From contig OZ252220.1 of NCBI GenBank assembly GCA_965249135.1, positions 64,001 through 128,000 of the forward strand: DNA of 64,000 nt, given 5' to 3'. Positions 1 through 64,000 of this stretch are shown piece by piece. Origin of the DNA: Alphaproteobacteria bacterium. GTDB taxonomy: Bacteria; Pseudomonadota; Alphaproteobacteria; GCA-2746255. Position 1 is the first letter of the stretch. Each line of letters opens with the position of its first letter. Made by a program: the position numbers and the translations under genes. The notes beneath the pieces are model-generated. The model had not been told where the DNA came from, made no database searches, and worked only from the letters and a program-made list of their open reading frames with translations.

Positions 1-1
1 A

Positions 2-814
2 TATTGGAATGACCATTACCCGGACGTGGACGATACGGCCGTCGTCGCGATGGCAATGCATCGTTTCGACAAGGAACGCTACGGCGAGGCGATCGCCCGC
101 GCCGCAGAATGGATCGTCGGCATGCAAAGCGCGAATGGTGGATGGGGGGCGTTCGATGCCGAGAACGCGCATTATGGTCTCAATCACATTCCCTTTGCCG
201 ATCATGGTGCACTCTTGGACCCGCCAACCGCTGACGTGAGCGCGCGATGCCTGGGGTTTCTAGCCCAGATCGGCTATCCGAAGGATCACCCCGTCGTCGC
301 TCGCGGCTTAACGTTCCTGAAGCGGGAGCAAGAGGAGGACGGTTCGTGGTTCGGCCGCTGGGGCACGAATTACATCTATGGAACCTGGTCGGCCCTTTGT
401 GCCTTTCAGGCACTGGGCGAAGATCCGGCGGCACCCCACATCCGCAAGGCGGTGGAGGGGCTGAAGGCCCGCCAGCGGGAAGACGGCGGCTGGGGCGAGG
501 ACGAGGCGACCTACTGGAAAGAGCGCCGCCATAAGGTCAAGGCAAGCACGGCCTCGCAGACGGCTTGGGCGGTGCTGGGCCTGCTGGCGGCCGGCGAGGT
601 CAGGAGCGAGGCGGTGAGGCGGGGCATCGCCTACCTGCTGGATGCGCCTCGGACCTGCGCGAAATGGCAGGAAGAATGGTACACGGCCGTCGGATTCCCA
701 CGCGTCTTCTACCTCCGCTATCACGGTTACAGCGCCTATTTTCCGGTTTGGGCGCTGACGCGCTATCGGAATCTCCTCCGCGGCAACGCACCGACCACGC
801 GGTACGGAATGTGA
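2..814 (+). CDS. shc: Squalene-hopene cyclase, C-terminal part (5' end outside window)
   Basis: Frame from base 2 reads YWNDHYPDVDDTAVV (DxDDTA catalytic motif); QW repeats (QEEDGSWFGRWG, QREDGGWGE); GFPRVFYLRYHGY C-terminus. Confidence 0.97.
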   Translation, partial: YWNDHYPDVDDTAVVAMAMHRFDKERYGEAIARAAEWIVGMQSANGGWGAFDAENAHYGLNHIPFADHGALLDPPTADVSARCLGFLAQIGYPKDHPVVARGLTFLKREQEEDGSWFGRWGTNYIYGTWSALCAFQALGEDPAAPHIRKAVEGLKARQREDGGWGEDEATYWKERRHKVKASTASQTAWAVLGLLAAGEVRSEAVRRGIAYLLDAPRTCAKWQEEWYTAVGFPRVFYLRYHGYSAYFPVWALTRYRNLLRGNAPTTRYGM

Positions 815-1509
815 CGCGGCTTGGATTCGTCACCGGCCTTCGCGGGGAAGCAGCCATCATCGAGGCGGCCTCCAGGAGCCTGCCGGAGGCGATACGGCCG
901 CTCCTTTACTGCGGGGGTGCACATACGGACCGGGCCCAGACCGGTGCCCTGCGTCTGGTGGAAGCGGGCGCCGGCGCATTGGTAAGTTTTGGCATTGCAG
1001 GTGGCTTGGCTCCGGGCCTTGTTTCGGGAAGCCTGATCCTTGCCTCCACCATTCAGGTTGCGGGCGAGCCATCGCTCGGTGTCGATCTCGAGTGGCGGGA
1101 CCGGCTTTGTGAGCGCATAGGCGCCGCCATCGAACCGCAACTCAGCGAAATGGTGGGAAGCCATGTGGTGGTTCAAACCACCGATGACAAAGCCCGCCTT
1201 TTTGGCGAAACCCCGGGCCTTGCCGTCGATATGGAAAGCCATACCGTGGCCAGGGTAGCGCGCGAACGCGCCTTGCCCTTTTTGGTAGTTCGCGCCATCG
1301 CGGACACGGCCGCCATGCCGATCCCGAACGCCGCGCTTGCAGGCGTCGGGCCAGGCGGCGAAACACGCGCCTTTGCCGTGCTTAAGCAGGCCGCCTTCGC
1401 GCCATGGGAGTGGCCGGCGCTCTTGCGTCTTGGGGGCGCGCACCAAAAGGCATTGGGCGTGCTCCGGCGCACCGTGCGCCTCGCCGGGGCCAACCTTGCC
1501 TACGAATAG
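811..1509 (+). CDS. hpnG: Hopanoid-associated phosphorylase/nucleosidase HpnG
   Basis: GTG at 811 overlaps the shc stop; SFGIAGGL, AVDMES and VVRAIAD are PNP/MTA nucleosidase motifs; located after shc. Confidence 0.85.
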   Translation: MTRLGFVTGLRGEAAIIEAASRSLPEAIRPLLYCGGAHTDRAQTGALRLVEAGAGALVSFGIAGGLAPGLVSGSLILASTIQVAGEPSLGVDLEWRDRLCERIGAAIEPQLSEMVGSHVVVQTTDDKARLFGETPGLAVDMESHTVARVARERALPFLVVRAIADTAAMPIPNAALAGVGPGGETRAFAVLKQAAFAPWEWPALLRLGGAHQKALGVLRRTVRLAGANLAYE

Positions 1510-1531
1510 AAGGATTTAAAACGTCGCTTGG

Positions 1532-2656
1532 TTAAGCAGCGTCGCTCGTGTGGTCTTCTTCGAGAAACTTCTCCACGTGCTTCTCGAAGACGTATTCTGC
1601 CTTGCGTTGATTCGAAAGGGCGATCTCCGGGGCCATCGGACCGTCCGTGCGGACACCGGAAAGCGCAACTTTTAGCGCCCTCAACGGGTGCGAGACCGTA
1701 TCGTTCACGGCCGTCGGCTCGTAACCGCAATGCACCATGCAGTTTGCGCATTTTTCATAATTGCCGGTGCCGTATTTCTCCCATGCCGTTTCTTCCATGA
1801 GTTCCTTCCAGGTTCGTGCGTACCCCTCGCCCAGAAGGTAACAGGGGCGTTGCCAGCCAAAGATGTTGCGCGTCGGATTTCCCCAGGGGGTGCAATGGTA
1901 GGATTGATTGCCGGCGAGGAAATCAAGGTACAGGCTGGATTGCGAAAAACGCCATTTCTTTCCTTTTCCATGCCGAAAAATGTCACGGAAAAGCTGGCGC
2001 GTTTTCTGGCGGCTTAAGAAATGTTCCTGATCTGGTGCCCGTTCGTAGGCATAACCAGGCGAAATCGTGATTCCATCGACACCTAGATTTTCCATTACGT
2101 AAGAAAAGAAATCTGCCATCTCCTTTGCATTCGTGCCGTCAAACAGGGTGCAATTTACATTTACCCGGAAGCCCTTTTCGGCTGCTAAGCGAATTGCCCG
2201 CAGGGCCCGGTCGAAGACGCCCTCCTGGCAAACGGCCTTGTCGTGGGTTTTGCGGTCACCGTCCAGGTGAACGGAGAAAGTGAGGTACAGGCTCGGCTTG
2301 AAAAGGTGCAGCTTCTTTTCCAGCAGAAGCGCGTTCGTGCACAGATAAACGAACTTCTTTCGGGCCACGATCCCCTCGACGATTTCTTTGATTTCCTTGT
2401 GCAGAAGGGGTTCGCCACCCGGAATGGAGACCACTGGCGCGCCGCATTCATCGACGGCGTCGAGGCATTCCTCGACGCTCAAGCGCTTGTTCAGGATTTC
2501 GTCTGGGTAATCGATCTTCCCGCAGCCGGCGCAAGCCAGATTGCAGCGGAACAATGGCTCCAGCATGAGGACGAGCGGATAACGTTTTGCGCCCCCTAAG
2601 CGTTGCTTCAGAACGTAAGCACCGACGCGAACTTGTTGAATAAGCGGTACCGCCAT
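1532..2656 (-). CDS. hpnH: Adenosyl-hopene transferase, radical SAM HpnH
   Basis: [19 protein letters not shown] (CxxxCxxC), [19 protein letters not shown]. Confidence 0.96.
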
Positions 2657-2677
2657 CTGGCTTTCGTCCTTCGCCCC

Positions 2678-3646
2678 TTAGGCGGTCATCGGCTGCTGGG
2701 TGTCCAACAACTCCGGCGGAAGCTTGAATTGAACGTGTTCCTCTATTCCTATTAGCGCCTTGACTTCCAACTCGCCGAAATCGCCAAGTCGCTGAATCAC
2801 TTCCTGCACAAGTTGTTCCGGTGCCGAGGCGCCAGCCGTAATGCCAATCGTGCCGATCCCGTGCAGCCATTCCGGCTCCAGGCCACGCGAATCCTCGATC
2901 AAATAACTCGGCAGTCCCATCTCGAGACCGATCTCGCGCAGCCGGTTCGAATTCGAACTGTTCGGAGCGCCGACGACGAGCAGCAGATCGACCTCCTTCG
3001 CGAGGTGACGCACGGATTCCTGGCGATTTTGGGTCGCGTAACAAATGTCCTTCACGTCAGGACCCTGGATGTTGGGGAAGCGCTTCATCAACGCCTCAAT
3101 CACATCCCGGGTATCGTCAACGCTCAGGGTCGTCTGAGTAATGTAGGCAAGCTTGTTTGAATCCCGTACCCGAAGTCGATCAACGTCGGCGGGCTCCGAG
3201 ATGAGAAGAACGCCTCCGGGGATTTGCCCGCGCGTCCCTTCGACTTCCGGATGGCCTTCGTGGCCGATCAGGATGATTTCATAGCCTCGCTCGGCGTAGC
3301 GTTGCCCTTCCTTGTGCACCTTTGAGACGAGCGGACACGTTGCATCGATTACCGGCAAACCGCGATCTTGCGCATCTGCAAGCACTTTTCTGGAAACGCC
3401 ATGGGCGCTGAAGACGGTGACCGCACCGTCCGGCACCTCATCGAGCTCATGGACGAATCGTGCCCCCTTCGCGCGCAGGGCTTCCACCACATGTTTGTTA
3501 TGGACAATTTCATGGCGCACATAAACGGGTGGACCATATTTCTCAAGCGCGCGGTTGACGATTTCGATGGCCCGCTCGACGCCGGCACAAAAACCGCGCG
3601 GTTGAGCAAGGAGGACCCGAATTTTACGTTGGCTTGTCGAGGTCAT
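2678..3646 (-). CDS. ispH: 4-hydroxy-3-methylbut-2-enyl diphosphate reductase
   Basis: [34 protein letters not shown] motifs; start moved to ATG 3646. Confidence 0.96.
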
Positions 3647-3907
3647 AAGGAATCCACGTCTCTTTATTCGGCCTGTCTGCCTTTTTCGGGCAAGGGCGAG
3701 GAATAGATAAGGCAGCCAAGGCGTCGGTTGCAATGATAATAATTTGCTTAAAACCTAAAAAAAGCAAAGATTTAAGGACGGCAGAAATCGATCTATCTCA
3801 GGGTGGCGCTTTCGGCCGTTCATCGTGTAGCTCGGGCGTGGCAGAATGTCCCTAAGTTTTTTGTCCTTTTTCCATTCCTCCATGGGGATTTGGCATGGGG
3901 ATTTTGG

Positions 3908-4912
3908 ATGACGACCCTGCTCACCGGTGCATCCGGTTTTGTCGGCTCGGCGGTTCTTCGGGCACTGCTTGCTTCGGGTCATGAGGTGCGGGTGTTGCTG
4001 CGCGAGACGAGCGATCGACGAAATCTCGAGGGGCTCGATGTCGAGATCGTCACGGGTGATCTATGCGACCGGGCATCACTTGATCCGGCGCTTCGCGGGT
4101 GCGAGGCCCTTTTTCATGTTGCCGCCGATTACCGTATCTGGACACGAAATCCGGCAACCATCTACAAAAACAATGTGACGGGCACCCGTCAGATTCTTGA
4201 AGCAGCCGGAGAGGTGGGCGTCACACGCATCGTGCATACGAGCAGCGTTGCGGCCTTGGGATTGCCGAAGAATGGGGGCGCGGGAGATGAGGAAACGCCA
4301 GTCACCCTTGCCGACATGATCGGGCACTACAAACGCTCGAAATTTCTTGCCGAAGAGGAAGTCCGGCGCCTCGTTGCCCAAGGCCTTCCGGTTACCACCG
4401 TCAATCCTTCTGCGCCGGTCGGTCCCCGCGACATCAAGCCCACACCCACCGGCCAGATGATCATCGAGGCCGCTTCCGGGCGTATGCCGGTCTACGTCGA
4501 CACCGGCTTAAGCGTCGTTCACGTTGAAGACGTGGCGAAAGGTCATCTCCTTGCCTTTGAGAAAGGCGAGATCGGCAGACGCTACGTGCTCGGAGGCGAA
4601 AATCTAACCCTTCGCCAGATCCTAGAGAAGATCGCCGACATTACCGGCCGTTCGGGGCCAAAGTTTTGCGTGCCTCATAACTTTATTCTCCCCATCGCGG
4701 CCATTGCGGAGACGTGGACAAGGCTAAGCAGCGGTGACCAACCCTTCGTTTCGATTGACAGTGTCCGAATGTCGAAGAAGCGGATGTTCTATTCCAGCGA
4801 ACGGGCACAAAAAGAACTTGGCTACAGCCCACGACCTGCCGACGCAGCGCTTCGAGACGCCATCGAATGGTTTGCAAAGCACCAATATTGCCCGACGCCG
4901 AGCAAGTCCTAA
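3908..4912 (+). CDS. hpnA: Hopanoid-associated NAD-dependent epimerase/dehydratase HpnA
   Basis: TGASGFVG Rossmann motif, FHVAADYR, YKRSK, DIKPTPTG; start ATG 3908. Confidence 0.9.
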   Translation: MTTLLTGASGFVGSAVLRALLASGHEVRVLLRETSDRRNLEGLDVEIVTGDLCDRASLDPALRGCEALFHVAADYRIWTRNPATIYKNNVTGTRQILEAAGEVGVTRIVHTSSVAALGLPKNGGAGDEETPVTLADMIGHYKRSKFLAEEEVRRLVAQGLPVTTVNPSAPVGPRDIKPTPTGQMIIEAASGRMPVYVDTGLSVVHVEDVAKGHLLAFEKGEIGRRYVLGGENLTLRQILEKIADITGRSGPKFCVPHNFILPIAAIAETWTRLSSGDQPFVSIDSVRMSKKRMFYSSERAQKELGYSPRPADAALRDAIEWFAKHQYCPTPSKS

Positions 4913-7518
4913 CTTCCCTTTCGTCGAATCGTCATTAGCGCTGGAATAAGGGTCAGCGTACAGATCATCACCAGAACCAGAGCAACGGTCAACAGCATGC
5001 CCATGCTGGCGGTACCAACATGCGTCGAGAGAGTAAGGCTTGCAAAAGAACCGACCGTCGTCAGCGCGCTGAACACGACGGCACGTGGTGTGCTGGTACG
5101 AAGGACATCGTCGCTCATGCTGTTTCGCTCCCGAAGAACGAAATGAATGCCATTCGCCACGCCAAGTCCTAGAATCAGGGGAAGGACGATGACATTTGCA
5201 AAGTTGAAGGGAATGTTGAAAAGCACTCCAAGCAGGTTCGTCAAAACGGCGGCAAGGCCAAGCGGAGCAAGTACGAGAAAAATGTCGGAGACTCGCTGCA
5301 GCACGATGGCGAGCAGCAGCGTGATGAGAACGAGCGCAAGGACCGTCGCTTGCCAAAAGGCGTCGATGACGGCTTTGACGGCGCCGACCATCACGATCGG
5401 ATCGCCAGTAGCGTTCGGAGCAATGGCCTGAACGGCGGTGGTGAAACGGAGAAGACTCTCCGGATCCTTCGGATTCTCGGCCGGTCGAACCTCAACCCGT
5501 GCTCGGCCATCGTCGGTCACGAAACGTGCGAGAAGCGATTCCGGTAGCATCGCAAAGCTCACGCGTTCCGCAGTAAGCGCGATACGAAGGTGGGCCAATT
5601 GCTTGAAGAGGGTGCCCAGAACTCGCTTCTCGAGCGCATCGAGCGGCGGGCTCTCGGGGAAGGCCGCATCCAGGCGTCGCAAGGCCTCGGCAAGTCGCAC
5701 CGCCGCCTGCACGTGATCGGCAGATGGATTTTCCGTGGCCAAGCGTTTGATGTTTTCATGGAAATCGGAAAACGATTTTTGACGGTCCGCCTCCGCGGGC
5801 CGGGGCGTCTTTCCCTCCATCATCAGAACAGGCAGCAGAATCACGGAGAGGTCTTCAAGCAGCAGCAGTTTTTCATCTTGATCTGCGGGTACGAAATCCT
5901 GGGGTATGAGGACACCGTTCACTTCCGGCAGCGCTGAAAGCTTTTCCTTTAGCGTTGTCGCTTCCTCGAGATTGTCGGCAAGGATCGTAATCGCATAAGG
6001 ATCGATCTCTCCCTCCTTCAGGAGATCCTGTAAGGTGCGCATGGCTTCGCTGTTTGGGTTCTGAAGGTTCAGCGGATCGAAGTCGAACCGAGCAAAAGGC
6101 AGGGCGGCAAGGCCGGTAACGGCCAGCAAGCCGCTTATCACGACGATCGCCCAGGCGTAGCGGCGAACGATTCCAGGGAAATCAAAAGGCAGAATCGGCG
6201 GCGGGGTTGCCCTGCGTGGCGGCATCCAGGCGAGAAACGCGGGCAGGATCGAGAGATTCGCAAAAAGCGCGATGAACATGCTCGTTCCGGCAATCAATCC
6301 AAGTTCGGCGAGCCCACGGTAGTCCGTTGGCAGGAATGCATAGAAACCGATGGCTGCCGCGACAGCGCAGAAGGTAAGGGCACCGCCGGCCCCTTCTGCC
6401 GTGCACTCAAGGGCGGATGCGACGTTCATGTCCTTCTCGAGTGCTTCCCGGAAGCGGAGCGAAAAGTGAATCCCGAAATCGACGCTTAATCCGACGAAGA
6501 GAACGACGAAAGCGACGGAAATCAAGTTGAGGTGGCCAACGGCGAAGGCAGCAAAGGCAAGACTCCAGACGAGGCCCATGATCAATGTCAGCAAGGCGGC
6601 CAACACCAACCGTGCCGAGCGAAGGCCGATCAGGAGAAAACCCGTTACCAGCGTCACAGAAACCGTGCCTACGAGGCCCATCCCTTCCTGGATGCTCTGA
6701 AGTTCCGCCTGGTCGAGGGCGGCGAAGCCGGTCAGACGAAGGCGAACGTCGTTTCGGGGGTCAAGCGAGGCGGCGACCTCTCGGATCGTTTCCATGGCGG
6801 TCTTCGCTGGCGTGAGGGTCGAGTAATCCAGGACCGGCTGTACGGCGATCAATTGCCGTCCTACGGAAGAAATCGCTTCCCCTTTCATCATCTTTTTCCA
6901 CGACATGTCGTGCAGTCGGTGTTCCGCCATTGCCTCGACGACTTCAGTGAGCCCGTTGAAAACCCGACTCAACCCTTTTGCATCTTCGGGTTTTTTCTCA
7001 AGAACGTCGTCAATCGCTAGCCCCAGCATTTCGAACAGGCCATTAAGGGTGAGGTTCTTCGCAAGGGTTCCGAGAAAAGGCTGATTCTCGGAAAGACGTA
7101 GCGCAAGATCGTCGAGTTCCTCGGTGTCGAGATAAAGAAAGCCGTGTTTCTCGAAATAGGGGTCGGCGGGTGGGTAAAAAATGTTCCGGAACAGATCCGT
7201 TCGCTCGCGTAGGCGTTTGGTAAGGTCTTCGGCCAGGATGTCCACGTAATCCGGATTGTCGCCTTCGAGAACGACAAGGATGACGTCCGAATATTGTGGG
7301 AAGGCTGCCTTTATCGTTTTGGCGTGTTTCCGGAACGGGAGCTCGGGCGAAAGCAGATCCGTCGTCCGCGTATTGATGCCGAGCGTGTCGACAGTATAGG
7401 CGGCAAGGCCCAAGGTCGCAGCGACGGCAACGAAAATAACCGTCCGCGCCCGGTGGTGGACAATGGCTATCCACCGGATGAGTATTTGGCGATACCAGTT
7501 GGTTATTCTGCTAATCAC
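4909..7518 (-). CDS. hpnN: Hopanoid RND/MMPL transporter HpnN
   Basis: 869 aa with two RND TM blocks; LNLISVAFVVLFVGLSVDFGIH and FDFDPLNL; hpn context. Confidence 0.9.
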   Translation of the reverse strand: MISRITNWYRQILIRWIAIVHHRARTVIFVAVAATLGLAAYTVDTLGINTRTTDLLSPELPFRKHAKTIKAAFPQYSDVILVVLEGDNPDYVDILAEDLTKRLRERTDLFRNIFYPPADPYFEKHGFLYLDTEELDDLALRLSENQPFLGTLAKNLTLNGLFEMLGLAIDDVLEKKPEDAKGLSRVFNGLTEVVEAMAEHRLHDMSWKKMMKGEAISSVGRQLIAVQPVLDYSTLTPAKTAMETIREVAASLDPRNDVRLRLTGFAALDQAELQSIQEGMGLVGTVSVTLVTGFLLIGLRSARLVLAALLTLIMGLVWSLAFAAFAVGHLNLISVAFVVLFVGLSVDFGIHFSLRFREALEKDMNVASALECTAEGAGGALTFCAVAAAIGFYAFLPTDYRGLAELGLIAGTSMFIALFANLSILPAFLAWMPPRRATPPPILPFDFPGIVRRYAWAIVVISGLLAVTGLAALPFARFDFDPLNLQNPNSEAMRTLQDLLKEGEIDPYAITILADNLEEATTLKEKLSALPEVNGVLIPQDFVPADQDEKLLLLEDLSVILLPVLMMEGKTPRPAEADRQKSFSDFHENIKRLATENPSADHVQAAVRLAEALRRLDAAFPESPPLDALEKRVLGTLFKQLAHLRIALTAERVSFAMLPESLLARFVTDDGRARVEVRPAENPKDPESLLRFTTAVQAIAPNATGDPIVMVGAVKAVIDAFWQATVLALVLITLLLAIVLQRVSDIFLVLAPLGLAAVLTNLLGVLFNIPFNFANVIVLPLILGLGVANGIHFVLRERNSMSDDVLRTSTPRAVVFSALTTVGSFASLTLSTHVGTASMGMLLTVALVLVMICTLTLIPALMTIRRKGS

Positions 7519-7692
7519 GGGAACGTCGTTTTCCTTGAAAAAGCGCCGCCTAGTTCTGGCTAGGCCGGCGGCAAGAAGGGGTCAAAGGCCTGCGGAAGGA
7601 TAGGGTGGTGTTTTCTCATCCGGAAATGCTTAAATATTATGGTCTCACCAGGGGCGCAAGAAGGGACGGGAGAGTCCCGAAAGGAAGGGTAC

Positions 7693-8307
7693 ATGCCACT
7701 CCGTCGGCTAAGGCAGATCCTGTACATCGCCATCGCCGCCATCTTTTTGGCGCTGCCGATACGCGCCGAGCCGTCTGGGCCGGCCGAGGTCGTCGAGAAA
7801 CTCCATGATAAGCTGATTTCGACCATGCAGCAGGCAAAGGAGCTTGGCTATGCGGGCAGGCGGGACGTGCTAACCCCCATCCTTCTAGCCACCTATGATC
7901 TCCGCCGCATGGCACGCGTGACGGTGGGGCGCCATTGGAAGGCCATGGCCGATGATCAGAAAGACTCGCTTGTCGAGTCATTTACGGCAATGACGCTCTC
8001 GAATTACGCTTTGCGTTTCGATGGTTTCTCGGGGGAGTATTTCGAAACGCTTGGTACCGTTGAAACGCCGCACGGGTATACCATCGTTCAAACACAAATC
8101 GTAACCTCCGACGAAAAGATCCGTATCGACTATCTTCTTCGAAAGTCGGACGATGGATGGGGGATTATTGATGTCTTTCTTAAGGGGACGATAAGCGAGC
8201 TTGCTGCGCGACGTTCCGAATACATGAGCGTCATCCGTGACCGTGGGGTGGACGCGTTGATTGACGCTGTGCGTGAAAAGGCCGCTAGCCTGGCCGAAGC
8301 ACGCTGA
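7693..8307 (+). CDS. hpnM: HpnM / MlaC (Ttg2D)-family periplasmic lipid shuttle
   Basis: Signal peptide; IDYLLR and WGIIDVFLKGTISELAARRSEY MlaC motifs; SD aaggaagg before ATG 7693. Confidence 0.8.
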   Translation: MPLRRLRQILYIAIAAIFLALPIRAEPSGPAEVVEKLHDKLISTMQQAKELGYAGRRDVLTPILLATYDLRRMARVTVGRHWKAMADDQKDSLVESFTAMTLSNYALRFDGFSGEYFETLGTVETPHGYTIVQTQIVTSDEKIRIDYLLRKSDDGWGIIDVFLKGTISELAARRSEYMSVIRDRGVDALIDAVREKAASLAEAR

Positions 8308-8336
8308 CGGCTGATTCCTTTGCCACGGTTGGTGGT

Positions 8337-8774
8337 ATGCGACGCATTTTCCTTCTTTTGCTGTTTGGACCATGCTTGCCGGTGTTCGTTTTTGCTTCGG
8401 CTGCAGCCGCAGACCTCCGTGTTCAAATAAACGAACCTCAAAACCGCAACGGTGTGATGCGGTTTGCGCTCTATGATCGCGCACCTGGATTCCCCACCCA
8501 TGAGGGCCGATTCGCCCATCTTGACATACCGGTTCCGAAAAAGGGGGAGGTCGAAGCCGTCTTTACGAACCTCCCTCCAGGAACCTATGCAGTTGCCGCC
8601 TATCATGACGAGAATGCAAACGGTGAATTCGATCAGGGGTTCTTAGGCTTTCCGTTGGAAGGCTATGGATTCAGTAACGACGCCCGTGGCTTTTTAAGCG
8701 CCCCCAGCTTTTCTTCTGCAGCGGTCATTCTGGGAAAGGACGGGGAAACAATCCGGCTTCGGCTGTCGTATTAA
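8337..8774 (+). CDS. DUF2141-family secreted protein
   Basis: Signal peptide; GTYAVAAYHDENANGEFD...GFPLEGYGFSND pattern. Confidence 0.8.
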   Translation: MRRIFLLLLFGPCLPVFVFASAAAADLRVQINEPQNRNGVMRFALYDRAPGFPTHEGRFAHLDIPVPKKGEVEAVFTNLPPGTYAVAAYHDENANGEFDQGFLGFPLEGYGFSNDARGFLSAPSFSSAAVILGKDGETIRLRLSY

Positions 8775-8785
8775 GCTGAGGAACC

Positions 8786-8820
8786 AAAAACAAAAAACGG
8801 CGCCCGGATGGAGCACCGTT
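8786..8820 (-). terminator. Probable rho-independent terminator after mlaA/vacJ
   Basis: Minus strand AACGGTGCTC...GGGCGCCGTT stem followed by TTTTGTTTTT. Confidence 0.55.
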
Positions 8821-8843
8821 CGAACTAGCAAGCCAAGGTTTGG

Positions 8844-9608
8844 CTAGTCGCCGTTCTCAAAATCCATATAGGTATATCCGAAAGGACTGCCCTCGCCATC
8901 GAGGGGGAGTTTCCCATCATGGATCTTATCAAGCCGATCCTGCCGGTAGAGGCTCCGGATCGTGGCATATAGATCGATGGCAGTCCGCTGAAGGTCGTCA
9001 AACCGTTCGATGTTCTGTTCGCGCCGATCAATCGCAATGAGGCCGGCCCGAGCAAAGGTAATCCAATCCTTGTCTTCATGATTGGCCGCGAATCGGAAGG
9101 GGTCGGCGAAACTGTCGACCAAGGCGCCGACAAGATCCCGCGGGTTCGAGGGTCCCAAGAGCGGCAGCATCAAATACGGCCCTTCCGGAACGCCCCAAAC
9201 AGCCATGGTTTGCCCGAAATCCTCGACATGGGATTCCAAGCCCCAGCCCGAAGCAATGTCGAAGAGACCGACGACACCAACCGTCGAGTTAATGGTGAAT
9301 CGCCCTACCGTCGTCGCTCCGCGTTCGAATTTCCCCTGAAGGAGGTCGTTCGCGAGAATGGTCGGCGCCAAGAGGTTTCGAAGGGCATTGCGGATGCTTT
9401 TCCGGACCATCTCGGGAAAGACGAAGCGATATCCCTGGGCCAGTGGCTTGAAGGCCATCCGATCGAGGAACAGGTTGGCGTCGAGAATGCCCCTATTCAC
9501 ATATTCCATAGGATCGTTCACGTCCCCTTCCTGGGCTTGGGCCTTCGACGGAGAAAGCCCCAGCGCGCCAAGAACAACGAAAACCGCAATGATTCGGAGG
9601 AGTCGCAT
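8844..9608 (-). CDS. vacJ: MlaA/VacJ family protein
   Basis: DPMEYVNR, RFTINSTVGVVGLFD, EDFGQT, GPYLMLPLLGPS; start 9608 or 9644. Confidence 0.9.
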   Translation of the reverse strand: MRLLRIIAVFVVLGALGLSPSKAQAQEGDVNDPMEYVNRGILDANLFLDRMAFKPLAQGYRFVFPEMVRKSIRNALRNLLAPTILANDLLQGKFERGATTVGRFTINSTVGVVGLFDIASGWGLESHVEDFGQTMAVWGVPEGPYLMLPLLGPSNPRDLVGALVDSFADPFRFAANHEDKDWITFARAGLIAIDRREQNIERFDDLQRTAIDLYATIRSLYRQDRLDKIHDGKLPLDGEGSPFGYTYMDFENGD

Positions 9609-9919
9609 CCGAAGCAGTTTAGAAAGGGACCGGCCTGCACCCATCTACCCACTCCTTGACTATGGTCAATTTACTAGACTTTTCAGAAAGATACCATCGT
9701 TTTAACCATGTGGCAAACGCCCAGTTCCCACGAGGGGCGGGGAGCATCTAAACGGAATTTTCTTACCATTTCCTTGCCGGCCCCCAGATCCTTTGGATGG
9801 CTTCGTTCTGTCGAAAATCGGCCAGAGGCTTGCTCGCACTTTGCACGACCGCCTAACATAGCGTCATGGGGCAGGGGCCTTTGGTGTAGGCGAAAGAGGT
9901 GAGCTCTAGAGGACCGAAA

Positions 9920-10690
9920 ATGTCTAATCCCATTCTTTCCGTAACCGACAAGGACGCCTTTCGGCGGGATGGATTCGTCATCGTCCGGCAGCTTTTCGAT
10001 GTGGATGAGATGCGCCAGGTCGAAGTATGGACGAACGAAGTTGTCGCCATGCCGGAGGTTCCTGGAAAGCAGATGGTCTATTACGAGGATAGCCTCAAGG
10101 AGCCTGGCAAGCGTGTGCTCCAGCGGATCGAGAATTTCGCACCCTATCATGAGGGGCTTTGGGAGCTTTTCAATGGGTCGAAGATGCGAGGCCCCGTCTC
10201 GGAACTCTTTGGCGAACCGGCAGTTCTGTTCAAGGAGAAGATCAACTTCAAATTGCCGGGCGGGGGCGGGTTCAAGCTGCATCAGGATCAGCAGGCCGGC
10301 TGGGGGGTCTATGCCGATTTGTTCATTACGATGCTTGTCAGCATCGATGATGCAATGATAGAGAACGGCTGTCTCGAACTTGCGGCCGGCCATCATGCCA
10401 AAGGTCTCATAGGAAAGGTGTGGGAACCCTTAAACGAGGAGGATGCGAGCCGAGAAAGGTTGGATCTCGTTTCCTTCGCGAGCCAAGCTGGGGATGCGGC
10501 GATATTTAATTCCTTCGTGCCGCACCAATCGAAGCCGAATCGCACGAACGAACCGCGGCGGGTGCTATATGTGACCTACAACAAGGCATCGGCCGGCGAC
10601 CACCGGGTCCAGTACTACGCCGACAAACGGCAAAACTATCCGCCGGATATCGAACGGGAAGCGGGCAAAGACTACGTGTTTCGCGTTTGA
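9920..10690 (+). CDS. PhyH-family Fe(II)/2-oxoglutarate dioxygenase, PhnY-like (AEP 1-hydroxylase candidate)
   Basis: HQD...H metal triad; LFKEKINFKLPGGGGF, ENGCL, FNSFVPH, RRVLYVTYN and YYADKRQNYPPDIERE resemble remembered PhnY motifs; phosphonate context. Confidence 0.75.
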   Translation: MSNPILSVTDKDAFRRDGFVIVRQLFDVDEMRQVEVWTNEVVAMPEVPGKQMVYYEDSLKEPGKRVLQRIENFAPYHEGLWELFNGSKMRGPVSELFGEPAVLFKEKINFKLPGGGGFKLHQDQQAGWGVYADLFITMLVSIDDAMIENGCLELAAGHHAKGLIGKVWEPLNEEDASRERLDLVSFASQAGDAAIFNSFVPHQSKPNRTNEPRRVLYVTYNKASAGDHRVQYYADKRQNYPPDIEREAGKDYVFRV

Positions 10691-10716
10691 GTCAACTATC
10701 GAAAAGGTGAGCCCAC

Positions 10717-10977
10717 GTGAATAACGTGTCGAGCTGGGATCAACGCATGGGCCGATTGCTTGCTCGGGGACTGGCCCGTACTCCGATAACTCCAAATCAC
10801 GTCTCGCTCTTTTCACTCTTCATCGCAGTGACGGGCGCGGCCCTCTTTGCGGCCGGCAAGGAAACGTGGGCGTATTGGGGAGCCAGCTTTTTCGTTCTCG
10901 GACGCGTGGTCGACCACGTTGATGGCGCGCTTGCCCGGCTCACCGGAAAAACGCTTGGTACCGTGAAGGGGACCTGA
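10717..10977 (+). pseudogene. Truncated CDP-alcohol phosphatidyltransferase
   Basis: 86 aa with TPN and DHVDGALARLTG, then stops before the G-x3-D-x3-D half of the motif. Confidence 0.7.
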
Positions 10978-10980
10978 AGT

Positions 10981-11580
10981 CTAGTCACGCGTCCCGTGTA
11001 AGCGAAGGCGCAAATAAGCAAAGACAGTAAAAGCCAGTGCGCCGATTGCGGCGGCAACAAGGAGGGGCTCTCCCCAACCAAACCACATGGCGAACGGCAC
11101 GGCAAGAATTGCATCGTCGGGGTCGAAGCCGCCGGTTCCTTCGAAAGCGGGCTTGCTCTTGCCCTCGCGGATTTCCATCTGGACGACGAGGCCAAGGACC
11201 GCCGCCACCGACAGACCAGCCAATAAGCCCAACGGCATTGACCAGAGGCCAAGCGCACTGGCGCGCAGCCCGATGCCAATTCCGATGAACAGGGCGGCAT
11301 TTACGACCGCGTCGCAGACAAGGTCGAAACGATGCCCCCATTCGGTCGTAACGCCGGTGATGCGCGCAAGCTCGCCGTCCGCGCGGTCCAACGCCACGGA
11401 AAGAAGAAAAAAGATTCCGCCAAGAAACGTCCACAGAGGCTCCCCAATCGCGTAAGCCGTCGCAGCCCCCAGACCCGCGAGCAGACGAAGCGTCGTCAAT
11501 TGGTTCGGCGTAACCGACGTGCGGGCAAGGACTCGGGTCGGTGGCCGGACGAGGCGGTGGATCCAAGTATTGTGGCTCAT
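10981..11580 (-). CDS. CDP-alcohol phosphatidyltransferase family protein
   Basis: Complete motif DRADGELARITGVTTEWGHRFDLVCD; TPNQLT; several TM helices. Confidence 0.9.
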   Translation of the reverse strand: MSHNTWIHRLVRPPTRVLARTSVTPNQLTTLRLLAGLGAATAYAIGEPLWTFLGGIFFLLSVALDRADGELARITGVTTEWGHRFDLVCDAVVNAALFIGIGIGLRASALGLWSMPLGLLAGLSVAAVLGLVVQMEIREGKSKPAFEGTGGFDPDDAILAVPFAMWFGWGEPLLVAAAIGALAFTVFAYLRLRLHGTRD

Positions 11581-11739
11581 GAGTGGCGTTGCCTTAGCTT
11601 GCCTGGGAAGACGGGGCGTTTCTTATAGTCAGGCGGGATCGTAGTCGCACCGGTCGGCAAGACAAAGATTTTTCCCTGCGGCTTTCATTGACAGGGCTCG
11701 GCCGGCGCGGTTTCCTGATCCGATAAGAGAGTGCAGAAA

Positions 11740-12855
11740 ATGTCAGACACGCCGGAAGAACCTCTGCTGCTTACGCCAGGGCCGATCACGACCTCCCGAG
11801 CCACGAAGGAGAAGATGCTTCGTGACTGGGGCTCGCGGGATCGTGATTTCATCGCGCTTACGCGGCACGTTCTGGATCGGCTTCTTCGTCTCGCTTGCGG
11901 CGAAAAAAGCTATGCCTGCGTGCCAATCCAGGGAAGTGGCACGTTCGGCCTCGAAGCCATGCTTGGCACGCTCGTGCCACGGGAAGGGAAAGTGCTCGTT
12001 CTCGTGAACGGCGCCTATGGTGCGCGGATCGCCGAGATTGCGAACCGTATGGCCCGCAACCACCTCGCGATTTCACTTGCCGAGACGCGCCCACTCGACC
12101 CAGCGGCACTCGATAAAGCGCTGGTCGCAGATCCAACGATTACCCATGTGGCGGCCGTTCATTGCGAGACCGGATCCGGGCTTCTGAATCCCATCGAAAA
12201 GATTGCGGCGGTTACGGCAAAGCACGGACGTCGGCTGCTTCTTGATGCAATTAGCACGTTTGGCGCCTTGCCCCTCGACGTGGCTTCCCTTCCTTGCGAT
12301 GCGGTCACCGTCTCAGCCAACAAATGCTTGGAAGGCGTACCCGGGGTCACGTTTGCAATTGCGCGTGAGGACTCCCTCACCACTTCCCAAGGGAACGCCT
12401 CCTCCTTGAGCCTTGATCTTTTCGAGCAATGGCGGCTGCTCGAAGAGACCGGCCAGTGGCGATTTACACCGCCTACCCAGGTGCTCGCAGCTCTAGCCCA
12501 TGCGCTTGAGGAACACGCGGCCGAAGGCAGGATCAAGGGCCGTGGAGACCGCTACCGTAACAACTGCCAGGTTCTCATCGAAGGCATGCGGGAACTTGGG
12601 TTTCAAACTTTCCTTCCAGATGAATTTCAAGCGCCGATCATTGTCGCTTTTCATTCCCCGTCGGACCCAAATTTCACCTTTCCGGCGTTTTACGATTTCC
12701 TGCGTGATAAAGGCTATGCAATCTATCCGGGGAAAGTGACGGCGGCAGACACTTTCCGGATCGGTTGCATCGGAAAGGTCTATGAAAAAGACATCCTGGG
12801 CGTGCTGGCGGCGGTCCGTGAGGCGATGACGAAATTTGAGTTCACGCCCACCTAG
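11740..12855 (+). CDS. phnW: 2-aminoethylphosphonate transaminase (PhnW/AepZ type)
   Basis: LLLTPGP, DWGSRD, VHCETGSG, DAISTFG, SANKCLEGVPG (PLP Lys), QWRFTPPT. Confidence 0.93.
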   Translation: MSDTPEEPLLLTPGPITTSRATKEKMLRDWGSRDRDFIALTRHVLDRLLRLACGEKSYACVPIQGSGTFGLEAMLGTLVPREGKVLVLVNGAYGARIAEIANRMARNHLAISLAETRPLDPAALDKALVADPTITHVAAVHCETGSGLLNPIEKIAAVTAKHGRRLLLDAISTFGALPLDVASLPCDAVTVSANKCLEGVPGVTFAIAREDSLTTSQGNASSLSLDLFEQWRLLEETGQWRFTPPTQVLAALAHALEEHAAEGRIKGRGDRYRNNCQVLIEGMRELGFQTFLPDEFQAPIIVAFHSPSDPNFTFPAFYDFLRDKGYAIYPGKVTAADTFRIGCIGKVYEKDILGVLAAVREAMTKFEFTPT

Positions 12856-12878
12856 CACGTCCGATCGGAAGGTGGGGT

Positions 12879-14018
12879 TTAATTCTTCCCAACAAAGGTG
12901 CGGAAACGGCGCGCGACGTCCGCCGGCTTTACCGTCGGTCGCCCAAGTTTGCTGAGCGAGCCTGGGCGAATGCGAAGATGCAGGAAGGTTGGGCCGGCAA
13001 GCGATGCCGCCTCCTGAAAGGCCGCCTGAAAGCCCTTAAGCGTATCCGCGGCAAAGGCGTGCGGGTAGCCGCAGGCCAAGGCAATGGCTGCGAAATCGAC
13101 GCTTTCCGAAACCGTCGCTTGGCCCCCGGTCGAATCATGGGTGCCGTTGTCGAGCAGCACATGGAGCAGGTTTCTTGGCGCATAGGCTCCGATCGTTGCA
13201 AGCGTTCCCATTTTCATCAAAGCCGCCCCATCTCCGTCGAGCACGATGACCGGGCGCTTAACATTCAATGCCACGCCAAGGGCAAGGCCGCTTGCACAGC
13301 CCATCGAACCGACCTGATAGAGATGCTGTTCGCGGTCAGCGAGGGTGAAAAGTTCGCGCCCGCATTTCCCCGTCGTGGCGATCACGGCGGCATCCTCGGT
13401 AACGAGCTCTAAAAAGGCGGTCAGCACTTCCGAGCGGATTGGTCGTCTGCCACCTTCGCCAAGGTCGTGCCGGGTGCCGGGCAGAGGCAGCGTGCGCCGA
13501 GGCTGGTCCAGACCATCGTTACGGACCGAATCCTTTTCCATGATGAAGGCAAAAGACCGCTCGGATGCCGTCATTTCTCGATCCGCTTCCTCCAGCGCCT
13601 TCGGGATGGCGGCAGCCTCCTTCGGAAACGGTCGGTGCGGGATTTCCATGTCGTCCAGCAATCGGTCCGTGATCCGTCCCATCAACTCGTGCTGCGGCTC
13701 ATCGGCGTGTCCCGGCTGTCCCCGCCAGGTCGTGATGAGGAGGATCGGAATGCGAAAGGGATAGGCGAGCGAGGTAAGGGGATTGACCGTGTTCCCAAGT
13801 CCCGAATTCTGACACATGGTGACGCCGCGCTTGCCTGCGAGCCATGCACCCGCGGCGATGGCGACGGCTTCTCCCTCGCTAGCCGCCCCCACGTAATGAA
13901 GCTTTGGATGCCCGATCGCACGGTTGATGAAGGGGGTCAGAAACGAGCAGGGCACTCCAGAATAGAAATCGAACCCGCGCTCGCGCGCCGGCTCCAAGAA
14001 TGCATCTGCTTCGATCAT
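12879..14018 (-). CDS. aepY: Phosphonopyruvate decarboxylase (Ppd)
   Basis: [31 protein letters not shown] ThDP motif, HDSTGGQ; overlaps the pepM stop. Confidence 0.95.
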
Positions 14019-15670
14019 AGAAAGTTGCGTGCTTTCGCGAGATCGAAAGGATCGTCGATATCGAGCCAGTGACCAGTAATGTACTGCACTTGGATCTTAT
14101 GACCTGACTCGACCAGCCGGTTAAAGAGATCCGGCATGTCCGCCGTCTGCAGGCTGCCATCCGTGGACATCACTTCAATCTCATCCCGGACAATCTTTGC
14201 ACCATTCGGGCTGAGTAGGACAAGTCCCACCCATTCACCATGAATTTCATCGGTTGGGATTTCCGTTCCGACACGAAGCAATCGCGCCGTGTCGCCCTCA
14301 AGGTAATCGGGGTGGAAGGGGTTGTCGCATTGAACGAAATCGCGTGTACGCTTCTGCGTTTGACGTTCCCGCCAAAGTGCGTCGGCGGCGACAGTAATAT
14401 CGGCATCCGACCCCTGCAGCTGTTCAAGAATGTAGCTTCGGTAAAGGATATCGCCGTAGGTAATGAGACAAGGCCCATCCTTTAACTGATCGATTGCGCA
14501 AGCAAGCGAGGCGACCTCGCCGGTCTCGGCAAAGTTGGCGTTCGTACGCATATCGATCGCCGGTATGTCGATGGCTTCCTTCCGATAGCCGCCGACGACA
14601 GTAACGTTGCGAATGCCACTCTCGCGTATCGTTGCAATCATCGTACGCAGCAGAGGTTTGCCGCGCACATCGATCATGCATTTCGGGCGGTCTTCGGTAA
14701 GCGGGCCAAGAGAATCGCCCCGCGTTGCCGCAAGGATGATCGCACGTGCCTTTTCACCTCTTTGCGGCAGATAACGCCGTTCCGCCTCTGCCAGCTCGGT
14801 TTGTCCTGCAAGTTCGAAGACGTCCTTCACCGACGCAACGGTATCTTCAACGTTGACTAGACTTTGACTCTCATAGATCCGTTTGCATACGTCCCGCATT
14901 CCGGCAATGGCGGCACGCAGATTGTGATTTGCCCAAATGACCGTTGATATCCCGGCATTCTCAAACTGCCCCGTCGGCGTCGCATAGTACATCGTCGGCA
15001 CAATGATAACCGAACATGTGTTTCCCCATTCCTTCATGAAGGCGAAGATTTCATCCGCGGTTTTCTCTTTGGAGTGTACGAGAAGTGCATCGGCGCCGGC
15101 TTGATGATAAGCCTCGGCGCGCCGCAGCGCTTCATCCAATCCCCAACCTGCGATGAAAGCCTCGATCCGCGCGATGACGCAGAAGTCAGAGTTGAGTTGA
15201 CTGTCTTTGCCTGCCTTGATCTTGCCACAGAACTCATCAATGTCTGCCAGGGGCTGGCCTTCCCCGAGGAAGGAATTCGTTTTCGGAAACTGCTTGTCTT
15301 CGATGCAGACACCGGCAACGTTTCGCTGGCAAAGCTTCGTCACCAGCCGGCGAACGTTGTTGAAATTCCCATAGCCCGTATCCCCATCCACCAGGATCGG
15401 GATCGATGTCGCATCCGACATGAATTCGAGGATTTCGAGGACCTGGGTCCAGGAGGCCTCGTTGTTGTCGCGTACGCCAAGGGCCGCTGAGATGGAGAGA
15501 CCGGACGCCCAAATGCCACGAAAACCGGCTTCCTCGACAATCTTCGCAGAAAGCCCGTTATGGGCTTCCATCAGAAAGGAGAGTTTCGGCGAAAGCAACT
15601 CCCCACGAAGGAGCGCTGCCTTCGTAGGCTCTGAGGATGCTTCCGGCGCGCGTTTCGGAAGAACGGTCAT
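14015..15670 (-). CDS. pepM: Phosphoenolpyruvate mutase fused to a C-terminal NTP-transferase (cytidylyltransferase) domain
   Basis: [10 protein letters not shown] matches the PepM EDKxxxxxNS signature; DGDTGYG; C-terminal ILAATRG...DRPKCM...WLDIDD. Confidence 0.96.
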
Positions 15671-15834
15671 CGGCCCAGAATTTTCATGGATGGGACCCGT
15701 AACATTTACGTCATATCTCTTGGATTTTCAAATGCCTGTGTTGACTTGCCACGAAGCTCAATGACGGTCGAGCTTGCACGCCTGCCCTACCGGTGCGATA
15801 TCCGGTCGGAAAACGTAGGACGAGGGTATCCCCT

Positions 15835-16572
15835 ATGAAAGTCGTCATGCTTGCCGCCGGGGTAGGCTCAAGGCTCGGCGAAGAGGGCAGGCTCCCAAAG
15901 GTGCTCCTGGAATTCGGGGGTCAAACGCTGCTCGAGCGTCATATCAAGATCTTAAGCGCGGCGGGCCTCGAATCCCTTATCCTTGGGGTAGGCTTCGAGG
16001 CGGAGCGAATCGCGGCAGCGGTCGAAAAGCTGCATGCCGAGGACTTCGTCCGTCTCATCGGGAATCCGGACTACCGAAAGGGAAGCATCACGACCCTTTG
16101 GGCGCTTAAGGATGCGATCCCTGCCAACGAGCCGATCCTGCTGATGGACGCGGACGTCCTTTACGACCCGCGGCTGATCGGGCGGCTACTGGCAACCTCG
16201 CATGCCAACTGCTTTCTTCTCGACCGCGATGTCGAGGAGGGAGAGGAACCCGTCAAACTTGGCGTACGAGGTGCAGAGCTTGTCGATTTCAATCGGCGCA
16301 TCACATTGCCCCATGACTTCTATGGCGAATCCGTCGGTTTTTTCCGTTTCTCGCCTGAGATTACGGAGAAGGTGATGGCGCATGCGGAACGCCGTTTGCA
16401 GGCAGGAGAGACGGAGCTTTGGTATGAAGAAGCGATTCGCGATGTGCTTCTTTCCGAACCTATCGGCACCTTTGGCTTTGAAGACGTGACCGGCCTTCCC
16501 TGGATCGAGATTGATTTTCCGGAAGATATTCGACGCGCGGACGAAGAGATTTTGCCAAGGCTATTGGTCTGA
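15835..16572 (+). CDS. Phosphocholine/phosphonate cytidylyltransferase family NTP transferase
   Basis: MLAAGVGSRL, PKVLL, LMDADVL, WIEIDFPED; divergent from pepM. Confidence 0.85.
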   Translation: MKVVMLAAGVGSRLGEEGRLPKVLLEFGGQTLLERHIKILSAAGLESLILGVGFEAERIAAAVEKLHAEDFVRLIGNPDYRKGSITTLWALKDAIPANEPILLMDADVLYDPRLIGRLLATSHANCFLLDRDVEEGEEPVKLGVRGAELVDFNRRITLPHDFYGESVGFFRFSPEITEKVMAHAERRLQAGETELWYEEAIRDVLLSEPIGTFGFEDVTGLPWIEIDFPEDIRRADEEILPRLLV

Positions 16573-17340
16573 ATTTCCGTTCCGGAAGAGATAGTTTTCT
16601 GGCCCCTGATAGCCATCAATACACATAGACGTGCCGGACTGAAAATTCATTTGATAGGTTTCGTACCCAACAGCGTGCAGAAAATCGAAGACATCTTTCA
16701 CGTGATGGCCCATGCGTGCCAGGTAGTCTTCGACGACCTCTAGATAAAGCGTGGGACGGAAACGACGGATGGTCTCGGCGCCCCCTTGCAGAACCAGGAA
16801 TTCGGCACCCTCGACATCGCATTTCACGAAATCGAGACGAGAAAACCCATTTTCAGTTGCGTAGCTGTCAAGGGTCGCCGTTTGTACGCGCTCCGTGACG
16901 TAATCACGCGCTTGCTCTGCTCCAAAATGTCCCAGCCCGATACCCAGATGGCCGGACTCCTTTACCGGCAAATAAAAATCGATTTCTCCGGTCTTATCGG
17001 AAAGGGCGAATTCGTTGATGCGCACGTTGTTAAGCTTACCCACGACCTCTTTCAGGATCGAGAGGTTATAGGGGGAAGGCTCGAAACAGTGCACGGAGAC
17101 ATTCCCGTGATGGAGCCGGGCAAACTCCTTCGCATAGCCCCCTATATGCGCACCAATGTCGAGGATAACCCCCTGTTCGGGGATGAGCGTGCCCAGGCAT
17201 TTGACGACGTGACGGTCGCGCGCCTTGTATTTTGCCTTGAGCTTATGGAGGAAGCGCTCAAAGCGTTGCGCAGGCGCATTGTAGACCTCAGTTGGGTCGA
17301 GTTTCTGACCTTTCCGTTCCAAAATGGCGCGTCCATCCAA
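16561..17340 (-). CDS. FkbM-family SAM methyltransferase (start uncertain)
   Basis: ILDIGAHIG, CFEP, LDFVKCDVEGAE; no in-frame ATG ahead of the SAM motif, TTG 17340 chosen. Confidence 0.8.
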   Translation of the reverse strand: MDGRAILERKGQKLDPTEVYNAPAQRFERFLHKLKAKYKARDRHVVKCLGTLIPEQGVILDIGAHIGGYAKEFARLHHGNVSVHCFEPSPYNLSILKEVVGKLNNVRINEFALSDKTGEIDFYLPVKESGHLGIGLGHFGAEQARDYVTERVQTATLDSYATENGFSRLDFVKCDVEGAEFLVLQGGAETIRRFRPTLYLEVVEDYLARMGHHVKDVFDFLHAVGYETYQMNFQSGTSMCIDGYQGPENYLFRNGNSDQ

Positions 17341-17356
17341 TCCAGGTGGCACGAAG

Positions 17357-17401
17357 TGGTGGGCGCTGCTGGGTTTGAACCAGCGACCCCTGCCGTGTGA
17401 A
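17357..17401 (-). repeat. att-like 45-bp direct repeat of the tRNA-Val 3' half
   Basis: Identical to 21792-21836 (TGGTGGGCGCTGCTGGGTTTGAACCAGCGACCCCTGCCGTGTGAA). Confidence 0.93.
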
Positions 17402-17497
17402 AAAAGCCTAACCCGCAAAAAATAGCATCGTTCAAGGTTTTTTGAGAAACGTCTTTCGTCGTTTAGACATGTCTAAAACAAGAACACCGATCAAAAA

Positions 17498-17513
17498 TGG
17501 TTCAAATGAACCA
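17498..17513. repeat. TGGTTCAAATGAACCA palindrome, left copy
   Basis: 7-2-7 inverted repeat identical to 21735-21750. Confidence 0.8.
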
Positions 17514-17657
17514 CCGCACGGTGCTTTTTTCAGCATCCCAATGCTCTCGACTTTGACCAATAGACTCTAATTACTTGTGCGGTTTGTACGTGAACTGATG
17601 TCTATTTAGCGAGGCGCGAGATTCGGCCGTTCCGGAAAGCCAAACGCTTACCGCCGT

Positions 17658-18785
17658 TTATCGACCGGAGTCTTCAGGCGGTGACGGCCGCACATTCGAC
17701 GTTCCCCATTCGTAACCGAGGGTCAGAAGATAGGCCGTATCGGTACCGGTCTTGCCTCGGACCGGAGAATTGTCCCAATCGAAATTCGCCTGCAGGGTGG
17801 CAAGAAAACCGTGGACGAGACGGAAGCGAAGGCCGGTACGGGTCCGGATGATGAGGTCGCTTGTATTCTCCAATCCCAAAAGCCCCTCCTGGGAGTGGAA
17901 GGCCTCGGCGCGATTGCGAAACAAGGCTTCCTGGTAGTTGATCGACCAGCGTGCAGCCGGATAATCTTTATCCTTCTGTGTACTAAAACCTTCCGTCACA
18001 TAACTGAATCCGAATTCGGCGGAAAGATCGCGTTCCTCGGTGTCGAAAAACTGATAGCCGGCGCCCCCGCCTGTCGCCGTGCGACGATTGAGGTCCTCAA
18101 ACTTATCGCGCTCGAAGCTCGCATTAAGGAAAGCAAACCACTGCTTCGTAAGGAAGTAATCGTACTTGGCAGAGACGAACGTATTATCATCGGTTTCTCT
18201 GCCGTCGTTCTTTTCCAGGTTGTATTCGAAGACAAGCTTCGCCCGGTGACGTTGCTTGCGCGCATTCACTTCCCCATCCACGTGATAGTTGTCTTCGTCA
18301 TTATTGCCTCTCTCGGCATCGAAGCCGAGATTGAGGCGGCCCCGCAATTCGAGTTTCCCTGCTTCCGAAACCGCAGGCTGAGCCGCCGCCTTGGGGGGCG
18401 CGGCCCGGGTCGCGATCTGCCGGGTAGCGGTCTGAATATCCGTGAAGCGAAATTCCCAGGCGCGCGTGAAGTCGGGGGTGACGAGCTGAAGCATGCTCCC
18501 ATAGCGGGGCGCGATCGTGCCCACGAGCCGCGTGCCGCTCGGAAACGTCACGTGCAAGGGCCAGTCCGCCTGGATGGCGGCAACCTCCTGGCGGCGAATG
18601 CGAATCCTGCCCGCGTAAGTCGTTTGCAGGGCGACTTCCTTCGGGTCGATCCCTTCGATCGTCCCTCTAAGGCGGTCGCCGGATTTCAGGAAAACCTCAT
18701 CTGCGGCGGCGGCGCCGGCGAAAACGAGGAAAAGAGCCAGGAGAACCAGACAGATCGGCCCTCGGAGATTGCCTCCCCTCAGCAC
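17658..18785 (-). CDS. DUF481/YdiY-family outer-membrane beta-barrel protein
   Basis: Signal peptide, DEVFLKSGDRLRG N-domain, GNND, KYDYF, GAGYQF, LTLGYEW. Confidence 0.8.
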   Translation of the reverse strand: MLRGGNLRGPICLVLLALFLVFAGAAAADEVFLKSGDRLRGTIEGIDPKEVALQTTYAGRIRIRRQEVAAIQADWPLHVTFPSGTRLVGTIAPRYGSMLQLVTPDFTRAWEFRFTDIQTATRQIATRAAPPKAAAQPAVSEAGKLELRGRLNLGFDAERGNNDEDNYHVDGEVNARKQRHRAKLVFEYNLEKNDGRETDDNTFVSAKYDYFLTKQWFAFLNASFERDKFEDLNRRTATGGGAGYQFFDTEERDLSAEFGFSYVTEGFSTQKDKDYPAARWSINYQEALFRNRAEAFHSQEGLLGLENTSDLIIRTRTGLRFRLVHGFLATLQANFDWDNSPVRGKTGTDTAYLLTLGYEWGTSNVRPSPPEDSGR

Positions 18786-19126
18786 GCGATCCGCCCTAGA
18801 GGTCGCACACCCCGCAAAGCAAGCGATTCCGCAACGGGTTTTCGTCTCACTGCCCCTCTCGCCCTTGCCATCCGCGCAATTGGCAAGCCCAACGTCAGCG
18901 GGCGCCAGTCCATGGCGTAAAGCATATCTCTGTTAGGCAACACCGTTCCGACGAATTCCACGAACGAAAAAGCATGCCCGGACAGGTGACGAACACCGCA
19001 CGAGACCCTATACTGTGGCGCGACGGACTTGGTGACAAGCCCTTCATTCAGCCACTGCCCGTTTTTTCCAGGCAGCTACGACTAGACGATCGGCGGACGG
19101 AACGAACCAAACCGGTCCCGTTCCGT

Positions 19127-19162
19127 TAGGTGCGGTTGCACTTCTAGGTGCGATCGCACTTC
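19127..19162. promoter_or_regulatory. Tandem 18-bp repeat with palindromic cores, candidate operator
   Basis: TAGGTGCGGTTGCACTTC / TAGGTGCGATCGCACTTC upstream of the islet operon. Confidence 0.4.
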
Positions 19163-19312
19163 GCTCGCCCCGTGTGTCTCAGCCGGTTTGAGTTCTAGTG
19201 TGCTTGCCAAGAGAGGAAGGCGAATCTGTGGTGCCTGCTCGAAGAGCCTGAGCCGCGGAAGTTTTTTTGTCGGGATTGAATTGCTTATGGAACAGTGGAG
19301 AAGAATAGGTCG

Positions 19313-20134
19313 ATGATCGCTCATGATCGCGCAACCACGGCGCTCCTGCTCGCTGCGGGTACAGGAAGTCGTTTGCGCCCATTGACCAAGAACGCCCCGA
19401 AGTGTCTCACTGAAGTCGGTGGCATCCCAATCCTCGAACGGCTGGTCAACAACCTGCGTGAACACGGAATCAAGAGGCTGGTGGTGGTTATTGGACACCT
19501 GGGCGACCATATCCGCGATTTCCTGAACGATAAGGCGGGCGATATGCAGGTCGACTGCATCCTCAGCCCCAAGTACCAGACAACCAACAACATCTATTCC
19601 CTCTGGCTGGCCCGGGAACGAATCCGGGAACCGTTCCTGCTGGTGGAAAGCGACCTGATCTTCGATGCCTTGATGTTGGAGAACATGCTCCATCCGGACA
19701 AGATCGCGATTTCCCGCATCCGGCCCTGGATGAACGGGACAACGGTGACAGTTGGCCCCGGGAGGCGGGTCAGGGCCTTCAATGTCGGCGGCGGTGCGGA
19801 GGATGACGTACCGCGTTACAAGACGGTGAATGTCTACAGCCTTTCCGCGCCGACCTGGAACAAGACCGTGACAAGACTGAACCGCTACATCTCGAATGGT
19901 AGGGTCGGTGAGTATTACGAAGCCGTTTTCGCTGAAATGGTTGCCGACGGCACGCTTTCCTTCGAAGTGGCCTTCTTCGATCCAGACCGCTGGTATGAAA
20001 TCGACACCATGGCGGACCTCAACGAAGCGGAAAGGAGGTTCGGTGGGATGTCCCACCCCTACGTCGGGCCAGATGTCTGCCGTCTTCAAACCGCCGGGAG
20101 AGGCTCGTTGACATCGGTTGCCGCGAATGACTGA
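19313..20134 (+). CDS. LicC-like phosphocholine cytidylyltransferase family protein
   Basis: LLAAGTGSRLRPLTKNAPKCL, YQTTNNIYSLW, LVESDLIF, WYEIDT. Confidence 0.85.
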   Translation: MIAHDRATTALLLAAGTGSRLRPLTKNAPKCLTEVGGIPILERLVNNLREHGIKRLVVVIGHLGDHIRDFLNDKAGDMQVDCILSPKYQTTNNIYSLWLARERIREPFLLVESDLIFDALMLENMLHPDKIAISRIRPWMNGTTVTVGPGRRVRAFNVGGGAEDDVPRYKTVNVYSLSAPTWNKTVTRLNRYISNGRVGEYYEAVFAEMVADGTLSFEVAFFDPDRWYEIDTMADLNEAERRFGGMSHPYVGPDVCRLQTAGRGSLTSVAAND

Positions 20135-20939
20135 GATCAACTACGCAACGGCCAACCGGTATTGGGAAGGGGCCACGCCTTCGATCCTCGGGCCGTACAT
20201 GATGGACGGGTTCGGCTTTCCCGTGAGCGCGGGAGGGTTCCGTTTCCGGGCGGAATCGCGGATCGTCCGGCGACTGGTCCACAGCGTGAAACGGGACGGC
20301 ACGGTCCTCGATCTCGGAAGCGGCGTCGGGTTCTGGGCCGGGGACTTCGCTGCTCGCTTCTCCCAGGTAGTCGCGGTCGAGGGTAGCGGGACGCTGTACC
20401 AGGCTTTGGAGAGAAGGTGCGCTCCACACCCTAACGTCCGTCCCGTCCACGACAACGTCATGTCGTTCGAGCCTGACGGTCGCTATGACCTGATCTTTCT
20501 CGGCGGCCTGCTCATGTACCTCAACGAAAAGGACGTGATTGCCCTGCTGCGGAGACTGGTTCCGTTCCTCGAACCGGGCGGAATGATCCTGTGCCGCGAG
20601 TCCACCGTCCGCGGCGAGACCGTAGCACGTCGGGGCGACTACCAGGTCGTCTATCGTTCCGTGCTGGACTACGGACGTATCTTCGGGCAATGCGGATTGA
20701 GCGTCCGGCACATCGAGAGAAACGAGCCCTATGTTCTCATGCAGATGGGGTGCGAACTGGTCAAGATATGGAAGGAAACGGTGTCTGAGCGATTTCAGGT
20801 CCTTCGGGGCGTTGGCCATTTGACGTATTTCATGTTGCGCCTGGGAAACCCCTGGATCACGCGCGTTCCCAAGGTGCTGGGTATTCCGTTTCCGAAGCTG
20901 GAAAACCACTTCTTCGTGCTCGAAGCGGAGCGTCCTTAA
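20127..20939 (+). CDS. Class I SAM methyltransferase, phosphoethanolamine N-methyltransferase-like
   Basis: VLDLGSGVG SAM motif; YDLIFLGGLLMYLNEKDV...LEPGGMILCRES; overlaps the upstream gene. Confidence 0.75.
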   Translation: MTEINYATANRYWEGATPSILGPYMMDGFGFPVSAGGFRFRAESRIVRRLVHSVKRDGTVLDLGSGVGFWAGDFAARFSQVVAVEGSGTLYQALERRCAPHPNVRPVHDNVMSFEPDGRYDLIFLGGLLMYLNEKDVIALLRRLVPFLEPGGMILCRESTVRGETVARRGDYQVVYRSVLDYGRIFGQCGLSVRHIERNEPYVLMQMGCELVKIWKETVSERFQVLRGVGHLTYFMLRLGNPWITRVPKVLGIPFPKLENHFFVLEAERP

Positions 20940-21008
20940 TATTTATGGGGCGCAGTCGTTTCCATCGGCTCAGGCCCGCTCCAACTCACGCTCATCTCGG
21001 GGGCAACG

Positions 21009-21695
21009 ATGGAAAATCCACCGGGAAATTTCGTTTACCGGAATTTGGCCAACGTGACGTCGATTCTCGGCGCGCTGCCTCTCGTAATTCTCTTCCTGGA
21101 TGACGGCTACCGATACCTGATCCCGCTGATCCTGTTTAACAACGTCATGGACGATCTAGACGGCATTCTGGCTGCTAAACTGAACATCAGAAGTCGGTTC
21201 GGCGGCGACCTCGACAACATATGCGACGCGGTCGCTCACGTCATTTTAGCCATGGCAGTCGGCGCGCATTTCGGCGGCATCCTCATCGCCGCGAGTGTGA
21301 TCGCAGCCGGCTCGATCATTCTTCGCGTTACCTCCCGGCTCGATCCCGATACAGCCACGAGGACGGGCTCTCCGACGAACGAACTCATGCGCCACATGCT
21401 GTTCGTCCTCCTGCTGGCCGGGCAGTTCGACTTCGAGCCCGCATATATCCTGATCCCGGTATTCCTTCTGCATTCGGTGTCGATGCTCATGCCGTTAAGG
21501 ATGCCCACCCTCATCCGGAGCCGAGCCAAGTCGGCGGCCACGGTCGGTATGGTGAATGCGGCGCTGGTGGTGGCTTGGCTCATGCCTCCCGCCACGCCGG
21601 TCGTCGCGGCCGCCTTCATCGGCACCTACCTGTATGCCTTCGGCGTGGGGGCCGTTCGTTGGTCGAAGGAACGGGGCGGCGAGACACGTCCATAA
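21009..21695 (+). CDS. CDP-alcohol phosphatidyltransferase family protein
   Basis: DDLDGILAAKLNIRSRFGGDLDNICD motif; multiple TM helices. Confidence 0.85.
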   Translation: MENPPGNFVYRNLANVTSILGALPLVILFLDDGYRYLIPLILFNNVMDDLDGILAAKLNIRSRFGGDLDNICDAVAHVILAMAVGAHFGGILIAASVIAAGSIILRVTSRLDPDTATRTGSPTNELMRHMLFVLLLAGQFDFEPAYILIPVFLLHSVSMLMPLRMPTLIRSRAKSAATVGMVNAALVVAWLMPPATPVVAAAFIGTYLYAFGVGAVRWSKERGGETRP

Positions 21696-21734
21696 CAAAC
21701 CCCGGGGGCGTCCGCGCTTGCCGCCTCCGGCCTC

Positions 21735-21750
21735 TGGTTCAAATGAACCA
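21735..21750. repeat. TGGTTCAAATGAACCA palindrome, right copy
   Basis: Identical to 17498-17513; 41 bp from the tRNA CCA end. Confidence 0.8.
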
Positions 21751-21791
21751 ACCAATCGCTGTTTCTTTTCAACTTAACTCTTTGAAAACAT

Positions 21792-21866
21792 TGGTGGGCG
21801 CTGCTGGGTTTGAACCAGCGACCCCTGCCGTGTGAAGGCAGTGCTCTCCCGCTGAGCTAAGCGCCC
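21792..21866 (-). tRNA. tRNA-Val(CAC)
   Basis: GGGCGCTTAGCTCAGCGGGAGAGCACTGCCTTCACACGGCAGGGGTCGCTGGTTCAAACCCAGCAGCGCCCACCA; cloverleaf, anticodon CAC, encoded CCA. Confidence 0.97.
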
Positions 21867-21909
21867 TTAAGCCTTAAGAGCGCGATATAAGGGGGCCGGT
21901 TTTCACCTG

Positions 21910-22581
21910 TCAAGGAAGGCTGCGGATCGCTTCCGGTAGGTCCTTGAAATCCTCGATGAGCGCGTCCGCACCCAGCGTCTTTGGATCGGAAGGCGCGTAG
22001 CCATACGTCACCATAATCGCAGGCGTGCCGACGCGCTTGCTGACGACGACGTCCATGTCGTGATCGCCGACCATGACCGCCTCATCCGGGGCTAGGCCCA
22101 TCTGCTCGAGGGTTTCGAGAAGATGGGCAGGATCCGGTTTGTGTTTTGTGACCCGGTCGATCGAGAGGATGTCCGGAAAATAGGATAGGAGCTCCATCTC
22201 CTCGAGAATCCTGACCGCCGCCGCATAGGGGCGGTTCGTCACGATGCCAAGCTTGATGCCTGCCTGGCTTAACGCTTCCAGCGTCTCGGGAACCCCGGGA
22301 TAGGGCTCGACATATTTCCTGCAATTTTCCTCATCCAAATAGAAGGCCATGTAGCGCTCGAGAACCTCTGGATAGGCCTCATCGGATAGAGATTTCTTAC
22401 AAACCCTGAAGGCCTCGCGGATCATGAATTCGATGTTGTCCTGAAAGAGGCTCCTGACGGTGGGGGTGTCGAGCGGGCCCAGGCCATTCGTCTCAAGGAC
22501 GTGGTTGACGGTCGCCACATAGAGCGGAAGGCTGTGCACCAAGGTTCCGTCGATGTCAAAAAGGGCGGCTCGGCAGGCCAT
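21910..22581 (-). CDS. HAD-IA hydrolase, phosphoglycolate phosphatase-like
   Basis: FDIDGTL, VTN, KPDP, MVGD motifs. Confidence 0.85.
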   Translation of the reverse strand: MACRAALFDIDGTLVHSLPLYVATVNHVLETNGLGPLDTPTVRSLFQDNIEFMIREAFRVCKKSLSDEAYPEVLERYMAFYLDEENCRKYVEPYPGVPETLEALSQAGIKLGIVTNRPYAAAVRILEEMELLSYFPDILSIDRVTKHKPDPAHLLETLEQMGLAPDEAVMVGDHDMDVVVSKRVGTPAIMVTYGYAPSDPKTLGADALIEDFKDLPEAIRSLP

Positions 22582-22695
22582 CGTTCAGGCGGCTCCTCGG
22601 GGCTCTCGTAAATCTTGTTTTGGACGCGGCGAAGGCTTTATGACAATCTCTCTGGGCCGGCCGCAAGGGGAAAATATCAAATCGCTCGCGATTCT

Positions 22696-24084
22696 ATGGC
22701 CAAGCGAAAAACTGCAATTCTCATCCTAGCCGCAGGAAAAGGCGCGCGGATGAAGTCGGGCCTGCCGAAGGTCCTGCATCCGCTCGGCGGCCAGCCGCTC
22801 ATACGTTATGCGCTGGCCACGGCACGCTCGCTGCGCCCCGAGCGCGCCGCCGTCGTCATCGGCCCAGGCATGGAGGCGGTCACGGAAGTCGTCAAGCCCT
22901 GGCCGACCCTTCTTCAGAAGACCCAGGCCGGAACCGGAGATGCCGTGCATGTCGCGCAGAAGGCGCTTGCCGGATTCACTGGCGACGTCCTCGTCATTTT
23001 CGGGGATACGCCGTTCTTAGGCGCGCAAACTTTGAAGAAGCTTCTTGCGCGCAAACGGGCGAAACCGGAGCCCGTCGCCGTTGTTCTTGGCATGTGCCCC
23101 ACGGATTCGGCCGAATATGGCCGTCTCGTCACGGATGCGGATGGCACGCTTGAGGCCATCGTCGAATTCCGCGAGGCGAACGAACGCATTCGGCAAATCC
23201 CGCTTTGCAATTCCGGCGTCATGGTGGTCGATGGGAAGCACTTGTTCCGTCTTTTGGGCCGCATCAAAAAAAGCCGCGTGAAGGGCGAGTACTATTTGAC
23301 GGATCTGGTCGCCATCGCGCGCAAGGAGGGCCTCGTTTGTGCCTATGTGGAAGGAGACGCATGGGAGTTGCTGGGCGTGAACGACCGTGCGGATCTGGCC
23401 GAGGCGGAGGGGCTCTTTCAACTCGAGTGTCGGGCGGAGGCGCTGGCAGGTGGTGCGACGCTTCTTGATCCGACGACCGTCTGGTTCAGCTTCGATACGA
23501 AGCTTGGCAAGGACGTGACCATCGGTCCGAACGTCTTCTTCGGTCCCGGTGTCACGGTGGCCGACGGGGCAACGATCCGTGCTTTTTCGCATATCGAGGG
23601 GGCGAAGATTGGCAAACGTGCCGTCATCGGCCCGTTCGCACGCCTTCGTCCGGGGGCCGACATCGGGGAAGGGGCCCATATCGGAAACTTTGTCGAGATA
23701 AAGAAGGCGAAGATTGAGGCCGGCGCGAAGGTGAACCATTTGACCTATGTTGGAGACGCCTTGATCGGTCGGGACGCAAACATTGGCGCCGGTACGATCA
23801 CATGCAATTACGATGGTTTCACGAAATCGCGTACCATCATCGGCAAGCGTGCCTTTATCGGTTCGAACACGGCACTCGTGGCTCCCGTCACCATCGGCGA
23901 TGGTGCCGTCATCGGGGCCGGCAGCGTGGTGACGAAGAACGTCTCTGCTAATTCGTTGGCGCTGACCCGCGCGGAACAGCAGGAAGTCAAAGGCTGGGCG
24001 CGGAAGCAACGGACAAAAAGCGGCAGCGCTTCCGCCAAGCGAAAAACGAAAACGGCCGGTCGCAAGAAGAAAAAGAAGGGCTAG
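22696..24084 (+). CDS. glmU: Bifunctional UDP-GlcNAc pyrophosphorylase/glucosamine-1-P acetyltransferase
   Basis: LAAGKGARMKS, EYYLTD, GPFARLRPG, GNFVEIK, TCNYDG. Confidence 0.97.
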   Translation: MAKRKTAILILAAGKGARMKSGLPKVLHPLGGQPLIRYALATARSLRPERAAVVIGPGMEAVTEVVKPWPTLLQKTQAGTGDAVHVAQKALAGFTGDVLVIFGDTPFLGAQTLKKLLARKRAKPEPVAVVLGMCPTDSAEYGRLVTDADGTLEAIVEFREANERIRQIPLCNSGVMVVDGKHLFRLLGRIKKSRVKGEYYLTDLVAIARKEGLVCAYVEGDAWELLGVNDRADLAEAEGLFQLECRAEALAGGATLLDPTTVWFSFDTKLGKDVTIGPNVFFGPGVTVADGATIRAFSHIEGAKIGKRAVIGPFARLRPGADIGEGAHIGNFVEIKKAKIEAGAKVNHLTYVGDALIGRDANIGAGTITCNYDGFTKSRTIIGKRAFIGSNTALVAPVTIGDGAVIGAGSVVTKNVSANSLALTRAEQQEVKGWARKQRTKSGSASAKRKTKTAGRKKKKKG

Positions 24085-24095
24085 ACCTCCTAAGC

Positions 24096-25919
24096 ATGTG
24101 TGGAATCATCGGCATTATCGGCAAGGCAGAGGTCGCGCCTCTCCTGCTCGAGGGACTGAAGCGACTCGAATACCGAGGCTACGATTCGGCCGGCATTGCC
24201 ACCCTTGTGGATTCACGTATCGAACGTCGCCGTGCCGAAGGGCGTATCATCAATTTGGAAAATCGCATCGAAAAAGAACCGATCACCGGCAAGACTGGGA
24301 TCGGACATACGCGATGGGCGACCCATGGCATTCCGAACGAGGTCAATGCGCATCCGCACGCCAGCTTGCGAGTCGCCGTCGTTCATAATGGGATCATCGA
24401 AAACTTTCAGGCGCTTCGGGAAGAACTGCAGGGCTTCGGGGTTCAATTCGAGACGGACACGGACACGGAAGTCATCGTCCACCTGATCACCCACTATCTG
24501 GAAGAGGGCATGGCGCCTGAGGCGGCAACGGCGAAGACCCTGCATCGGCTGGAAGGTGCCTTCGCACTCGGCGTCATCTTTGCCAACGAGCCCACGCTGA
24601 TGATCGGCGCACGCCGGGGAAGCCCACTTGCGATCGGCTATGGCGATGGAGAAATGTATCTTGGTTCGGATGCACTGGCCCTTGCCCCGCTTACCTCGAA
24701 GATTACCTATCTCGAAGAAGGCGATTGGGCGGCCCTGACCCCAAAGGGCGTCACGATCCACGATGAAACCGGGGCCGTTGTCGAACGCAAGATCGAGAAA
24801 AGTGCGGCTTCCGGCGCGCTGGAGGGCAAGGGGAATTACCCCCACTTCATGCTGAAGGAAATTTTCGAGCAGCCCGCGGTCATCGGTGACACGCTTCACG
24901 CGCTCTTCAATCCGGTCACGCGATCCATCTTTCTTCCCGACCTGCCATTCGATCTGGCGAAGATATCAAGGGCGACGATTGTCGCCTGTGGGACCTCCTT
25001 TTATGCGGCGCTGGTTGCAAAATATTGGCTTGAGGGCATCGCCGGTCTTTCCGTCGAGGTCGATATCGCTTCCGAGTTCCGCTATCGCAGTGCGGCCATG
25101 CCAAAAGGCGGGCTGGCAATCTTCATTTCCCAGTCCGGCGAGACGGCCGACACCCTGGCCGCGCTTCGTTATGCACAAAAGCAGGATCAGCACACGCTTG
25201 CCCTCGTCAACGTTCCGGAAAGCACGCTTGCCCGCGAGGCGGAAGCGACCTTGCTTACTTACGCAGGTCCCGAGGTCGGCGTTGCCTCGACGAAGGCCTT
25301 TACCACGCAGTTGACGGTGCTTGCCTGTCTTACGATTGCGATGGCGCGTGCGCGTGGTGCCATCGATCACGAAGATGAAGCCAGGTTATCGGCGGCGCTC
25401 ACCGGGGTGCCGTCGCGCGCCGTCGAGGTGTTGAATCATGACGAGCGGTTGCAGGCGCTGGCCGGCGAAATCGCCGACGTTCAGGACGTCCTCTACCTCG
25501 GACGTGGGACAAGCTACCCGATCGCGCTGGAAGGCGCGCTGAAACTGAAGGAAATTTCCTACATCCATGCCGAAGGCTACGCCGCGGGGGAAATGAAACA
25601 CGGTCCGATCGCGCTGATCGATGCGGGCATGCCAATCATCGTCATCGCGCCCAGCGACCTTCTTTTCGAAAAAACTGCCTCGAACATGCAGGAAGTCATA
25701 GCACGTGGCGGGCGTGTCATTTTCTTAAGCGACCAGGCAGGCACGGAACGTCTGGGCCAAGCTGCGGCCGTGACTATCGAGCTTCCCGAGGTCGATCCCT
25801 TCGTTACACCGATCCTTTATGCAATCCCCGTGCAATTGCTTGCCTATCATATCGCCGTTCTGAAAGGGACGAACGTCGACCAACCACGAAACCTGGCGAA
25901 AAGTGTCACGGTTGAATAA
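24096..25919 (+). CDS. glmS: Glutamine-fructose-6-phosphate transaminase
   Basis: MCGIIG, GHTRWATHG, SQSGETADT, PRNLAKSVTVE. Confidence 0.98.
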   Translation: MCGIIGIIGKAEVAPLLLEGLKRLEYRGYDSAGIATLVDSRIERRRAEGRIINLENRIEKEPITGKTGIGHTRWATHGIPNEVNAHPHASLRVAVVHNGIIENFQALREELQGFGVQFETDTDTEVIVHLITHYLEEGMAPEAATAKTLHRLEGAFALGVIFANEPTLMIGARRGSPLAIGYGDGEMYLGSDALALAPLTSKITYLEEGDWAALTPKGVTIHDETGAVVERKIEKSAASGALEGKGNYPHFMLKEIFEQPAVIGDTLHALFNPVTRSIFLPDLPFDLAKISRATIVACGTSFYAALVAKYWLEGIAGLSVEVDIASEFRYRSAAMPKGGLAIFISQSGETADTLAALRYAQKQDQHTLALVNVPESTLAREAEATLLTYAGPEVGVASTKAFTTQLTVLACLTIAMARARGAIDHEDEARLSAALTGVPSRAVEVLNHDERLQALAGEIADVQDVLYLGRGTSYPIALEGALKLKEISYIHAEGYAAGEMKHGPIALIDAGMPIIVIAPSDLLFEKTASNMQEVIARGGRVIFLSDQAGTERLGQAAAVTIELPEVDPFVTPILYAIPVQLLAYHIAVLKGTNVDQPRNLAKSVTVE

Positions 25920-25978
25920 GCATTGAAGTATGGGTTCCGACGTAGCTGGATGCTTAAGGGAGAGGGGCCACTTTAAAT

Positions 25979-26389
25979 ATGACTATTGAAAGAACATTCA
26001 AGAATCTGATTCTTCTAGACTTTTCTATTATCATTCTCTACGCAATTAGTGTGTTTTTTGAACCCGAAGAAATTACAAATATACACGATAATTTGGTTGC
26101 AGGTTTTTTCGAAAATGAAACTGCATCAATTATTTTTTATGTTTTGGTTGGTATTTGGTTTCTCATTTACCTCATAAGCTTGGTTTTACTTTATAGATTT
26201 GTACGTTTTGGAAAGCCTTTATTCGTCATCGTGATTACTATAGGCTTGGTTATGATGTTAATTTCGCCCCCATTCGTTTCGACTCCGGTGCAGGCAACAC
26301 TGGATTGGGTTGACGGCGCAGCAATTGGGGCAATACTCGTCTTTTTATATTTCACACCCATTAAAGATAAATTCAGCAGACAAAATTGA
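25979..26389 (+). CDS. Hypothetical membrane protein (about 4 TM), AT-rich
   Basis: 136-aa hydrophobic ORF with an SD-like ggagagg upstream; composition differs sharply from its neighbours. Confidence 0.7.
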   Translation: MTIERTFKNLILLDFSIIILYAISVFFEPEEITNIHDNLVAGFFENETASIIFYVLVGIWFLIYLISLVLLYRFVRFGKPLFVIVITIGLVMMLISPPFVSTPVQATLDWVDGAAIGAILVFLYFTPIKDKFSRQN

Positions 26390-26419
26390 GATATTTAAAC
26401 GGTTGAATAAAGCCGAAGC

Positions 26420-27805
26420 ATGGCAAAGTTCGATTTCGATCTGCTGACGATCGGCGCCGGTTCCGGCGGCGTTGCCGCCACCAGGCGGGCCGCGGCCTAT
26501 GGTGCGAAGGCTGCCATTTGCGAGGAAGATCGTGTCGGCGGCACCTGCGTCTTGCGCGGCTGTGTGCCAAAGAAGCTCCTCGTCTATGGCGCGCATTTCG
26601 CGGATGACTTCGAAGATGCGGCCGGGTTTGGCTGGCAGGTCGGTTCCAGAGAATTCGATTGGGCGCAATTGATCGCGACGAAGGATCGCGAACTGGACCG
26701 GCTGAATGGAATCTATCTCGAGATGCTCGACAAGGCTGACGTAAAACTTCTGGAGGGGCATGCGCGTCTTGCCGATCCTCATAGCATCGAGATCGCAGGT
26801 AAGACGGTGACGGCGGAAACAATCCTGATTTCAACCGGTTCCTGGCCAAGCCTTCCCGACATTCCCGGCATCGCCCATGCCATCACCTCGAACGAGGCGC
26901 TCAGCCTGCCGAAACTTCCCCGCCGCATTGCGATCGTTGGCGGTGGCTACGTCGCCGTCGAGTTTGCCGGAATCTTCCGGCGATTTGGCGTGGAGGTAAC
27001 GGAGATCATCCGAGGCGATCGTATCTTGCGTGGCTTCGATACGGACATTCGGGCGACGTTGACGCAGGAGATGGAAAACACCGGCATACGGATCGAGGCA
27101 AACACCTCCGTTCAGCGTATCGAAGAAAAGAACGGAAGCTTCGAACTCCATGTCGAGCGCAAAGGAACGACCGGCGAAAAGGTTCTTGAGGTGGATCTCG
27201 TCATGTTTGCGACGGGGCGTGCCCCGAACACAAAGAAGATCGGGCTTGAAGAATTGGGCGTTATCCTTGACCCAAACGGCGCCATTCAGGTGGACGAATG
27301 GTCACGCAGCGCGATTGCGAACCTTTATGCCGTCGGCGATTGCACGGATCGTTTGAATCTGACTCCCATTGCCATCGCGGAAGGCAGGGCCTTTGCGGAT
27401 ATGCTTTATGGCAACCGGCCGCAGGCGATGGATCATTCCGGTGTGCCGACGGCCGTCTTTAGCCAGCCACCGATCGGTACGGTCGGCTGCGACGAGGACG
27501 AAGCACGTGCGCGCTTTGGCGAAATCGATGTCTATCTTTCGAAATTCCTGCCCATGAAACACACGCTTTCTGGCCGGAAGACCCAGGTCATGATGAAGCT
27601 CGTCGTCGCGCGTGAGACCGACCAAGTCCTTGGCTGTCACATGGTAGGCGCAGACGCGCCTGAGATCGTCCAGGTATTTGCCATCGCCTTGAAGGCGGGC
27701 GCCCGGAAGGCGGACTTCGATGCGACCGTCGGCATCCATCCGACGGCGGCCGAGGAGTTCGTGACCATGTATGAACCCAGCTCGGATACCGACGGAGAAA
27801 ATTGA
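26420..27805 (+). CDS. gor: Glutathione-disulfide reductase
   Basis: GGTCVLRGCVPKK, GGGYVAVEFA, HPTAAEE. Confidence 0.95.
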   Translation: MAKFDFDLLTIGAGSGGVAATRRAAAYGAKAAICEEDRVGGTCVLRGCVPKKLLVYGAHFADDFEDAAGFGWQVGSREFDWAQLIATKDRELDRLNGIYLEMLDKADVKLLEGHARLADPHSIEIAGKTVTAETILISTGSWPSLPDIPGIAHAITSNEALSLPKLPRRIAIVGGGYVAVEFAGIFRRFGVEVTEIIRGDRILRGFDTDIRATLTQEMENTGIRIEANTSVQRIEEKNGSFELHVERKGTTGEKVLEVDLVMFATGRAPNTKKIGLEELGVILDPNGAIQVDEWSRSAIANLYAVGDCTDRLNLTPIAIAEGRAFADMLYGNRPQAMDHSGVPTAVFSQPPIGTVGCDEDEARARFGEIDVYLSKFLPMKHTLSGRKTQVMMKLVVARETDQVLGCHMVGADAPEIVQVFAIALKAGARKADFDATVGIHPTAAEEFVTMYEPSSDTDGEN

Positions 27806-27904
27806 GGAAATCCGTTCACTTCGCGCCGTTTTCCGATGCTTTTTACTGGAAAAAATGGGGATTCCGGCGTATCACCGGTTTGGCACGGTCTCGAGGTACG
27901 AAAA

Positions 27905-29284
27905 ATGGCGAAGAATTGGTCGCCGGAAAGCTGGCGAAAGAAGCCGGCCCGGCAGATGCCCGGCTATCCGGACAAGGATGGCCTTGCCGCCGTCGAGAAG
28001 ACGCTGCGCGGCTATCCGCCACTTGTCTTCGCCGGCGAGGCGCGCCGTCTTCGCGCCCAGCTTGCCGAGGTAGCAGACGGTCGCGCGTTCCTGCTTCAGG
28101 CCGGGGACTGCGCGGAAAGCTTCGCCGAACTCAACGCCGACAACATCCGCGATACGTTCCGCGTGCTGCTGCAGATGGCGGTCGTGCTGACCTTTGGGGC
28201 CAGCTGTCCCGTCGTGAAAGTCGGCCGCATGGCGGGCCAGTTTGCAAAACCCCGTTCGGCCGAAACGGAGACCCAGAACGACGTAACGTTGCCCTGCTAT
28301 CGCGGCGACATCGTCAATGGCATGCCCTTTACGGAAGCAGCGCGCGTTCCCGATCCGAGCCGCATGCTGCAGGCCTACAGTCAGGCAGCCGCGACACTCA
28401 ATCTGCTGCGTGCCTTTGCGCAAGGCGGCTATGCGGATCTTCATCAGGTGCATCGCTGGAATCTCGGCTTCGTGGGTGAAAACAAGGAAGGCGAGAAATA
28501 CCAGGACCTGGCGGACCGGCTTACCGAGACGCTCGCCTTCATGGCGGCCTGCGGATTGACGTCGGAAACGGCCGCAGAGATTCGCCAGACGGATTTCTAC
28601 ACGTCGCACGAAGCCTTGCTTCTGGGATATGAGGAAGGGCTTACGCGCGTCGATAGTACGACCGGGGATTGGTATGACTGTTCGGCCCATATGCTATGGA
28701 TTGGCGATCGCACGCGTCAGGTGGACGGTGCCCATGTCGAATTCTTAAGGGGTGTCCATAATCCTATCGGCTTGAAAGTCGGGCCGGCGCTCGATGCGGA
28801 CGAACTTCTCCGTCTGATTGACCTCCTTAATCCGAATAACGAAGCAGGGCGCCTCACGCTGATCAGCCGAATGGGAGCGGATTCGATTTGGGAGCGTCTG
28901 CCTGCGCTCATTCGTGTGGTCGAAGGTGAGGGGCGAAAGGTGGTTTGGTCCTGCGACCCGATGCACGCGAATACGGTGAAGGCGTCAAATGGCTACAAGA
29001 CCCGCTCGTTCGACCGGATCCTCAAGGAGATCGATTCATTTTTCGCGATTCATCAGGCGGAAGGAAGCCATGCGGGGGGCATTCATTGCGAGCTTACGGG
29101 TCAGGATGTCACGGAATGTATTGGGGGCGCCCAGGAAATCACCGAGGATCGTTTGGCCGACCGTTACCATACCCATTGCGATCCGCGATTGAACGCTTCG
29201 CAAGGGCTCGAGCTCGCCTTTCTCGTTGCCGAGGCCCTGAAGAAGGAACGGAACGCCGCCTCGCAGGTTTCTGCCGCCTCTTGA
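27905..29284 (+). CDS. Class II DAHP synthase
   Basis: [38 protein letters not shown]. Confidence 0.95.
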
Positions 29285-29359
29285 CGGGGCCCGCCAGGGC
29301 CACGCCCGGTACTCGCCCTCGATCTTGACCTGAAACGATGAAGAAGGCCATCCGATCCG

Positions 29360-31021
29360 ATGACCGATCACCTTACGATTGCCTTAGCCCAGCTTGATCC
29401 GACCGTCGGCGATCTGGCGGGGAATCTCGTGACGATCCACGAGGTTTGCCGTGAGGCTTCCGGGCAGGGAGTCGACCTCGTCGTTGCGAGCGAACTCTTC
29501 GTGACCGGTTATCCGCCGGAGGACCTCGTACTGAAGCCGTCCTTTCAGGATGCGGTTGAGGCGGCCGTGCACGAACTTGCGGCCAATCTTGGCTGTGATG
29601 GGCCCGGTCTTCTCATCGGCACGCCTTGGCGGGAGGGCGATACGCTCTATAACGCGGCACTGCTTTTGGACGAGGGCAGGATCGCAAACACGCGCTTCAA
29701 GCACGACCTTCCGAACTATGGCGTTTTTGATGAGGGTCGGATCTTTTCTTCCGGGCCCACGCCGGGCCCGATGAACTTCCGTGGCGTGCGCCTTGGGGTC
29801 ATGATTTGCGAGGATATGTGGACCTCGGAGGTGACGGAATGCCTGAGCGAGTCGGGCGCCGAAATTCTTGTCGTGCTTAACGGTTCGCCCTTCGATATCG
29901 ACAAGCCGGACCAGCGTTTGAACCTCGCCGTCGCACGCACTGTTGAGTCCGGACTTCCGCTCATTTACGTCAATCAGGTTGGTGGGCAGGACGAGTTGGT
30001 TTTTGATGGCAGTTCCTTCGTTATGGGGCATGACCGCAAGCTCGTCGCGCGCGCGCTGGATTGGCGCGAGGAGGTGATCGTTACCCATTGGCGTCGACAT
30101 GAAGGCGTCTGGCTTTGTGAGTCCGCTCCGATGGCAAAGGAAACGGAGGGAATTGAGGCAATCTACCAGGCGCTTCTGCTCGGGCTTCGCGACTATGTGG
30201 CAAAAAATGGGTTCCCTGGCGTTTTAATCGGCCTTTCCGGTGGGGTCGATTCGGCGCTCACAGCGGCCTTGGCAGTGGATGCGTTGGGGCCGGATCGTGT
30301 GCATGGCGTGCGCATGCCCTCTCCCTATACCTCGGAGGAAAGCCTTGAAGATGCCGAGGTCCTTGCCGGGAATCTTGGTGTTCGTCTTGATACGGTTTCG
30401 ATAGAACCGGCAATGGCGGCCTTTGATTCGATGTTGAAGGATCTGTTCGTCAATCGTCCGGCGGACGAAACCGAGGAAAACGTTCAGGCGCGCGCCCGTG
30501 GCGTGACCCTTATGGCACTCAGCAACAAATTCGGCTATCTCGTACTCAGCACCGGGAACAAGTCGGAAATGTCCGTCGGCTATGCAACGCTTTATGGCGA
30601 CATGGCGGGTGGGTTTGCCGTCCTTAAGGACGTTTATAAGACAACCGTCTACGATTTATGCCGCTGGCGGAATTCGCATTCTCCGGAAGGCCTGCTTGGG
30701 CCGAAGAGAATGGTGATCCCCGAGCGCATTCTCACGAAAGCGCCCTCCGCCGAACTCAAGCCGAACCAGCACGATCAGGACACGCTGCCGCCTTACGACG
30801 TCCTCGACGACGTCCTCACCTGTCTGATCGAAAAGGACATGTCCGTCGAAGAGATCGCCGGCCGTGGCCACGATCGCGATACGGTGAACCGTGTGTGGCG
30901 GATGCTGGATATTGCCGAATACAAACGCCGCCAGGCGCCGCCGGGCGTGAAAATAACTAGTCGTTCCTTCGGCCGCGATCGTCGTTACCCGATCACGAAC
31001 CGCTTCAAGGGGCCGTCATGA
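29360..31021 (+). CDS. nadE: Glutamine-dependent NAD+ synthetase
   Basis: Nitrilase domain (ICEDMW) plus GLSGGVDS, TGNKSE, YATLYGD. Confidence 0.96.
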   Translation: MTDHLTIALAQLDPTVGDLAGNLVTIHEVCREASGQGVDLVVASELFVTGYPPEDLVLKPSFQDAVEAAVHELAANLGCDGPGLLIGTPWREGDTLYNAALLLDEGRIANTRFKHDLPNYGVFDEGRIFSSGPTPGPMNFRGVRLGVMICEDMWTSEVTECLSESGAEILVVLNGSPFDIDKPDQRLNLAVARTVESGLPLIYVNQVGGQDELVFDGSSFVMGHDRKLVARALDWREEVIVTHWRRHEGVWLCESAPMAKETEGIEAIYQALLLGLRDYVAKNGFPGVLIGLSGGVDSALTAALAVDALGPDRVHGVRMPSPYTSEESLEDAEVLAGNLGVRLDTVSIEPAMAAFDSMLKDLFVNRPADETEENVQARARGVTLMALSNKFGYLVLSTGNKSEMSVGYATLYGDMAGGFAVLKDVYKTTVYDLCRWRNSHSPEGLLGPKRMVIPERILTKAPSAELKPNQHDQDTLPPYDVLDDVLTCLIEKDMSVEEIAGRGHDRDTVNRVWRMLDIAEYKRRQAPPGVKITSRSFGRDRRYPITNRFKGPS

Positions 31022-32373
31022 GTGCGGTGGAGCCTCCCGTCACCGTCCGATTCGCACCGAGTCCAAGCGGCCGATTGCACGTGGGCAACGTTCGTATCGC
31101 CATCCTCAACTGGCTGCTTGCCAAGAAGATAGGTGGTCGCTTCATCCTCAGATTTGATGACACGGACACCGAGCGTGTCCGTGAAAAGTATGTGAGGATG
31201 GCGGAAGAAGACTTGAATTGGCTTAGCCTTGTCTGGGATGAGGAAATTCGCCAGTCGGCGCGGCTTGATCGCTATCGGGCAGCCGCCGAGAAACTAAAGG
31301 CGGCAGAACGACTCTATCCCTGCTACGAAACGCCCGAAGAGCTTGCGCTGAAGCGAAAGGTGCTGCTCTCCCAGGGAAAACCTCCGATTTATGACCGTTC
31401 GGCCTTGCGACTGGACGCGGAGGCCCGCCGTAAGTTCGAAGCGGAAGGCCAAACCCCTCATTGGCGTTTCCTGCTCGAGCCGGGCAAAATTCGCTGGGTG
31501 GATAGCGTTCGCGGTGAAGTGCTTTTCGAGGCGGAGAATTTGAGCGATCCGGTCCTCATTCGTGCCGACGGGACGCCGCTCTTCATTCTTCCCGCCGTCG
31601 TTGATGACATCGAGCTCAAGGTCACGGACGTCCTGCGCGGAGAGGACCACGTGACGAACACGGCGGTGCAGATGCAGATATTCGAAGCGTTGGGAGCAAA
31701 ACCGCCTCGCTTTGCCCATTTGCCGTTACTGACGGATGTTCATGGCAAGGGGCTCTCGAAGCGGAAGGAAAGCCTCGCCATTGTGGGTCTGCGCGAAGAA
31801 GGGTTCGAATCGATGGCCTTAAACAGCTTGCTCGCTTTGATCGGAAGCTCGGACCCCGTCACGCCCTTTGCCTCCCTTGAGGCCTTGCTGCCGAATTTCG
31901 ACTTGCGGAAATTTGCCCGTGCCACCCCGAAGTTCGACCTGGACGAACTCATGAGCGTGAACGCAAAGCTCCTGCACGTATTACCCTTCTCTAAGGTTGC
32001 AGAACGTCTTCACGAGCTTGGCTTGGATGCCGCCGACGAAAGTTTCTGGCTTGTCGTCCGTGAGAATCTTGAACGTCTTTCCGATGCGTCCGTGTGGTGG
32101 CGTGTCTGCCATGGGGAAATCACGCCGGTCGTTGAAGATGTGGCTTTTGTGGGAAAGGCCGCCACCCTTCTGCCCGAAGGGGAGTGGGGCGCCGATACGT
32201 GGCAGACATGGACCGACGAAGTGAGGAAGGCAACCGGCCGAAAAGGAAAAGCGCTTTATCATCCTCTTCGGCTTGCGCTCACCGGGTCCGAGCGTGGACC
32301 GAAATTGCAGAATCTGTTACCGATGATCGGCAGGAAACGGGCCGTTGCTCGCTTACAGGGAGAGGCGGCCTAA
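31018..32373 (+). CDS. gltX: Glutamate-tRNA ligase
   Basis: RFAPSPSG, HVGN, RGEDH, LSKR, LRLALTG. Confidence 0.94.
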   Translation: MSAVEPPVTVRFAPSPSGRLHVGNVRIAILNWLLAKKIGGRFILRFDDTDTERVREKYVRMAEEDLNWLSLVWDEEIRQSARLDRYRAAAEKLKAAERLYPCYETPEELALKRKVLLSQGKPPIYDRSALRLDAEARRKFEAEGQTPHWRFLLEPGKIRWVDSVRGEVLFEAENLSDPVLIRADGTPLFILPAVVDDIELKVTDVLRGEDHVTNTAVQMQIFEALGAKPPRFAHLPLLTDVHGKGLSKRKESLAIVGLREEGFESMALNSLLALIGSSDPVTPFASLEALLPNFDLRKFARATPKFDLDELMSVNAKLLHVLPFSKVAERLHELGLDAADESFWLVVRENLERLSDASVWWRVCHGEITPVVEDVAFVGKAATLLPEGEWGADTWQTWTDEVRKATGRKGKALYHPLRLALTGSERGPKLQNLLPMIGRKRAVARLQGEAA

Positions 32374-32409
32374 CGTCGATTCGATTAGATATGTGGTCCG
32401 CCAAGACAT

Positions 32410-33792
32410 ATGGAACTCGTTCTTTACAACACGCTGACCCGCAAGAAAGAGGTCTTTACTCCTCTCGATCCGGACGAAGTAGGCATGTATGTCTGCGGAC
32501 CGACCGTCTATGACTTCGCGCATATCGGCAATGCGAGGCCCATCCTTGTCTTCGATGTCCTATACCGTCTGCTGAAACGTCACTTTCCGGGCGCGATCTA
32601 CGTTCGTAACATTACGGACGTGGATGACAAGATCAACGCCGCCGCTGCCGAGAGTGGCATTCCGATCGGCGAACTCACGAAACGAACGACGGAAGCCTTT
32701 CACGAGGACATGGCGGCGTTACTGGCGCTGCCTCCGGATGAAGAACCGCGGGCAACGGCGCATGTTCCTGCCATGGTCGCGATGATCGAACGCCTGATCG
32801 AAAAGGGGCATGCCTACGTTGCCGAAGGCCACGTTCTTTTCGAGGTGGGCACCATGCCGGATTACGGGAAACTTTCGCGAAAGAACCGAGACGATTTGAT
32901 CGCCGGCGCACGCGTCGAAATGGCCCCCTACAAAAAAGACCCGGCAGACTTCGTGTTGTGGAAGCTGAGCACGCCGGACCTTCCCGGATGGGACAGCCCT
33001 TGGGGAAGGGGACGCCCAGGTTGGCACATCGAGTGCTCGACAATGAGCGGAGCGTATCTCGGTGAGACTTTCGACATTCATGGCGGTGGGTGCGATCTCG
33101 TCTTTCCGCATCATGAGAACGAAATCGCGCAGAGCGCTTGCGCCCTTGACGGCAAACCCCTTGCACGGTTCTGGGTGCATAACGGTTTTCTCACCGTCAA
33201 TGGCGAGAAGATGTCGAAGTCGCTTGGCAACGTTTTCACGGTGCGCGAGCTGCTGAAACGTGCGCCTGGTGAGATGATTCGCTTTGCCATGCTCTCGACT
33301 CACTACCGCCAGCCGTTGGACTGGTCGGACGACACCCTGACCCAGGCAAAGGAAAAACTGGATCGGCTCTACACCGCCCTTCGTCAGATCGACGGGCTTC
33401 CCTCCGAGGCGGGCGAAGTCCCGGACGAGATTGAGACGGCCCTTCTCGATGACCTGAACATACCGACGGCGCTAAGCAATCTCGTCGGCCTTGCGACAGC
33501 CCTCAACAAGGCGGAAACGGCAGATGAAAAAGGGCACGTAAAGGGAAAGTTGCTTGCAGCAGGGGCGGCGCTTGGGCTACTTCAACAGGACCCGGAAGCG
33601 TGGTTTCGCTGGCAGCCGGCGGGGACTACCCACTTGGACGAAGCGGAAATCGAGCGCCGGATCGCGCTCCGGGACAATGCGCGCCAGGCAGAAGACTTCC
33701 AGGAAGCCGATCGTATACGCGATGAGCTTGCCGCGAATGGAATCCTGCTCGAAGATCGGGCGGGAAAAACGGTTTGGAGACGAGCGGGATGA
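32410..33792 (+). CDS. cysS: Cysteine-tRNA ligase
   Basis: CGPTVY, HIGN, GRPGWHIEC, KMSKS. Confidence 0.97.
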   Translation: MELVLYNTLTRKKEVFTPLDPDEVGMYVCGPTVYDFAHIGNARPILVFDVLYRLLKRHFPGAIYVRNITDVDDKINAAAAESGIPIGELTKRTTEAFHEDMAALLALPPDEEPRATAHVPAMVAMIERLIEKGHAYVAEGHVLFEVGTMPDYGKLSRKNRDDLIAGARVEMAPYKKDPADFVLWKLSTPDLPGWDSPWGRGRPGWHIECSTMSGAYLGETFDIHGGGCDLVFPHHENEIAQSACALDGKPLARFWVHNGFLTVNGEKMSKSLGNVFTVRELLKRAPGEMIRFAMLSTHYRQPLDWSDDTLTQAKEKLDRLYTALRQIDGLPSEAGEVPDEIETALLDDLNIPTALSNLVGLATALNKAETADEKGHVKGKLLAAGAALGLLQQDPEAWFRWQPAGTTHLDEAEIERRIALRDNARQAEDFQEADRIRDELAANGILLEDRAGKTVWRRAG

Positions 33793-35390
33793 TCCGCAAG
33801 AAAACGGATAAACGGGTCTATCTCTATGACAGCACCCTTCGCGACGGGCAGCAGACCCAAGGGGTCGACTTCAACGTCAGCGATAAGGCTGCGATCGCGC
33901 GCGAGTTGGATCAACTAGGCATCGATTACGTCGAGGGTGGGTGGCCGGGGGCCAATCCAACGGACGATGCCTTCTTCGCAGATCCACCGAAATTACGCCG
34001 TGCACGCCTTACCGCATTCGGTATGACCAGACGGCCCGGCCGTAGCGTTGAGAACGATCCTGGCTTGGCGGCCCTTCTTTCAACCGGGGTGAAGTCCGTC
34101 TGTATGGTTGGCAAGAGCTGGGACTTCCACGTCAAGGTGGCGCTGGATGTCAGCCTTGAAGAAAACCTCAAGATGATTCGTGAAAGCGTAGCTCATGTAA
34201 ATAAGCGAACCGATGAAGTTCTTTTCGATGCCGAACACTTCTTCGATGGTTTCAAGGCGGACGCGGATTTCGCACTCACCTGCGTGCGGACGGCCCATGA
34301 GGCGGGCGCGCGCTGGGTGGTGCTTTGCGATACGAATGGTGGCACGCTTCCGGATGAAATCGAGGAGATCGTTTCCACGGTAGTAAAGGAAGTGCCGGGA
34401 AGCCATCTCGGAATTCATTGTCACAATGATACGGAGAATGCGGTCGCCAACAGCCTGGCGGCGGCGCGCGCCGGTGTGCGCCAAATACAGGGAACGATGA
34501 ACGGGCTGGGCGAACGTTGCGGGAATGCCAATCTCGTCTCGCTCTTGCCGACGCTTATGTTGAAAATGGGCCACACGACAGGCGTTAGTGAGAAAAACCT
34601 CCGACATCTTACCCACGTTTCCCATCTGATCGACGATCGCTTGAACCGGATCCCGAATCGTCACGCCGCTTATGTGGGCGAGTCGGCATTCGCGCACAAA
34701 GGCGGTCTTCATGTCTCGGCAGTTGCTAAGGACCCGAAAAGCTACGAGCACATCGATCCAGAGCGTATCGGCAATCGCCGGCACATCGTCGTCTCGGATC
34801 AGGCAGGAAAATCGAACGTCCTAACCCGTCTTGAGGAAATCGGGATCAGGCTCAATGCGGAAGATCCCCGTCTACCGCAGCTCGTAGAGACGGTGAAAGC
34901 GCGCGAGTATGAGGGATATTCCTATGATAGCGCCGGCGCCAGCTTCGAGTTGCTTGCCCGCCGCGCTCTCGAGAACGTGCCGGAATATTTCAAGCTTAAC
35001 AATTTTCGTGTGATCGACGAACGTCGCTGGAATGCCCGTGGCGAGCTAGTCACCTTTTCGGAGGCGAAGATCAACGTCGATGTGCGCGGCAAGAACGTAC
35101 TCACGGTGGCCGAGGGGAATGGTCCCGTCAACGCCTTGGACAATGCCCTACGCAAGGCGTTGATACCCGTCTACCATCAACTGGAGGACCTTCACTTGGT
35201 GGACTACAAGGTGCGGATTCTCGACTCAAGCTTCGGGACCGAAGCGCAGACCCGTGTGATGATCGAAAGTGCCGCCAAGGGCGAACATTGGACGACAGTC
35301 GGTGTGTCGACGAACGTGATCGATGCTTCCTACAACGCGCTTCACGACAGTCTCACCTACAAGTTATTCCGTGACGGCGCCAAGGCGTGA
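33789..35390 (+). CDS. cimA: Citramalate synthase
   Basis: DSTLRDGQQ, GWPGANP, DAEHFFDG, HCHND, AFAHKGG; ATGA overlap with cysS. Confidence 0.9.
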   Translation: MIRKKTDKRVYLYDSTLRDGQQTQGVDFNVSDKAAIARELDQLGIDYVEGGWPGANPTDDAFFADPPKLRRARLTAFGMTRRPGRSVENDPGLAALLSTGVKSVCMVGKSWDFHVKVALDVSLEENLKMIRESVAHVNKRTDEVLFDAEHFFDGFKADADFALTCVRTAHEAGARWVVLCDTNGGTLPDEIEEIVSTVVKEVPGSHLGIHCHNDTENAVANSLAAARAGVRQIQGTMNGLGERCGNANLVSLLPTLMLKMGHTTGVSEKNLRHLTHVSHLIDDRLNRIPNRHAAYVGESAFAHKGGLHVSAVAKDPKSYEHIDPERIGNRRHIVVSDQAGKSNVLTRLEEIGIRLNAEDPRLPQLVETVKAREYEGYSYDSAGASFELLARRALENVPEYFKLNNFRVIDERRWNARGELVTFSEAKINVDVRGKNVLTVAEGNGPVNALDNALRKALIPVYHQLEDLHLVDYKVRILDSSFGTEAQTRVMIESAAKGEHWTTVGVSTNVIDASYNALHDSLTYKLFRDGAKA

Positions 35391-36154
35391 TGGCAGGAAC
35401 CGATTCGACGCAAGCACCAGCGATCGGTGGCCCCGTCATTGTGCTGATAGATGCGCAGTTAGGTGAGAACATCGGCACCGCGGTACGTGCGATGCGGAAT
35501 TGTGGCCTCGAAGAATTGAGGCTTGTGAATCCTCGAAAAGATTGGTTGAACGAAAAAACGATCGCCGCTACGGCGGGTGCCGATACGATCCTCGAGAACG
35601 CCAATGTCTATCCGGAAATCGCAGAGGCGATTTCTGACCTCCACCATGTTTTTGCGACAACCGTCCGACCTCGCGACATGGAAAAGCCCGTGCTCTCGCC
35701 GCACGAGGCGGCCGAGCGCATGCGTGAGGCGGATGAAAGAGGGGAGAGGGTTGGCATTCTTTTTGGCCCGGAACGGGCCGGCCTCACGAACGACGACATA
35801 GCGCTTGCCGAAGCCATCATCGAGGTGCCGCTCAATCCGACTTTCGCCTCTCTGAACCTTGCCCAGGCGGTCCTTCTCCTCGGCTATGAGTGGTTTCAAA
35901 CGGCCCTTGCCGCAAGCCGGCGTCCACCATCCTCTTCCCGCGAGGGTACGCGCCCGGCAACCCAGGCCGAACTTCGGGGCCTGTTCGAGCAGCTTGAGGG
36001 GGGTCTCGATGCTTGCGGTTTTCTGCGAATAAAGGAAAAACGGCCGGGCATGATCCGCAATATCCGGAATATCTTCACGCGTGCCGGGCTTTCGGACCGA
36101 GAGGTCAGCATGCTTCGCGGTATCGTGACGAGCCTTACCCACCGGAAGGGTTGA
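35387..36154 (+). CDS. SPOUT RNA methyltransferase, TrmJ family
   Basis: ENIGTAVRAM, FGPERAGL, SLNLAQAV. Confidence 0.88.
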   Translation: MMAGTDSTQAPAIGGPVIVLIDAQLGENIGTAVRAMRNCGLEELRLVNPRKDWLNEKTIAATAGADTILENANVYPEIAEAISDLHHVFATTVRPRDMEKPVLSPHEAAERMREADERGERVGILFGPERAGLTNDDIALAEAIIEVPLNPTFASLNLAQAVLLLGYEWFQTALAASRRPPSSSREGTRPATQAELRGLFEQLEGGLDACGFLRIKEKRPGMIRNIRNIFTRAGLSDREVSMLRGIVTSLTHRKG

Positions 36155-36256
36155 ATCCCAAGGGAAATCGCTTTGACAGGGCGCAGGGCATGCGTATAGC
36201 ATGGCCCGCTCCTGGCGGACCCTATCGCCTGGAAATGATGGAAATTTTAAGCTTCG

Positions 36257-36880
36257 ATGACGAAACGGCTGCAGGCGAAATACAAGATCAACCGGCGACT
36301 CGGCCTCAATCTGTGGGGGCGGCCAAAGAGCCCTGTGAACCGCCGTGAATACGGCCCAGGGCAGCATGGCCCGTCGAACCAGCGCCGCCGGAAAAGATCG
36401 GATTTCGGCACCCAGCTCACCGCCAAGCAGAAGCTGAAGGGTTATTACGGGAATATCGGTGAACGGCAATTCCGAAAGCTCTATGAAGAAGCCGTCCGCC
36501 AGAAGGGCGACACGGGCGAACGGCTAATCGGCTTGCTCGAGCGGCGACTGGATATGGTGGTTTATCGCCTGAAGTTCGTGCCGACGGTATTTGCCGCCCG
36601 TCAGTTCGTGAATCACGGCCATGTCCGAGTGAATGGCAAGCGTGTCACGATCCCCTCCTATCAGGTGAAGGAGGGGGACGTGGTGGAAGTCAGGGAAAAA
36701 TCCCGGGAACTTGTCCTGGTGCTTGAAGCGGCCCAATCGCCGGAGCGGGAAGTGCCGGAGTACCTTGAGGTTGATTACAAGACGATGCGGGGGAAGTTCC
36801 TGCGCACCCCGACCCTTGGTGACGTGCCGTATCCGGTGCAGATGGAACCGAATCTCGTCGTCGAATTCTATTCGCGCTGA
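36257..36880 (+). CDS. rpsD: 30S ribosomal protein S4
   Basis: [33 protein letters not shown]. Confidence 0.98.
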
Positions 36881-36900
36881 CCACCGCTTTTTTTAGAATG

Positions 36901-36933
36901 CGAAAAGGGCCGTCCGCTGGGCGGCCCTTTTCG
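36901..36933. terminator. Bidirectional terminator between rpsD and grxD
   Basis: CGAAAAGGGCCG...CGGCCCTTTTCG inverted repeat between convergent genes. Confidence 0.75.
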
Positions 36934-36956
36934 ATTTCGATTGAGCCCTTTCGCTG

Positions 36957-37292
36957 TCAGGCGGACGTCTCGATCCCTTTTTCCTGTAGATAGCCCGCAA
37001 GCTCGCCGCTTTCGTACATTTCCCGGATGATGTCGCACCCGCCGACGAACTCGCCATTGACGTAAAGTTGGGGAATCGTCGGCCAATCGCTGAATTCTTT
37101 GATTCCGTCTCGAAGGTCTGAATCCGAGAGCACGTCAATCCCCTTAAATTTCACACCCATCCGAGAGAGGATTTCCACGACGGTGGCGGAAAAGCCGCAT
37201 TGCGGAAAGACGGGCGATCCCTTCATGAAAAGGACGACGGTATTCTCCGAGAGATCGTCACGGATACGGCTAAAGACGGGGTTGTCGCTCAT
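36957..37292 (-). CDS. grxD: Monothiol glutaredoxin Grx4
   Basis: PQCGFS, WPTIPQLY, GGCD. Confidence 0.96.
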   Translation of the reverse strand: MSDNPVFSRIRDDLSENTVVLFMKGSPVFPQCGFSATVVEILSRMGVKFKGIDVLSDSDLRDGIKEFSDWPTIPQLYVNGEFVGGCDIIREMYESGELAGYLQEKGIETSA

Positions 37293-37319
37293 CGTTGCCT
37301 CGTTCATCGAATAAAAGTT

Positions 37320-37559
37320 TCAGGCGCCTTCCGAAATCACGGTCTGAAGGGCCAGCGCGTGGAGCGCGTCTCCCATATTGCCACGCAGCGCCTTATAGAC
37401 CATCTGGTGCTGCTGAACGCGGGTCTTTCCCTTGAAGGCAGACGAGGTGACGCGGGCGGCGTAATGATCGCCATCCCCCTGAAGATCGGTGATCGTCACC
37501 TCCGCATCGGGAAGCGTTTCCTTGATCAGCCGCTCGATCTCGCCTGCATCCATTGCCAT
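37320..37559 (-). CDS. bolA: BolA family protein
   Basis: GDGDHY, RVQQHQMVY, LHAL; adjacent to grxD. Confidence 0.92.
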   Translation of the reverse strand: MAMDAGEIERLIKETLPDAEVTITDLQGDGDHYAARVTSSAFKGKTRVQQHQMVYKALRGNMGDALHALALQTVISEGA

Positions 37560-37587
37560 TTGCGCCTCGCGGCCCGTTTGTCCAACG

Positions 37588-39777
37588 CTATGAAACTGCC
37601 ATATAGGTGGGGAACCAGCCCTCATGGGCTTCCCTCAGTCCTGCTATCGATATAGGCGAGATGCGGGCGATTTTCAACGTATCTCCGCCGGTCTCACCAA
37701 GGACGTGCGCGGCAACGCCCGCCTTTTCGGCGGCGGCAAGGACCGCCTCCGGCGCTTGCGTGGTCAGCAGGTAGCGCCCCTGATCCTCCGCAAAGAGCCA
37801 GGCATCGAGGGGCAACCCATCGCCGTTCGGCGCTACCTCGGCGCCCATATCGCCGGCGAGGACCATTTCCACGAGCGCAACGCCAAGGCCGCCATCGCCA
37901 ATGTCGTGACAGGCCGCGAGCATTCCGTTCTCGATGAGCTGACGCACGAAATCCCCGTTTCGCCGCTCCACTTCGAGATCGACGATGGGTGGGGCGCCTT
38001 CTTCCTTGCCCAGGATCTCGCGTAGGTAAATCGAAGCACCAACGGCGCCTTTCGTCTCTCCGATCAGGATGAGCGTCTCGCCTGCCTGCTGGAAGGCCAG
38101 AGTCATCCGTTTGTCGAGATCGGAAATAAGACCCACCGCGCCAATCGTGGGCGTCGGGTGGATCGCCTGTCCATTCGTCTCGTTGTAGAAGGAGACGTTT
38201 CCAGACACGATCGGGAAATCGAGGGCAAGTGCTGCCTCCCGAATGCCTTCGATGGCGGCCACGAATTGACCCATGATCTCCGGCCGCTCGGGGCTTCCGA
38301 AATTGAGGTTATCCGTTATCGCAAGCGGCTTGGCGCCGACGGCCGTCAAGTTCCGCCAGGCTTCCGCCACTGCTTGCGCGGCGCCGGTTTTGGGATCCGC
38401 CGCGCAATAACGCGGCGTGCAATCCGTGGTGATCGCGAGGCCCTTTTGCGTTCCATGGACACGGACGATGGCGGCATCGCCACCCGGCCGTTCGACGGTG
38501 TCTGCCATCACCATGTGATCGTATTGCTCCCAAATCCAGCGGCGGCTCGAGAGATCTGGGCTGCCGACGAGTTTAAGCAGCGCCGCCCCAACGGCCTCGG
38601 GCGCCGTTCTCTCCGATGGAGGAAGCGGCGCTCGGGGAACGGGTGGGGTCCATGGCCGGTCGTAGCTTGGCGCGGCGCTCGCTAGGGGTGCGATGGGCAG
38701 GTCGGCGACGACCTTGCCCTCCGTCTTCAACACCATGTGGCCGCTATCCGTGACCCGGCCGATGACCGCGAAGTCCAGTTCCCACTTCTCGAAGATTGCT
38801 TGCGCCAGTTCCGCATGCTCCGGCTTCACGACCATCAACATCCGTTCTTGGCTTTCCGACAGCATGATTTCATAAGCTGTCATGCCTTCCTCGCGGACGG
38901 GTACCCGATCGAGATCCATTTCGATACCGGTGCCGCCTTTCGAAGCCATCTCGAAAGAAGAAGATGTCAGCCCCGCCGCCCCCATGTCCTGAATCGCGAC
39001 GATTGCGTCGGTCGCCATCAATTCGAGACAGGCTTCCAGTAAAAGCTTTTCCGTAAAAGGATCCCCAACCTGTACGGTTGGGCGCTTCACCTCCGAATCT
39101 TCGTCGAATTCCGCCGAGGCCATCGTCGCGCCATGGATGCCATCGCGCCCGGTCTTCGATCCGACATAGATAACCAGGTTTCCGGGACCCGCGGCTGCCG
39201 AATAGAAGATGCGATCGGCATCTGCAAGGCCTACTGTCATGGCGTTGACGAGGATGTTTCCATTGTAGGAAGCATCGAAAATGCATTCGCCGCCGACGGT
39301 AGGCACACCGACGCAGTTACCGTAATCACCGATTCCGGCAACGACACCGGCCACCAGATGGCGGCTTTTTGGGTGGTCCGGGCACCCGAAACGAAGCGAA
39401 TCGAGATTCGCCACCGGTCTCGCCCCCATCGTGAAGACATCGCGCAGGATCCCGCCCGCCCCCGTCGCCGCACCCTGATAGGGCTCAATAAAAGAAGGGT
39501 GGTTATGACTCTCCATCTTGAAAACGATCGTCTGGCCATCGCCGATGTCGACGACGCCTGCATTCTCTCCCGGGCCGCAAATGACCCAGGGGGCTTCCGT
39601 CGGCAGCGTCTTCAGCCAGCGCTTCGAGGATTTGTAGGAACAATGCTCGCTCCACATGACGGAAAAAATGCCGAGTTCCGTCAGATTCGGCACGCGACCC
39701 AGGATTTCGATGGCCTTGTCGTATTCCTCGGCACTTAAGCCATGCTGGGCGGCGATATTGGGATTGACGTCGGTCAT
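37588..39777 (-). CDS. purL: FGAM synthase subunit PurL
   Basis: [32 protein letters not shown]. Confidence 0.98.
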
Positions 39778-40463
39778 GAAAAGGCGGCCACCAGTCCCTC
39801 GAACATCCGCTTCCCGTCCTCACCCCCAAGCAAGGATTCGGCAAGCCGCTCGGGATGCGGCATCATTCCAAGAATCCGACGGTCCTTGCTGAAGACACCG
39901 GCAATGTTGCAAATGGACCCGTTTGGATTCGCATCTTCATCGACCGTGCCTTCCGGATCGCAGTAGCGAAAAGCGATTTGGCCTTCCCCTTCCAACTCGT
40001 CAAGAGTCTTGGGATCGGCAAAATAATTTCCATCGTGATGCGCAATTGGAATGCGGAGCACTTCGCCTGACCGGTAGGCTTCCGTAAAGGGGCTTTCGGA
40101 TGTTTCGACACGCAGATGCACGTCGCGACAGATAAACTTGATGCCGGCATTCTGAAGGAGCGCCCCGGGGAGCAGCCCCGTTTCCGTCAGAATCTGAAAC
40201 CCGTTACAGATGCCGAGCACCGACACGCCTTTTTCGGCCCGCCTCCGGATTTCCCGTATGGCGGGCGAGTGGGCGGCCATCGCGCCGGGGCGCAGATAGT
40301 CCCCATAGGAAAAGCCACCTGGCAGTACAATCAGATCCACGTCAGGGAATTCGCTTTCGCGGTGCCAGACGGCAATCGGTTCGGCTCCTGTGGCGTTGGC
40401 AAGGGCGACGCGGACGTCTCGATCGCAGTTCGATCCCGGATAGACGATAACGGCAGCCTTCAC
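39774..40463 (-). CDS. purQ: FGAM synthase glutaminase subunit PurQ
   Basis: [23 protein letters not shown]. Confidence 0.97.
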
Positions 40464-40509
40464 GACGGGGACCTCACGCAGGCCTCGGGTAGAACGAACA
40501 AATCCAAGC

Positions 40510-40752
40510 CTATTCCAACAACTCGATCTCGTAGTCTTCGATAATCAGATTTGTCAGCAACTTCGAGCACATCGCCTCGACCGTCTCACGGGCGCGCTCG
40601 GGATTGGTCTCGTCAAGGTCGATCTCGATGTACTTCCCCTGCCGGATCCGGTTCACCCCGCTAAAGCCCAGTGATTTTAATGCGTTAGCTATTGCCTTGC
40701 CTTGCGGATCGAGGACGCCGGGCTTTAGCGTGATGTGAACGCCTGCCTTCAT
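40510..40752 (-). CDS. purS: FGAM synthase subunit PurS
   Basis: [21 protein letters not shown]. Confidence 0.95.
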
Positions 40753-40786
40753 TCGCTGCGCCTTTGCAATGGAAAGGCCGCCCCGA

Positions 40787-41551
40787 TCACTGCATGAGGG
40801 TCGGACCCTTCAGGTCCTTTGGTCCGCCTTCCGGAAGGATGCCGAGTCGCCGCGCCACCTCTTGATAGGCACCTTCGACGTTGCCGAGATCCTGGCGAAA
40901 GCGATCCTTATCGAGTTTCTCGTTCGTTTCGGTGTCCCATAGGCGGCAACTGTCGGGACTGATTTCATCGGCAAGGACGATATAAACCTGATCGCCCTCA
41001 TAAAGCCTTCCAAACTCGAGTTTGAAGTCGATAAGGCGCAGACCGACACTCAAGAAGAGGCCGCTCAGGAAATCGTTAATTCTGAGCGACATCGACAGGA
41101 TATCGTCGAGATCCTGTACGGATGCCCAACCGAAGGCGGTGATGTGCTCCTCGGAAATAAGAGGATCACCGAGTTCATCCGCCTTGTAATAATACTCGAC
41201 GATGGACCGCGGCAATGGCGTGCCATCCTCGAGCCCCAGCCGTTTGGCAAGCGAGCCGGCCACGACGTTTCGCACAACGACTTCGACAGGGATAATTTCC
41301 ACTTCCCGGATGAGTTGCTCACGCATGTTGAGCCTACGCACGAAATGGGTGGGAATCCCAATCTCCGCCAATCGAACCATTAGATATTCAGAGATTCGAT
41401 TGTTCAAGACCCCCTTGCCGGTGATGATCGCGTGCTTCTGATTGTTGAAGGCCGTCGCGTCGTCCTTGAAGTACTGGACGAGCGTGCCTGGCTCAGGCCC
41501 CTCGAAAAGAACTTTGGCCTTGCCTTCATAGATTCGTCTGCGGCGAGTCAT
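40787..41551 (-). CDS. purC: SAICAR synthase
   Basis: [28 protein letters not shown]. Confidence 0.97.
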
Positions 41552-41667
41552 GGCACTATAGGTGTCTGAAAAAGAAAAACCCGCGGCCGATGGGGTGAGC
41601 GGTTTCAAGCGCCCAACATATAGCAATTCTCCCCCCCGAAAACAATGCCGGCAAAGCGGCCGGCTGT

Positions 41668-42417
41668 TTAGATAGTGATGTCTTCGAACGACGTTTCATC
41701 TGGCCGGCCGTTGGCGAAACGGAAGATGGGCCGTGCCCCTGTCTGGCTTGGCGAGGGAAGCGCGATGAGCGCACTGGAAACGGTGCCAAAGCCCCCTTCA
41801 CCGACGATGGTCATCGCGCTTTTGGGGCCTGCCTCGGCATCGAATTCACGGTTCGAGAGCAGGGCTTCCCAGGTTTCCCAGCGACCACGCCCGGGGTCTG
41901 GGAGGGTTGCCTGTTCGAAGCGCGGCAAATGTGTGCGGATGCGCATGGATCCGAGATCGTTCCTGTCGTGCGCGGTGATCAGGGATATCCCAGGCGGTAA
42001 CGGCCAGCATTCTATCGTCTTCTCACCGAGATTTCGCAGCCAGAAGGCATCGCGGCTGTCCACGATGGCCAGATTAAACGAGCGATAGGCACGCCCATCG
42101 AGCTCGACAAGCGCTTTCACCGCCGTTGCGGCGTCCTCGTAGTCGAGCGCCATCAGCACAAGTTCTCCGCGGCTTCGTTTGTCCGGCAGGGGGCCAAGAC
42201 TGTCTGGCCGATTCAGCACCCCGGCCACCAAGCCCTGATTGCCTAAGCCCAACCAGGTCCCGCCGGCTTCGAGGTCCTTCCCTCCAAGCACATGGGGACG
42301 GTCCGGCCAATGCCGTCCGGGGGGCAAGGCTGACCGGGACGTCATTTCGTCACGATTGGCACCTAGAATCAGGGGCCAATCGGCCTCCGGTCGATAGGCG
42401 AGAACAAGGGTACACAT
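41668..42417 (-). CDS. NRDE (TANGO2) family protein
   Basis: MCTL N-terminus, NRDE motif, GGTWLG, SRGELV. Confidence 0.9.
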
Positions 42418-42525
42418 GGCCTAACTTTCGGATACCACTTCCAGATCGGGGTCGCTATATAGAGGGCGCTGGGCAGGTGCCCGGATGCCCCCTAAGAGGC
42501 GTCATATCTAAACAGGGTGGAGACA

Positions 42526-42849
42526 ATGAGCGATAGCTTTAAGGAGCGAGAAAAGGCGGCTGAAGCCAAGTTTCATCATGATCAAGAAACGACGTTCAAG
42601 GCCCACGCACGGCGCAACAAACTGTTGGGATTATGGGCCGCCGGTCACTTGGGGCTGACGGGCGCCGATGCCGAATCCTATGCGAAGGAGGTCATAACGG
42701 CCGATTTCGAAAAGCCGGGCGACGAGGATGTCCTCGAAAAGGTTTACGGGGATTTCCAGAAAAAAGGTATCGACATTTCCGAGCGGCTGATTCGAAAAGA
42801 AATGGATCATTTTCTTCGAGTAGCGCTCGAGCAGATCCTTCAAGAATAG
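42526..42849 (+). CDS. DUF1476 protein (F1Fo-ATPase inhibitor zeta subunit family)
   Basis: FKEREKAAEAKF, FKAHARRNKLLGLWAA, YAKEVI, DFEKPGD. Confidence 0.88.
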   Translation: MSDSFKEREKAAEAKFHHDQETTFKAHARRNKLLGLWAAGHLGLTGADAESYAKEVITADFEKPGDEDVLEKVYGDFQKKGIDISERLIRKEMDHFLRVALEQILQE

Positions 42850-42875
42850 ATGCCTTGTTTCAGAAGGACTTTGTC

Positions 42876-44174
42876 TTAGCCGGATTCGAAAACCCGCTGA
42901 AATAATTCGTCGACATAGCGCGTGTGGTAGTCGGAATCGAAAAGCGCTTCCAAGGCCGCTTCTTCTAAGTATTTTGATACTTTCGCATCGGCCTTAAGCA
43001 GGTCGAGAAAAACCCCTTCCTTCTCCCATGCTTTTATTGCATTGCGTTGGACCAAGCCATAGGCGTCCTCGCGGCTCATGCCGGCCTGAGTAAGCGCCAG
43101 AAGCACACGCTGAGAGTAGACAAGCCCACCGAGGAGATCGAGATTACGACGCATATTTTCTGGATAGACGATAAGTTTCTCAATGATAGCGGTCATCCGC
43201 GCAAGCGCGAAGTCCATAGTTATTGTTGCGTCAGGGGCAATAATTCGCTCGACGGATGAGTGGGAAATATCGCGCTCATGCCAAAGCGCGACATTCTCAA
43301 GCGCGGGCGTCACATATCCGCGGACGACGCGGGCAAGACCGACGACGTTCTCACTAAGGACGGGGTTGCGCTTGTGGGGCATGGCGGACGAGCCTTTTTG
43401 GCCCGGCGCAAAATATTCTTCCGCCTCGTGGACTTCCGTTCGTTGCAGATGCCGGATCTCCGTGGCTAGGTTTTCCATCACGCTTGCGGTAAGGCCGAGA
43501 CGGACAAAGAACACCGCGTGCCGATCGCGAGGGATGATCTGGGTCGAGATTGGCTCGGCCCGAAGTCCCATCTTTTCTGCCACATAGGCTTCGACCCGGG
43601 GGTCGATATTGGCAAAGGTGCCCACGGCGCCGGAGATCGCGCAGGTGGCGACCTCGTCGCGCGCCGCACGCAGCCGTTCATGGCAGCGTTGGAAGGCGGC
43701 ATAATGGCTAGCGAGCTTAAGCCCAAAGGTCGTCGGCTCGGCATGAATCCCATGGCTGCGCCCGACACAGAGGTCGTTCTTGTGCTCATAGGCCCGCCGC
43801 TTAAGGGCGGCAAGCAGCGCGTCCACGTCTTCGAGCAAAAGATCGCTCGCCTGGGCCAGCTGGACGGCAAGGCAGGTGTCCAGCACGTCCGAAGAGGTCA
43901 TCCCTTGATGGATGAAACGGGCCTCTGGCCCGACATGCTCGGCAAGGTTCGTGAGGAAGGCGATGACGTCGTGATGGGTCTCTTTCTCGATCGCCTCGAT
44001 CCGATCGACCTCGAACTTGCCGCGCTGGCGCACGGCTTTGGCGGCTTCCTTCGGAATGGCCCCGATTTCTGCCTGCGCCTCGCAGGCATATGTCTCGATC
44101 TCAAGCCAAATACGGAATTTATTCTCTGGCGCCCAAATGGCCGTCATTGGCGGGCGCGCATAGCGTGGGATCAT
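42876..44174 (-). CDS. purB: Adenylosuccinate lyase
   Basis: MIPRY, TSSD, GRSHGIHAEP, GSSAMPHKRNP. Confidence 0.97.
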   Translation of the reverse strand: MIPRYARPPMTAIWAPENKFRIWLEIETYACEAQAEIGAIPKEAAKAVRQRGKFEVDRIEAIEKETHHDVIAFLTNLAEHVGPEARFIHQGMTSSDVLDTCLAVQLAQASDLLLEDVDALLAALKRRAYEHKNDLCVGRSHGIHAEPTTFGLKLASHYAAFQRCHERLRAARDEVATCAISGAVGTFANIDPRVEAYVAEKMGLRAEPISTQIIPRDRHAVFFVRLGLTASVMENLATEIRHLQRTEVHEAEEYFAPGQKGSSAMPHKRNPVLSENVVGLARVVRGYVTPALENVALWHERDISHSSVERIIAPDATITMDFALARMTAIIEKLIVYPENMRRNLDLLGGLVYSQRVLLALTQAGMSREDAYGLVQRNAIKAWEKEGVFLDLLKADAKVSKYLEEAALEALFDSDYHTRYVDELFQRVFESG

Positions 44175-44300
44175 GGATGTGGGCCTTCTAAGGCAAAAAG
44201 AACAAACGCGAGAATACCCCGCGCGGCGAAGATTACTTCTCCACGCCGGATTTTACAGATGTTCGACGTTTTTTAAAACGGAATGTCGAGCGTGTAGCGA

Positions 44301-44783
44301 CTAATCGTGGACCACGATCGGATAATCCGGTGTCGGGTTCAGCGGACAGGAGTACACATATTCGCCTGCCGTAAGCTCGATTTCGTAGTCCTTCGTGTAA
44401 CCGGTCCTGAGGCCGCCGCCGGAGGTGCTGGGCAGGGTTAGCCTGCCCAAGCTGGTGCCGCGAAGGTAGAAACCCAATTCGTAAGGCACGCTTTTATTCG
44501 TTACCCGGAAGATATATTTGCCAGGCTTCAGAACCATGGGCTCTACCTTGGCCAGTCGCCCGTCTCCTGTTTCCATGTTGATGCGAACGCAATCCGCCTT
44601 CTTCATGCTTTGATACGTGTGATCCGTGCCTTCCGGTTCTACGAACTGGCAAGGGGTTTGCGTAAGATCGATGATCCGAGGTTCGCTGGTTGCGGCGAAT
44701 CCAAGGTTACCTATCGCGATAAGACCGTCGGCAAGGATGCTTGCACCGATCGCAAAGCGTGGGAAGGAGGGGTTCGAAAACAT
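44301..44783 (-). CDS. Secreted cupredoxin-like protein, paralog A
   Basis: Signal-like N-terminus; TQTPCQF, LKPGKYIFRVTN, GEYVYSCPLNPT; GGAG SD before ATG 44783. Confidence 0.65.
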   Translation of the reverse strand: MFSNPSFPRFAIGASILADGLIAIGNLGFAATSEPRIIDLTQTPCQFVEPEGTDHTYQSMKKADCVRINMETGDGRLAKVEPMVLKPGKYIFRVTNKSVPYELGFYLRGTSLGRLTLPSTSGGGLRTGYTKDYEIELTAGEYVYSCPLNPTPDYPIVVHD

Positions 44784-44844
44784 GGAATAACTCCGATCCA
44801 AAGAACGATGCCCTAGATCGAATATAAGAAACACGAATAGGGCG

Positions 44845-45099
44845 TCAATTCATTCTCTTGTGAAGAGTTTGTGAAGAGATCACGCGCGCATTTCGGTGCC
44901 GCGTGAACTGGCACGCCGATTGAGTTAATTCGATCGTTTTGTCCTTGGAAACGGTAAGCGGCTTCACCTTCACCACCGAAACCTCCGCTGGGTGGTATGG
45001 GTCCTTGATGGCGGCGTTGCCGGCCGTGGCCGTCAGGAACAGACCGACCGATACCATGGCGCCAAGAACGGCGGGAAGACGCAGCCAAGTCATCGTCAT
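44845..45099 (-). pseudogene. Truncated paralog B of the cupredoxin-like family
   Basis: Signal peptide plus IELTQSACQF, after which similarity stops; 84 aa; strong SD AAGGAGG. Confidence 0.6.
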
Positions 45100-45115
45100 T
45101 ACTCACTTCCTCCTT

Positions 45116-45167
45116 TTACAGCGTTTGTTTCATGTAGCTTGTTACAGCGTTTGTTTCATGTAGCTTG
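45116..45167. repeat. 26-bp perfect tandem duplication
   Basis: TTACAGCGTTTGTTTCATGTAGCTTG x2. Confidence 0.9.
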
Positions 45168-45309
45168 AGATATGAGGATCGTTTAACCTTATGTAGACCA
45201 TAGAAAATTGCCTTAAAACAAAGGCTTACAGTAAAGTTCACGAACGAGACCATGCCCCGTCGAGCGAATCTCAAGTTTTGGTTTTAGGGGGAGTAGAGGG
45301 TTGCCGGGT

Positions 45310-45879
45310 TCAGGGCTTCACGATTAGCGGATACTCGTAGGTCGGGTTTTGTCGGCCCGTATAGATGTAGTCACCTGCCTCGAGCTCGATTTCGAAAACC
45401 GTATGGTAGCCTGCTAGGAGTTCTCCATCAGAAAAGATCGGCTTCTTTCTCTTCTTTCCGTTCGCTTTCAACTCGTAAATCTCAAGACCAACCGCATAAG
45501 GAACGTCCACATTGTGGACGCGGAATTTGTATTTGCCTGGCTTCAGGGTCAGGGTCTCAATGTGGCGTTCCTTTTTTTCCTTCCGCATTGCTCGCGTCAT
45601 GCGACGGAGTTCCCGGGGACAATCGCGTGGGAAGGTTATGTAGAGATAGTGGGCGGCACCTTCCGGCTCGACCAACTGACAACCCGTATGGCTAAGTTTG
45701 ATCGTGCCGTCCTTAACCTGAAGGGGGTGTACCGGTACGATCTCGAAATCCGGTGGCCGGTATCCATGCTCGGTACCCACACCTTGTGCCGCGGCTGGCC
45801 CGGCAACCAATGCCATGGCCGTCAGGAGGATCCCAGTGCCAAGGATGGTAAGGATATGAAATGGTGTACTTCGCGACAC
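45310..45879 (-). CDS. Secreted cupredoxin-like protein, paralog C
   Basis: GTG 45879 then a signal peptide ending AAA-Q; SHTGCQL, LKPGKYKFRVHN, YIYTGRQNPT; the ORF is also open to ATG 46044. Confidence 0.65.
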   Translation of the reverse strand: MSRSTPFHILTILGTGILLTAMALVAGPAAAQGVGTEHGYRPPDFEIVPVHPLQVKDGTIKLSHTGCQLVEPEGAAHYLYITFPRDCPRELRRMTRAMRKEKKERHIETLTLKPGKYKFRVHNVDVPYAVGLEIYELKANGKKRKKPIFSDGELLAGYHTVFEIELEAGDYIYTGRQNPTYEYPLIVKP

Positions 45880-45892
45880 GTACCTTCTCTTT

Positions 45893-45946
45893 TTCCGAGT
45901 CAGGGGGATTATCTGCGTGTTCCGAGTCAGGGGGATTATCTGCGTG
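45893..45946. repeat. 27-bp perfect tandem duplication
   Basis: TTCCGAGTCAGGGGGATTATCTGCGTG x2 (encodes TQIIPLTR twice). Confidence 0.9.
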
Positions 45947-46046
45947 GTCGCGCGTCCAATGTCAAGCCCTAAGTCGCGGAAAATATGGAATAAACCCTTA
46001 GCAACTCGTCTTTGAAGCCGAGCCGGTTCCGATGCCATGGCCATTT

Positions 46047-46679
46047 TTAATTGATGCTGTCCGAGGATTGGTCTGCCCCGGCCGAGGCTGCATCCGTACT
46101 GGTCGCCGCCTCGTTCGATATGACTAACGGATACTCGTAGGTCGGGTTTTGTCGGCCCGTATAGATGTAGTCACCTGCCTCGAACTCGATTTCGAAAACC
46201 GTATGGTAGCCTGCTAGGAGTTCTCCATCAGAAAAGATCGGCTTCTTTCTCTTCTTTCCGTTCGCTTTCAACTCGTAAATCTCAAGACCAACCGCATAAG
46301 GAACGTCCACATTGTGGACGCGGAATTTGTATTTGCCTGGCTTCAGGGTCAGGGTCTCAATGTGGCGTTCCTTTTTTTCCTTCCGCATTGCTCGCGTCAT
46401 GCGACGGAGTTCCCGGGGACAATCGCGTGGGAAGGTTATGTAGAGATAGTGGGCGGCACCTTCCGGCTCGACCAACTGACAACCCGTATGGCTAAGTTTG
46501 ATCGTGCCGTCCTTAACCTGAAGGGGGTGTACCGGTACGATCTCGAAATCCGGTGGCCGGTATCCATGCTCGGTACCCACACCTTGTGCCGCGGCTGGCC
46601 CGGCAACCAATGCCATGGCCGTCAGGAGGATCCCAGTGCCAAGGATGGTAAGGATATGAAATGGTGTACTTCGCGACAC
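46047..46679 (-). CDS. Secreted cupredoxin-like protein, paralog D
   Basis: SD AAGGAGAAGG before GTG 46679; near-identical to paralog C with a different C-terminal tail. Confidence 0.65.
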   Translation of the reverse strand: MSRSTPFHILTILGTGILLTAMALVAGPAAAQGVGTEHGYRPPDFEIVPVHPLQVKDGTIKLSHTGCQLVEPEGAAHYLYITFPRDCPRELRRMTRAMRKEKKERHIETLTLKPGKYKFRVHNVDVPYAVGLEIYELKANGKKRKKPIFSDGELLAGYHTVFEIEFEAGDYIYTGRQNPTYEYPLVISNEAATSTDAASAGADQSSDSIN

Positions 46680-46807
46680 GTACCTTCTCCTTAATTTCTG
46701 TTCCTTATCCTCGTCGTTTCTCGATGGCCCCGTCACAGGAAACCCCCTTTTGAAGTTACCGGCCCTTGTTTAGGGCCTGCATGCAATCGCATGACACCCG
46801 TCCCGGG

Positions 46808-47998
46808 TCAGGAAAGAACACAAAAATCCCGTGCCGCTTGAACCGTGCTTTCAATTAGCCGATCGAGATCGGCATCATCATGAGCAGCGGTAATAGCGAA
46901 ACGTATGCGGCTTTCTCCTTCCGGAACCGTTGGGGGGCGAATGGCCACACCCAAAATGCCATTTTCTTCTAGGGCGGCGCTCATGCGTAATGCCGTCTCT
47001 TCCGCCCCCACGATTATGGGGATTATCTGCGTTGTCGAAGGCCCGATGTCAAGCCCTAGGTCGCGGAAACCTTGACGTACATGCTCGGCGGCTCCCTCGA
47101 GCCAGGCTCGCTCGGCGGTCATTTGAGGGACCAGATCGAGGGCCGCATCGTTCGCTCCCAATATCGCCGGCGGGAGCCCGGTCGAGTAAATCAATCCAGG
47201 ACAACGGTTTATGAGAAAATCCCGTAGCTTTGCGGAACACGCCACATAGGCGCCGAAGCTGCCAAGCGCCTTGCTGAAGGTCCCCATGACGAGGTCGATC
47301 TGATCACCATATTGCGTGGCCAGGCCGAATCCATCTGGGCCCAGGACGCCGGTGGCATGGGCCTCGTCCAGGTAAAGGAAAGCGCCATATTTATCTGCTA
47401 TTCCAATAAGTTGCTCAATATCCGCTCGGTCGCCATCCATGCTGAAGACGGATTCGGTCAGGATAAAGCGCGGCCGTTTTTCCCGCTCGCCTTCACGCAA
47501 GAGTGATGCGAGGTGATCCAGATCGTTATGACGGTAGTGAATCTGTTGGATCCCGGCGGCCCGGCATCCCTGATGGATGCTCGCATGGTTCAATGCGTCG
47601 GAATAGACGAGAGGGTCTGCTTCCAGAATCCGGGAGTGCAAGAGTGCCGCCAGCACGGAGACGTTCGTTTGGTAGCCGGAGGCCAATATGAGGGCCGCCT
47701 CCTTGCGTTTCGCCATGGCGAGCTTCGCCTCGACTTTTTCGAAAAGTTCTAAATTGCCGCAGACGAGACGCGAGGCCCCCGAGCCGGTCCCCCAGGCCTC
47801 TGTCCACTCGACGGCACGCTCACGGAGTGCCGGATGCTGCGCAAGACCGAGGTAATTGTTCGATGAAAAATTACAAAGAACCTTGCCTGCTTGCTCGATT
47901 CGGCTGCCGTCCGTTTTTCCGAATGCGCGAAGGCTCCGGCGTCGTTGCTCCGGCAGCCGATCGAGAAAGCGATGGTATGCTTGGGATGCCTTCTTCAT
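46808..47998 (-). CDS. bioF: 8-amino-7-oxononanoate synthase
   Basis: NFSSNNYLGL, GSGASRL, NHASI, ESVFSMDGD, DEAH, GTFSKALG, AIRPPTVP. Confidence 0.9.
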   Translation of the reverse strand: MKKASQAYHRFLDRLPEQRRRSLRAFGKTDGSRIEQAGKVLCNFSSNNYLGLAQHPALRERAVEWTEAWGTGSGASRLVCGNLELFEKVEAKLAMAKRKEAALILASGYQTNVSVLAALLHSRILEADPLVYSDALNHASIHQGCRAAGIQQIHYRHNDLDHLASLLREGEREKRPRFILTESVFSMDGDRADIEQLIGIADKYGAFLYLDEAHATGVLGPDGFGLATQYGDQIDLVMGTFSKALGSFGAYVACSAKLRDFLINRCPGLIYSTGLPPAILGANDAALDLVPQMTAERAWLEGAAEHVRQGFRDLGLDIGPSTTQIIPIIVGAEETALRMSAALEENGILGVAIRPPTVPEGESRIRFAITAAHDDADLDRLIESTVQAARDFCVLS

Positions 47999-48182
47999 GG
48001 ACTCTATTCGATGCAGAGGCCGCCGCCATGGCTTGCCTTCGGAAGCATAGTGGAAAAACGGTGATGCCGGTAGAGAAGGGGCCATCTTAAAGCCGGGTTC
48101 TTCTATCGGATGGCCAAAAGACCTATCAAAAGACCTATGTAGGATCCAAACGGCAGTGATTTGAAGGAGCCCTTAATCCCCT

Positions 48183-49121
48183 ATGTCGGAGATGACGCAC
48201 CCATCGAAAGGGCTGATCAAGCGCGGTCGCTTCGCCACCTTTGAGACCGCCAATGGCGTGCGCATCCGTTATGCGGCCTGGGAACCGGAGGGAAAGGCAA
48301 GAGGAACGGTTGTTTTCCTCAACGGGCGGGCCGAATTTATTGAGAAATACGTTGAGACGATCGGCGAGCTTTTGGCCAAGGGCTACGCGGTGTGGTCAAA
48401 GGATTGGCGGGGCCAAGGCCTGTCTTCGCGGCCGCTTTCGAACCCCCGGAAAGGCCATGCGGATTCTTTCGAACCGCTGCTTTCCGACCTCCACATTTTC
48501 CTGACGGAGATCGTGCGCCCGAATAGCAAAGGACCCTATTTGGCGCTCGCCCATTCAATGGGGGGCCATCTGGTGCTGCGCTATCTCGCCGAACACCCGG
48601 GGTTCTTCACTCAGGCCGTGGTGTCGGCGCCAATGGTAGACATTCACACTCAGGCCTGGCCGCGGGCGGCGGTCGAAGGGCTTGCCCGGCTTGCCGTGCG
48701 ATTTGGCCTAGGCGATCGCTACGTTCCCGGCATGGGCGATGCGGAGCCCTACCAGGTTGCGTTTTCGAAAAATCTTTTGACGTCGGATCCGGTGCGCTTC
48801 CGGCAAACGCAAGCTTGGACGATAGAAGAACCGGCCCTTGGCCTTGGCGGGCCCACCTATGGCTGGATGCGCGCCGCCTACGAGTCCATTGGGAAATTGG
48901 AGAATCCGGATTACTCAGCTGCGATCGACGTACCGGTCCTCTTCTTTAGTGCCGAAAAAGACCGCATCGTTCTGAACGAAGCGCAAGAACGCTTAAGCCG
49001 CAACATGCCAAAAGCTAGCTTTACCTCCCTGGCGGAAGCGCAGCATGAAATTATGCTCGAACGCGACCCCATTCGTGTACGGTTCTGGGAGGCATTCGAT
49101 CGGTTTACCGGCCATCTTTGA
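48183..49121 (+). CDS. Alpha/beta hydrolase, lysophospholipase L2 (PldB)-like
   Basis: GRAEFIEKY, DWRGQGLS, AHSMGG, HEIMLE. Confidence 0.85.
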   Translation: MSEMTHPSKGLIKRGRFATFETANGVRIRYAAWEPEGKARGTVVFLNGRAEFIEKYVETIGELLAKGYAVWSKDWRGQGLSSRPLSNPRKGHADSFEPLLSDLHIFLTEIVRPNSKGPYLALAHSMGGHLVLRYLAEHPGFFTQAVVSAPMVDIHTQAWPRAAVEGLARLAVRFGLGDRYVPGMGDAEPYQVAFSKNLLTSDPVRFRQTQAWTIEEPALGLGGPTYGWMRAAYESIGKLENPDYSAAIDVPVLFFSAEKDRIVLNEAQERLSRNMPKASFTSLAEAQHEIMLERDPIRVRFWEAFDRFTGHL

Positions 49122-49168
49122 CCCTTGTCCGTCGTGAAACCATCGCCTGGAGGAAGGAGACCTAGTAC

Positions 49169-49663
49169 ATGCAACTCGAGGGTTCTTGTCACTGCGGCGC
49201 AGTGCGCTTTTCACTGAAGTCGCGGACGCCTTATCCCTATATGTGGTGCTACTGCACAATCTGTCGAAAGACGGCGGGTGCCGGCGGCTATGCCATCAAC
49301 CTCATGGGGGAAGCGTCAAGCTTTCGCGTTACGGGCGAGAAGAACGTCACTGTCTACCGTGCCCGAGCCAATGAGGGGGAAGACGACATCGAGCAGGTGT
49401 TAAGTCCGGGTCAAAGGCATTTCTGTCGGGTCTGCGGCACTGCGCTCTGGGTCTCGGATCCGCGCTGGCCGGAACTCATTCACCCCTTTGCCTCGGCGAT
49501 CGATACGCCGCTCCCCAAACCACCCGAACGCGAGCATATTATGCTGGAATCGAGAGCGCCTTGGATCGAAGTCCCGAGCGGAGAGTATGACCGCCAGTTT
49601 CCGGAATACCCCGACGATTCAATCGAGGAATGGCACCGACGGCGCAGCCTCACGGTGGATTGA
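49169..49663 (+). CDS. GFA/CENP-V family zinc-binding protein
   Basis: GSCHCGAV, CYCTICRK, FCRVCG. Confidence 0.88.
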   Translation: MQLEGSCHCGAVRFSLKSRTPYPYMWCYCTICRKTAGAGGYAINLMGEASSFRVTGEKNVTVYRARANEGEDDIEQVLSPGQRHFCRVCGTALWVSDPRWPELIHPFASAIDTPLPKPPEREHIMLESRAPWIEVPSGEYDRQFPEYPDDSIEEWHRRRSLTVD

Positions 49664-50324
49664 CAGGACGGGATTCCACCAAGCGTAGGACATGGGGCAG
49701 GATTCGTTCGACGACCACCGCTACCCCCTCGGCATTCGGATGGATTCCATCGGAAGTATTTAGTTCCGCATTTCCCGCGACGCCTTCGAGAAAGAAGGGG
49801 TAAAGCGGCACCCCGTGTTTTTCCGCAAGCCGTGGAAAGATGGCGTTGAATTCCTCGTCATACTCCGGGCCGGCAACCGACGGTACGCGGCTACCGGCCA
49901 GCAGAACCCGGATTTTTTTTGCACGCAGGATCGTCAGGATCCGGTCAAGATTTACATACGTCTCTTCAGGCTCGAATTGAGCGAACACGTCATTGGCGCC
50001 GAATTCAAGGATGACGATCTGCGGTTGAACGGCGAGTACGTGGTGAATACGGGCAAGGCCATCCTCCGACGTCTCGCCGGAAACGCCGGCATTGAAGACG
50101 GCAGCCAAAACACCTTTCGTGCGAAGGGCTGCTTCCAATTGGACGGGGAAGGCTTGGTTGGGAGGAAGACCATACCCTTGCGTAAGGCTGTCGCCGAAGG
50201 CAACGATCCGAAGGGTGCCGTCATCGGCCGCCATCGTGAACACAAACGGGAAGAATAAGACGCAGGCGAGGGTGAGAACGCCTGCCCGAATACGCCTGAA
50301 GAACGTTGGTTTCCTCAAGCCCAT
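49650..50324 (-). CDS. SGNH arylesterase (TesA-like)
   Basis: FGDSL, NAGVSG, GAND, DGIHP. Confidence 0.9.
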   Translation of the reverse strand: MGLRKPTFFRRIRAGVLTLACVLFFPFVFTMAADDGTLRIVAFGDSLTQGYGLPPNQAFPVQLEAALRTKGVLAAVFNAGVSGETSEDGLARIHHVLAVQPQIVILEFGANDVFAQFEPEETYVNLDRILTILRAKKIRVLLAGSRVPSVAGPEYDEEFNAIFPRLAEKHGVPLYPFFLEGVAGNAELNTSDGIHPNAEGVAVVVERILPHVLRLVESRPVNPP

Positions 50325-50330
50325 TGCGGC

Positions 50331-51017
50331 TTAGAGAAGGCCCATCGATTTGAAGGAATGGTGGCCGCCCTTGGCGACGATGACATGATCATGAAGTTCG
50401 ATGCCCAGTTTTTGACAGGCCTCCCGCACCTCTTTCGTCATGGCGATATCCGCTTTCGAAGGGGTCGAATCGCCGCTTGGATGGTTGTGGACCATGATGA
50501 TTGCGGAGGCGCCGAAATCAAGCGCCCGCTTCACCACTTCCCGCGGATAGATCGGCGCATGATCGACGGTTCCGCTTTGCTGCATTTCATCGGCAATGAT
50601 GGCGTTCTTGCGATTTAGGAAGAGCAGGCGGAAATGTTCTTTGTCTTCGTGGGACATGCTCGCGCGTAAATAGTCCAGCAATTGCTGCCAGCTACCAATC
50701 GCCGGCTGGTTCATGATCTCTTCACGGGTCAGTCGCAAAGCCGCTTCTTGGACAATTTTCAGGGCGGCGACGGAGGTATTCCCAACCCCGGGTGTGGCAA
50801 GAAGCTCTTCCGGCTTGGCGCGGATGATGTTTGCAAAGTTGCCGAATTGCTTCAGCAACACCTTCGCCATCGGCTTTACGTCACGGCGCGGATGCGCAAG
50901 AAAAAGAAGCATCTCGAGCATTTCATAATCCGCCAGCGATTCACCTCCCGATTTCAGGAAGCATTCACGAAGGCGTTCGCGGTGACCAAGGTAGTGCGGT
51001 TTTTCATCCATGTTCAT
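50331..51017 (-). CDS. radC: RadC family JAB-domain protein
   Basis: GHRERLR, YPREVVK, HNHPSGD, HDHVI. Confidence 0.93.
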   Translation of the reverse strand: MNMDEKPHYLGHRERLRECFLKSGGESLADYEMLEMLLFLAHPRRDVKPMAKVLLKQFGNFANIIRAKPEELLATPGVGNTSVAALKIVQEAALRLTREEIMNQPAIGSWQQLLDYLRASMSHEDKEHFRLLFLNRKNAIIADEMQQSGTVDHAPIYPREVVKRALDFGASAIIMVHNHPSGDSTPSKADIAMTKEVREACQKLGIELHDHVIVAKGGHHSFKSMGLL

Positions 51018-51033
51018 AAGCGCGTAAGGAGCA

Positions 51034-51867
51034 TCATGCGTTGTAAGGCGGGCAGGTGTGGCCGGCCGGTGACAGGGTAAAGATTTCGCACCCTTGCGCC
51101 GTCACACCGACGCTGTGCTCGAATTGAGCGGAAAGCGATCGGTCCTTCGTGACGGCCGTCCATCCGTCATCCAGGATTTTCACCTCGAAGCCGCCTGCAT
51201 TGATCATCGGCTCGATCGTAAAGAACATGCCTTCTTGTAAGGCGATGCCTTTTCCGGGGGTGCCGAAGTGAAGAATGCTTGGCGCATCATGGAAAATCTG
51301 GCCTAGACCATGCCCGCAAAAGTCTCGGACGACGCTATAGCGATGGGCTTCCGCGTGGGACTGAATGGCATGGCCCAGATCTCCCAGCGTGGTGCCAGGT
51401 TTGACGGTCTCGATCCCGCGCATCATGCACTCGTAAGTGATCTCGACGAGGCGTCGGGCTTTGACGCTTGGTTTTTCAATATAGAACATCCGGCTCGTGT
51501 CCCCATGCCACCCGTCTAGGATCACGGTAACGTCGATGTTTAGGATATCTCCGTCGTGCAATTTCTTGCTTCCGGGGATGCCGTGGCAAACGACGTGGTT
51601 TACGGACGTGCAAATCGATTTTGGAAAACCACGGTAGTTCAACGGAGCGGGAGTCGCTCTATGCTCAAGAATAAAATCGTGGCACAACTGGTCGAGTTCA
51701 CCGGTCGTGGCCTCGGACTTCACGTGAGGCGTGATAAAGTCAAGGGTCTCGGCGGCAAGGCGTCCCGCACGGCGCATCCCCTCGAAACCGTCGGCATCGT
51801 GAAACTTGATGCTTCGTAAATCTTCCCCGGTATCGGCGGGATGTTTGCTTGTCCAATCTTGCTCCAC
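51034..51867 (-). CDS. map: Methionine aminopeptidase type I
   Basis: CHGIP, DGWHGDTS, CGHG, FTIEPMIN, SAQFEH; start GTG 51867 inferred. Confidence 0.95.
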   Translation of the reverse strand: MEQDWTSKHPADTGEDLRSIKFHDADGFEGMRRAGRLAAETLDFITPHVKSEATTGELDQLCHDFILEHRATPAPLNYRGFPKSICTSVNHVVCHGIPGSKKLHDGDILNIDVTVILDGWHGDTSRMFYIEKPSVKARRLVEITYECMMRGIETVKPGTTLGDLGHAIQSHAEAHRYSVVRDFCGHGLGQIFHDAPSILHFGTPGKGIALQEGMFFTIEPMINAGGFEVKILDDGWTAVTKDRSLSAQFEHSVGVTAQGCEIFTLSPAGHTCPPYNA

Positions 51868-51880
51868 GTCTTCACGCCCT

Positions 51881-52579
51881 TCAGAAAGAAAGTGGCAATG
51901 GCCGGTCCAGCTCAATGGCCGGTACGCCTACCTTGCAGGTAAAACACAGTGCTTCGACGCCAGTTTTTTGGGCCGCCCGCATCGTCTCAGCATAGGCCGG
52001 ATCGATTTTCTCGGCGAGAACGAAGTCATCACAATCTTCGCGCTGGACGAGGTAGAGAATCGCAGCGCGCTTGCCACTGCGCACGACCTCCGCCAGCTCG
52101 CTCAGGTGTTTTGTGCCGCGGGCCGTGACGGCATCCGGGAAGGCGGCTGACCCTCCCAACCGCAAGGTGACACTCTTCACCTCGACGTAGCATGACGGCT
52201 CACCGGGCCTTTCAAGAAGAAAATCGACACGCGAGTTCTTTCCGTAACGAACCTCGCGCCGAACGGAAGAATAGTCGGCGAACTCGGGAATCTTTTTGGT
52301 GTTGAGTTTTTCCTCAACGATTCGATTCGCAAGCGAAGTGTTAATGCCAACGTAACCATCGTCGATGCGAACGAGCTCCCACGTATAGCGGAGTTTGCGT
52401 TTTGGATTCCGGGCCGGCGACAGCCACACTTCCCCATTGGGAACCAGCAACCCCATCATCGAGCCCGGATTCGGGCAATGGGCCGTCACGCGTTCACCGC
52501 CATCCAGTTCAATCGTGCTCAGGAAGCGTTTGTAACGTTCGACGAAATTGCCACGGATAAGCGGGTCGGGGAAATTCAT
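51881..52579 (-). CDS. sfsA: DNA/RNA nuclease SfsA
   Basis: RYKRF, HCPNPGSM, SRVDF, VEVKSVTL, FPDAVTARG; true start ATG 52579. Confidence 0.93.
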   Translation of the reverse strand: MNFPDPLIRGNFVERYKRFLSTIELDGGERVTAHCPNPGSMMGLLVPNGEVWLSPARNPKRKLRYTWELVRIDDGYVGINTSLANRIVEEKLNTKKIPEFADYSSVRREVRYGKNSRVDFLLERPGEPSCYVEVKSVTLRLGGSAAFPDAVTARGTKHLSELAEVVRSGKRAAILYLVQREDCDDFVLAEKIDPAYAETMRAAQKTGVEALCFTCKVGVPAIELDRPLPLSF

Positions 52580-52663
52580 ACGGCATATGTAAAAGTTAAG
52601 CTTTACGCTTTCAACGACACGCTGCCATAGCCTATGCTTTTCGAGCAAATAAAGTTGAAAGTC

Positions 52664-53422
52664 ATGCCAATGCCAGCCTTGCCAACCGCCTGCCTTCTGG
52701 TCATCGGCAACGAGATCCTTTCCGGCCGGACGCGGGACGAACATATCCCCTATTTCGGAAAGCGCCTGAACGAGTGGGGTATTCGTTTGTCCGAGGTGCG
52801 GGTCGTTGCGGACGACAAGGAAGCGATTGCCGAGGCGGTAAATGCATGCCGTGCTCGCCATGCTTACCTGTTCACGACGGGCGGCATCGGCCCCACCCAC
52901 GACGACGTCACGGCGGCGGCCGTCGCCGAGGCCTTCGGGCAGCCCCTGGAACGTCATCCAAAGGCCGTCGAGATATTGAATGCCTATTACGGACCTGAAC
53001 GAATCAACGAGGCCCGCTTGCACATGGCGGAGATGCCAAGGGGCGCCGAGCTCATCTCGAATCCGGTAAGCAAGTCGCCCGGCTTTCGGATGGAAAACGT
53101 CTTCGTGCTGCCGGGCCCGCCGCTCGTGTTGCAGCCGATGCTCGAAGGCGTGGGCCCCGAATTGATGGGAGGGCCACCGATGCTGGCGCGTGCGGTCTCG
53201 GCCAAGCTTGGCGAGGGCGTGATCGCTTCCGGGCTGGCAGAGATCCAGACGCGCCACCCGGAGGTCGAAATCGGAAGCTATCCCTACTTCCGCGACGGCA
53301 AGCTCGGCGTCAGCGTCGTCGTCCGCGGCATCGAGGAGGCGGCCTTGTCCGACACCTTGCGGGAAGTCACGCGCTTGCTGGAAGACTTAGGCGGCAATCC
53401 GGTCGCCGAAGCGCCGGACTGA
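52664..53422 (+). CDS. CinA-like molybdopterin-binding domain protein
   Basis: IGNEILSG, TTGGIGPTHDDVT, IGSYP. Confidence 0.88.
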   Translation: MPMPALPTACLLVIGNEILSGRTRDEHIPYFGKRLNEWGIRLSEVRVVADDKEAIAEAVNACRARHAYLFTTGGIGPTHDDVTAAAVAEAFGQPLERHPKAVEILNAYYGPERINEARLHMAEMPRGAELISNPVSKSPGFRMENVFVLPGPPLVLQPMLEGVGPELMGGPPMLARAVSAKLGEGVIASGLAEIQTRHPEVEIGSYPYFRDGKLGVSVVVRGIEEAALSDTLREVTRLLEDLGGNPVAEAPD

Positions 53423-53488
53423 ACCATCCCGTTTGCTTGTCTGCCTGTCGCACGGGGATTAGGGTGCGGCGAGTTTGCCCTTCCATCG

Positions 53489-53577
53489 GCCCGCTTGGCG
53501 GAATTGGTAGACGCAACGGACTTAAAATCCGTTTCCTGGAAACGGGAGTGCTGGTTCGAGTCCAGCAGCGGGCACCA
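53489..53577 (+). tRNA. tRNA-Leu(TAA)
   Basis: GCCCGCT...AGCGGGC ACCA acceptor; ACGGA-CTTAAAA-TCCGT anticodon arm; long variable arm; GGTTCGAG T-loop. Confidence 0.96.
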
Positions 53578-53599
53578 TCGGATTTACTTTTGCTTTCCC

Positions 53600-55363
53600 T
53601 TACGCCAGCGCCTCGAAAAGAGGCGCCAGACGATGCTCGTAGTGCCGCCAGTGCCGGACCGCCTTCGTGGTCATCGGCCGGCGAATTTGGGCGACACTTG
53701 CAATCTGCACCTGCCGCTCCGTCTTATGGAAATCGAGGCATGCCGCTTCCCAGGGAAGCCCGCAGAAATCCAAGACCTTTCGCGTGACCGTTTCCGGATC
53801 CTCGACAAGGCTCTCGTAAGAGACATCGAAGATGCGCCCGGGCAGCACCGCACGCCAGTGATTCATTAAGCGTTCGTACAGCTTATAGAAGCGCCCGAGT
53901 TCGGTGAGGTCATACGCAAAGTTTCGTTCCTCGTCGAAAAGGCGCTTGTAACAGGAAAGACAGGTATCGAATGGATTGCGCATCGCGTGAAGAATCTTCG
54001 CATTCGGGAACGTCAAATGAATAAGACCGATGATGCGAAAATTATAGAGCCATTTGTCTGCGATGCACTGCGCATCCGGGGCCAGACGGGTCATGCTGTC
54101 CACATAGGTTTGTCCGAAGCGTTCGAAATCTTTTGCTTCCAGGCCGCGAATCGTCTCAGGAAATTCGCGCTCGGACGATGCGCCTAACCGGTGTGCGTGA
54201 TACGCAAGCTCTTTACGTTCACCGGCGCCGTAAACGTGGGAATGGCTCGCCAAGATCTGTTCAATAAGACTCGCGCCGGAACGTGGCATGCCGATGATGA
54301 AAATAGGTTTTTCACTGGCACAACCCTTGACCGCGCGCTCGGTTAGGAAGGGTTTGTCAAAGGTGTTAAGGATCCGATTCGTCATCGCTTCTTCCTCGGC
54401 GATGTCGAACGTGCAGGTCGCGCGCTTTAATTCATTCCCCCGTGCGTAGTGGTCGAAGGCACGGTCATAATCCTCGCAATCCTCATACGCTTTGCCGAGT
54501 GCGAAACAGAGGTGCATCGCCTGCTGGTCGGATAGCGCCGGTTTGGCAAGTTTCGTTTCCATCGCCGCGATGTCGGGATCTTGGGCCAAAAAACTTTTCA
54601 GATCCGCAATCCGAAGATGAACCATCGTAAAGTCCGGCTGTTGTTGCAGGACGTGACGAAAGGCCGTTTCCGCCTCCTCGAAACGCCCCAGTCCCATCAA
54701 TGTATTGCCGAGGTTGTAATGCGCTTCGATAAAATTCGGCGCTTCTTTAAGGGCCTGGCGATAGATGGCAAGCGCTTCGTCGGATCGGCGCATTTCGACG
54801 AGCGTAGTGCCGAGATTCACAACCGCTTCGAGCAATTGCGGCTGCAGTTTAATCGCCGTTCGGTAGGCTGTGATTGCCTCTTCGAATTGGCGCGAATTCG
54901 CAAGAGCGAGACCAAGGTTGTACTGCGCGCCTGCATTAGCGGGCTCGGTTGCCAGGTAAGTTTGATAGGCCGCGATTGCTTCTTCGAACCGTCCAAGGGC
55001 CATTAGTGCGTTCCCAAGGTTGTAATGGGGGGCGGCATTCGCAGGCTCGAGCGCGATTGATTGACCATAAGCGTCGATGGCTTCTTCAAACTTTCCTTGC
55101 TGATGGAGAGCGGCGCCGAGATTGAAATGGGTATCGGCCGAGTTCGGATCCTGTGCCAGCGATTTCTCGAAGCAGGCGATCGCCTCCGCCACGTTGCCCT
55201 TCTGGTGACAAAGCACGCCAAGGGAATGCAAAATGGTAGAGTCGGTTGGTTGGCTGGCGAGCAGCTTCCGATAGATCCTTTCTGCGTCATCCAACAGCCC
55301 TTGCTGATGAAGATGAAGCGCATCTTGAAGGACGGCGGCGTTTGAGCTGTCCGTATCTTCCAT
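53600..55363 (-). CDS. TPR-repeat sulfotransferase family protein
   Basis: Several TPRs (HYNLGNAL-type); PIFIIGMPRSG, RNPFDTCLS, YESLV, FCGLPWE; start ATG 55363. Confidence 0.88.
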   Translation of the reverse strand: MEDTDSSNAAVLQDALHLHQQGLLDDAERIYRKLLASQPTDSTILHSLGVLCHQKGNVAEAIACFEKSLAQDPNSADTHFNLGAALHQQGKFEEAIDAYGQSIALEPANAAPHYNLGNALMALGRFEEAIAAYQTYLATEPANAGAQYNLGLALANSRQFEEAITAYRTAIKLQPQLLEAVVNLGTTLVEMRRSDEALAIYRQALKEAPNFIEAHYNLGNTLMGLGRFEEAETAFRHVLQQQPDFTMVHLRIADLKSFLAQDPDIAAMETKLAKPALSDQQAMHLCFALGKAYEDCEDYDRAFDHYARGNELKRATCTFDIAEEEAMTNRILNTFDKPFLTERAVKGCASEKPIFIIGMPRSGASLIEQILASHSHVYGAGERKELAYHAHRLGASSEREFPETIRGLEAKDFERFGQTYVDSMTRLAPDAQCIADKWLYNFRIIGLIHLTFPNAKILHAMRNPFDTCLSCYKRLFDEERNFAYDLTELGRFYKLYERLMNHWRAVLPGRIFDVSYESLVEDPETVTRKVLDFCGLPWEAACLDFHKTERQVQIASVAQIRRPMTTKAVRHWRHYEHRLAPLFEALA

Positions 55364-55675
55364 GGGATACCGTTCTACACGACGGCCGGATGATTGCGAT
55401 CGATATACGCCAACGTTCAGCAGGAAGCTCCGCTTTCCCCGGGGGCCTTCAGCGAAGGCTCGGTGGAGAGCGGAGAGACGGACGATGTTGCAGTGCACAA
55501 AACACCGGGCAAGCGTTCTAAAAATGGGGCGCGCCCGCACGGGACGAAAAAGGCAACACGAACAAGCAGATGTGAAATGCTCTTGCCATTCGCTCACCCA
55601 TTTTTTAAGAGAGCGTTGAGGATGATTTTTAAGCTGGCGGTAACCATCTATACCCTTGGAAAACGTGCAGTTTCA

Positions 55676-55704
55676 TTGACTTTTTCGCCTAAAATTCCTA
55701 TGTT
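55676..55704 (+). promoter_or_regulatory. Candidate sigma70 promoter of the monooxygenase operon
   Basis: TTGACT-17 bp-TATGTT about 60 bp upstream of the alpha-subunit ATG. Confidence 0.55.
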
Positions 55705-55766
55705 ACAAGTAAGGAATTGTATGCGCCGGGTGCAGCCCAGGCGCCAAAGATTGGAAGGTAAGCAAA

Positions 55767-57332
55767 ATGGTCGCGGTTCCGAAAGTCGAAGTCAGGCCAC
55801 AGGAGGTTCACAAATACCTCCAGGAGTTTGGCTGGAACATCGGCAAACGTCGCGGCAAGTACCCGACGAAATACAACTACAATCCAAACGCGCGTGAGCA
55901 GTTCAAGCTCATCGCCAAGGAATATTGCCGCATGGAAGAGGAAAAAGACGACCGCCAGTATGGCACGCTCCTCGATGGTCTTGCGCGGATGAGTGTCGGC
56001 AGTCGGATCGAGCCACGTTGGAACGAGGTGATGAAGATTGCCTCGGACTTCCTGGCATCCGGTGAGTACGCGGCGATCTCGGGCACCGCCGTTTTGTGGA
56101 ACGCGACGCAAAGCCCTGAGCTGAAGAACGGCTACCTTGCTCAAACGATGGACGAGATCCGACATACGGCGCAGACGGGCTATCTAAACTCTTACATGGC
56201 AAAGCACACCTACGATCCGGCAGGTCATTCGGATTCGAGGCGCGTGCGCTACATGAACCCGCTATTTCGGCCTTGCCGGCGGGCCCTCGTCGAAGGATTC
56301 TGCGCCGGCGATCCGGTCGAATGCTCGCTGAACCTTCAGATGGTCGCCGAAGCCTGCTTCACGAACCCACTTATCGTCGGTTTGACGGAATGGGCGGCGG
56401 CGAATGGTGACGAAGTCACCCCGACGATCTTCCTTAGTATCGAGACGGACGAACTTCGTCACATGGCGAATGGCTATCAGACGATCGTCTCGATCATTCA
56501 CGAGCAGGAAAATCACAAATACATCCAGACGGATCTCGAAAACACGTTCTGGATACAGAACAAGTTCATCACCCCGTTCGTAGGTGCGGTGCTGGAATAC
56601 GGGTCCGTAAACAAGGTCGAGCCTTGGGCGGTTACCTGGGATCGCTGGGTGTATCAGGACTGGGCATCCATGTGGCTCGGCAGGCTTGCGAAATTCGGCA
56701 TTAAGACACCGCGGAATCTGTTGGAAGCGAAGGTTGAAGCCTACTGGTCCCACCACGCGGCCTTCCTAGTTGCGACGGCGCTATGGCCGCTCATGTTGAT
56801 CCGTATCGAGCCGCCGAACGAGAAGGATGCGGAATGGTTCGAGAAGAGTTACCCAAGCTGGTATGCGCGCTATGGCGTGCTCTATGATGTCTGGAAGGGC
56901 ATGAACTATCAGGATCCGGCCAGTAACTTCATTCCTTATCAGTGGCTGCAGAAGAACAACGTGCGTGTTTATGTCTGCCGCACCTGCCAGATGCCGACGG
57001 TTTCACCGGACGTCTATGGCGGAGCGAAGAAGGCGCGGGTCGTCGAATATGGTGGTCGGCTCCACGCCTTCTGCTCGGATATGTGCGAGCGGATGTTCTT
57101 CATGGAACCGGAGCGTTATCACAACCAGATGTCGTTCTTCGAGGAATTCGATGGCTGGAACTTGGCAGACATCGTCGAGAAGTTCCATGGCGTCCGCTCC
57201 GATGGCAAGACGTTGACATCCCAGCCACATCTTGACTCGAAGCGCATGTGGACCGTGGACGATCTGCGTGCGTGCGATTGCGTGATCGAAGACCCGTTAC
57301 GCGTATTCCACGGCACTGCGGCTACGCATTAA
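55767..57332 (+). CDS. Soluble di-iron monooxygenase hydroxylase alpha subunit (MmoX/BmoX-like)
   Basis: Di-iron ligands E100, E130xxH133, E195, E229xxH232; EQFKLIAKEY, ECSLNLQ, EACFTNPLIV, TEWAAANGDE, SIETDELRHMANGYQT, RSDGKTL match remembered MmoX. Confidence 0.95.
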   Translation: MVAVPKVEVRPQEVHKYLQEFGWNIGKRRGKYPTKYNYNPNAREQFKLIAKEYCRMEEEKDDRQYGTLLDGLARMSVGSRIEPRWNEVMKIASDFLASGEYAAISGTAVLWNATQSPELKNGYLAQTMDEIRHTAQTGYLNSYMAKHTYDPAGHSDSRRVRYMNPLFRPCRRALVEGFCAGDPVECSLNLQMVAEACFTNPLIVGLTEWAAANGDEVTPTIFLSIETDELRHMANGYQTIVSIIHEQENHKYIQTDLENTFWIQNKFITPFVGAVLEYGSVNKVEPWAVTWDRWVYQDWASMWLGRLAKFGIKTPRNLLEAKVEAYWSHHAAFLVATALWPLMLIRIEPPNEKDAEWFEKSYPSWYARYGVLYDVWKGMNYQDPASNFIPYQWLQKNNVRVYVCRTCQMPTVSPDVYGGAKKARVVEYGGRLHAFCSDMCERMFFMEPERYHNQMSFFEEFDGWNLADIVEKFHGVRSDGKTLTSQPHLDSKRMWTVDDLRACDCVIEDPLRVFHGTAATH

Positions 57333-57352
57333 ATCCTATCGGTCTCGTCGGA

Positions 57353-57380
57353 GAGGGGGTTTCACGATAGGAACCCCCTC
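57353..57380 (+). other. Intergenic stem-loop between the alpha and beta genes
   Basis: GAGGGGGTT / AACCCCCTC followed by a T-rich tract. Confidence 0.5.
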
Positions 57381-57448
57381 CCGTTTCTTTGACCCAAGCG
57401 TTCGAAGATTCCCGTATCAGGGGACGGCTAGAGAGGAAGCACATCCCG

Positions 57449-58606
57449 ATGCCTATTAAGAAAACTAAAGTCCGAAGAGGCATTTTCCCGGATACCGAGC
57501 CGCAAGAATCGGAGCCGCTTTCGGAAGATCGTAATTACGTCTATTTCGCAAAGCCGCGATGGAAGAAGCTGACGGAATACGAAAGGCTGATCCTCTATGC
57601 GCAACCGAACCCGGATTGGATTCCCGGAGGCCTTGATTGGGGGGATACGCCGGCGAAGTTCAGCGGCGGTCGCGATACCTGGGGCAATTATTTCACGGAG
57701 ATGCGCTGTCAGGATTGGTATGCCTTCCGGGATCCCCACCGGCGCTGGCAATACCCATACGTGTCGGAAAAGGCAGATGAATGGCGCAGTCTGCAGCGCC
57801 GTCTCGCCGCCTATGCGGAATTGCGCGAATGGGAAGTGATGAATCCGTGGTGGCGGGACGAGATCATCGGCAAGATTTGGGCGGCGTTTCTTCATCATGA
57901 ATATGGTGTGTTCAACTCCATGTCCTCCGTCTGCAGGGACGTATTGAGCGACATCATTCGCACCGCAACCTGTTCGGGTGCCTTCGATCTGCTTGACAAT
58001 TCGCAGATGATCCACATGCAGCGGCTGTTCCTGGCCAAGATTCTGCCGGATACGTTTAATCCGGAGATCGGTCTTGGGAAGGAGGCATGGCAATCGTCCG
58101 ACCTTTACGCGCCGGCCATTAAACTGGTCGACGAATTGTGGGACGAGACAAGCGATCATTGTGAGATCATGTTCGCCCTCTTCATGATCCACCAGCCGCT
58201 ATTCAGCCGGGTGGTCCGGAACGAGCTCATGGAACGCCATGCCGGGTTCTTTGGCGATACGCTGACCAGCCTTTTCCTTCCGGATATGAGCCGGGCCCAT
58301 CGCGTGGCCATGGATTGGAACTTCGACCTGTTCCACAATATCTTTGCCGGCGATCCGGAGTTTGGGCCGATGAACCTGAAAATCATGCAACTCTGGTTGG
58401 AACGCTGGTTGCCGAAGACGCTCGAGTGTGTGCACGCCTTCAAGGACGTGTTCGAACTTCCGGAAATCAAGGCCGCACGCGTGGCAATGGGCGCCGCCCC
58501 CATTGACGAACGGTTTGCAACCCTCCTGGCGGATTGGCAGGAGAAATATCTTGATCCAATAGGGCTCGAGATGGATTTGAACGCGGCGAAAAAAGCCGCC
58601 GCTTGA
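57449..58606 (+). CDS. SDIMO hydroxylase beta subunit (MmoY-like)
   Basis: PRWKKLTEYE, YAQPNPDWIPGGLDWG, DWYAFRDP, ADEWR; SD GAGAGG before ATG 57449. Confidence 0.92.
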   Translation: MPIKKTKVRRGIFPDTEPQESEPLSEDRNYVYFAKPRWKKLTEYERLILYAQPNPDWIPGGLDWGDTPAKFSGGRDTWGNYFTEMRCQDWYAFRDPHRRWQYPYVSEKADEWRSLQRRLAAYAELREWEVMNPWWRDEIIGKIWAAFLHHEYGVFNSMSSVCRDVLSDIIRTATCSGAFDLLDNSQMIHMQRLFLAKILPDTFNPEIGLGKEAWQSSDLYAPAIKLVDELWDETSDHCEIMFALFMIHQPLFSRVVRNELMERHAGFFGDTLTSLFLPDMSRAHRVAMDWNFDLFHNIFAGDPEFGPMNLKIMQLWLERWLPKTLECVHAFKDVFELPEIKAARVAMGAAPIDERFATLLADWQEKYLDPIGLEMDLNAAKKAAA

Positions 58607-58642
58607 TGCGGTTTACCGATCCAGCTTAAGAGGGGTGCGGAA

Positions 58643-59101
58643 ATGGATGACAAGGAAAAAAAGGATGGCGTCGAAGCAGTCGAACACGTCAGCCACGAAG
58701 ACCACATCAAGGAAATTCAATACGATGAGGATACCTTCGACGCACAGGCCTTCCAGGACAAGTTCTTAAGCCAAGACAAGCTTCGCTCGACGGATAACGT
58801 CGCGATGGCGTTGATGAAGACGGAAGAAATCGAGTTCATCGTTGAGGAATTTTTGGTGGACAAGGAGGGCATTTACATCGAGGATCGATCGGCCTTCTTC
58901 TATGTGGATTCGTGTGTGGAAATTGTCCTCGATTTCGATGAAATCGAAGAAGCGCTTGGTCGCCCATACAACGTCTATGATTTTCTCGTGAACCTCTCGA
59001 CAGCCGTCGGACGGGCACTCACGGTTGGAAACAAGTTCGTCCTCACGACGCGTTTGGTCGGCATCGAAATGGAAGTCGATGAGGAACCTGACGCCACCTA
59101 A
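58643..59101 (+). CDS. SDIMO coupling/regulatory protein (MmoB-like, with N-terminal extension)
   Basis: LGRPYNVYDFLVNLSTAVGRALTVGNKF resembles MmoB LGRQFNVYDFLVDVSSTIGRAYTLGNKF. Confidence 0.9.
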   Translation: MDDKEKKDGVEAVEHVSHEDHIKEIQYDEDTFDAQAFQDKFLSQDKLRSTDNVAMALMKTEEIEFIVEEFLVDKEGIYIEDRSAFFYVDSCVEIVLDFDEIEEALGRPYNVYDFLVNLSTAVGRALTVGNKFVLTTRLVGIEMEVDEEPDAT

Positions 59102-59207
59102 AAAGCTAGCATTTCCAACCACGAATTCCGTGTGACGATGCGATCAGCCGCCAAGTGCGTGTGCCGACTGGATGCGTTCTAACGAACCGGGTTTAAAGGC
59201 GTTTTAG

Positions 59208-60242
59208 GTGATGCATAAAGTGCGTTGCACCTTCATGGACGGAAAGGAGTTCGAATTCGACTGCAGTTCGGATGAGAACGTCCTTGCGGCTGCCCGGCGT
59301 CAGAATATCATTCTACCGGCCTATTGCTTGGAAGGTATTTGCGGGACCTGCAAGGCGCGGCTCGAAGAAGGGGAAGTGGATATGGGCCATGCCGAACTCG
59401 GTGCCCTCAGCCCTTCGGAGGAAGAAGAAGGCTACGTGCTTCTCTGCCAGGCCCATCCGGAAACCGATATCGAGGTCCAATTCGAAATCGATTCCGAGCG
59501 CGTCACCGCCCCCCAGGAAGCCCAGGCGGAGATCCTTGAACTGGGTCCCGCCTCACCGGCGGGAGACGTTTATCGGCTTGTTCTTAAAGGAGAATTTTCA
59601 GATATCTTCTTCTGGAACCCGGGCCAGTACATCGCGATTAACGTGACGGATACGCCGGAATGGCGCATGTTCTCCATGGCGAATACGGCGAGCATGGACA
59701 ACGTCCTCGAGTTCTATATCCGCATTCTCCCCGACGGGGTCTTTTCGGACTTTCTCCGGGATCAGGCGAAGGCCGGCGACACGTTGGCCATCAAGGGCCC
59801 TTACGGGCTTTTCTTCTATAACATTACCGATCGCCCCCCCGTTTTCATAGGCGGCGGGACGGGCCTTGCGCCAAACCTTGCGATGATTCGCCAGCTTTCC
59901 ACCCAGTTTTATCCGAAACGGATCCGTCTCTTCTTTGGCGTCACCAATCCGGGGGAGCTTCATTGCAAGGAAGAAATCGAGAGTCTGCAGGATGCACTTC
60001 CCGATTTTGCCCCCTACTATGCCTGCGTGAATGCCGACGAATCCTGGGAAGGAGACAAGGGCTTCGTCACGGATAGCCTGTTGAAGCACATGGCGGAGGA
60101 GGATTTCACGGGTTACGAATTCTATCTTTGCGGACCGCCGCCAATGGTTGAGGCCGTCGACAAGATCCTGCAGGAAAAAGGGGTCGAACGCTCGCAAATC
60201 CACCGTGAGGAATTTGTTCCCTCTGGTGTAACGGACACCTAG
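59208..60242 (+). CDS. SDIMO reductase (2Fe-2S ferredoxin-FAD/NAD, MmoC-like)
   Basis: CLEGICGTC...LLCQ, PGQY, RMFSMAN, GGGTGLAP, YLCGPPPM, EEF. Confidence 0.93.
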   Translation: MMHKVRCTFMDGKEFEFDCSSDENVLAAARRQNIILPAYCLEGICGTCKARLEEGEVDMGHAELGALSPSEEEEGYVLLCQAHPETDIEVQFEIDSERVTAPQEAQAEILELGPASPAGDVYRLVLKGEFSDIFFWNPGQYIAINVTDTPEWRMFSMANTASMDNVLEFYIRILPDGVFSDFLRDQAKAGDTLAIKGPYGLFFYNITDRPPVFIGGGTGLAPNLAMIRQLSTQFYPKRIRLFFGVTNPGELHCKEEIESLQDALPDFAPYYACVNADESWEGDKGFVTDSLLKHMAEEDFTGYEFYLCGPPPMVEAVDKILQEKGVERSQIHREEFVPSGVTDT

Positions 60243-60326
60243 AAACCCCCAATCATCTTCAAATACCGCATTCGGCGCGGATGGCTCTTTCTGTAGGCGG
60301 CGCTTGGGTTCCGATGGTTAAAATAA

Positions 60327-60349
60327 GCGATTTTGCATCGCAAAATCGC
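60327..60349. promoter_or_regulatory. Perfect 10-3-10 inverted repeat, candidate operator or hairpin
   Basis: GCGATTTTGC-ATC-GCAAAATCGC. Confidence 0.45.
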
Positions 60350-60739
60350 CGGCATCGACGTATGCGTTGGAAGCAAATTTGCTGCTACCTTAAGAGTCAA
60401 CGGAAACATCGCCGTGACACGCCCGATCTCGCAGAAACCCTAGAGAAATCTTATTGACTGAATCGCCTTTTTCACGCTACTGCTATGGAAACCAAACGTA
60501 AGAATTTGGGGTTTGTTATCATGTGACTACAGGGGGGGATGCGCGTCTAACGGAGTTCAAAGCAGGATTCCTGATCGTGCTCCGGAAAATCGATTGAGTT
60601 TCATCTGGGTTTTCCCAATCCCTTTCCATGCGGGCCGGATTCTTGCTCGGCAACGTTTTGATTTGAGATTGTCGTCGATGAAGTTGGCGGGAAGCTGCCT
60701 GAAAAACTTCGATGACGACACCTTTTAGGGGAAGGGCGT

Positions 60740-61852
60740 ATGCAAACAGGGAAACTAGGCGTCTTCGCTTCGAAGGTCGCTCCGTGGGCGATCATCGGGG
60801 GGCTTTTGATCGTTTCGCGGGTTGAACCCGAGCCAGTTGGGCAACCGGTCCAGATCCCGCCGATTGGCGAACGCGACCGGTATTATGGAATCCAGATACC
60901 CGAACCGGGCATCCTTTGGATGGTTGGCAATGGCGGAAAAATCATCCGCAGCGAGGATGATGGTGTGACCTGGAAAATCCAGGATACGCCGACGACTCTG
61001 AATTTAATGTCGATCGCCGCCTGGGATAAGGACAACGCCATAGTGGTGGGGAACACCGGGCTCATAATGGTGACGCAGGACGGCGGTCAGACCTGGGAAG
61101 AGCGGGGTTCTCCCAAATCCAGGATTGCCAACAAGCTGATCCGCGTGCGCATCATCTCCGGTACCGATAAGGCGCTGGCCGTCGGCATCTTGGGCAAGGT
61201 TCTGCTCTCGCAGGATAGGGGCGATACCTGGGAGCAGCAGTACTTCTATTACGACTTTTCCTTCTTCGAAGAGCGTTTCAACGATCTGGCGGGCGGTGTC
61301 CGACGGGTCAATCAGGACGTCATTCGCCGGGGACGTTTCTCACGGGACATCATCTTTCACGACATTGCCATTCTTGGCGAATGCGAGTGGATGGTGACCG
61401 CCGAGTTCGGCTATTTGCTTCAAACGAAGGACTGCGGCTACAATTGGCGCGAACTTCGTCCAGCTTACGATAGCATTCACAGCATCAAATTCCGGGATAA
61501 GGACCACGGCGTCATCGTCGGAGGTTCGGCGACAATCCTGGTCACGTCCGATGGCGGCGAGAATTGGGATCAACTGGACCCAGAGGGTGTTCCAACCTCG
61601 CATCTTTACGATGTCGAGTGGGTAGATGAGGCCCAGACTTGGGTCGCCACGGGTGAAGGTGGCCTTGTCGTGAAAAGCGACGCATCCGGTGACACCTGGA
61701 ATGCCGAGTTGGTTAGTCCCGGTAAATCTCCCTGGTTTGTCGATCTCGAGCCGCATAAAGGCACGCTTTATATCTGTGGCGAAGACGCTGGGATTTTGAC
61801 GGTGGATTCCGGGGACTGGGTCGAACTTCCCCGCCCCGAGTCACACTTTTAG
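60740..61852 (+). CDS. YCF48/BNR-repeat beta-propeller protein
   Basis: Asp-box repeats SEDDGVTW, TQDGGQTW, SQDRGDTW, TSDGGENW; N-terminal hydrophobic anchor. Confidence 0.85.
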   Translation: MQTGKLGVFASKVAPWAIIGGLLIVSRVEPEPVGQPVQIPPIGERDRYYGIQIPEPGILWMVGNGGKIIRSEDDGVTWKIQDTPTTLNLMSIAAWDKDNAIVVGNTGLIMVTQDGGQTWEERGSPKSRIANKLIRVRIISGTDKALAVGILGKVLLSQDRGDTWEQQYFYYDFSFFEERFNDLAGGVRRVNQDVIRRGRFSRDIIFHDIAILGECEWMVTAEFGYLLQTKDCGYNWRELRPAYDSIHSIKFRDKDHGVIVGGSATILVTSDGGENWDQLDPEGVPTSHLYDVEWVDEAQTWVATGEGGLVVKSDASGDTWNAELVSPGKSPWFVDLEPHKGTLYICGEDAGILTVDSGDWVELPRPESHF

Positions 61853-61871
61853 TTGCGGAGGATTGTGAGCC

Positions 61872-64000
61872 ATGGCTAAAAAATATGACGAAGGGATGAC
61901 GCGGGGCATCGAGTGGTTGTGCACCTTTACCATCCGCAATCGTCTCGCCTTTCTTATCGTTTTGGGAATCGCGACCATCGCCTTGGGCGCGTTAGTGGCA
62001 TCGAAGACGCGGATCGAGAGCTATTTCCCCGATCTCCTGCCCCAGGATCATCCCTACGTCAAAATCAACGAACAATATAAAGAGACCTTCGGTGGCTCGA
62101 ACATGATCACCATCATGATGGAGGTCAATGAAGGGGATGTCTTCACGACACCATTCCTGCAGAAAATCAAGAATCTTCAGTTCAACCTGCGTCTGGTGCC
62201 TGGCGTCAACCAATTCCAGGTGGTCTCCATCGCCGGACGGAAACTGAAAAGGGTGAGGGCCTCGACGGCAGGCGTCGAAACCCGTCCGTTTATGGATAAG
62301 GAGACCTATCGAGCGGGCGAAGGCGTTCCACAAAGCCAAAAGGAGCTCGACCACCTTCGCGATGCGATCCTGACTTCGAAAGTGGTTTATGGGACCTATA
62401 TCGCGAGGGATCTTCGTTCGGCCCTGGTGACGGTCGACTTCATCGATCGTCTGTTGGAATACACGCCGGCCTTCAACACGATTAACGAGGTCCTGGATAA
62501 AGAGCGGGATGACACGGTCAATATCCGGGTGGTGGGCGAGCCCATGCTCTATGGCTGGGTCAATTACTACTTCCCGGAGACGATGACGATCTTCCTGCTC
62601 ACTTGGGCCGCGTTGATGGCGTTCCTGTTCATCGTCATGCGGACCTGGCGGGGCACGTTCCTGCCCCTGCTGTCCGGTCTCGTGGCCGGCACGTGGGCGC
62701 TGGGCTTTGTCGCCTTGCTGGACTTTAACTTCGACCCGCTCGTCGTCGTCGTGGCGTTCCTGCTGACGGCGTTGGCGATTTCCCACTCCGTGCAGTTGAC
62801 GGTCCGATTCGACGACAATGTCAACCGCGGCTACACGGACATGAAACAGGCCGCCTGGCAGGCGATGACGATGCTGACCCGGCCACTCATGCTGGGTATC
62901 GTCGCGGATGCAGGTGCCATGTTGGTCGTGGCATTGACCCCGATCCCACTGCTTCAAAAGGTGGCGATCACCGGGTCGCTCTGGGTGATGACGATCATTG
63001 TCAGTGCGTACTTCCTGACACCGCTCTTGCTGAGCTACGTGCAGAAACCGAAAAGCGTACTGCATCCGATCGACGTCCAGCCCGCCATCCACAAGTTCCT
63101 GGATCTGGCGGTGAACACGACGACCGCTCCGGCTACCCGGAAATGGGTGTTGATTAGTGCGTTGGCGATCTTCGTCGTGGCGGGGGGGATTTCCTTCCGG
63201 CTCACGGTGGGGGATGCGAACCCAGGTTCGCCGATCCTTTGGCAGGATTCGAACTACAACCTCGATGCAGGCGTCATCAATACGACGTATCGCGGAGCCG
63301 ACCGCATGTTCATCGTCGTGAAGGGGCCGAAGAATACGCTGAAGTCCCCGGCCATCCTTCGGAACATGGCGAATCTCCAGCGTTTCATGGAGGCGCAGCC
63401 CGAGGTGGGTGGCTCCGTTTCGATGGCCGACATTCTGCCGGCGATCCAGCGGGTCTTCTATGAGGGCAACCCACGCTTCTACGAAATTGGCGATGACCTC
63501 CTGGTGAACGGGGAACTGGTCTACCTTTACATCTCCGGTACCGACCCAGGCGACGTCGATAAGTTTGCCAATTTCGTCTTTAGCGAGGGTTCGGTTCGTT
63601 TCATGTTCCGCGACCACAAGGGCACTACGATCCGCACCGGACTCGCGCGCCTCAAGGACTACATCGCAGAGAATCCACTCGAACTCGAGGATGATTTTGG
63701 GCTGGCGCACGAGATTTCCGACTATGGCGGAGGCATCAGCAAGGCCGTCCTTGGCGGAGCCGCGAAGAAGCTTGAGCACGAAGCCGGAACTGGCCTCGGC
63801 CGAGCAGAGGCCCAGGCGGTGCCGGAATACTACATGGCCGGCGGCTTGATCGGTGTATTGGGTGCGGTGAACGAGATCATCCTTGCCAAGCAGATCGAGG
63901 CGATTGCGTTGGCGCTCCTTTGGGTCGGCCTCTGCGCGGCCGTCGTTTATCGGAACGCCTCGGCGGCGCTGTTCTTCATGGTACCGGTGGCTCTGTCGAA
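61872..64000 (+). CDS. MMPL/RND family transporter, partial (runs off the window)
   Basis: Translated by hand from ATG 61872: MAKKYDEG...FPDLLPQDHPYVKINEQYKETFGGSN, then DPLVVVVAFLLTALAISHSVQ; missing from the ORF track because no stop occurs in the window. Confidence 0.88.
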   Translation, partial: MAKKYDEGMTRGIEWLCTFTIRNRLAFLIVLGIATIALGALVASKTRIESYFPDLLPQDHPYVKINEQYKETFGGSNMITIMMEVNEGDVFTTPFLQKIKNLQFNLRLVPGVNQFQVVSIAGRKLKRVRASTAGVETRPFMDKETYRAGEGVPQSQKELDHLRDAILTSKVVYGTYIARDLRSALVTVDFIDRLLEYTPAFNTINEVLDKERDDTVNIRVVGEPMLYGWVNYYFPETMTIFLLTWAALMAFLFIVMRTWRGTFLPLLSGLVAGTWALGFVALLDFNFDPLVVVVAFLLTALAISHSVQLTVRFDDNVNRGYTDMKQAAWQAMTMLTRPLMLGIVADAGAMLVVALTPIPLLQKVAITGSLWVMTIIVSAYFLTPLLLSYVQKPKSVLHPIDVQPAIHKFLDLAVNTTTAPATRKWVLISALAIFVVAGGISFRLTVGDANPGSPILWQDSNYNLDAGVINTTYRGADRMFIVVKGPKNTLKSPAILRNMANLQRFMEAQPEVGGSVSMADILPAIQRVFYEGNPRFYEIGDDLLVNGELVYLYISGTDPGDVDKFANFVFSEGSVRFMFRDHKGTTIRTGLARLKDYIAENPLELEDDFGLAHEISDYGGGISKAVLGGAAKKLEHEAGTGLGRAEAQAVPEYYMAGGLIGVLGAVNEIILAKQIEAIALALLWVGLCAAVVYRNASAALFFMVPVALS

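Follow-up and report, generated by a model that had tools for sequence, protein, structure and literature searches.

The gamma subunit of group-3 di-iron monooxygenases has long been enigmatic, and in genome surveys the canonical mmoXYBZDC set is the yardstick for scoring sMMO-like operons. What, then, should we make of an operon in an alphaproteobacterial genome that carries four of these genes in a row and no mmoZ among them? The initial annotation of the locus had proposed a gamma-less alpha2beta2 enzyme. The stretch of DNA analysed, 64,000 nucleotides in all and referred to below as the window, contains at 55767-60242 (+ strand) the alpha, beta, coupling protein and reductase genes of a group-3 (sMMO/BMO/Smo-type) soluble di-iron monooxygenase. 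ORF calls and profile matches bear out both the four genes and their order as originally described. The features of the region are as follows.

53489..53577, + strand: tRNA-Leu(taa), called by ARAGORN; a landmark only, 2.2 kb 5' of the operon
53600-55597, minus strand: TPR-sulfotransferase gene, between tRNA-Leu and the operon
55676..55704, + strand: weak match to a sigma70-like promoter (TTGACT-17-TATGTT), 63 nt 5' of the alpha start
55767..57332, + strand: hydroxylase alpha subunit, MmoX-like, 521 aa (ORF, profile, PDB match, tree)
57353..57380, + strand: GC-rich hairpin of 11 pairs in the alpha-beta intergenic gap, with a T-rich tail
57449..58606, + strand: hydroxylase beta subunit, MmoY-like; ORF open from TTG 57389
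58643..59101, + strand: coupling/effector protein, MmoB-like, 152 aa (ORF and profiles)
59208..60242, + strand: NADH oxidoreductase, MmoC-like, with Fer2, FAD and NAD domains; likely start ATG 59211

Profile searches match Phenol_Hydrox to both the alpha ORF (148 bits) and the beta ORF (119 bits), the latter also scoring 379 bits against NCBIfam MmoY. The coupling protein matches MmoB_DmpM (66 bits) and scores 87 bits against MmoB versus 37 bits against MimD, while the reductase shows Fer2, FAD_binding_6 and NAD_binding_1 and reaches 304 bits against MmoC; an MmoB-type effector and a Fer2-FAD-NAD reductase, both marks of group 3, thus lie within the operon. Translation of beta likely begins at ATG 57449, because alignments with its relatives set in at residue 21 and this ATG is preceded by a GAGAGGAAG stretch. 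The operon had been placed downstream of tRNA-Leu, and the tRNA does lie 5' of it on the + strand, albeit 2.2 kb away and with the TPR-sulfotransferase gene in between. Sigma70-like matches are not above chance (one site versus 4.1 expected from shuffles), no sigma54-like TGG-N9/10-TGC site occurs in the 300 nt upstream of alpha, and the hairpin between alpha and beta is a possible attenuator or processing site.

To which enzymes is this operon related? The alpha subunit scores 665 bits against MmoX (PDB 1fyz_A) and only 96 and 82 bits against phenol hydroxylase and toluene monooxygenase, which argues, in line with the first description, for group 3 rather than the phenol, toluene or propane types. 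Members of group 3 share at least 50% alpha identity (PMC11825192, section 3.3); the window alpha is 53-59% identical to 47 group-3 rows, including 53% to the Bath-type row P0045 (near-identical to Bath MmoX of PDB 4gam/1fyz, 1096-1098 bits), reaches 74-75% against rows of its own clade and does not exceed 59% against all other group-3 matches. In a maximum-likelihood tree of 64 rows (52 group-3 and 12 outgroup rows, the latter at 38-44% identity) group 3 is supported at 100/100 with the window alpha nested inside. Its own clade, likewise supported at 100/100, is sister to the sMMO+BMO side (91/86; the position of BMO being judged by the named rows Azoarcus sp. DD4 and a Methylococcaceae MAG), in agreement with the separate lineage near sMMO that had been suspected. 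This placement therefore bears on the origin of methane oxidation from larger-alkane enzymes, and within the methane/butane monooxygenase family the enzyme is a variant not described before.

All six di-iron ligands are kept (E100, E130, H133, E195, E229 and H232, corresponding to MmoX E114, E144, H147, E209, E243 and H246), as are T213/N214. At the positions of MmoX C151/F188/G208, on the other hand, stand T137/L174/A194, so that T/L/A stands in for the sMMO signature, in the manner of non-methane enzymes. In every row of the clade (5/5) position 208 is A and position 188 is L or A; C151/F188/G208 is present in 9/18 rows of the sMMO/BMO side, P0045 among them. A passage of PMC6774732 names L110 and F188 as gate residues.

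As the initial annotation had stated, neither gamma nor mmoD lies between the four genes or in the 500 bp that follow, and a genome-wide HMM scan (E<=10) places no PF02964 (gamma) match within the window. A gamma subunit elsewhere in the genome had been set beforehand as the refuting test of the gamma-less proposal, and the same scan did find one: its sole match (107.7 bits) falls in a 416-aa ORF outside the window, in the adjoining interval L002 (G000:C1:128001-148000; adding 64000 to an L002 coordinate gives the extrapolated window coordinate).

L002 15829-17079 (G000:C1:143829-145079), + strand: gamma-EthD fusion gene, 416 aa, 19.6 kb downstream of the operon

The proposal of a gamma-less enzyme does not, then, withstand inspection: a full-length MmoZ homologue is encoded on the same strand, fused to EthD. 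Pfam assigns residues 12-164 to MeMO_Hyd_G (PF02964, 105 bits) and recognises EthD (PF07110, 41.7 bits, cut-off 22); NCBIfam recognises MmoZ (110 bits) and, in three stretches, TIGR02118 (71.6 bits, cut-off 30.5), both EthD matches thus exceeding their curated cut-offs. Residues 13-164 align with residues 10-165 of MmoZ in PDB 1fyz_E (E 8.9e-25). Gamma makes up the N-terminal third and two EthD domains follow, free EthD proteins matching profile positions of about 170-305 or about 312-410. The arrangement is conserved as one ORF in 11/12 homologue matches (43-100% identity; both Pfam domains precomputed), and among alphaproteobacterial forms gamma is the best-conserved part (69-88%, versus 54-85% for the first EthD domain and 61-87% for the second). 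The genome's one copy of MeMO_Hyd_G therefore sits inside the fusion, where its binding to the hydroxylase is putative; in solved structures the fold occurs as a hydroxylase subunit only (7/7 PDB gamma matches). Since gamma is also found fused to a globin (P0237) and to a Fer2/FAD/NAD reductase (P0238), its C-terminus tolerates tethered partners. The fusion clade is rare, with two full-length representatives among 1.84 billion protein representatives and three loci in a one-genome-per-species collection of 185,579 species, from which records near the window's own genome may have been left out.

The gamma gene is thus split from mmoXYBC in this alphaproteobacterial lineage by about 19.6 kb. The genes in between are co-directional and comprise a transport set, DUF7064/7065 paralogues and a module around a pyruvate-phosphate-dikinase-like (PPDK-like) protein.

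60740-61852, + strand: BNR/Ycf48-like protein, first gene of the separating block
61872 onward, + strand: RND/HAE3 transporter, ending past the window at genome position 128421
L002 880-2598, outside the window: DUF1302 protein
L002 2608-3942, outside the window: DUF1329 protein
L002 3967-3995: strong terminator, 3' of DUF1329
L002 4213-5127, 5288-6295, 6387-7376: three DUF7064/7065 paralogues
L002 7781-8194: small PEP-utiliser protein
L002 8258-9694, 9777-11228, 14420-15751: unknown paralogues
L002 11313-11891: unknown 192-aa protein
L002 11891-14395: PPDK-like protein

Given a 497-nt gap 3' of mmoC and the strong terminator after DUF1329, the fusion gene and mmoXYBC are probably not co-transcribed in this genome.

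Comparing 16 loci puts this separation in context. In five loci from other lineages (L015, L016, L023, L026 and L027; four distinct sequences, since L027 is near-identical to L015) the fusion starts 77-83 nt 3' of mmoC and ends the operon, with no PPDK-like module nearby (neighbours of L016 and L015 checked). The two longest, L015 and L016, whose alphas are 72-75% identical to that of the window, hold six genes in the order X-Y-B-MmoD-C-(gamma-EthD), MmoD being a 108/109-aa ORF. In the alphaproteobacterial lineage MmoD is missing, transport genes and the PPDK-like module separate mmoC from the fusion, and the fusion lies 3' of a PPDK-like gene or of its neighbour unk443 in 6/6 distinct loci of this type as well as in the window's own genome. 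Within the genus, alpha is found with its ligands kept in four other species genomes (G001, G003, G004 and G005; 87-90% identity) and the fusion in three (G001, G004 and G005; 65-76%); alpha, PPDK module and fusion occur together in these three and in the window's genome, G000; G001 and G005 also keep the flanking genes at both ends of the cluster. G003, a genome only 88% complete and in 180 contigs, has alpha and no fusion match. G002 lacks alpha, fusion and both flanking genes, and because the flanking genes are missing too, a gap in the assembly may be the cause and nothing can be concluded from the absence.

Taken together, we put a probability of about 0.8 on a five-protein group-3 enzyme whose gamma is the N-terminal domain of the displaced EthD fusion, with a C2 or larger substrate and EthD as an accessory. 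The five proteins would be alpha with the di-iron site, beta, gamma, the MmoB-type effector and the MmoC-type NADH reductase. As in sMMO, electrons would pass from NADH through the reductase to the di-iron site of alpha, with the effector exerting control. The hydroxylase would be an (alpha beta gamma')2 assembly in which gamma holds the EthD pair on the outside. The pair itself may serve assembly, stability or product handling, outside the electron path. As T/L/A replace C151/F188/G208 of sMMO at gate and cavity, these three residues suggest that the substrate is an alkane or alkene of C2 or larger and not methane.

An improbable alternative is that the enzyme is a gamma-less alpha2beta2 after all and that the distant gamma-EthD protein was co-opted by the PPDK-like/unknown-protein module it always follows. 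Such a hydroxylase is chemically possible, as SDIMO groups 4 to 7 function without gamma (PMC11825192, sections 3.3 and 3.7). The transcription units appear separate, the loss of MmoD implies that the operon was remodelled, and the invariable proximity of the fusion to the PPDK-like gene or unk443 means that it could serve that module instead. If this were so, however, we would hardly expect gamma to be full length and the most conserved part of the fusion, a fusion that ends monooxygenase operons in lineages with no PPDK-like module nearby, or alpha to accompany module and fusion in four genomes; and the solved structures know this fold solely in hydroxylases.

Somewhat less probable still is a true soluble methane monooxygenase in an unrecognised marine methanotroph. 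The similarity of alpha to Bath MmoX, its position beside the sMMO+BMO side and the retained ligands and T213/N214 would fit, and the genome encodes one PQQ dehydrogenase of the methanol/ethanol family (556.8 bits, cut-off 480). Against this, the three signature residues resemble those of non-sMMO rows, and the accessory genes of methanotrophs are wanting, much as first noted for mmoD, mmoG and mmoR: neither TIGR04550 (E<=10) nor tblastn with the clade's own MmoD homologues finds MmoD, the single Cpn60 match (genome 1.91 Mb) leaves no second GroEL or mmoG with the operon, and the sole strong Sigma54_activat match, at genome 487 kb, leaves no mmoR adjoining it. The genome has no match to Fae and none to pmoA, though the control for the pmoA search likewise matched nothing. 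That the locus is a decaying remnant, its gamma displaced, mmoD lost and the enzyme no longer working, is very improbable: all five ORFs (mmoXYBC-like and fusion) are uninterrupted, what was flagged as "TGA inside" in relatives is just the true stop codon, and alpha and fusion are conserved in four and three other genomes of the genus, respectively.

Returning to the five-protein enzyme, what might gamma be for? One speculative idea, which we think more likely wrong than right, is that gamma of group-3 enzymes is a docking arm for accessory modules, with the EthD pair obligatory here and a link to the PPDK-like module. The cargo would then be tandem EthD in this clade and a globin or the reductase itself elsewhere. 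The EthD pair would count, as a new member, among the required SDIMO components, with a part in assembly, stability or the handling of product, and this could account for the resistance of some group-3 enzymes to heterologous expression. In the marine alphaproteobacterial lineage the arm may also tie the monooxygenase, physically or in its regulation, to a new phosphotransfer pathway of PPDK-like type, by which the oxidation product is activated. Gamma fusions with EthD, globin or reductase offer a testable handle on gamma's purpose. For surveys, an absent mmoZ can be the sign of a gamma gene that is fused and displaced, not of an enzyme lacking gamma; for expression aimed at finding the substrate, there are five genes to clone, not four.

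How does the system compare with those already described? A link to the four-gene SDIMO of Solimonas soli had been suggested, and the window operon does have four SDIMO genes. ZmoABCD (group 7) is mostly found in marine bacteria, has no known physiological substrate and stands as a clade far from every other group; its genes run from beta through coupling protein and alpha to reductase (PMC11825192, section 3.7). We rejected this identity: here the genes run alpha, beta, coupling protein, reductase, and gamma is present. With Zmo set apart by its published description and the window alpha (53-59% identical to group-3 proteins) placed inside group 3, membership in the Zmo clade is very unlikely.

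In the eth cluster of Rhodococcus ruber, EthD is required for P450 activity. The C-terminal two thirds of the fusion match PF07110 and TIGR02118, the families of this protein and its free relatives; the latter are single 109-aa proteins, whereas here a tandem pair is covalently joined to a hydroxylase subunit. Passages of PMC12542641 connect EthD with ETBE degradation by a multicomponent oxygenase and describe an EthD-domain gene adjoining a group-5 SDIMO.

Smo of Mycobacterium NBB4, a gaseous-alkane monooxygenase, has five genes (alpha, beta, coupling protein, gamma, reductase) and functions without MmoD (PMC11825192, section 3.3). It resembles the present enzyme in its non-sMMO residues at 151/188/208 (L/A/A in the Mycolicibacterium row P0040). 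It differs in its clade, a separate one of 27 rows with 98/98 support and not the sister of the window's, and in a free-standing gamma before the reductase. BMO of Thauera butanivorans (BmoXYBZDC) and other subgroup-B enzymes represent group 3 outside methanotrophs; one of the six genes encodes an MmoD-like protein (PMC11825192, section 3.3). L015 and L016, operons related to that of the window, likewise number six genes with MmoD among them, though in the order X-Y-B-D-C-Z', with Z bearing EthD domains, rather than X-Y-B-Z-D-C. Finally, sMMO (MmoXYBZDC of Methylococcus capsulatus Bath and Methylosinus spp.) shares homologous alpha, beta, MmoB, MmoC and gamma domain, the same di-iron ligands and an operon start of alpha, beta and effector. 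It has C151/F188/G208 where the present enzyme has T/L/A, an upstream sigma54-type motif absent here, and MmoD, MmoG and MmoR with its operon, none of them found in this genome. Its gamma is free in the order X-Y-B-Z-D-C, whereas here X-Y-B-C stand together and gamma, joined to a pair of EthD domains, is encoded 19.6 kb away.

The operon downstream of tRNA-Leu(taa), with a minus-strand TPR-sulfotransferase gene lying between the two, consists of four co-directional genes for alpha, beta, coupling protein (effector) and reductase, as the initial annotation had described and as open reading frames and family matches confirm:

53489-53577: tRNA-Leu(taa), upstream of the operon
55767-57332, + strand: alpha subunit, 521 aa (ORF and Phenol_Hydrox family match)
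57389-58606, + strand: beta subunit (NCBIfam MmoY, 379 bits; likely start ATG 57449)
58643-59101, + strand: MmoB/DmpM effector (MmoB 87 bits versus MimD 37 bits)
59208-60242, + strand: Fer2-FAD-NAD reductase (MmoC, 304 bits)

The later start of beta is likely because relatives do not align until residue 21 and the stretch preceding it is rich in purines. It also holds true that no gamma- or MmoD-like ORF is present between these genes or in the 497 nt downstream. The 116-nt alpha-beta gap contains a GC-rich hairpin (57353-57380; 11 bp, T-rich tail), possibly an attenuator or transcript-processing site that would set the alpha-to-beta ratio. The 300 nt upstream of alpha contain no sigma54 motif of the form TGG-N9/10-TGC. 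Alpha matches in G005 and G004, two genomes of the same genus, carried the flag "1 TGA inside", and selenocysteine or recoding was considered and rejected: the protein is 515 aa long and the TGA is its true stop, past which the search had read.

Among solved structures, alpha residues 8-514 align with MmoX of M. capsulatus Bath at 665 bits, against at most 96 bits for phenol and toluene hydroxylases. Searching with alpha returned matches at 98, 75 and 74% identity and then none above 59%. We built a maximum likelihood tree (LG+G4, 1000 ultrafast bootstraps plus SH-aLRT) from the window alpha, those of G001 and of locus L016 from another genome, all 49 matches (P0002-P0050) and 12 outgroup rows chosen from matches at 38-44% identity. 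[quoted passage not shown] The Smo side is a 27-row clade (98/98) that includes Mycobacterium sp. ENV421 and a Mycolicibacterium protein. A further clade, of 18 rows (100/100), contains an Azoarcus sp. DD4 protein, a Methylococcaceae MAG and P0045, whose score against the MmoX chains from Bath in PDB 4gam and 1fyz is 1096-1098 bits; this sMMO/BMO-side clade is sister to the five-row clade (91/86). Judging from row names, the 27-row and 18-row clades would correspond to subgroups A and B+C of PMC11825192. The possible relation to the Solimonas-type ZmoABCD enzymes (group 7) that had been raised is not borne out, because gene order there differs (PMC11825192).

The headline of the initial annotation, a gamma-less enzyme, proved wrong, for a gamma homologue is present in the genome (G000), which is assembled as one contig of 2.12 Mb, is 98.75% complete and has the window at C1:64001-128000. 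Scanning all of it with PF02964 (MeMO_Hyd_G) at E<=10 yields exactly one match (107.7 bits, 143862-144320, + strand), and the ORF that contains it begins, in the same orientation, 19,586 nt beyond the stop codon of the reductase gene. Residues 1-164 of the 416-aa product match MeMO_Hyd_G at 105 bits and NCBIfam MmoZ at 110 bits, and chains from seven PDB MmoZ entries align end to end with this domain (1fyz_E residues 10-165, E 8.9e-25). The remainder is EthD (PF07110 41.7 bits; TIGR02118 71.6 bits in three stretches). Both domains recur in 11 of 12 fusion matches (43-100% identity, 342-416 aa) from a search of 5.8 billion proteins. Among 1.84 billion 50%-identity representatives there are only two full-length fusions, P0128 (413 aa) and P0230 (378 aa), plus one fragment; the matches that follow the fusions in the same search are free-standing, either gammas (172-194 aa) or EthD proteins (about 109 aa). 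We put the probability that the fusion is the gamma of this hydroxylase at roughly 80%.

Every gene between alpha and the fusion, these two included, lies on the + strand; past the fusion come an M20 peptidase and a NAD kinase gene, both convergent with it. The features beyond the reductase are listed here in coordinates of the window, of the adjoining 20 kb (L002, G000:C1:128001-148000) or of the genome (G000), together with a second SDIMO further away:

Window 60740-64000 and L002:1-3942, + strand: BNR/Ycf48-like protein, RND (HAE3/MMPL-like) transporter, DUF1302 and DUF1329, directly 3' of the reductase gene
L002:3967-3995: strong terminator (12-bp stem, T8 tail) closing this set
L002:4213-7376, + strand: three DUF7064/7065 paralogues, after the terminator
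L002:7781-15751 (G000:C1:135781-143751), + strand: PPDK-derived module of PPDK-like, His-domain and family-less proteins
L002:15829-17079, + strand: gamma-EthD fusion, 416 aa (ORF with the sole PF02964 match)
G000:C1:1008188-1011900 (L017:6188-9893), about 1.008 Mb: second SDIMO of group-1 layout, with alpha (501 aa), Rieske ferredoxin, effector (97 aa) and beta

The BNR, RND, DUF1302 and DUF1329 set may import or export hydrophobic compounds; DUF1329 has five further paralogues in the 2.1-Mb genome. The genome encodes seven paralogous DUF7064/DUF7065 (Rv3169-like) proteins: besides the three within the cluster there are those at G000:C1:466360-469434 and 1349463-1350386. In the PPDK-derived module, an 834-aa protein matches pyruvate phosphate dikinase over residues 15-563 only (E 1.6e-127), covering nucleotide-binding and phospho-His domains with the phospho-histidine motif intact, and its C-terminal 275 residues have no match elsewhere in the cluster or genome. 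The module further comprises a separate PEP-utiliser His-domain protein (137 aa), three proteins of 443-483 aa that are paralogous to one another (61-91% identity) and lack a family match, and a 192-aa protein without an assigned family; against the PDB, the 478-aa paralogue and one DUF7064 protein gave chance-level matches only. This module may act on the product of the monooxygenase as a new ATP-dependent phosphotransferase. We considered that the cluster might be a foreign island and rejected this, as GC content (55.8%, compared with 57.0% and 56.6% for the 20 kb on either side and 60.3% for the whole genome) shows no clear compositional boundary.

A rival, less likely scenario is that the fusion protein has been taken over by the PPDK-like module. 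The main argument for it is transcriptional: because the fusion always lies downstream of the PPDK-like gene or of the neighbouring gene for the 443-aa protein (6/6 distinct alphaproteobacterial-type loci: L011, L012, L013=L014, L019, L020 and L021), it probably shares its transcript with that module and not with mmoXYBC. Set beside this, gamma is the most conserved part of the fusion protein even where its gene no longer follows mmoC, and among the 16 fusion-encoding loci whose neighbours we compared, mmoC ends 77-83 nt upstream of the fusion in five loci of the short, 378-aa type from other lineages (L015, L016, L023, L026 and L027; four distinct sequences, since L027 duplicates L015). L022, L024 and L025 are too short to reveal whether mmoC precedes the fusion. 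In L015 (a MAG labelled Methylomirabilota) and L016 (a 275-kb contig of a MAG labelled Enterobacteriaceae), whose alphas are 72-75% identical to the window alpha, the order is alpha, beta, B, a 108/109-aa ORF, reductase, fusion. That ORF (L016:8555-8884, L015:2568-2894) is an MmoD homologue by PDB 6d7k_D (E 2.1e-8); with 55 bits to TIGR04550, under the 80-bit cut-off, and no Pfam match, it would be annotated as hypothetical. These two operons therefore make X-Y-B-D-C-Z', where Z' is the fusion, the ancestral-looking order of the five-row clade.

Within the genus, alpha occurs at 87-90% identity in four of five genomes (G001, G003, G004, G005), and the fusion, along with the 478-aa protein, in G001, G004 and G005; G003 is 88% complete and in 180 contigs. 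G002 lacks alpha, fusion and the 478-aa protein, and was rejected as a natural island-less control, since both flanking genes are missing too, which may reflect a gap in the assembly of this 91%-complete genome. A 35-residue gamma-like match after the reductase of a beta-coupling-alpha-reductase SDIMO (L028:4772-4876) was not counted as a gamma gene following a group-4/7-like operon: this gamma-EthD stretch is 5'-truncated, has no start codon and two stop codons just upstream, runs off the contig end, and is a gene fragment or remnant or a chimeric contig.

Elsewhere in the genome are one GroEL, one strong sigma54-activator match far from the operon, and one PQQ methanol/ethanol-family dehydrogenase. 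Profile search and tblastn found no MmoD and no Fae was found in the genome; nor was pmoA, in a search whose control likewise gave no match anywhere. The second SDIMO has an alpha that recurs in genus relatives and is 23-25% identical to the window alpha; the enzyme might belong to the toluene, alkene or isoprene type; we know of no group-1 type SDIMO that uses a MeMO_Hyd_G gamma.

If the fusion is indeed the gamma, the hydroxylase would be an (alpha beta gamma')2 assembly in which every gamma' bears a two-EthD module. Because these steps are established for the family, electrons would pass from NADH through the MmoC-type reductase to the di-iron centre of alpha, with the MmoB-type effector gating substrate and O2 access as in sMMO. 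Free EthD-type proteins form homodimers, and the two EthD domains of one chain might form a pseudo-dimer. Since public data also include gamma fused to a globin (P0237, 330 aa) and to a complete Fer2/FAD/NAD reductase (P0238, 523 aa), our reading is that functional partners are tethered at the C-terminal end of gamma and that the EthD pair is an accessory module. H171, H194, H265, H287, E263 and Y258 (own-protein numbering) are invariant in its part of the fusion alignment; our confidence in any specific role for it is low.

Aligned with the MmoX structure, whose numbering we follow, the window alpha keeps the six iron ligands, T213 and N214, and carries T137, L174 and A194 (own numbering) at MmoX C151, F188 and G208. 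Position 208 is A in every row of the five-row clade, and position 188 is either L or A. Of the 18 sMMO/BMO-side rows, 9 show the C/F/G triplet; of the 27 Smo-side rows, none does. L110 and F188 are described as the cavity gate residues in PMC6774732. A smaller gate residue suggests, from three positions, substrates larger than methane, and methane is rather unlikely to be the physiological substrate. Smo has been expressed in a mycobacterial host. For Zmo, P. putida KT2440 is the host reported in PMC11825192.

In the literature available to us, figures and supplements aside, neither the gamma-EthD fusion nor the X-Y-B-D-C-Z' order nor the five-row clade was found described. The text of the SDIMO review PMC11825192 does not contain "fused", "fusion", "Rhodospirill" or "Methylomirabil", and members of the clade could sit unremarked in its group-3 tree or tables S1/S2. 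PMC12542641 and its preprint mention EthD only as the domain of a distinct gene close to a group-5 SDIMO, and PMC13603553 describes canonical mmoXYBZDC operons only. The gamma-EthD monooxygenase is a new form within the known group-3 family, not a separate kind. The X-Y-B-D-C-Z' order of the related operons is a permutation of the canonical X-Y-B-Z-D-C.
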